A stretch of 64,000 bases of DNA from Anolis carolinensis (Eukaryota), in assembly GCF_035594765.1 (NCBI RefSeq), contig NC_085842.1, positions 140,381,036 to 140,445,035 on the forward strand. The letters are read 5' to 3'. Positions 1-64,000 of the stretch are shown piece by piece (within the stretch, counting starts at the first letter, position 1; each line of letters begins with the position of its first letter). The notes beneath the pieces were generated by a model, which saw nothing but the letters and a program-made list of their open reading frames with translations, was not told the DNA's origin and did not search any database. Position numbers and translations under genes: made by a program.

Positions 1-12679: not shown

Positions 12680-12975
12680 AAGCTCATGGAAGTTGTAGTT
12701 TGGTGAGATACCAGCATTCTTTGGCAGAGAAGGCAAAAATGGGAAAACCACCATTTCCATATTTTTCATAGCATTGAGCCATAGCAGTTAAAGCATTGGT
12801 TCTCAACCTGTGGGTCCCCAGGTGTCATGGCCACAACTTCCAGAAATCCCAGCCAGTTTACCAGCTGTTAGGCTTTCTGGGAGTTGAAGGCCAAAACATC
12901 TGGGGATCCACAGGTTGAGAACCACCAGTTAAAGTGTTGTTAAACTGCATTCATTCTACAGCGTAGATGCATCCT
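12680..12975. mobile_element. PIF/Harbinger-type palindromic MITE (GGGTGCATCTACACTG family) carrying a nested hAT MITE
   Basis: Right end TTCTACAGCGTAGATGCATCC and interior match 20656-20875; left end degraded. Confidence 0.6.
12794..12926. mobile_element. hAT MITE family A (nested)
   Basis: Same sequence family as 5985-6119; 8-bp TSD AGTTAAAG (12786-12793, 12927-12934). Confidence 0.88.
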
Positions 12976-14489
12976 TAGACTGAAATATGCATTCTAAAAA
13001 ATGTTACTGTACATAAAAAGCTTGGGAATGGGTTGCAGGTCCATGTCCGTGAAGAAGGGAAGAAAGATAGAAATCATTCCACAAAATACATCCGCAGTTC
13101 TTTGCTAATGTGCAAAGAACTTTAAAGCACCCTTTAGTTAATTGCCTTTCCCTCCTGCTGCCTACTGGCATTCCAAAAAACTACTTACAAATACTAAAAT
13201 AAAAAATAATCTTCCTTTTTGTGGCATAGCTTTTTAAATGACCATTAAAATTAACCGAATTATACACTGGTCTAAAACAAAAGCAGCCCAGAGATGCCAA
13301 ATTTAAAATTATATCAAATGCTTTTTAATGTGACCCAGATAAATACTTTACAATTACAAGATGGAACACTGCTGCCCTGGGGGAAATAGAGAACAATATA
13401 TTTCAGAGGCCAGATACCCAGGGGATTAAGGATTTACACTCCACTAATCTTACACTAATCCACGTACAGCAAACATGGAATGAAGAACACCGCAAAAGCC
13501 TAATTACATCCTCAACATGCAGATGGTGTGTCCCTCAGGAGGCTGAGCTGGGTGGCTAAAAGATGTCCAGATAAAGAGATGCAAAGGGGATAACAAAGGC
13601 ACGAGGCTTCTTGGAAGAGAAGCTGCTCTAAAATAATGCCCCCCTCCTCTTAACACATACATGCTGGAGAGAGGGAGGGAGGGAGGGAGAGAGAGGCAGA
13701 AGAATAAAGGCGTTCCCAATCCAGTCATAATGTTTAATCTGACTCTTAATGTATTTAAATATCCAGCACATTTTGTTCTTTAGAAGCTGTTTGCAATCAG
13801 AACCACTTATCATTTGGCCTAATGAATGTGGAAATTGGATGGCCCTCCCAATCTTGTTGGATTGCAAATTCCATCAGTCTTAGGCAGTATATCCCGTTGT
13901 GACGAATGCAGGGAACTGTTTTCAGCAATCTCTGAATTACTGCACAAGTCCCATCCCTAAATTAGGCAGAGTGAGATGTTGTACTCATTAGTTAAATTAC
14001 TGTTGTACCTTTGGCTGGCGGGTGGTGAGATGTCTATTGACATAATTGAAATAATTGGTTTAAGGTAATGCAAACAATGAAAATGACCTAGGCAGTAGAC
14101 ACTCTGTCTCAGGTGACAAAATATTTTGTGCAACCCTGTCCTCAACTGAGAACTTTCCACTTCTATAGCTATAGTTTCTTATTTACTAGTTACAGAAGCA
14201 AAGGACTAGCAAACACCATTATTTATTACCAGTAGAACAGCCTTGACCCAGATGAATATCCTCCTTGTCTTTACTGGCATTGTCCATTAACTTCTAATGA
14301 AATCATGGTAGGATCATATAAGGAGACATGGTTTTTCAGATAGTCTTGATCTAAGCCATATTATTAAATCAAACCCTCCTTAAACAAGGACTTTTATGGG
14401 GAAGTATATAAATTCTAACCCCTACTATTACTACTACAACTTAGATTCTTTGCCCAACCCCCAAATTCTCATCCAGTAACTTGGATAAC

Positions 14490-16045
14490 CTTGGTATCAT
14501 CCTCTGGATTGGAATTGTTACTGGTAAATGCAAGGCCAGTGAATGGCAAAACAAGTCCATTCAGGACTTGTTTCTGGATAAGCATGCCAACCTGGTTTGT
14601 ATTGGTTAGTTGCGCAAAGTGGGTAGGTGGTTATTGGATTAATCTCTCTCTTTCAGCATTGTCCACCAGGTTCTCTGTGCATCAGCAAACAATTCCTGGG
14701 ATACAGAGAGGTGGGGTTTCAGAGAATCACAAGGATTCAATTCCTGTGTTCTCTCCCACATTTTTCTAGCCTTGAGTGTGTGTACCTGAAACTAGGTGGC
14801 TAGGGCATAATATGGATTCTATTGATATGCTGCCCACCTTGCTGCTCTAGGGTCTTTCTTCCTGGGCTAGCCAAGATTAGTCTCCAGTTTAGTACCCTCA
14901 GCTTGTAGTACTGGGATATATTAATATCCATACTGAGACAATCTTGTGGGAGTAGTTCAGCTCTGTGGTAATTGGTCATACCTATCCTGTTGAGTACACC
15001 AGGACATCATTTTCTGTGTTGGGTAGGGTGATTGGGGACTGGAAGAACCAATCCATGACAAAAGACAAAAAAAAATTAGGCTTTCCAAGACTCAGGGCCT
15101 CTGCAGAGGTAGTGAACCAATTAACATGGTCTGCTCCAGAAAACCTATGAATATGGATAGATTCCTGGTGGAGCCTGGGAAGTTTCCTGTTGCAGGCAAT
15201 TTTGTCTTGGGACCTCTTCACATGGGGAAAAATAGCCGCTTTTTGCCGCTTTTAGCTGATGCTTAGATGGGACCTGCCGAGTGCCATCCACCATGAGGAG
15301 GAAAGTGTTTTTCGGGTAGCTCTGATGGAGTTACCCACACTTTCCTCCTCTTTTCCTCATATGATGGAGAAAAGGGTGGCTGTCTATTCTCTCATCTGAT
15401 GACAGGGACAGGGTGCCAATGCCTCCTGTCTTGTCCCCACCATGTCCCCACCATGTGATGGGGGGGTGGAAGGACGGCACGCGGGGCACCACAAGGCACC
15501 CTGCACACCTTCCCTTTCACCGGCAGCCATGAAGAGGTCCTTGGTTGACTCCTTGAATGTGGAAATGGCCAGGGTAGTGGATACAATCAGAATGTTAGAT
15601 CCTTGTCCTTCCAGGCTCTTTAAAAAAATGAGAGGGGGATTGGCAGTGTGGATGGAGACAGTGCTCAGTGACTTGATGAAAAAGGCAGAGCTCCACCATG
15701 CTTCAAGGAGGTTTAAAAAATCCCTAGTTAATTAGAGGCCAGTCTCAAAACATTCCATTTTTGGCAAGGGATTGAGATGGATTATCTAGATCCATTTCAA
15801 TCTGGCTTCAGGTCAGGTTATGGGACACAGACAACCTAGGTTGCCTTGATAGATTAACCATGTCATCACTGAATGAGGATGGAGGAACCCTGTAGGTTCC
15901 ACTATACCTCTTTTTAGCTTTTGAAACTATGAACCATGGCATTCTTTGGGACTACCTTATTAGGATGGGGCTCACAGTCACTGTTTTACAATGGCTCCAT
16001 TCCTTCCTTTAAGGGAGAATGAAGAAGGTGGTGCTGGAGTGTCCT
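14490..16045 (+). mobile_element. Degraded, internally deleted L2 LINE ORF2 (APE endonuclease and RT remnants)
   Basis: LLLVNARPVNGK (APE domain start), LDPCPS, RPVS, YLDPFQSGFRSGYGT and NHGIL motifs with many stops and frameshifts. Confidence 0.75.
15210..15540. mobile_element. PIF/Harbinger-type MITE inserted in the L2
   Basis: 11-bp TIR GGACCTCTTCA/TGAAGAGGTCC; 3-bp TSD TTG (15207-15209, 15541-15543); L2 sequence resumes after it. Confidence 0.75.
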
Positions 16046-16052
16046 TTTAATC

Positions 16053-16188
16053 CAGGCATCCGCAAACTGCAGCCCTCCAGCTCTTTACATCTCCAACTCC
16101 CAGAATTTCTGACCATTGAACAAGCTGGTTAGGACATTTGGGAGTTGGAGGCCCAAACAGCTGGAGGGTTGTCATTTGAGGATGTTTT
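16053..16188. mobile_element. Palindromic hAT MITE (CAGGCAT-type end)
   Basis: CAGGCATCCGCAAACTG…CCCTCCAGCT…AGCTGGAGGG…TTTGAGGATG inverted arms. Confidence 0.65.
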
Positions 16189-16641
16189 GATCAGTTGATA
16201 GTTCAATTATGTTTTAACTTTTGAATTCTTTGAATTTTAATCTATAATTGTTTATAATTGTGTAAGTCCTCTTGTGTTCAAACAAGGGACTAGGTGATCT
16301 ATAAATAAAAATATAAAGAAACTATGCCTGCTCACAGTAGCAGCAAAGTGAGACAAGAAGCAGCTCTATTTCTAGTCAGAGAATTTCATTCTCCAAACCC
16401 AATACTGTCAGCTCTTCAATTCTTAGGAAGGGTCTAGGCAGATGTCTTTTTCATTCCTTTGAATTTTTTTGTTCCTTTGAACTCAACCTAGTTGTTTTCT
16501 CATTCAAAGCACATGCTTTCTAAGACACTCTTTCGCTCTCTGCAAACCCTTCCATATAAAGCTTTCTATATGCCTAGAGATGCACATGTCTGTGTTTTTC
16601 AAGTTATTAGAGGTCAGCATGGTCTACAGTAGTGTTTATAG

Positions 16642-16775
16642 CCGTGGTTCTCAACCTATGGGTCCCCAGTGTTTTGTCCTACAATTCCCAGAAATCCAAG
16701 CCAGTTTACCAGCTGTTAGGATTTCTGGAAGTTGAAGGCCAAAACATCTGGGGACCCATAGGTTGAGAACTACTG
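16642..16775. mobile_element. hAT MITE family A
   Basis: TIRs as in 5985-6119; perfect TSD GTTTATAG (16634-16641, 16776-16783). Confidence 0.92.
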
Positions 16776-18012
16776 GTTTATAGGAACACACCTTACTGAA
16801 GACAGTGCCACAGCAACAGTGCATGCATAAGTACAAAAGACCATTAAGCAATGTGTGAAATGATAAATACATCCTCTAGGACTTCTGCTGTTCAAAACAT
16901 AACAGCAATCACCAGCACTTAAAGGCACATGCACACACATACAAAGTGTAGCATGTGGGGGAGGAGAATTTCAAAGAGAGAAGAATAAAGTATAATCTTC
17001 ATTTGAATGTATCAGAATTAAAAAAAATCCCTTTGTGCTTCCAATCAAAATGTAACTTTAAAAAAGATAAACTTGAAAGAAGAAAATATTGGGTTAACTT
17101 ATAAGGTTTTTTTTTTTTTAAGTAGAAGGCACTTTTAAAAATTCCCAAGAGTCTGCCCAGGGCAATGGAGATGTCCGAGTTCTACAAATAGTCCAAGGCA
17201 TCTGTCACAGTTAATTTAAGAACAATTCACCTTGTTCTCCTAAAAGACAATGGATAAGATGATCTCCAGGGTCCTCTCTTTAATTCCATAAACTGTTTCT
17301 AATACAAGATTTCTAGATACATTGCTAACTATTATTACTGTTATTGTTAATATCAGAGTACAATAAGGAGAGAAATGCCAGTTACCTTAAAAACCCACAG
17401 AGGAGTAATTTTTTCTGATTCATATCAGCTGCAGAACTGATGTTTTAAAATTGCACACAGACCTGCAGCTTCAGCTGCATAAGCAGAAGCAGATGTTTGA
17501 AGGAAGAAGCTAGGGCAAAGCCTACCCTTGTGGGTACGCACATCCCAACATAAAAGGATAGCTAACTTAATTGGAACATTTCTTTGCTACCGAAACTACC
17601 ATCCAAGCTCCAAATGTGTATCTTACTGCCACTGCTACATGCACCAGACTCTCATTAACCACACAAACAGCTGTGCTGCTTTCTTTTTCAAGCTGTCAAA
17701 CCTGTTGCTTGATTTTGCTTTCCAGTCAACATGCCTTCACTCAAACAGCTTCCATGTCCCTTCCCCGCTTCATAATTCTATGTCTCAACAGTTATTCAAA
17801 GAAGCTTTGAACTTAACCCACACTTTCCTCCAAGGGCTGTATATGCTGGGAAATGACAGATGCTCTGAAATGCAAGATTTTTGGACAATGTTTCCAGTAT
17901 GAGAAATGCCAGGGCAAAGGCCTATATCAAGAAAAGCGTGTTATAACTGATGAGTAGCACAATTCTATTCACATTTATTCAGATGTCGGTCCCACTATAT
18001 CAATGGGACTAG

Positions 18013-19211
18013 GGACCTCATCAAATGAAGTTGCCAAATGTGGGCAACAATGGGGGGGATAAGCCAGGCAGCATGGCAAATTTGGCCGCAACAGAGGAAT
18101 CTGTCACCCTACATCCTGCATCGCCTGCAGTGCTGCCTCCCCCATCTCATGTGGGAAAGCGCCACTGCCCAGCTTGCTCCTGTGCTCACCTCGTTGTTCT
18201 GTCCTATGACACTATCACCACAGTTTGGGGATGGAGCCTTGCCAGAAGTAGCTCTACATCATTTGATTTCTGCTCCCCAGAAGACAGGAGCAGAATTCAA
18301 AACGATCTTGACAGACAAGAGGGATGGACTGAAACTAACAAAATGAAGTTCAACAGGGATAAATGCAAGATACTTCATTTCGGCAGAAAAAATGGAATGC
18401 AAAAATACAGAATGGGGGACGCCTGGCTAGACAGCAGTACATGTGAAAAAGATCTTGAAGTCCTTGTGGACAACAAGTTAAACATGAGCCAGCAATGTGA
18501 TGTGGCTGCTAAGAAAGCCAATGGGATTTTGGCCTGCATCAATAGGGGAATAGCGTCTAGATCCAGGGAAGTCATGCTGCCCCTCTATTCTGCCTTGGTC
18601 AGACCACACCTGGAATACTGTGTCCAATTCTGGGCACCGCAGTTGAAAGGAGATGTTGACAAGCTGGAATGTGTCCAGAGGAGGGCAACTAAAATGATCA
18701 AAGGTCTGGAGAACAAGCCCTATGAGGAGAGGCTTAAAGAACTGGGCATGTTTAGCCTGCAGAAGAGAAGGCTAAGAGGAGACATGATAGCCATGTACAA
18801 ATATGTGAGGGGAAGTCCTAGGGAGGAGGGAGCAAGCTTGTTTTCTGCTGCCCTGCAGACTAGGACGTGGAACAATGGCTTCAAACTACAGGAAAGGAGA
18901 TTCCACCTGAACATCAGGAAGAACTTCCTCACTGTGAGAGCTGTTCGGCAGTGGAACTCTCTCCCCCAGACTGTGGTGGAGGCTCCTTCTTTGGACGCTT
19001 TTAAGCAGAGGCTGGATGGCCATCTGTTGGGGGTGCTTTGAATGCGATTTCCTGCTTCTTGGCAGGGGGTTGGACTGGATGGCCCATGAAGTCTCTTCCA
19101 ACTCTACTATTCTATGATTCTATGATTCTATGATGGGATCCGAGGGGCTCCATCCCTGAACTATGCTGCATGCATCCTACGATGGGTAAATTTTCCCTTG
19201 TGATGAAGTCC
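18013..19211. mobile_element. PIF/Harbinger-type MITE split by a CR1 insertion
   Basis: TIR GGACCTCATCA (18013) and TGATGAAGTCC (19201-19211), 10/11 match and similar to the TIR of 15210-15540; flanks TAG/TAA. Confidence 0.55.
18272..19133 (+). mobile_element. Young 5'-truncated CR1 LINE (C-terminal ORF2 uninterrupted)
   Basis: Peptide W…NKMKFNRDKCKILH…EKDL.VLVD…LYSALVRPHLEYCVQFWAP…LE.VQRRATKMI…RRLRGDMI…WNSLP typical of CR1 ORF2; (TTCTATGA)3 tail. Confidence 0.97.
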
Positions 19212-19279
19212 TAACAGGCATATACAAATATGATTGCTACCTTAAAACCCCTTCCTACAAATTCTAAATGCAAAGGTTG

Positions 19280-19445
19280 AGAGTAGTGTAGTGGTATGAA
19301 TGTTGGACTACCACTTCGGAGACCAGGGTTTGAATCACTGCTCAGCCACAAAAAACCACTGGGTGACCCTGAGCACACACTCACAGAACCAGAAGACTCA
19401 GGTTTATCGTAACTCAGAAATGACTTGAAGGCAAACAATAAGAGC
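19280..19445 (+). mobile_element. tRNA-derived MIR/CORE-like SINE with RTE-type tail
   Basis: A-box-like TAGTGTAGTGG, B-box-like GGTTTGAATC, CTGGGTGACC core, tail GAAATGACTTGAAGGCAAACAA. Confidence 0.6.
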
Positions 19446-19772
19446 AGCACAACAACTGGGCAAGGGGAAGATGTACTCCACCTGTGTAAGAACATTTCTT
19501 CCTTTTTTTGACAAGTCCAGATGCTCAATACTACCAATCAAAACAGGTTGAGGAAGCTACTCTCCTGGGCTGAAATTAAGTTTGGAAATACACTTCCAGC
19601 TGGTGTCTTTCTGAAACACCAAGATGACCATTTCTCCCACTATGAGTAAAGAGAAATTTTATTAGTTGCAGCTCTGCCATGCACAGAGATGCAATGATAA
19701 GAAAAACTACACTTATAGTATATCTGAGAGGCAGCTTTCAAAAGCATGAAAATTTATGTAAGAAAGGAGTAC

Positions 19773-19998
19773 AGTACAACCTCACATATCCAAGGTGGTG
19801 GGGATATAATTCAAGAAGGCATGTGGATACCTTAAACTCATGAACCCTATATTTTGATTATACTTAGGATGGACGCATACTATAACATCATACCAGAGGA
19901 CCTAGAGGGGCCTACATACACATTGGGGTGGAATATTTTTGGAGCATGCATAGATGAAGCAATGGATACCAACTCTGTAGACAAGGGAGATGTGCTGC
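19773..19998. mobile_element. Old Tigger-like MITE
   Basis: TACAGTACAACCTCACATATCC start, internal TGGATACC motifs, degenerate inverted end. Confidence 0.35.
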
Positions 19999-20655
19999 AA
20001 TTACAAATGTTATTATTCCTAAGAAGCACTTTACACATCAATAAACTGTTTTTACACACAATTGTACCTCTGTTATGTTTTGCTTCTGTTGTTGATCATT
20101 AGAAATGCTGATCTTTATATGTTTGTCTTTCTCACTGAAGACAAAACAAATCTGTAAATATTCTTTATATCCCTGTTATTGTTTGGGTCTTGCCCCTCTG
20201 AAAGCTACATCACAGATGTGCTAGAAATTGTATGTTTTATTTTTTGCATTGAAAAAGGATTTTACACAAATATACGCAATTTTGTGCTCAAAAACCTTGT
20301 ATTTAATTAAAAACATATCTTGCGAGGCACTTAATATTTTTGCCCCAAAATCCCTAAATGCAAAAATGATTGAAAACCTGTATTTTTTCATAATCATGTC
20401 CAATAAACAGTTTATTTTTGAAAAAATGGTATTCAGATAGTTGAAGTCCTTCCAGCCAAACTACATATTGGTCAGTCACCTAATTCCTCTGCTATGACAC
20501 CGGCACATAACACTACTCTGCAAAGAATCCTGGGAGTGCAATCTGTGCATTGCTTCATACCAGCCACTTTGGCTTCCCTATAGTATGTTTATGCATGATG
20601 TCAAAGTTAGAGAAGATGTAAGCACCCAGAAATTGCTAAGGAGCTGGGGAATCAA

Positions 20656-20875
20656 GGGTACATCTACACTGTCAAATTAATATGGGCTGACACCACTTTA
20701 ACTGCCATGGTTCAATGCTAGGGTATCATGAGAGTTTTAGTTTGGCAAAACACCAACATTCTTGGGCAGATAGTGCTAATGACCTTATAAAACTATTTCC
20801 CCATAATTCCACAGCATTGAGCTATGGAGTTAAAGTGGTGTTAAACTGCATTAATTCAACAGAGTACATGCACCC
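20656..20875. mobile_element. PIF/Harbinger-type palindromic MITE
   Basis: Long inverted arms GGGTACATCTACACTG…CACCACTTTAACT / AGTTAAAGTGGTG…GTACATGCACCC; 3-bp TSD CAA. Confidence 0.8.
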
Positions 20876-22425
20876 CAAGCTAAAATAATTTACATTGTTC
20901 AGACCTTAATACCAAATGTCTTGCAAGAAAGAAGACGTGTATAATCAATGCCATTTCAGTTTTTGTGGCATGATGCAAACCATACAAAGCCCCCTTTGTA
21001 TCTGTGACACAGAGTCATTGAGTATAAGCCATGGCCAGGCAGAGGTCTCTTCCAGGAAAGAAGCCATGAGACATTCTGGCACTCTGGATACCACTACCTT
21101 CATTCTCAGCGCTCTGCCCAGGATTCTTCAGTAGCAAGGCCCATTCATAGCTCACACTCTTTCTAAACTCTTGGGCTTCAGCTCTTCTTCATTCTTTCCC
21201 TTTGCTCTGTTTTCTAAACAAAGCTGTGGAGGGCCAAAGGAAAAGGCTGGTGCTTATTCAGTGGAAACTCCATTGATTACTCTGTGTGGTACCTTTCTGA
21301 CATCAAGGACACCTTTGGAACAGGGGAAAATCTGGGTTCTATCAGCTCTTATAAGCAAGTGTTTCGAAAGGTTTACAGAAAAGTAAAGTAAACATAGCTC
21401 TGAGTAACAAAAGAGTGCCGTTTATGCATTCTTTGATTCACTGTAAAGGATGGTGTAAACTGACTTTTTAACCAAGCATTAGGCAAGCATTTGGGCCCAC
21501 GCCATTCCATAATAAACAGTGACATGGCTATATTAAAATATTTACTTAATGCACGGCCGTGACTTATAGTATGAGTGGCTACTCAATAGAATGTCCTGAG
21601 TGCTAAGGCGTCAGGTGCCACTGCCTGTATAAATATTCTGTGTGCACTTGTTTATAGGAAAACCCCATCTGGATTTGGCTAGAAACAGCAGACACCCTGG
21701 TGACCCCAGTTTTTGCTATTGGAAAATATAACACAAATGTTCGTTCATCCAGAATAACGGCAGAAGTTAAGTGCCATTTGACAGACTGAAGGGTATTGGC
21801 TTTTCTCAATAAGGAGCAAGACCTGTGGCGGAAATATGTTCACAATAACAGCTTCATAACAGCTTCTGGGGAATTGCATCCTTTCATGGAATGGTTGCAG
21901 TGGACACCTCCACATCCCACCCAACTTGCCGTTAGAATGGACTATCTGGAGATGCCACAAAGAATTTCCCAAATAATGAGTGTGGAGAACAGAATTACTT
22001 CCAAGTTCATAAGCTCTCTCTTGTTGTTCTCTCACTTTGAACATAAAAACACAAAGAAGAGACCTTCCAGATCAGGCCAGCATTCTGTCCAGCATTCTGT
22101 TTTGACAGTGACCGACCAGATGCCTATGAAAAGCAGGACGTGAATGCAACACTATCTTCTCGTTCATGGTTCCTGGCAATCTGTACTGTCTCTCTAGATA
22201 CTGTGGTAGTGTTCAGCTTTCCTGTATCCTTTTCTTTTGCCCACATAATGCCAAGAGGAGGAGCAATTGAAAGAGGAGCAAGTGAAAAAATGAGTGCAAG
22301 CCCATGGGCAGGGTTTTTATTTCAGCCAATAGGTCATTTGTAGGAAATTAGCCGGAATATGAACTAGTATGGACTCTTAATGATACATACACATACAAAC
22401 ATATAGACAAGAGATTTGTAGTGGG

Positions 22426-23408
22426 CAGTGGCATCATAGGGACGGTGGGTGCAGGGTGACATCGTAACAGCCGCCCCCCCCCCCCCCCCGCCTCCCTGAA
22501 ATTCACTTGTTACATTTGTAGCCCATCTTTTCACAAACACTTAGAACAACTTTATCAGGGAAATTAATCACTTTCATTTTTCACATGAAGGCACGCCATT
22601 CTAGCCATTGTACAATTACTTGTGTACTGCCTATCTGTGCATTAAATTTCTGAAATACTTCTGTCATAAATTCTGATTAGTCAGTTCTGTAACATAAGAG
22701 AATCATACCATATCATACCACATCTTCATGCTAAATATTCCACATAACCAATTTTGCACATCAGCTTTTAAATAATTACAGAATACTGTGGAACCCAATG
22801 ATCAATATGCTTTGGGTTCATAGTCATCCTTGTATATGCTGGGCCCATTCAAGAAATCCAAACTTCCAAGGACCATGTAATATAAGTTACAATGTTTGAA
22901 ACCGTCTCACTGGAATTGGCAGATAAGGAGGGCAACTCATCTGCATCAAGATATCCGGCACAGATTACATAATGATGTCAACAAATTTTTCACAATTAAG
23001 AATTTGTACTTAACTGTACTACCGGTACTTAATTGTAGTGCAGTTAAATACGGTGGGTTGTATTTTATTTAAGTAGCACCTGTCTGGGTTGGATCATATG
23101 ATAAAATTCTGAGCCACTAAGTGAGGAATCCCCCTAAAACACATTTTCAGCTCTAACAGATGTGAAAACTCTCCAGAGCATATTTTCAAGTATGGGTCAA
23201 TGCCAGGGTGACAACGTAGACAGTTTTAACAATGATCAGGCTGAGAGTGAATGAATGATGTAGGTTTTATTAATATTAATATTAGCTATTATTCAATTTC
23301 TTCCTATACTTCTTTCAGGTGTAAATGAAATGTTGCTAAAATGATGAATATGATTAAAACAATTGTAGAAATAATAAAAAATTGCATATTACTTCATATA
23401 CCACACTG
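22426..23408. mobile_element. Possible old hAT-like element
   Basis: Starts CAGTGGC followed by a GC-rich subterminal region and a C16 run; ends CACACTG; no TSD found. Confidence 0.25.
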
Positions 23409-23567
23409 TCTATTATCTATATATGAATTAGCATTTATTGTTCCAGCAATATAAATATATTCTTATGAAAACAATCTACTTCAATCCAGTAGATTCTAAC
23501 TACATAGTAAGCCCCATTACATAAGTGGGACTTACCTCTGAGTAGACATGGACAATTCCATAGAGAC

Positions 23568-24462
23568 GTCTTCTTCAAGCCATTCCTGACTTGTGACAAA
23601 CCTAAAGTGAACTTATAATGGTTTTTTTCTTGGCAAGGTTTGTTCAGATTGGTTTTGTCATTGTCCTCCTCTGAGACTGTGAGACTTTGACTTACCCAAG
23701 ATCATCCAATGGGTTTCCATGGCTGAGCTGGGGTTCAAACTCAAGAACTTCTCAAGAACAGCTCTATGCTAATTATTTATTCTGGGACCAAACTGGAGTG
23801 TTAAACTGGAGTGTTAAATTATAGATTGCCCCAGGAATGGTTTTGACTGCCAGTCGCCAGCTGCTGCAGAGGCAAGAGGGAATCCTGACTATTCAGCAGT
23901 GCTTCACCCAGTTTGGCGGCACCACCACCACCCCATTCTCATTGTCATGGCAGTCAGTGGGCTCAACCTGGCTAGTGCCAGCCGCTTGCCATGAGGAGGA
24001 ATTGCCCCTCCTTTCCCCTTGCCTTCTTCACAATTGCATCCTGACTGATGTCAGTCCAGGTGACAAGTGATGACAACTAACCATGTTGTACCTGCTGGCT
24101 GCTGCAATTATGTGAATTATGTGGGTGGGGTGTACCATCCTATAATCCAAGATTGCCTGAGCTCAAGGAATACATAGTGACCAGGTAAATAGATGTGAAT
24201 GGTTTAATCTTGCAACCATCTTGGAACTGTTTACATTGGATTAAAGTCAAAGTTTGCTCTGGGTTCCCGGGGAGAATTCAGAGCAACTTGTGACTTCAGT
24301 TAATGCAGCTCAAGGGCATGTTAAGCAGCTTTGGCCCGCATTTACCCAAATCAACTCCATGTATCATTTAGCCAAATAGAGCTGATTTACCCCCTTTCGG
24401 GATAATGATTTAGTATAGATGTGCCCATAGTCCAACACACAAGCACTACACAATGCTGACTC
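23568..24462 (-). mobile_element. MIR/CORE-like SINE split by a ~680 bp Harbinger-like insertion (~23750-24427)
   Basis: SINE body at 23568-23742 (reverse of the 19280 family) resumes with its head at 24428-24462; the insert ends TAGTATAGATGTGCCC. Confidence 0.55.
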
Positions 24463-24967
24463 TCAGAGAGACATACTTACATATAATTTTTCTTTAACTC
24501 AAAACCTTTATTTCTGAGTAACATACAAATGGTTATGGTATAAGAAAATTTCTTAAGTCTAATTGATTTCAATGAAAGAAGTGATCTTGTGTTTGACTGC
24601 CTCACTAAAATCTATGAAACTTCAAAGTATGGTGCATTATTTGATTCAGACTCATAGTTAATGAAAAAAGAAGAGGAAGGTTTATTTATTTAGATTAGTT
24701 ATTTATTCAGTAAACCACTGTTGCTAAAGATGGTTGATTTGTTTTCTAAACTAATCCATGCACAAAAGAAGAGAAAATAGTTTTGGTCATTTAAGCTTCA
24801 TAGTGGAAGTACTTTCCTTTCTTACTGGCCAAATTTGTTTACAAGGAAAACTTCAAAAGACGGGACTAATTTCATCACCACGGGGTAAAGTAAGGCTGGG
24901 TGAAAGCTTCAATCCTACACACACTTTCCAGGGAGTAAGTTCCAGTGAACCTAGAATGATTCGTTTT

Positions 24968-25778
24968 CAGAGGCGGTCCAACCATAAGGCGAAATAGGCA
25001 TTTGCCTGTGGCGCCATCGTCCCGGGGGCACCATCGTCCTGGGAGGAGGGCACCACTCTCCACCTCCTTCTCTTTCGGGCCTTCCAGCAGCCGCGCTGGG
25101 CCTTCCGGCCAGCGCAGACCCACCTTCGCACCACGCAAGCCCACCTTTGGGGCCTTCAGAGATTGTGAGGTCTGTAGGAACTTGGAAGCTAGGTATGTGG
25201 GGTTTATATATCTGTAGAAGGTCCAGGGTGGGAGAAAGAACTTTTCTTTGAAGCAGGTGTGAATGTTGTAATTAATCACCTTGATTAGCATTTAATGGCC
25301 CTGTGGCTTCAAGGCCTGGCTTCTTCTTGCCTGGGAGAATCTTTTTTTGGGAGGAGTTAGCTGTCCCTGATTGTTTACTGTCTGGATTTCTTCTGTTTTC
25401 AGCGTGTTGTTCTTTATTTATTGTCCTGATTTTAGAGGGGGTTTTTTTTAATACTGAGGGCTATCTGGGTTATCTAAGTCCACACTGTCCTATATCCCTG
25501 TTCAATGTTTAGTGCTAAATTTGCAAATATAGTAATTCCTACATAACATTACCATGTATTGAACTGCTTTTTCTATTGATTTGTTGTAAAACATGATGTT
25601 TTGGTGCTTAATTTTTAAAATCATAATGTAATTTGATGTTTTATAGGCTTTTCCTTTATACTTCCTTATGATCCAACATTTTCGCTTATCCAACGCTTTT
25701 ATTTTTCAGTGATTGGTTTGGGGGGGGGCGCCAAAATTCTGTTCGCCTACACTTGAAAAATACCTAGGGCCAGCTCTG
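24968..25778 (-). mobile_element. Composite non-autonomous hAT (Tip100-like ends), copy 1
   Basis: Ends CAGAGGCGGTCC…GGGCCAGCTCTG; perfect 8-bp TSD TTCGTTTT (24960-24967, 25779-25786); reverse complement of 41723-42556. Confidence 0.92.
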
Positions 25779-26986
25779 TTCGTTTTTGAGTAAATGGACA
25801 TGGGATTGTGCTGCATTTCTCTGCTTCTAAATAATGACTTGATATTTAAATGAAAAGGAGTTGATAAGTGCCAAAGTTTACAAAAACGACTTCACTGCCT
25901 GCTGCATTCTCGTTCACTATTCCTTTCTCTTTGCTCCTCAAGAGTTTAATTATATAAGAAATGTTCACAGTATAAATACAACCAAACTCTCATATCCTGT
26001 CAGACAACTTAGTATTGCAAACCTGACTAAAAAATACTGGCGACACATTTCAGCCCTGCATTGCTCTATCTTTATGAGTAGTATAGTTTAGTCTAGAGAG
26101 GCGCTCTGTTGAATAAGATGAGCTCAATCAAGGTCAGGACACAAATATGATAGTAGACTCACCTTTCCCTGCTCCTTTTCTCTTCCCCTCCCAGAACTAT
26201 ACATTTATGTACCTCTGGGGATATGAATTTATGTACCTAATAAGCTCCTGAGAAAATAAAGATGTTTCATTTCAAGCTCTGGAGGTTGTATCACATCAGA
26301 AATATGCCTTTTGTCACCTTCAGAAACATACTGTGTTCCTCTGCCAAAACTGTTATTGCAGAATTATAAAAAAGGCCTTTCTGTTACGGTCACCTTGGTC
26401 CATGCACTAAATGAAACAAGGGAAAGAGTTGGCATAAGATGTGGATTTTGAACAGAGCTAGAGAGTCGTTTTCAGTCCAAAGTCAGGTCGTGGCACTATC
26501 ACAACTGTTTGTGAGAACTGGGATGAAGGAAGTTTACAATGCAAGACAGTTCTGCAGCATCTCGCTATGAAAGCACAGTGCACATGGTCATATCAGCATC
26601 ATCATAAAGAAAACTTTTTTATGCCATTCATGCCCATATATATGATTGGTTCATAAAACCTTCTATTTGTCTAAGAGCATAATGTGAGGATTTTGTTTTT
26701 TCTAGCACTGTTGCTTATATTTCAAATTGAATCCCATGCTAGGATATCAATAAATATTAAAGGAAATACCATACATTCTACCCAGTAGCACTTTCTGCAC
26801 TTTATATTACCATTGTAGTGTCCATTAGAAAAAGTTTAATTTTAAGTATTTTATTGACATTTATCTAATTAATAGTATCTTGTACCCCACTTATAATAAA
26901 CGATTTAAATCTTTCATGGCCCCCACTACCCCCCCCCCAGCCAGGGCTGTGTCTGGGGTCCTGGGATTGATGAGCCCATCCACTAA

Positions 26987-27072
26987 GGCTGGATCTACAC
27001 TGTCATATAATCCAGTTGAATGTAGTTAATCTGCATTATGGAACTGGATCATATGGCAGTGTAGATCCAGTC
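26987..27072. mobile_element. 86-bp palindromic Harbinger-type mini-MITE
   Basis: GGCTGGATCTACACTGTCATA / TATGGCAGTGTAGATCCAGTC inverted arms. Confidence 0.75.
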
Positions 27073-28804
27073 ACAGTGAGAAGACAAACAGAAGACAAAA
27101 AGCAACTTTATAAACTATCGGCATTTGTTTTGTCCATGTTACTAAAAATTAATTATTTTATTAGGCAGATGGTGTCTTTTAACTTTGTCGGCACAACCAC
27201 ACTCCAATAAATAGAACAGACTTAATCTACAAGACTTGGATTGGTTTATTATGATGAGTTAGAATTCAATAAAGTGTCTACATGAAAAATCACAATGAAC
27301 TTCCAGAACTTTGTTGATGGTCAAAATAGTGAGAGAAATCTATCAGAAGACTTACTGCACAAAATCTTTCACATTAAAAGTATATACTTACAACACCGTT
27401 TTTGACACTGACAGAAGCCTGATTAGATTTCTGAAAACAATTTATGATAAGTTAATGTTAAGCATTAATGCTGCTTATTACTTATAATTAAATCTGGACA
27501 AATTGTGATTCAAAAATGGAAAAGCACTTTTCAGATAAACATAAAAAGGAGTTAAACTTTAGGACTGGCATTAAACACTTTGAAAAAAAAATTCTACTTT
27601 AGAAGCCCTTGATATCAGATACTGGTCTAGCAATGCACAGCTGCCAATAAACTGTGAAATTTAAACAGTAATTGTTTTCCATTAGGAGGGCAGAAAAACA
27701 GTTATAAAAAGGACCAATTAATAAAAAAACTAGATGTGCTTTTAAAAGACATTTGGTTTAAACCAAGCTGTTTTAAACCAGCCAATCGGGAAGTCCTCAG
27801 TTGCTTGCTTGTCTCTTCTCCTTCCAGTTTCTGTCTCCATTTGACCACTCACACTCCACACAAGAAAATGAATGGCATCAGAATTTAAGTACAATGAACT
27901 TTCAAATATTTTTAAATTGGCATATGAAAAAGCTGCTTTATAAGATAATTAATTTTCTGTAATAATTGAAGAAGAAGAAACGGAAATTCACAATTTGGCA
28001 ATACATTGATCAGGATGAAACAAATTGCCACAGAGGTGTCCAAGCTCTGGAGTTCTTCATTTTATATCTTATACAGTACACCCATAATTATATTATATAT
28101 TCTAACAGAAGAATAATCTAGAAGAGTAGGCACAAGCTTAATAAACCCACCAATTGTAACAGGGGTAAGAGACTCTACCAGACCAGCCTCATATGGCTTT
28201 GGAATTAAGTTAGGTCCTCTGTCCAAATTCTAAAAGAAGAAACCCAAAGAAATATTCAGGTATATACTTGACCTCTCCTCTTCCCTCCATGAGCAAGCAT
28301 TTGCTCTTCCTATGCATTCATTATCAAAGGCCGTTTGCTCGGCATCCAGAGGCCTACTGAAGCAAGTAGAGATGATTTGCTACCCGTTTGTGTTTAGACA
28401 AATCCAGCTTGGCAGCACGCCTGGATGTGCTTGTAGAAGTGAGGTAATGGCTCAGAGGCAGAAGCGCTCTGACTCAGATGTCTCAAGCTAATGAGCTCCT
28501 TATAACCCAACTTGTTTTTACAAATGCACAATCCATGACAATGTTGGTATGAATAAAGCTATCAGAGAAACTCAGCTCTGATGCTGATGTCAGCTTCCAT
28601 ACCATTGATGTTACTCTTCTTCAGGAGCTCAAACTCAAAGCTTTCAAGGAAGGTTTGCTGTTACATTTGCTATTTTAAATCAGGATTGGGATTCAACAGT
28701 ATTGGGACCTTTCCAGATTAATTTATATTATCATTCTCCAACACACAAAGAAAAAAAAGTACAGTAGATTTGTTTTTGAAGGCAGAATTAGGAAGCATGA
28801 CTTG

Positions 28805-29086
28805 GGGTGCATCTACACCAGGCATGGACAAACTTTACCTCTCCAGGGGTTTTGGACTTCTACTCCCACAATTCCTAACAGCCAGTAGGCTGTTAGGAAT
28901 TGTGAGAGTTGAAGTCCGAAACACCTGGAGGTCCCAAGGTTGCCCATACCTGATCTAACACTGTAGAATTCATGCAGTTTGACATAATTTTAACTGTCAT
29001 AGCTCAATGCTATGGAATCCTGGAAATTGTAGTTTGTGAGGCACCAGCAAAGAAGGTTCATGAGCTATGACACTTAAAGTGGTGTC
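28805..29086. mobile_element. Harbinger-type MITE (GGGTGCATCTACAC family) with nested hAT MITE
   Basis: GGGTGCATCTACAC|insert|TGTAGAATTCATGCAGTTTGAC matches the 43186 copy once the insert is removed. Confidence 0.7.
28819..28952. mobile_element. hAT MITE family B (CAGGCATGG ends), nested
   Basis: TIR CAGGCATGGACAA/TTGCCCATACCTG; TSD ATCTACAC / ATCTAACAC. Confidence 0.85.
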
Positions 29087-29931
29087 AGTAGTCTCAGTCC
29101 AACGTTCAAATCATTACACCACCCTGGCTCACCATGCTATGGTCATCACTTTCACTATTTAGCCCAAAAACTTGCTGATTTCCTTTGCCTTTGCTCAAAA
29201 TGAATAATCTCTCTGAGAGTGTTGGCAAAGAAGTCATAAGATGTTTGCCAACAGAGGAATACTTTATGTGGCAGCTTGTAAAATATTGCAGATTGTAGCA
29301 AATGGGACAGATGAATGGAGCCCCAGAAAATGGTTACAGGATCCCCATGTTCCTTGTGCTTAATTTCCAGGAAGAGAAGTCTAGGATGATATTATTCTAC
29401 TAACCCTGAAAATTCTGGGATTCCTAAATATCAATATGAGATACAGACTTTGATTATTCAGTGAGGGTGATATGGGGATTCTTCACACTACAATCAGCTT
29501 CTTAGTTGCTTGCAATCCATTTTTCCACACAAATCACCCCCACTCTCAAAATACTTAATCTGCTGTGGATACAGTGCTATGGTATCCTGAGGTCACTGAC
29601 TTTAGTACGTGTTTAAAGTACTGCAGGAACAAAGCCCTAATAAATTATTTTTATATTCTCCATTCTTCAGTTGTGACATCCATAAAAAAGATAAAGAGGA
29701 GCCCTCTAAGAACTCAGCCTTAGCTGCTTATCTCTTATTGAACAGTTAAAATACCAGCTTGGTTATTACTCATGCTTTCAACTAATGAAGTATTTTCTCT
29801 GCAGGGACTCCTGCACTTTGCATAAAGACTGCAATTTAGTTACTAGGCACGCATACTGAGGATTCCTGCCAAAAAGGTGAACATGTGTTTCACTATCACT
29901 TCAATTTGACTACAGTCCTCTTCTTCCATGC

Positions 29932-30188
29932 TTTTTTTTTCATGCCAGGAGTCACTTGAGAAACTGCAAGTTGCTTCTCATGTGGGAGAATTGGATGCCT
30001 GCAAGGACGTTGCCCAGGGGAAGCCCGGAAGTTTTATCATCCTAGTGGGAGGCTTCTCTCATGGGGTGATGGAGCTGACAGAGGGAACTCATCCGCACTC
30101 TCCCTGGATTCGAACCAGCAACCTTCAGATCAGCAACCCAACTTTCAAGTCAGCAGTCCTGCCAGCACAAGGATTTAATCCATTGCGC
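29932..30188 (-). mobile_element. tRNA-derived SINE (Sauria-type head, Vingi-like tail)
   Basis: Reverse complement aligns with 34672-34928; B box GGTTCGAATCC; poly(T) on + is the A tail. Confidence 0.8.
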
Positions 30189-30306
30189 TTAGAAATTGTA
30201 TGCAATTTATAGGATTCTCTGAAACAATCCAAGTTTTGACACCATGGGAAAATAATGGACAATTACTTCTTTGCAGTAACAAATATATTACATGTATAAT
30301 ATGATA

Positions 30307-30629
30307 CAGTAGAGTCTCACTTATCCAAGCTAAACGGGCCGGCAAAAGCTTGGATAAGCGAAAAACTTGGATAATAAGGAGGGATTAAGGAAAAGCCTAT
30401 TAAACATCAAATTAGGTTATGATTTTACAAATTAAGCACCAAAACTTCATGTTATACAACAAATTTGACAGAAAAAGTAGTTCAATGCGCAGTAATGTTA
30501 TATTGTAATTACTGTATTTACGAATTTAGCACCAAAATATCACGATATATTGAAAACATTGACTACAAAAATGGCTTGGATTATCCAGAGGCTTGGATAA
30601 GCGAGGCTTGGATTAGTGAGACTGTACTG
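30307..30629 (+). mobile_element. Tc1/mariner MITE
   Basis: TIR CAGTAGAGTCTCACTTATCCAA/TTGGATTAGTGAGACTGTACTG, TA flanks. Confidence 0.93.
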
Positions 30630-32000
30630 TACTTTTGACAATAGTGAGAGCATATTGTTATTCACTGCATTATTTAGAAAATGACAACATTTAGACAACA
30701 TTGCTTGCTTCCCCCCCCCCCCCCACATTAGCCCATTTATTATAGGAGTAAGGGTTTTATTCCCCAAAAAGAATCTTAAAATAATAAAGAAAGAAATGTA
30801 ACAAGTACTATAAAGAGCAACATAATAATTTATAGCAGCAGCAAAAACAACAAAATAGTATTGGCACAATACCACTTATTGTTTCTTTAAAGACATATCT
30901 CTCCAAGCTATGATTCTATTACTCCTTAGTAAAACAGCATAGCAAATTGCTAAATTTGCTAGTTTATATAAAAAAATCTTAGTTTATATTGAAAAAAGTG
31001 CAACTGGTGACAACCAGAAGTAGTTTTACGTTGTGTGAAGAACTCAGTGGCACTTTGTCCCTGAAACGTATTAGAAGTGTGTGGAAACAGAGGAGGACTT
31101 TCGCTTGATGAGGTCTCTAGAATGACAAAATTCCCTGTGAATGATCATTGATTCTCCAATCTGTGCCTGTCACATGCTAGAAGTCGATGGACTGCAATTT
31201 CTATCATTCCTTACTGTTGGCCATACTGAGCAAATCTGAGGGGAGTTCTAGTCTACCAGCATTTAGAAATCCACACATTACTCTCTCCCTACCCTGGATG
31301 TTTAAAGACTTGTCTAGACATGTACATCTATTGAATGAGACACACAATTTCAAATGAAGTCTATAATTTCCTAAGCAGAATACAGTAAGCCTTCATCCAG
31401 CATTCTGGGTTGCAAGATTTTAGTGGTTTATTATTCATGTTCCAAAACTGATGTATAGCAGAAATGTTTCTATCTCACAATAAAAAATTAGCCAATAAAA
31501 CTAAGTTTTAGATTTGGATTTTTTTTAAAAAAAGGGTCTTCCATTTCCCCTCCATTTTTATAAAGCTTCCACAGGATCTACATAAAATTTGGGCCCTGTT
31601 CAGGCTCATCGTATCCAGCCAAGCTATTCTTATCACAGGAAACCAACTGTCTGCCGCCATATTCATGTTTGGCTCTGGTACAAACTTCCTCTCTTGAAGG
31701 AGCACACCTGTGGAGGTTACTTTCAGACCTAAACAACCTGCTCACTCACAATCACAATTCCTCTCTCACAGAAACAAAAATCAACTTCTCTGTTTTTGCA
31801 GCCCTTCAAGGCAAAATCCACAAAATATGCACACACATATTAATACTACAAATATAACTCCACTTACTTCATATATTTAGAGGTAATAGTTTGACTTAAA
31901 GATGTTTCAATACTATAGGAAATACACAGAAAGGTTGAGTGATTTATAATTACTTATACAGTATTGTTATTTGCCAGTGCTAAAAAGCAGCAGTTTTCCA

Positions 32001-32452
32001 AATTTATTTATTTACAGTATTTATATTCCGCCCTTCTCACCCCGAAGGGGACTCAGGGCGGATCACATTATAACACACATAGGGCAAACATTCAATGCCC
32101 ATAAACACATCAAACAGAGACTGAGAGACACACGCAGAGGCAAGTTAACCTTCTTCTGAGGGGATGTTCGATTCTGGCCACAGGGGGGAGCAGCTGCTTC
32201 ATCATCCACACTGACGGCACTTCCTCATTCCAGGTCGTAAATTAGTTAATCTTGCCTCCCCACTTTATAAGTGGTACCTTATCTCCTACTTGATAGATGC
32301 AACTATCTTTCGGGTTGCTAGGTCAGCAACGAGCAGGGGCTATTTTTTATTTTTAATTGACGGGTGCTCACCCCGCCACGGGCTGGCCTCGAACTCATGA
32401 CCTCATGGTCAGAGTGATTTAAGGCAGCTGCTCAACAGCTGCGCCACAGCCC
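32001..32452 (-). mobile_element. Young tRNA-derived SINE with Sauria-like core and L2-derived 3' end (Anolis SINE2-like)
   Basis: Minus strand: A box TGGCGCAGCTG, B box GAGTTCGAGGCC, core TGCTGACCTAGCAACCCGAAAG…GGTACC, L2-type end GTGATCCGCCCTGAGTCCCCTTCGGGGTGAGAAGGGCGG then (TAAA)n; CpGs retained. Confidence 0.85.
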
Positions 32453-32639
32453 GAATAATTTTATTCGACTTCCATAAGACCTTATTCCTCTATAGAGAAG
32501 AATAAGAAGTCCTTCCTTACTTGCCCATTTGTGAAATGGGCAAGGAGGAAAAGTAGAAACATGCATAAATAGATGCATCTGCAAATAATAATTAAACTCA
32601 GGGTATTTTGATAAAGAATGTGCTTTTACTTAAATAAAT

Positions 32640-32863
32640 ACCCTAAAGGTATCAGAACCTGCTTAATCTTGGAAGCTAAGCAAGGTCAGCTCTGGTTAGT
32701 ACTTGGATGGATGGCTGTTAAGGAAATCCAGGAGGGTATAGGCTATGTTTTAGAGGAAAGAACAGGCAAAACTACCTCCGAGTATCCCCTACCTAAGAAA
32801 TTCCTATGAAATTCATAGAGTTGTCCTATATTGATAGGTGACTTGAAGGCACATATACACACA
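32640..32863 (+). mobile_element. 5S rRNA-derived SINE (SINE3, 5S-Sauria-like)
   Basis: ATCTTGGAAGCTAAGCAAGGTCAGCTCTGGTTAGTACTTGGATGG resembles 5S rRNA box A, IE and box C; unrelated body ending GACTTGAAGGCACATATACACA. Confidence 0.85.
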
Positions 32864-32865
32864 TA

Positions 32866-33180
32866 TATTTATGTTCCTGCCTTTCTCCCAATATGGGACC
32901 AAAGACAGAGCATACCCAATTAAACAGTTCAAAAATGTTAAAACAAGTAAATTATCCTATCAAAATAGCACTAATTTTAAACAGCTCAAAAACATTTTAA
33001 ACAGAGGAAAAGTACAGCACACATACAACCCTAAAAGACCCTTCCATGGTAACCAATCATGAGTCAAAGACCTGATAAATAAAAGTGTTTTTGGTTGCTG
33101 GTAAGAGGAGCGCAGTGAGGAGACAGCCTAGGCTATCATGGGATGAACTTTCATAGCCTTGGATGAACTCTTACATGTGT
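32866..33180 (-). mobile_element. Old L2 3' fragment
   Basis: Degenerate L2-type terminus (ATTTATGTTCCTGCCTTTCTCCC) and C-terminal ORF2 remnant. Confidence 0.4.
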
Positions 33181-33439
33181 TCACCAAATTTGTCTTTTAA
33201 CAATGGTGGCAGTCCGATAGGGAGATAGTGGCTTATAACCTATTGGTAGCTATTTAGTAGATTAGACCTGATTGGTGAGTCAACACAGAGGTAAATCCCA
33301 TTGAGTCAATAGTTTTATGTTAGTCAGGATTAACAATAGTATTTGGTATTTCAGATAGTCTGGAGTCACACCAAAGCCATCATGCTATGTAATGGCAAGT
33401 AAACTCAAAATAAGAGAAGAGTCCAAGCTTGCAGACTTA

Positions 33440-33860
33440 TATTTATTTATTTAAGATACTCCACTAAGTGGACTCAAGGGGGCTTACAACAGATTAAACC
33501 ATAAAGTGTAAAGGTTAAAAGCATAGTTAAAATCACAATTAAATAGACCCCTTATCACCTCCCTTTTCTGGTCTCCATAATGATGTGCAGATGACTGACC
33601 CATTTAAACTAGTTAAAACTCAACCTAGCCCTGACACATTCCATCTTTAGTTAAAAATAGAAATAGAAAGGTCTTTACTCCTTTCCAGAAATTTGGTAGG
33701 AACAGGGCAGCTCTTAGTTCTTCCAGAAGGGAGTTCCAAAGTGCTAGTGCCTGTCCTGAGAAGGAGCCTTCCCTGATCCTGCTTAAGCGCATCTTAAAAA
33801 GGACCTGAGTGGAGATAAGGGTCTCCCTGCTTGACCTCAACACTCGCCCGGTGTGTATGT
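33440..33860 (-). mobile_element. Old L2 3' fragment
   Basis: Peptide EGSFSGQALALWNSLLEELRAA…FWKGVKTFLF typical of the L2 ORF2 C-terminus; GGACTCAAGGGGGCTTACA terminus with (ATTT)n. Confidence 0.7.
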
Positions 33861-34524
33861 GGGTGTAAAAGGTAAGTCAAAGCCTCTATCATCTCCACTA
33901 TCTGGTCTCCCATAATGCTCAACCAGAAGCATGAAATGAGTATAAGGGCCTCTTTCTGATTTCTCTCACAAGCAGGAGTTGTATAGCAGATATCTACCAT
34001 GAATAGATCACACCTTTGTCTTCCAGAAATTTAATTACCTTTTCAATTGTACCTTGCAACAATATGGGTAGGTACTGGATGGTAGTGGAGGTAATTGTTA
34101 CCAATTTACAAAGAAAAACTATGGGCTGATTTGATCATATAAGCAGATGATTGCAAAGGTGGGCTTCTGCTTGAATGTCGAAGATCAAATACAATACTAC
34201 TGAATGAAACATACTTTTATAGCAATAGCTTTCCCCAAAAGTCTGGGGTATGAGGTATGACACTGCGACGCATACATTGTGTTTAGTATTGATGTTTAAA
34301 CCCACTTCCACAATCAAGCACTTACAATTATAAAAGGCAAGATGCTTTCCTCCTAAATATTTTGAATGAGAAGGTCATGAATTGTGGATTATATTCTTAG
34401 AACCTTTATCTGAAGGAGCTTCTTGTACAGGATGGTGGAAAGACAAATGAGTCTTTCTCAACCATGCTGTTCTATTCCTTTCCATCACACTCAGAAACTT
34501 GGAAAGAGTTTCCTAATTCTAGCC

Positions 34525-34603
34525 CAGTGTTTCTCAAACTGTGCTCCTCCAGATACTTTGGACTTTGGTTCCCAGGAATCCCAGCACAGTTTGAGAAACA
34601 CTG
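34525..34603. mobile_element. 79-bp mini hAT MITE
   Basis: Perfect 21-bp TIR CAGTGTTTCTCAAACTGTGCT/AGCACAGTTTGAGAAACACTG; flanks TTCTAGCC/GGCTATCC. Confidence 0.8.
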
Positions 34604-34671
34604 GGCTATCCCATGGTCTCATTACATATCTTCCAATGGGAAGTTTTCTGTTTGCATCACCAGATGACGTA

Positions 34672-34928
34672 GGGGCCGCCGTGGCACAATGGGTCAAACC
34701 CTTGTGCTGGCTGAACTGCTGATCTTAAGGTCAGCAATTCGAATTCGCACGACAGCGTGAGCTCCTGTCTGTCAGCCCTAGCTTGTGGGGACATGAGAGA
34801 AGCCTCCCCACAAGATGGTAACACACCCAGACATCCCCTGGGCAATGTCTTTGTAGACAGATAATTCTCTCACACCAGAATCGTTTTGCAGTATGTTCTC
34901 AATTCGCTTCTGACACGATTAAAAAAAA
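34672..34928 (+). mobile_element. Full-length tRNA-derived SINE (Sauria-type head, Vingi-like CTGACACGATTAAAA tail)
   Basis: A box TGGCACAATGG, B-box-like AATTCGAATTC, A8 tail, 11-bp TSD CAGATGACGTA/CAGGTGACATA (9/11). Confidence 0.85.
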
Positions 34929-35373
34929 CAGGTGACATATGACTTGATGATCTGCTTCTGTATGGGCAGTAATTGTCTCCAGTGAGAAGATGCACAAACA
35001 TATTGACGAAATCTTGCTAAAAAACTTCACAATAATTTACAAATCTATTTTTAAATACAATTTATCCAAAGCAGAAGACACACATTTGTAAACAAGTTTT
35101 CCAAGTCAGCCACTCTTTTATATAAAATACACTGGCTCTTTTTAAAAAATCTTTTTTCCAACTTCTCTCTCTATTTCATTTCCACTGATGAGATGAGGTG
35201 GGTCCAGCTGACATCGTGTTTCAAAGCAGGAAGAGGAAACTTCTCTGACAGCTTTTCACTGTCAGGGCCCAGACAAGCCTCCACTCTGCTCCTCAACGAC
35301 TCCATCCTATCTGTCTGCAAGCAGGATGAACTGTTTTCCCTTTAGACTTTTCACCCTGCTGTTGTAAATCCCA

Positions 35374-35388
35374 TTGGCACGCAGCCAA
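35374..35388. promoter_or_regulatory. Full palindromic NFI consensus site TTGGC-N5-GCCAA
   Basis: TTGGCACGCAGCCAA in non-repetitive sequence; motif match only. Confidence 0.4.
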
Positions 35389-36771
35389 AGCCTATGCTAG
35401 ACACAGCCATAATAGAGTCATTTTTCTTCTGCCCTTTGCAGGAGGAAACAGCAGAAATGCTCTCCTTTCAAATCATTTAACAAAGTGCAGATCCCAATTG
35501 AAGGTGACTCTGTAACCTCTCGTGCAGAAACCCTTGGCTCCACTGCCCTGTGCTCACCCCACAAGAAAGCAGAGGCCAACAGAGACCATTGAAAGGGAAA
35601 TGTGCTTTAGGAACAGCTTTCACTGTGGCAATAATGTGGTGATACAGCTACTTCTCTTGGTTTAATTGTCTGAGAAAAGGGCACATCAGTGGAATTACTA
35701 CTGGGAGTGGGTGGAAACTGCCATATGACTTAGGAGATGCTAGCTTTGGGCATAGTCAATACAGTGGCTACATACATGTTGTGCAGGAATCTTCCTTATT
35801 TTCTTCCTGTTACTGTACAGAACTGTGTTAACATCACAAAGCCTATTGCTATAGAGATAGCAAGAATACCACCTTCCCCTGAGATGTCTTGGTCAAAACA
35901 ATCATCCTACAGAATGACACACATTTAAAGTATGGTAATTCAAAGTCAATTTGATGGCAGTTAACAACATCAACAAAATAGTCCACAGCCATCACAGTCT
36001 GCCTTAACCCAGAAATAGGAAACAAGAAGGAGATACTGCTAAACTGTCTGTAACCTTCTTCATCGCTCAGCAATTGCAATGCTAAGTCAGGTGTTTTACA
36101 GATTGATGATGATAAATGGAAGCTCTTACGTGTGCCTGCAATCCAGAGTCACCTGCAGAACAATAAGCATGCCACTCTGGTTTGCAGAACAAAAATACAG
36201 GAACTTTACTGATTCCAAGAGATCAAAAACAGTATTTACAATGATCCCTTTGCTCATTTACAGAAGTCTACAGTCATAAATAGTCCTTTCTCAGTCCACA
36301 AATTTGCTTCAGATAAGAATACAGTCTTGATTCTTCTCCCTATTTTCTCAGCAGCAAACAGGCCTCAAAATAGCAAGGCCTCTCTGAGTACATTGTTACA
36401 CCAGCAGTACTCAGTCAGCACTGAAAACTTGTCAAAACTGGTTCTGCAACAGCAGAACAGAAACAGTACCAACAGAAACAGTATCAAATCAATCCCCAGG
36501 TCTTTGCAGGCTCAGCCAATTGGCTTCATGCACTTCATTTTCCAGTTAACACAGACAGCACAGTGCCTTTTGCAAACCATGACACTGTGGATGTTGCAGT
36601 TCAATAATATCTGGGTGGCCGCACATTTGCCACTGTGTGCTTCAGTCTTCTCCTTTTTCTTCTCCACTTTAGCCTCTGTCTTACCTTAATTGTTTAATTT
36701 TAGATTGCAGGCTAAGACAGAAACTTATTATTTAGCTTTTGTTCTGTCACAAGCTGCTATGTATACTAACT

Positions 36772-36935
36772 GCCTCATCACACTAGAACATGGATCCACT
36801 TTAAATCCGGTTTCTGCCTCCTGCAGAATTCTAGGGTTTGTAGTTTGGTGAGGCCCAGGACCTGTCTGGCTGAGCTGTTTAAAGGCTCCTCCCTAAAGTG
36901 TATTTAAAGTGGATCCAAGCTGTAGTGTGATGAAA
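36772..36935. mobile_element. Palindromic Harbinger-type MITE
   Basis: CTCATCACACTAGAACATGGATCCACTTTAAAT / ATTTAAAGTGGATCCAAGCTGTAGTGTGATGAA inverted arms. Confidence 0.7.
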
Positions 36936-37129
36936 TTCATTGAATGCTGCACAAAATCAAAATAGTTACAACAGTAGGCTATTACACCAGTATATCAGGA
37001 AGAAATGTGACTGGTAAAACTTGTAACTCACTGATTTTTAGAAAATGGACCAGTATAGAATAAGCTGGAAACACAAGAAGAACAAACAACTTCACATGTA
37101 AACTAAAAGAATGAACCCTCTTTCTAAAT

Positions 37130-37264
37130 CAGTGGTTCTCAATCTGTGGGTCCCCAGATGGTTTGACCTTCAACTCCCAGAAATCCTAAAAGCTGGTAAA
37201 CTGGCTGGGATTTCTGGGATTTGTAGGCCAAAACACCTGAGAACCCACAGGTTGAAAATCACTG
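37130..37264. mobile_element. hAT MITE family A
   Basis: TIRs; TSD TTCTAAAT/GTCTAAAT (7/8). Confidence 0.9.
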
Positions 37265-38905
37265 GTCTAAATCTTTGAAGAACGCTGAAACTTTTCAAAT
37301 TTTATAGCACAGATCACTCTTTGCCTGCCAAGCCTGAACCAAGGGCAATGAAGTGGATGCTTGCTCATTACTACCCTTCGGCCAAAAGTGCAGTGTACTG
37401 TGGGCAAAACAAGAGCAAACTTAAAACATCCACCATGTTCAGCTGGGCGCCACTCCATATGGGGAAGTTAGAATCAAAGTGGAAATCTACATTTTATTGA
37501 ATGAAATGCTGGATAATTATTCCCTGTTCTTCTTCAAGCCATCCAAGTGCCAGTCCCTATCTCACCCCTTCATCATGACTTATTACGTTCCTGTTACGTT
37601 TCTTTAGAGTTAATCAAATCCAAATGACTTCTTGCTCTAGTATGGCGTTTGTGTTGTCATTTGGATCTTGTGTTTTCTTTCCACTATGCCAAAGGGTGAT
37701 GACTCACTTGAATTACACATCACTAATAGCTAACAGAGACCCAATGGCATCCACACCAAAATGGCAATTATATCACTGAGGAAGCATGAGGCCTCCTGGA
37801 GTTCCAGGAAAGAAGCACACAGTCATGCTTCTAGGGCATGCTGGGAAAAGTGAAAAAATGGAGTCATCAGTAAATGGACATCGCTCAACAAAAACTGCCT
37901 GGGTGCAGCCACGTCCCCTAGAAATTTTTTAGAGCCAGCATTTTTATCAGCAATCATGATAAAAGCACGGAGCACTTACTGATAAAATGTGGAATACATA
38001 TTCATATTTACCCGTCTCTATGACAACAAGGGACAGTGGGTTGTCTAGAATAAATGCAATTACGATAAAGCAACAACATTGATGTCCTGAAGATAAACAG
38101 TGTGCTGGCAAAATCAACCTCAGTTGTAGAGAAGCTGAACAAAGAGAAAGGCTGCTGAGTAGGCATCCTAACCTACAATGTCAGAATATAGGTTAAATGT
38201 GGGACAGTTAACAGAGAAGAAGAGAGGGCACCAGTCACAGTGAGATACAAAAATGTCACAAAATGGGGTTTGATTGCTTATCAGAGAAACATTATGGCCT
38301 GAACCTTGGGGCATGGGCAGGGCAAATGAAGGACAGAATGCCCAATGGGTGCTTAGTAGTACTGTTGCTTGTCTGCATTCCCAGCTGACTGATTTGTAAT
38401 ATGCCATGGCAAGCGTGTATAGCATATGGAAGGAGTAGATACAGAGGTGAGGGTGGTCTTCACATAAGCTTGCCTAACTATGTAAAACCAACCCTCAGAT
38501 ATATGTAGAAGATTATTTTTATAATCTTTGTTATTTGTTTCAGCATTGTATTCCCCCTGTTTAATGCTTCGACCATTTCCAAGGAAGGGATTGAAAAAAG
38601 ACCCCTATAATGCTGGGCCCATACGCTTCTCAATACGACTATATTATGAACAAAATACTTCTAGAACACTGGAGCACCTTTTTCTAACTAGAGAACAGAA
38701 TCAGGAGGAGTGGCTAAAGCATGTCCTTATCTCTGTGATAAAATATATGCACTACTTGCTCAGAACATGTTCAGTCTCTGGAATCTGTGATTATCTGCTA
38801 TAGGTTCAAAGACAGATGGGTTTGTGAACATAGAAAGGAGGAAGCTGTTCCCCATCTCACAATAATTCACTAGGAATTATTCTTTGACCTTATTACAGCC
38901 ATATG

Positions 38906-38970
<65 letters not shown>

Positions 38971-38985
38971 GATAGATAGATAGAT
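38906..38985. repeat. (AGAT)n tetranucleotide microsatellite at the tail of a 5S-derived SINE
   Basis: Direct reading. Confidence 0.95.
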
Positions 38986-39198
38986 GTGTCACTTGTGGAG
39001 TTATGGTGACTCCATGAGTTTCTAGAGTTTTCTTAAGTTAGGGATATTTAGAAGTTGTTTTGCTTGTTCATTTCTCTGAGGTATAGCCTACTGCACTAGG
39101 TATTCATTGTTGCTGTACTATACAATTACTAACCAAAGCTGACACTACTTAGGTTTCCAAGATCAGATGGAATCTGGTGCTTTGAGAATACTTAGGAC
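38985..39198 (-). mobile_element. Degraded 5S-derived SINE
   Basis: Reverse complement aligns with 32640-32863 (GATCTTGGAAACCTAAGTAGTGTCAGCTTTGGTTAGTA). Confidence 0.65.
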
Positions 39199-39253
39199 CA
39201 GCCGCATCTGATCCAGGAATCCTCATCTGAAAAAATAAAATAATGGTCTAGAG

Positions 39254-39388
39254 CAGTGGTTCTCAACCTGTGGGTCCCCAGGTGTTTTGCCCTACAACTC
39301 CCAGAAATCCCAGCCAGTTTACCAGCTGTTAGGATTTCTGGGAGTTAAAAGCCAAAACATCTGGGGACCCATGGGTTGAGAACCACTG
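39254..39388. mobile_element. hAT MITE family A
   Basis: Perfect TIR CAGTGGTTCTCAACC; TSD GTCTAGAG/GTCTAGAT (7/8). Confidence 0.92.
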
Positions 39389-39890
39389 GTCTAGATAGAT
39401 GTGTAGTCAAAAGAAGAAGTAATAAAACTCAATCTGAGAAAGTGTCTAGGGCATACCTAAATATGAGTATGCTCGGCCTTTGAAAATGACTTTAAAGATT
39501 TTGATCTTTGTTCCATCCAATCTTGATGAAGCTTCACTGAACACTCTCCCTTTCTTTTTCTAATATTTTATATAAGATATTTTCTATTTCATCTGACCTA
39601 CTTCATATCATTTTTAAATCTATCATTTGAACTTTCTGTTCCAAACATTGTCATTTTTGTTATTATGTTTGCATTGTTTGAGCTTGTTATATTTTCCCTT
39701 TTCATCAGTTTTAAAATTTTGCATTGTTTTAAGCAGATACCAAAACACATACATTTTTTTAAAAAAAAGACTAACCAATCATCCCCTCCTGACCTCATGC
39801 CCATCCTTTTGTGACTCTCTAGAATTCTGATAACCACAGGTGTCCTTGCAAAGTACAACAAACGCTCAGGATTTAACAGCTTTCTTGAAA

Positions 39891-39925
<35 letters not shown>

Positions 39926-40060
39926 ATAATAATAATAATAATAATGTATACCCTGCTGTTTCTCTACACAAGGAGACTCAAAGCAGCTTCCATTAAAAGC
40001 ATTTTAATACAATTCAAAATCTAAAAATATACATACATTAAAACAGAGTTAATATATATG
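39891..40060 (-). mobile_element. L2 3' end with (TAC)n(TAA)n microsatellite tail
   Basis: Microsatellite at 39891-39945 followed by the reverse L2-type terminus TGTATACCCTGC…GAGACTCAAAGCAGCTT. Confidence 0.55.
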
Positions 40061-41480
40061 GTATTTAAATAATCACAGTTTAAAAAAATCTCCAGCTGTC
40101 CAATTTGAAGACATCTTTATAGTGCCCGAACAGTATAAGTACAGACTGCTCACTAAAAAAAACTGTAAAAGAGAAATATTATGTTGGGAGGTGAGAATAT
40201 GAGTGGAATAACTTAAGAAAGGAACCAAAACAACCCTTTTCATATATAGTTCCTTCAAGTACAGTACCACCAGAATGTCTTCAATGTTCTGGTGCTAAAT
40301 GAATCTTTCATTGTCACATAGGCACACAGCTATTCACGGTCAAGCTGAAAATGGGAACCTTAACCAATTGTTGGGTTTTCATGCGTTCTTTCCAGATTTT
40401 TCCATTTCTCCCAATTTCCACTGTGTGAGGAGTGTGGAACAAGCTTGGGGGAAACCCCTAGCCACTTTCATGGAAAGAAAATATATACAGAAAGCAGACA
40501 TGGTGTCATCCAAGACATAGAGATTTTTTATGCAGAAGGTTCCCACTTCAGTCTTTGCCATCTTCACATAAAGTTAAGAAGCACTCTTCCTTCAACACCT
40601 GGAAAGCTTCTGCCAGATATAGGAGACAATAGGGGGCTAGATGGATCAATCAACTGACAGTCTAAAGAAGGTAGCTTGGTCTATGAATTAAAATGTAGCA
40701 ACCATTTTCATCAGATATTTGAATCCAACACCTCATCCAAGGGATTACAAGAATTCTAACCCCCCTTCCTTCAGATGATTAGAGATAAAAAAAAGATAGC
40801 TTTGGGAACTGGATATGGATGATGATGGCCTTAATGTATAATGCTCAGGGCACATACCAAAGAGATGACTACGATCAAGAGCCTGGCCTTTTCTCTGCCT
40901 AGAGACTATACCCCCTCCCTTCTTGTTCTTTCTGGGGAACAGGGATTGTCCCAAACAACCTTGTCTAAAATCTGCCAACAGAAACTCCAAAGATTCCTCA
41001 ACAAAACCTGGTGGGTTTTTTTCCAGGAGTGGGAGATATTTGTTTTGAAAGAGCAAATGTTCTGGACATTTAAAAATAGTGTCCTGAATCTCCATAGCTT
41101 GGCATGTTCCGTCACGGGTTAGTGTGCCCCAGGCTACGAAGCTCTTTGTTAAATACACCTCAATCCTCCCTGATGAGCCACTTGCACTGAAAAAGCTACA
41201 TCTGACATGATACAGATGGTGAGCACAGGGAGACAAGCAGCAAAGACTCTGCAGTACACTTTGGGGGTCCCAGGGATTTTTTTTTTATGGAGGGGCTTTT
41301 CAACACCTGCTGTAACTCTAATCCTTCACCTTTTTGCAGACAGCCATGAAGGCACTCAGGGAGGTAACAAATACTGGCAGATTTTAAATAGCAATCTCCC
41401 ATGTGTGGCTAAATGGTTGGCACCTACTTTATGAAACAATTAATTATAATAATGGAATAAATTACAAACATGAGATGAAC

Positions 41481-41578
41481 ATGGGTGCTTTGAATGTGAT
41501 TGTCCTGCTCCTTGGAAGGGGGTTGAACTCGATGGCCCATGAGGACTCTTCCAACTCTATGATTCTGTGATTCTATGA
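41481..41578 (+). mobile_element. Short CR1 3' end
   Basis: Matches 19031-19133, including the (TTCTATGA)-like tail. Confidence 0.85.
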
Positions 41579-41722
41579 AACAAAAATAAGTCCCTTTCCC
41601 ATTTATTAAAAATGGATTTACTCCCTGATCTTCCAGGAGCCATGAACTACCTGTAGATCTCAAGTAGCAATGTCTAGCTCAGTAATGGTGGATGCAGAAT
41701 TTAATAATCTATAGGCTCAGAC

Positions 41723-42556
41723 CAGAGCCGGCCCTAGGTATTTTTCAAGTGTAGGCGAACAGAATTTTGGCGCCCCCCCCCCCCCAAACCAATCACTGAA
41801 AAATAAAAGCGTTGGATAAGCGAAAATGTTGGATAATAAGGAAAGATAAAGGAAAAGCCTATTAAACATCAAATTACATTATGATTTTACAAATTAAGCA
41901 CCAAAACATCATGTTTTACAACAAATCAATAGAAAAAGCAGTTCAATACATGGTAATGTTATGTAGGAATTACTATATTTGCGAATTTAGCACTAAACCT
42001 TGAACAGGGATATAGGGCAGTGTGGATTTAGATAACCCAGATAGCCCTCAGTATTAAAAAAAAAACTCTAAAATCAGGACAATAAATAAAGAACAACACT
42101 CTGAAAACAGAAGAAATCCAGACAGTAAACAATCAGGGACAGCTAACTCCTCCCAAAAAAAGATTCTCCCAGGCAAGAAGAAGCCAGGCCTTGAAGCCAC
42201 AGGGCCATTAAACGCTAATCAAGGTGATTAATTACAACATTCACACCTGCTTCAAAGAAAAGTTCTTTCTCCCACCCTGGACCTTCTACAGATATATAAA
42301 CCCCACATACCTAGCTTCCAAGTTCCCACAGACCTCACAATCTCTGAAGGCCCCAAAGGTGGGCTCCCGTGGTGCGAAGGTGGGTCTGTGCTGGCCGGAA
42401 AGCCCAGCACAGGCACCGGGAGGCCCAGCGTGGCCGCCGGAAGGCCCAAAAGAGAAGGAGGTGGAGAGTGGTGCCCTCCTCCCAGGACGATGGCGCCCCT
42501 GGGACGATGGCGCCACAGACAAGTGCCTAGTTCGCCTTATGGTTGGACCGCCTCTG
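41723..42556 (+). mobile_element. Composite non-autonomous hAT (Tip100-like ends), copy 2
   Basis: Ends CAGAGCCGGCCC…GGACCGCCTCTG; perfect 8-bp TSD GCTCAGAC (41715-41722, 42557-42564). Confidence 0.93.
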
Positions 42557-43185
42557 GCTCAGACACAGAGGCAATCCTAGAACCTGGCAAATGCAGCAAA
42601 GATTTAACCAGAATTCCCCACCAAGTTGTGAACTCTACACTCCAGTCACTATAATAGGTTATCATGAACAAGTGCATTTGATATAGGATCTAAAGAACCA
42701 GAACAGTAATCAGACTCCTTCCCACAAATATCCCATGGAGTTGTAAATGTTAACATTCAGAGAAAAAGTTTGGTAATTTCACTTCAGACTAGAATATTTC
42801 ACAAATGTAAGACAAGATAATTGTAACATTGAGAAAGATTTTCAGGATTTCTTTTGGTAATCAGCTAACACAGCACTGTGTAGTGAGGGACCCATTTCTC
42901 CTACAACTCTCTGTAGGCAGCACCAATGTATCAGCAGACCACTAGAAGCGATGCAACATTATTCCCATTCTTCAATTAAGCTGGTTTGTACAGATCTATG
43001 AGGTTGGCAGTGGTTTCCGCAGGATCAGAGAAGGATGGAAAACGCCACATTTATGGCCAATTTGGATCTGTTTGAGGTTTTTTAGAGGGTAAACCACCTG
43101 CAAAATATTACAGATACTTGGGGAGGGTGGGCTTCGAGGACTGCAAAAGTGGGGCTAAGGGGCATTTGTTGTGCTGCTGGCTCTA

Positions 43186-43386
43186 GGGTGCATCTACACT
43201 GTAGAACTAATGCAGCTTGACACCACTTCATCAGCTATAGTTCAATTCTGTGGAATTATGGAAGTTGTTGTTTTTCAACGTCTGCCAAAGAGTGTTGATG
43301 CCAAACTAAACTACAAATCCCAGAATTCCATAGCACGAAAGCATGGCAGTTAAAACTGCACTAATTCTACAGCATAGTTGCATCGC
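43186..43386. mobile_element. Harbinger-type palindromic MITE
   Basis: GGGTGCATCTACACTGTAGAA / TTCTACAGCATAGTTGCATCGC; same family as 20656-20875. Confidence 0.75.
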
Positions 43387-44157
43387 TTGATTCTCTGGTA
43401 AGAATGAAGTTTAAAGGCATCAGAAATTTAAACAAGCTTGAAGTAAAGCAATCAAACACTTCTGATCGTATACAACAAGCCAAATGACTAGTTCCCTTTA
43501 CATTCTATTTTATACATTTACAGCAGGTGAAAACAAGCTAAAATAAGCTTATCAATATTCCAGGATGTACAAACCCAAACAGATCTCACCCAGTCCCTGG
43601 CTTCTGTTATTTCAGAGATAGTCAGACTTCAGGAACATGTTAGGTTAGTGACTCCCAAAGAATACAATGCGATCCCCCAACACTGCACTCTGGTGTCTTC
43701 TCCCCTTTTCTTCTTTCTCTCAGATGCCAAACCAGTTTAAAAAAACAATAAGCACCAACTCAAAGTCTAAGGCCCCACCTACAGTTCTACATAATCAGAT
43801 AAGTATCTATGTGGTATACAGCTCCATATTTGGTACAACATAACCCATTTTGCTAGGAAAGGTGCCATATAGGGTAGAGTTGTGTGTGCCAGTAATGCCC
43901 ATGGAGCATGCCACAATATTTCTGTTACATAAGAACGTGATCTATTGGTCTTTATGTACTGAACTTATTACCCTTACAAATATGCATTCCACACTATGTA
44001 ATTTAATCAAGTATGTATTTATTTAACAAAAACATCATGCTTCGTGGCACTTTCCAGATAGCTCAATTAGACACATGAATTTGGGGTTTTCCAGTCCATC
44101 ACTGGGGTCTTCCTTCCTTCTTTCAGGCTATTATTAGCATCAGCTGGATTATAGCAA

Positions 44158-45218
44158 TCATAGAATCATAAAGTTGAAAGAGATCTCATGGGCCATCCAG
44201 TCCAACCCCTTACCAAGAAGGAGGAAAATCACATTCAAAGCACCCCCGAGAGATGGCCATCCAGCTTCTGCTTAAAAGCCTCCAAAGAAGGAGCCTTCAC
44301 AACACTCCGGGGCAGAGAGTTCCACAGCTCTCGCAGTGAGGAAGTTCTTCCTGATGTTCAGGTGGAATCTCCTTTCCTGTAGTTTAAAGCCATTGTTCCG
44401 CGTCCTAGTCTCCAGGGCAGCAGAAAGCAAGCTTGCTCCCTCCTCCCTATGACTTCCCCTCACATATTTATACATGGCTATCATGTCCCCTCTCAGCCTT
44501 CTCTTCTGCAGGCTAGACATACCCAGCTCTTTAAGCCACTCCTCATAGGGCTTGTTCTCCAGACCCTTAATCATTTTAGTCACCCTCCTCTGGACACCTT
44601 CCAACTTGTCAACATCTCCTTTCAACTGCGGTAACCAGAATTGGACACAGTATTCCAGGTGTGGTCTGACCAAGGCAGAATAGAGGGGCAGCATGACTTC
44701 CCTGGATCTAGACGCTATACCCCTATTGGTGTAGGCCCAAATCCCATTGGCTTTTTTATCCGCCACATCACATTGTTGGCTCATGTTTAACTTCTTGTCC
44801 ATGAAGACTCCAAGATCCTTTTCACACGTACTGCTGTCAAGCCAGGCGTCCCACATTCTGTATCTTTGCATTTCATTTTTTCTGCCTAAGTGGAGTATCT
44901 TGCATTTGTCCCTAATGAACTTCATTTTGTTAGTTTCGGCCCATCTCTCTAATCGGTTAAGATTGTTTTGAATTCTGTTCTTGTCTTCTGGAGTATTAGC
45001 TATCCCTCCCAATTTGGTGTCATCTGCAAACATGTCTTCTAACCCTTCTTCTAAGTTATTAATAAAGATGTTAAACAGAACCGAGCCCACCACTATTGAA
45101 AAAAAGAGATCAAATTAGTTTGGCATGACTTCTTTTTGATAAATCAGGTTGACTATTAGTGATGACTGCATTCCTTTCTAAGTGTTTGCAAACCACTTCC
45201 TTAACTATCTTTTCCAGA
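44158..45218 (-). mobile_element. 5'-truncated CR1 LINE with internal deletions, retaining the RT FADD motif
   Basis: Peptide LFNIFINNL…FADDTKLGG…KCKILHLG…RPHLEYCVQFW; upstream piece LEKIVKEVVCKHLERNAVITNSQ…KSCQTNLISFF; (TCATAGAA)-type tail at 44158-44170. Confidence 0.96.
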
Positions 45219-48200
45219 TAGTTAAAGAAATTCCAGCCATAAGACCAGCAGCCAAGGATCCTCCAGGCCACTAACTACCTCAGTCCTAAAAGTAGACTGT
45301 AGAGAAATAACTGAGATGAAAGTTAATTTATTAATTTATATTAGTCTTAACAATTTGACCTTACAATTTGCTCTGTATCCTAAGTGTGTCTCAATTGAGC
45401 TCAGAACAGTGTTCTAGATACTCAATAATCTTGAGATATATGTTTTCTTGTGATATCCAGGAGCTTCATAGTAGATCTAGGGGTCTGAACTTACATTCTT
45501 ATATCCAGACCCAGCCTGGGCTTTTTTGTCACACTGGATCTGACCTTCTTAGAACAGCAGTCCCAATCAAAGAGGAAGTAACAAACACAGGTTAAGTACA
45601 TTCAAATGGTAAAATAATGTGAACATGAGGGCAGCGGAAAGGAATAAGCAAGACTGAAAGAGGCAGAACATTTGAAGTCCACTGAAGATTTAATTAAAGT
45701 GCACAGGAGTCCACCTTATCACACCAGCAATGGCTCAGAATGGCAGGGTGTCTGGTTTTTGATTGACTGCTTAAAAAGAATAGGCATATGTGATAAAGTA
45801 ATCAACATACATAATTATTGAAAAAGCCTTTTATCTTTAACTAGAATTGTGTGTCAACTTTCTGATAACATATTTAAAGAAAAATACAGGGAAGTGGAAA
45901 TTTAAAAACAGAGTAGTAGAGATAGTAACAGGTATGTATACTTGTAGCAGGTATTGAAACTCTACTTTTAGGAAAATTGAGAAAACTGTTGGTTAGAATG
46001 GCAAGAAGAGTACTATATTACCACAGCATTAGCATATACATATTTCTGCACAAGAACTTGGTGTTTTTTCCCATTTCCTTTCACCAATAGGAGAATGTTT
46101 TTCCAGCAGCATGTAAAACAGAGTTGGGAAGCATTATGGTATATGGACCACATGTTCCCTAAGACCTATTTTTACAAGCCTAAGAGCTTCTGTAGCCCAC
46201 TCTCTGGTCAAAAAGACTTGGTACATATCTCTTTAATGGACACTGTCTATATTCTCTTTCGGTCTCCATATACCTAATTCCCTCCATGTACAGACAAGCA
46301 AATCTCCTCCAAGAAATCTCTAGAAACAACAAAAAGTAACAAGAATTTTCCAAATGTGTTATAAGACATGAACACATATATAGCATATATATGTGAAACC
46401 GAACTGTACATTTGCCCTCCACTCTCACCACAGTATTCTATTTTTTTTTAATCTGACCCTGGTCATGACGACTTTCAAATAACCACTTTATGGGCAATCA
46501 GGCAGTAATTAACTTCTTCCTAATATCCATAAATTGCTGTTGCCAGAGCAGCTTTGCAACTCTCGAGTAACTTATTCAGTAGTAAACACAAGCCCCTTCC
46601 AAAGGCAGCCTTATTTCCTCTGCACTGCAGCGCCCTGGATCTGCCATGATCGGCCCCCACACCTGCCCTGCCAGGAGGCCTTTATTTAGCACTAACATTC
46701 ATCACCCCGACTGAGCACATAAATAATGCCATTAGCCACTCCAAGCAGTGATAAAATTAGCAGTGTAAACAGAGAAAGTAAATGACCTTAGTGGAAAACC
46801 ATTGTTGATTCTGACCCAACACTTACAAAGGAGATTAGTCAGAGAATAGCAGGGCAAGATGACAGGGGCTCCTGAGGACTGTTTAAAAACCCAGAGTCTC
46901 CTGAATGTTTATTCTTAGGAAAAGATCTAAGTCCCTTATAAGATTTGTGGATCTCAAAATGGGAGGCGCTTAAATTAAGTTCTTCCCTAATAGTAGTTGG
47001 ATTAGATAAAGAAATTCCTTATTGATCAACTGTTTTTAACTCCTCTTCCCAACCACTGCCCATGTGTCCAGTTTAGAAGAAGAGACAGTAAGCTGAAAGG
47101 AAAGTTTATTCTCCCATGTAGTTTACTTTTGTAACACCCTCTATCTTCAGTTCCCCTCCCCCCAACTCCATCCTGCCACAGCATTAAAAGAATCCTAAAA
47201 ATGATAATAATCACAAAAGATATGAAGTGACTCAAGAACTGGAAAGCTTATTTACGGAAATGTTAAGTGTCTCACTCCCACATCTTGAACTTGAAAGTGA
47301 CTGAAAACCACTGTGCTTATAGAAGGATCCTCTAATATGCATTGATGTGGGAGGTACTTGCATGTTTTCAACTTACAACTGCTCAATACAATGGTATAAT
47401 GTGGTCCAGCAAATAATCATGTGGAATACCCCTTATATATATGGCAAGGATTTCTATTCATTTACATCTTCACTTGAGGAAGTGTTAAACACCAAGTCAC
47501 ACAAACAACTTACTGAAATAAGAGGTTGGTTTGTGGAATCTGTCTCCTTCACCATCTGCCCCATCTTAGATCACAGTAGGAGATGAAGGCAGAGGAAGTA
47601 ACAACTAAGGGTTGAAAATGAGGGAGGGTGTGAGTTCAAGATGGGTGGGTGGAATGGAAAAGGAAAAAATAGTCAGTTTCTTGGATCTATCCCTCTTCCC
47701 CTGCGTCAATGTTAGCTCTGGTCTTCCATTACTCTGTTTGGGCTTTTGGAAAGCAAATAGATCTAGGAGTCACATAAACCTTGGTTTGTGGTCTATCAAA
47801 TACTTGCACAAGCATCTGCAGCAGCATCTAGATATGCCAAGGAAGTTAGGAAAATCTGGTAGTTCATGAAAGCAAGCTACAGAAATATTCAGACCTCAAT
47901 GTGATGTGCAGCAGGTCCTGGGAGTTCTTGCACTGCTCATTCCAGAAAGCCATTGAAGAATTGACGGGAGGGATTTTTGGCAGCGAATCCTATTGGGTCA
48001 AATCTTTTTGTGTGCTAACTGACATCAACAGGATATGTTGATCTGCACTGAAGACAGTTCAATTGATATGGAGTACATCCCATAGATCTCCTCCATATTA
48101 ATCAAATTTATAAAGGGTCATTCTGAACGGGATAGCAAGGTTCTAACAATATTACTGAAAAGATAAACATGAAGAAGCTCACAGGGCAGGTGGCTGAAAG

Positions 48201-49534
48201 ACAAAAGGAAAAGTGGACAACAAACTGAGGAATATACAGAAATCTGGTGTAAAAATAGATAAGTGGCTAGGGAAAGGAATAACTGTGTTGAATTGGAAGC
48301 AATAGAAATATCATACAACATGTTTTAAAAGTCAGGGCTGAGCTACTCAAAGCAGGGGTCCCTGGACTGGTGCCAGTTTGCAAGCCATCAGCTGCCCATT
48401 CACAGATCATTTCAAGGCAATCTTTGCTTGTACACAACAGGAACAAAAATGGTAATATCCCCTACACATTACAAAATACATTTCTAAGGCCAAGGTTACT
48501 ATTTTTATGTGTGCGTTTTCAAATATGGCAGAGGGGCAGGGAAACACTTTGAGAATTATTTTGATATGGACAAGAACAGGGATGGCTAATATAGCTCCAG
48601 TTTAAAAAACATATAGTAAGTCATCTTTGAGAAATCAAGCTGATGTTTATTTTGACTCTAGACTGACTTAGATTTAATTCTATTCAGTTCTATTTCAAAC
48701 CAAACAATGAGAAATGGTCTAGAGGTTAATAAATTAAATGTTGTGAAGCCCTGAAAATGGTCACTAACAGGGGTGAATTGCTATATACTGCACTTAAGGC
48801 ACCCTACAATTGACCTATCTACTCTCGGCAATTAATTTCACATTGCTATTATTACCATATCTTGGAGAAAGATAAATTGAAGTGCTGAAAGAATAAATAC
48901 ATTGTGCAAGCTAACATATGGCACTGAGCCCCGACACCAGTTTTTTTTTGTTAAAAAAAATACAGATTTAGTGTGAAGAGGAGACGGGTAAAATGGGGAA
49001 GAGCTTTCTGAACAAAGCTCCTCCTTTATGAATTGCACTTCTGAGCAACCTTCCCCACATAAAGCTGTTAAGTACATACATAGCAGATGCAAGCAAATGA
49101 AAGGAAAGAGCTGACAAGAGGGTTCCAGTCATTGCCATAGGTTGGAATGCTGGCTAGAAGCAAGGTAAATGTTACACTGTGGAGAAGAAGGAGAAATGCA
49201 GAAAGCTGGAGAAGAGAGAAAAATGGTGGTTGAACATAGCTAGAGCTAGTAGAGCTGATTTACTAAGGCAGCAGCCAAACATAGCAAGGCAGCTTTGGCT
49301 TAAAAACAGAATGAAAACTTGGGCAATGCTTACATGGAGAAGGCAGGAAGTGCCTGCTGCTTAATTTATCTGTTTCCAGGGTGTCTTTGGGGCAGCTGAT
49401 AACAAAACTGAGCTAACCCTGAACAGAATGGTAGTGTAACCCAGGAAAACCACATCATCATTACATCAACTGAATTATTGTAAAAACTGTTATGCCAGTA
49501 TATCGGATTGAAAGCAATATGGTAATCTGAATTC

Positions 49535-50090
49535 ATTGTTGTTGTTTATTCATTCATTCGCTTCCAATTCTTCATGACCTCATGGACCAGCCAACGCCAG
49601 AGCTCCCTGTCGGCCGTCACCACCTTCTTCAAGGTCAAGCCAGTCACCTCAAGGATACCATCCATCCATCTTGCCCTTGGTCAGCCTCTCTTTCTTTTTC
49701 TTTCGATTTCCCCCAGCATCATTGCCTTCTCCAAGCTTTTCTGTTATCTCATTATGTGGCCAAAGTACTTCATCTTTGCCTCTAATATCCTTCCCTCCAG
49801 TGAGCAGCCGGTCATTATTTCCTGGAGGATGGACTGGTTGGATCTTCTTGCGGTCCAAGGCACTCTCAGGATTTTCCTCCAAAACCACAGTTCAAAAGTG
49901 TCCGTCTTCTTTCGCTTCCTTATGGTCCATCTCTTGCATCCACAGGTTACTGTGGGGAATACCATTGGTTTAACTATGCAGACCTTTGTTACCAGTGTGA
50001 TGTCTCTACTCTTCCCTTTTTATCGAGATTGGTCATTGCTCTCCTCCCAGGAATTAAACGTCTTCAGATTTCCTGGCTGCAGTCTGCTTC
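49535..50090 (-). mobile_element. BovB-like RTE LINE 3' fragment
   Basis: Peptide MVFP.VT.GC..WTI.K…FELWFWRKILRVPWTARRSNQSILQEI…SLEG.IL..K.KYFGHIMR; (CAA)n tail. Confidence 0.92.
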
Positions 50091-50261
50091 CTGTAAACCT
50101 AGGATATTTGGAAGGATTTTTAAGAGTCATTCCAGATCAGTACACTATTGGACCTTGATGCGCAAGTGTGATGCCTGCCTCTTAGGCAGAATCTCAGAGT
50201 GGGAACTTATATTAGGAATTGGGATAGATGCTATGAGTTTTGTGATTGGAGTACATGAGTA

Positions 50262-50584
50262 CAGTAGAGTCTCACTTATCCAACATAAATGGGCCGGCAG
50301 AATCTTGGATAAGCGAATATGTTGGATAATAAGGAGACATTAAGGAAAAGTTTATTAAACATCAAATTAGGTTATGATTTTACAAATTAAGCATCAAAAC
50401 ATCATGTTATACAACAAATTTGACAGAAAAAGTAGTCCAATACGCAGTAATGCTATGTAATAATTACTGTATTTACAAATTTAGCACCAAAATATCACGG
50501 TATATTGAAAACATTGGCTACAAAAATGTGTTGGATAATCCAGAACATTGGATAAGTGAGTGTTGGATAAGTGAGACTCTACTG
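50262..50584 (+). mobile_element. Tc1/mariner MITE
   Basis: Perfect TIR CAGTAGAGTCTCACTTATCCAACA/TGTTGGATAAGTGAGACTCTACTG; TA TSD. Confidence 0.95.
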
Positions 50585-59725: not shown

Positions 59726-62721
59726 ATATGATATTATTAACTTCTATATAAAACAAGTTTTCCATATAAGCCTACACAGGGATAAAATGCTATCCAATTT
59801 TTTAAAAATTCCCCATGTTTTTTTCTCTCTGTTTAATCTTTAATAAAAATGAACAAACTGACCTTGATTTAAAAAGAAGTGCTGAGGGAAGACACCTTTA
59901 AATGAACTTTCTTTCTTGCCACCAGGTCAGGGTTTATAAACAATATAGTGCTTTTATAGGGTTAACAAGTCAATCTTATATGTTCTGGAGACAGTTTAAA
60001 CTATTACAACCATATCTCTAGCTCTTCAGAAGGAAAAGAGGGCACTAATTGTTTTACACTTTTAAATTCAACAAACAGTCTACACTTGGGGAAGCAGTGT
60101 CCAGCAGAAAGTGTCAAGAGGTTTATTTTTGTTGAGACCTGTGAAAGGGCCTGAGCTCGAAGCTTTCAAATTCTGCTTCCCTGCCTGGAGCTACAGCATG
60201 TAAACAGTTTATTTAACATGATTTTTGGCATGTCTTCAATAAACCCCTATAATAATTCCCCTGGCAGACCAAACATATTGCAGATTAACAGACACGACTG
60301 CAGTAAAACACCCAACTAGCCTCTCCCTTGCTTTCCTGTTAGTGCACAATGTAAAATACAATATTTAGCTATGTTTATGCCTCTCCTCTGAGTTATTTTG
60401 CTGCAACCCCAAGCTATCTCTTATTGACAAGTTATTTTAGACTAAACGCCAAAGAGGAAAAGCCATTTCCTTCTCCCACTACCCCTTACGCTCTAATGTT
60501 CTTACCTCTAGCTTATAACATGTGGTAGGTGTTGACTATTGTTTATCTACAATGGTTTAGTGTCTTGATCCAGGTTGAAGGAAATTCTGAATTATTGTTT
60601 AAATAACCCACTGCTTACATTTCATTTGAATGTGCTTGAGTTCATTAAAAGTTTATCATCCCATTAAACAAAAAAGTACCTATGGAAAGTGATTTAACCT
60701 CTTTAGTACTACAACAGAATGAAGGAAAACTGAGCACAAGAATAAGCCTGTACACTGCTGCCCTTTAAAATACATGTTACATAAAATCCAGCAGCCCCAA
60801 AGAGCTTGTATCACCTGCATTGCTAGCATAGCACAGTTGGGACACTGCACTTGGCTACGGAAGGGGCTGGCAGAAGGCCATATCACTGCACAATGGAAAG
60901 CCTGCCAGAGACCAGGCCAAGAAGTTCATCGTCAGCTGCTCAGTGTCAAAGCTTCAACACTTTCCTACAGAGGCCATGCATTGTGCAATATTTGAACAAA
61001 CAAACAAATATCATGTGTAAGGGTGCTGGTCGGACCTCTTTTGGCAACAATATACTGCAGGCCTAAGCCTTGGCTTTGCCCTTCTGCATCTGGGAATACT
61101 CAGACCTTTTTTTAGAATGACAAACTCAGTTTGTTCATGGAATCCAATTGTGGAAGCATTTGAGACAATCTTTAACCAGAAATTCCTAGAACCTATTTGT
61201 AAGGTAAGGCACAATGCTAGAAAAGAGGCATTCCCTTCAATAACTATAACTGGAACTTATAAATCTGGAATTTGTGACTATGGTCTTCAGGATAGTGGGC
61301 TAGCCACTGTTGTTGTCTCTCCAGAAGAAAAAAGGGAAGGTTGAAACAAGAGCAGACACCGTTAGATTGAAAATCTCTGGAGTCTAGAAGTCTGTGTTCC
61401 AACGGAGCCAGCTTTTGCGTGCAGAACTGGGTATAACAATGCCAGCAGGAGAAATTCAGGAGAAACTCAGAGATAAGAGGAGCTAGTTGATGAGGGAAAA
61501 CTTTTAAGCTAAATATTTGCAGCTTTCCCAAGTGACAGCTAAGAAGGGACATGATAACTGTTGGCAAATATTTGGAGGCTGTCAGCTCAATGAGGGACAA
61601 ATTACTTAGTGACACATCTGGGAGAATAGCTGAGAGTGACTGGGTAGAACCTAAGGACAAAGAGAAAGGGATGGAAGGGAGAGAGATAGAGGGGGAGGGA
61701 GGAAATTAAAAATGATTTGATGGTAAAGTATTCTAGCTTCAGAGATTGATCTCTTATAAGAAGAGGGTGATATTTCATCAAAGGGTATACTTAAAGCCAA
61801 CACACAAAACACAAAATATCTATCACTTTCTTAAGCAGTTCAACTGACATTCAACATTTTGATCAACAGTCATTCTTGTGTTTGACAACATGTCCTTATT
61901 TTACAGAACACATAAAACCCACCCCAACTCTGTGCATCAAAAGACTCTTAATTCTTTATACTTCAAAGTATCCTAACAAGTCTTCTGTAGTAATAATGAA
62001 GAGTCAGATCAGTATGTGACATACTAAACTGTAATAGTGGTACTTCATTTTCATAACTGAGCTCACTTAGTTTACAGTGCTGAATTGTAAACTATAAGTT
62101 CCTAATTCAGATTTTGCTTCTACTACTAACTCATATGTTTACCAAGCAAGCCGTTATCTCAACTTATCAACTATGTGCAATGGTATTGGTCTATGTTTCT
62201 AAAACAATGCATTTGGTTAACTCTGGCTGTTCCAGAATAGAAGAAACATACCTATTTAAAAGGTTTGTGATGGGGCACCAGGAACAGGCTGAGTTTAGAA
62301 CTGGATTAAAAGATGTTTATATACAGAAAGCATGTCAATTTCATCTGAATGCATGAGACCTACAACAAAATGCACTGTCATAAAAGGACCACCAATTTCC
62401 AAGCCGACCATTTCACCCTTCCCACTGTGATTCCCATGTACTTTGTCTAGGTGTTGCCCACATTCCATGGATACTGAGCATGCTTAATTCCCTTAATTTT
62501 TAACACATTGGGGGTTCTTTTTATATAAGAAAGATTTTGCAATTTTGAGGGGGGCCTGAGCATACTGGTATCTTCCAACTCTTCCCCAGTGCCTTCATTT
62601 TGACTATAATCCTTATTCACTTGTATAGAGTTTGATTAATTGCATTTATTCATTTAATTTATATTATGCTTTTCTCTTATACAGGACCAAAAATGGCTTG
62701 CATCAAATTAAAAAGAAAATA

Positions 62722-62907
62722 GAGTTGGTCATCTGCATTCATTGATTCTACATCTGTAGATTCAAACATCCAGGGCTTGAAAAGGAGGAGGAGGGAAGAA
62801 AAATAAATCTCCAAAAAGAATGCTTTTATTTTTCCATTTTATAAGAGAGACACCATTTTACTGCACCACTGGAACCAAACCCAAGTGGATACCAAGGAGC
62901 CACTGTA
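62722..62907 (-). mobile_element. Old Tigger-like MITE
   Basis: Ends GGAACCAAACCCAAGTGGATACCAAGGAGCCACTGTA; related to 2050-2210. Confidence 0.5.
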
Positions 62908-63871
62908 CAGCTAAACCTATTTCAAACAAAAGTTTAAAAATAAACATTACATTTGTGACAGTTAATCTACCATACTAAATCCTCAAAACTCCTCTGAAGA
63001 AATCCAATACGGTTCATTTTCACAGTGCACATGATAATTACTTTAAGGTGACAGCTGGCAGCCATACTTAACTCAAACCTCTTTTAATGTAAAAGTGCAG
63101 TAGTTTGTCAAGTCCAGGTCCTACAGTTATCCTGCAAGACCTTCAGTAAAAACAAAAGGAGACCAGCATGCACATGGTACTAGGAGAGACAGACTGATTT
63201 TAACACCAGTCTAGGTTGTTAAGTGAATTAACTACGTAAGTGTTTCAGGGGGAAAAATCTAATTCATTTAAAATCACGAATTCCTATTATCTTTTGGATT
63301 CTTAAATTCAAAAATATTATATTATAAAATTAGTAATGACTTTACTATGATGGAGGTTTATAATCATCTCTAAATATTTATGCATTATCTAGGAAAACAT
63401 AGTATGTCTTTTAGTAGACACTTTATTTCTGTCTACTTGCCTTATTCTATCACTGTGCCCAAAATCAGAAAAAACACATTGTTTTCTTCTTCTGACATTT
63501 GCTACCTGTTTGCAGTGGGTTATGCCATTTACCACTGACCAAACAACACAATAGTCTCCTTATATATTTGGTAACTTCTCTGAACAAATTTTGTCATGAA
63601 ACTCAGTGACAGAGTCACTGCAAATTAGAGTCAAAGGCACGTATCAACAATAACAAACGAAGAGCATCCACTTAGGTTTGCATCCATTATAAAGACATCA
63701 AGGAATATGTTCCCATACAGTGCTGAAATTAAGCAACAGTCACATTGTTGTGATGCATAATTCTCTCAACTTTGATACAGAAAGATTACACAGAATCTCA
63801 CCCCGAAAGGAGAAAGCAAGTGAAATTCTTCATTTATGCAGACGAGAATGAAGCAAATATGTATATCTCTA

Positions 63872-63931
63872 ATGATAGCCATGTACAAATACGTGAAAGG
63901 AAGTCATAGGGAGAGGGGGCAAGCTTGTTTT
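63872..63931 (+). mobile_element. CR1 ORF2 fragment
   Basis: ATGATAGCCATGTACAAATACGTGA…GCAAGCTTGTTTT matches 18784-18844. Confidence 0.85.
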
Positions 63932-64000
63932 CATAGAATCATAGAATCATAGAATAGTAGAGTTGGAAGAGACCACATGGGCCATCCAGTCCAACCCCCT
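63931..64000 (-). mobile_element. CR1 3' end (continues beyond the window)
   Basis: (TCATAGAA)3 followed by TAGTAGAGTTGGAAGAGACC…GGCCATCCAGTCCAACCCC, the reverse of the 19065-19133 terminus. Confidence 0.92.

Follow-up and report, generated by a model that had tools for sequence, protein, structure and literature searches.

Two copies of one composite element, in which hAT arms enclose pieces of other transposons, lie in the window (the whole stretch of DNA that was analysed, 64,000 nucleotides, which is free of N stretches). The copies, their ends and the modules of copy A are as follows.

41723-42556, + strand: copy A, the whole composite, 834 bp
24968-25778, - strand: copy B, the same mosaic with all junctions identical, 811 bp
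41715-41722 and 42557-42564: TSD of copy A, GCTCAGAC, identical 8-mers
24960-24967 and 25779-25786: TSD of copy B, TTCGTTTT, perfect 8-mers
41723-41734, + strand: left TIR of copy A, 12 bp, CAGAGCCGGCCC
42545-42556, - strand: right TIR of copy A, 12 bp, CAGAGGCGGTCC when read on the minus strand
41723-41811, + strand: left hAT arm, 89 bp, with the subterminal motifs AGGCGAAC and GGCGCC and a poly-C run
41812-41997, + strand: internal piece of a TcMar-N7/N8_AC-like Tc1/mariner MITE, 186 bp
41998-42037, + strand: short filler, in which 41999-42027 resembles a TIR arm of the MITE at 26979-27078
42038-42349, + strand: Poseidon-type Penelope-like fragment in sense orientation, 312 bp, made up of the last ~140 nt of an ORF and a ~126-nt spacer (part of the pLTR)
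42293-42300, + strand: TATA-like box TATATAAA in the Penelope spacer, pointing toward the GC-rich tail
42350-42556, + strand: GC-rich right arm, ~207 bp including the TIR (to 42544 without it), 67% GC

BLAST of copy A and its flanks against the 64-kb window returned a single full-length partner (41720-42556 versus 25781-24968). In pairwise alignment the two copies were 96.7% identical, with 27 substitutions over 809 aligned positions (K2P 0.034) and three indels of 4, 2 and 21 bases, of which copy A carries the 21 and the 4 as extra bases. The similarity starts and stops exactly at the terminal CAGAG...CTCTG, and beyond the TSDs the flanks are unrelated. The TIRs of copy A are alike at 10 of 12 bases and have the terminal motif CAGAG at both ends; YARNG is the terminal motif of hAT TIRs (PMC3014272). 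The degenerate TIR pattern CAGAGSCGGYCC was matched four times in the window, against 0.19 matches expected, and all four are the ends of copies A and B, three of them fitting the pattern and one end of copy B fitting it with 1 mismatch.

The coding capacity of the element is small. The longest ORF inside it has 118 aa, and Pfam matched neither the 138-aa ORF of copy B nor any other ORF of the element. No hAT transposase was found by Pfam among the six window ORFs of at least 163 aa, where the sole match was one weak RT, and the 64-kb window holds no autonomous hAT with CAGAGSCGGYCC ends. With their 8-bp TSDs, CAGAG termini and lack of Pfam-matching ORFs, copies A and B are non-autonomous hAT elements. 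A 273-aa ORF at 44272-45093 (- strand) has an RVT_1 match (E 2e-4, below the curated cut-off) and is probably what remains of a decayed LINE or Penelope element.

Both arms together amount to ~296 bp and enclose ~540 bp of cargo. The left-arm motifs AGGCGAAC and GGCGCC reappear inverted in the right arm, where the repeat GGACGATGGCGCC also occurs twice and a hairpin near 42389-42411 is prone to indels. CpG o/e is 0.56 in the GC-rich tail versus 0.20 for the window. Logan contigs were compared over 41300-43000, from three runs of organism A (X1, X4 and X9, from three studies) and one run of the related organism B (X10). They place an indel hotspot of the family at 42359-42416, where a hairpin TGTGCTGG...CCAGCACA and short direct repeats occur; 39-52 bases are skipped there in many organism A contigs, and copy B is short of 21 bases. 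The same comparison revealed a very high-copy repeat at 41471-41584 (...GGGGGTTGAACTCGATGGCCCATGAGGACTCTTCCAACTCTATGATTC...), ~140 bp upstream of copy A, with huge contig numbers in both organisms. A few contigs join this repeat directly to the hAT start (joints 41570>41723).

A first-pass annotation had described imperfect 12-bp TIRs around a mosaic, assigned the element to the hAT superfamily on its 8-bp TSDs, and reported the mosaic with the same junctions again at 24968-25778 with its own perfect 8-bp TSD. It had also named an internal mariner MITE piece without either mariner TIR, a ~300-bp segment carrying TATATAAA and a GC-rich tail. All of these descriptions were borne out by the alignments, TSDs, terminal motifs and base composition given here.

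Origins of the cargo

The mariner piece corresponds to positions 51-237 of the 335-bp MITE copy at 50255-50589, and it matches the interiors of three full MITEs (50255-50589, 30301-30634 and 6193-6533) at 86-88%. The full MITEs keep the TIR CAGTAGAGTCTCACTTATCC and the TA duplication, as at 50258-50277 with TA on both sides, whereas the piece in the composite has neither, both 28-bp MITE TIRs being missing. Judged by this similarity, 41812-41997 derives from the interior of a Tc1/mariner MITE.

The filler had been read as part of a Harbinger MITE arm. The resemblance to an arm was upheld at a modest level, local alignment of 41999-42027 with the two arms of the MITE at 26979-27078 giving 22/27 and 21/28 bases, a score that 2 shuffled sequences out of 500, and 1 out of 500 pieces drawn at random from the window, also reached. 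The match was absent from the blastn-short output. These ~28 bp of filler thus bear only a modest likeness to the arm of another MITE. That MITE is ~100 bp long, with arms GGCTGGATCTACACTGTCATATAATCCAGTTGAA and GGAACTGGATCATATGGCAGTGTAGATCCAGTC.

The origin of the third module was traced with four probes of 17-27 nt out of the Poseidon_Ac consensus (File S1, PMC11167929). Probes nt 2444-2470, 2552-2574, 2606-2622 and 2650-2667 match at 42098, 42214, 42282 and 42332, in the same order and with 2-3 mismatches each. Three of the four also match the corresponding sites of copy B, and no further match occurs in the window, none being expected by chance. The 312-bp module follows the order of Poseidon_Ac nt ~2398-2667 (ORF end, stop, TATA-like spacer), but it is diverged and has ~23 extra bases, which are also present in the abundant Penelope family of the genome. 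An RT/GIY-YIG ORF, a complete hammerhead and the natural 3' tail are all missing from it, in contrast to Poseidon_Ac.

The right boundary of the Penelope piece falls just before the ATG of the ORF, at CTCTGAAGG, which ends within the CUGANGA box and ahead of the GAAAC part, so that the hammerhead is incomplete. In the contigs, the genome's own Penelope family continues beyond 42321 as ...CCTCTGAGGATGCCTGCC, and where the piece stops it goes on as CCTCTGAGG-ATGCCTGCC, the start of the next Poseidon_Ac ORF. Because Penelope elements have their natural 3' ends 111-118 nt inside the ORF, with a hammerhead that extends across the ATG (PMC11167929), the piece is truncated at both ends and lacks a complete ribozyme. 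A search of the whole window with Rfam at gathering score found no hammerhead and no other family, and probes for an intact Penelope pLTR-ORF junction and hammerhead had no window match.

From the probe matches, 42038-42349 can be considered Penelope-derived and of the Poseidon group. The initial suggestion of a Penelope pseudo-LTR is therefore right as to Penelope origin, given four ordered matches, but not as to a whole pLTR, since only the 3' end of the ORF and the spacer are present. The box TATATAAA is a putative promoter element, a role suggested by the literature on pLTR promoters (PMC11167929). Elsewhere in the window, a tandem array at 52152-52717 consists of 4.6 units of 124 bp with 96% matches between units, and these units match composite positions 42063-42189, the part from the Poseidon ORF 3' end, at ~82%.

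As to how these pieces came together, our best guess is that they would have entered by template switching or as filler DNA when the gap left by a hAT excision was repaired. This route is favored because every cargo piece is without both its own ends. Filler DNA in excision-gap repair is known for Ds-type elements, which are non-autonomous cut-and-paste transposons that acquire such DNA in repair. Pack-MULEs and other Pack-type elements of plants, which are defined by host-gene fragments, also have patchwork interiors and amplify as units. The composite is like both groups in having patchwork cargo, probably gained by repair or capture and then amplified whole. It is unlike Pack-type elements in that the cargo identified consists of transposon pieces only, and the GC-rich tail is without recognizable gene origin. 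The Pack-type label given to the element at first was thus a loose one, as no host-gene fragments were found in the cargo and no Pfam match was obtained.

The alternative that deserves most attention is that the cargo represents nested insertions of a mariner MITE, another MITE and then a Penelope element into a hAT MITE, with later deletions that removed the ends of the inserted elements. We consider this quite possible, although the less probable course of events. Insertion followed by partial deletion is the history that Novick et al. reconstructed for hobo-N families (PMC3014272), and the Penelope piece shares its 5' truncation and its sense orientation with retro-insertions. However, none of the pieces retains either of its natural ends: TIR and TA are missing from the mariner piece, and the Penelope piece ends at the ATG, ~110 bp short of its natural 3' end. 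At least four separate deletions would be required. Uptake during gap repair therefore remains our preferred explanation.

Family identity and related composites

The catalogue of Anolis carolinensis DNA transposons by Novick et al. (2010; PMC3014272) contains a close counterpart. Its Table 1 lists hAT-N6_AC as an orphan family with 964 copies, a length of 810 bp and the 12-bp TIR CAGAGSCGGYCC. This TIR is common to hAT-N6, hAT-N7 (288 bp) and hAT-N8 (329 bp), which have no known autonomous partner, and hAT-N6_AC is given a TSD preference of NTTRYAAN and a mean divergence of 0.6% (PMC3014272). The text of that paper has no description of a mosaic make-up of hAT-N6_AC, and the literature searched has no mention of the family beyond it.

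The element described here is like hAT-N6_AC in its TIR, its length (811/834 bp versus 810 bp), its 8-bp TSD, its lack of coding capacity, its high copy number and its lack of a known autonomous partner. It is unlike hAT-N6_AC in that NTTRYAAN fits neither TSD of the two copies (GCTCAGAC and TTCGTTTT), and in that copies A and B are 3.4% apart, compared with the published mean of 0.6%. Copies A and B may be older members, belong to a sister subfamily or come from another anole species. With a probability of roughly 85%, by our estimate, the element belongs to a family of non-autonomous hATs (most probably hAT-N6_AC, or else a sibling with the N6/N7/N8 TIR) and its composite cargo moved as a unit. 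By the published TIR and length, hAT-N6_AC is the most probable identity of the family.

It is rather unlikely, on balance, that the element belongs to a separate family of the same kind, older or undescribed, that has only the N6/N7/N8 ends in common with hAT-N6_AC. Such a family could have arisen, for example, from a hAT-N7/N8-type MITE of 288-329 bp gaining ~540 bp of cargo independently. The arm length of ~296 bp, near those of hAT-N7 and hAT-N8, speaks for it, as do the 3.4% distance and the TSDs. So does a 132-bp contig (X4 record 20) running across the joins between the mariner, filler and Penelope parts. Its identity there is only ~89% (13 mismatches, 2 gaps), and it is therefore neither copy A nor copy B. 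Against it stand the close agreement in length, the fit of the degenerate TIR at both ends, and the great abundance of the GC tail in organism A, which agrees roughly with 964 copies, depth being a soft measure. Under the favored assignment to hAT-N6_AC or a sibling, the arm length also suggests that a short MITE of the N6/N7/N8 TIR group may have taken up the ~540-bp cargo at one point.

Composite hATs of this kind have been known in anoles since 2010, and the element is not new. The novelty implied by the first-pass annotation was not sustained, as both hAT-N6_AC and cargo-carrying anole hATs are already in the catalogue (PMC3014272). The hobo-N hATs of the anole carry Penelope, SINE, CR1 and Chapaev pieces, and the cargo multiplies as these families amplify (PMC3014272). 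Families hobo-N1 to hobo-N15_AC resemble the present element in being non-autonomous hATs with interiors of partly deleted pieces of those four kinds, but they have the ends TAGGCTTSATC, are 1.9-3.4 kb long and stem from an autonomous parent that is known, hobo_AC. Poseidon and SINE pieces are also carried by Helitron-2N3_AC (PMC3014272). Together with a Helitron-like array in the window (51759-53455), within which the 124-bp tandem units at 52152-52717 lie, this Helitron shares with the composite the property of being an anole DNA transposon with Poseidon-derived sequence, but both are rolling-circle elements, which lack TIRs and 8-bp TSDs and capture DNA by another mechanism.

A further MITE of the window, ~135 bp and self-complementary, starts with CAGTGGTTCTCAACCTG and ends with its inverse. 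It is like hAT-N1_AC of the anole catalogue (135 bp, 57-bp TIR) and, like the TcMar-N7/N8_AC TIR, links the genome to anoles. Its five window copies are listed here.

5985-6119: 135-bp MITE, first copy
~12788-12934: second copy
~16636-16780: third copy
~37125-37270: fourth copy
~39254-39393: fifth copy

Movement and spread of the chimera

Evidence for movement comes from comparing the copy A site in the two organisms. In organism A the site is filled in all three individuals (X1 record 8, X4 record 23 and X9 record 30), with contigs that run through the right end of copy A into the same flank. In organism B, a 966-bp contig (X10 record 10) spans 41546-41717 and then directly 42560-43000, so that 41717 is joined to 42560 between flanks ~4-6% diverged from the window. 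A single GCTCAGAC is left, and the 842 missing bases equal the 834-bp element plus one 8-bp TSD. Organism B therefore has an exact empty site where copy A lies in organism A, and the insertion occurred by transposition, not duplication.

Other contigs of organism A enter the element from different surroundings. X4 records 17 and 18 have 345-420 bp of foreign flank followed by the element start exactly at 41723, and in X9 a total of 167 loose ends fall at 41723, with outer letters that agree at only 0.35, as unlike flanks do. With two loci, unrelated flanks, distinct TSDs and an empty site in a related species, the chimera is mobile as a single unit and moved as such after its assembly. The proposal made beforehand that the whole chimera had transposed after assembly is thus confirmed by two independent insertions and the exact empty site in organism B.

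The reverse direction of transfer, in which the MITE and the Penelope family acquired the shared sequence out of the hAT element, is very improbable. Similarity by itself gives no direction, but in the Penelope piece the final ~140 nt of the Poseidon ORF stand in their native context, the mariner sequence is found within complete MITEs that have TIRs and TA duplications, and the mariner and Penelope parts draw far more contigs than the hAT-specific tail. Segmental duplication, which had been named beforehand as the refuting outcome and to which the proximity of copies A and B (within 17 kb of each other, in one window) might point, can be dismissed: homology stops exactly at the TIRs between unrelated flanks, the copies are in opposite orientation, each with its own perfect 8-bp TSD, the organism B site is empty, and other contigs start at 41723 behind different flanks.

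It is reasonable to think that transposition of the chimera depends on a transposase supplied in trans, which probably binds the shared ends. In such a model, a hAT transposase would recognize the terminal 12 bp (CAGAGSCGGYCC), with the subterminal AGGCGAAC and GGCGCC as probable further recognition motifs. The enzyme would excise the whole 0.8-kb unit and insert it elsewhere, leaving 8-bp duplications, and the fixed ~540 bp of cargo between the ~89-bp left arm and the ~207-bp right arm would travel along. As the cargo is fixed inside the unit, each hAT jump would also copy the mariner, MITE-arm and Penelope pieces.

The contigs also differ between organisms in the abundance of the family. Per variant position, the GC-rich tail has 16-56 contig variants in runs X1, X4 and X9 of organism A and 1-12 in organism B. 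Its summed depth relative to unique flank is ~1000x in X1 and X4 and ~20x in X10, values that are summed contig depths and not copy numbers and give a rough contrast between A and B, X9 being off X1 and X4 by about tenfold. The empty copy A site in B and the larger number of GC-tail variants in organism A are the basis for supposing a burst of the family in organism A after its split from B. That such a burst was driven by hAT transposase and dispersed a lineage-specific cassette with a Penelope promoter, possibly still active, is a speculative idea to which we attach little likelihood. The TATA box lies 50 bp upstream of a CpG-rich stretch, and if the burst did take place, each copy would plant a Penelope promoter at a new locus.

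As a discovery the element carries little weight. Composite hATs that amplify Penelope and SINE pieces are documented in the anole genome, and the ends and length of this family were already in a published table. It serves as a clean illustration: two insertions are documented, a sister species has the exact empty site, and module origins are resolved to base-level boundaries. A module map is now available for an orphan hAT family.
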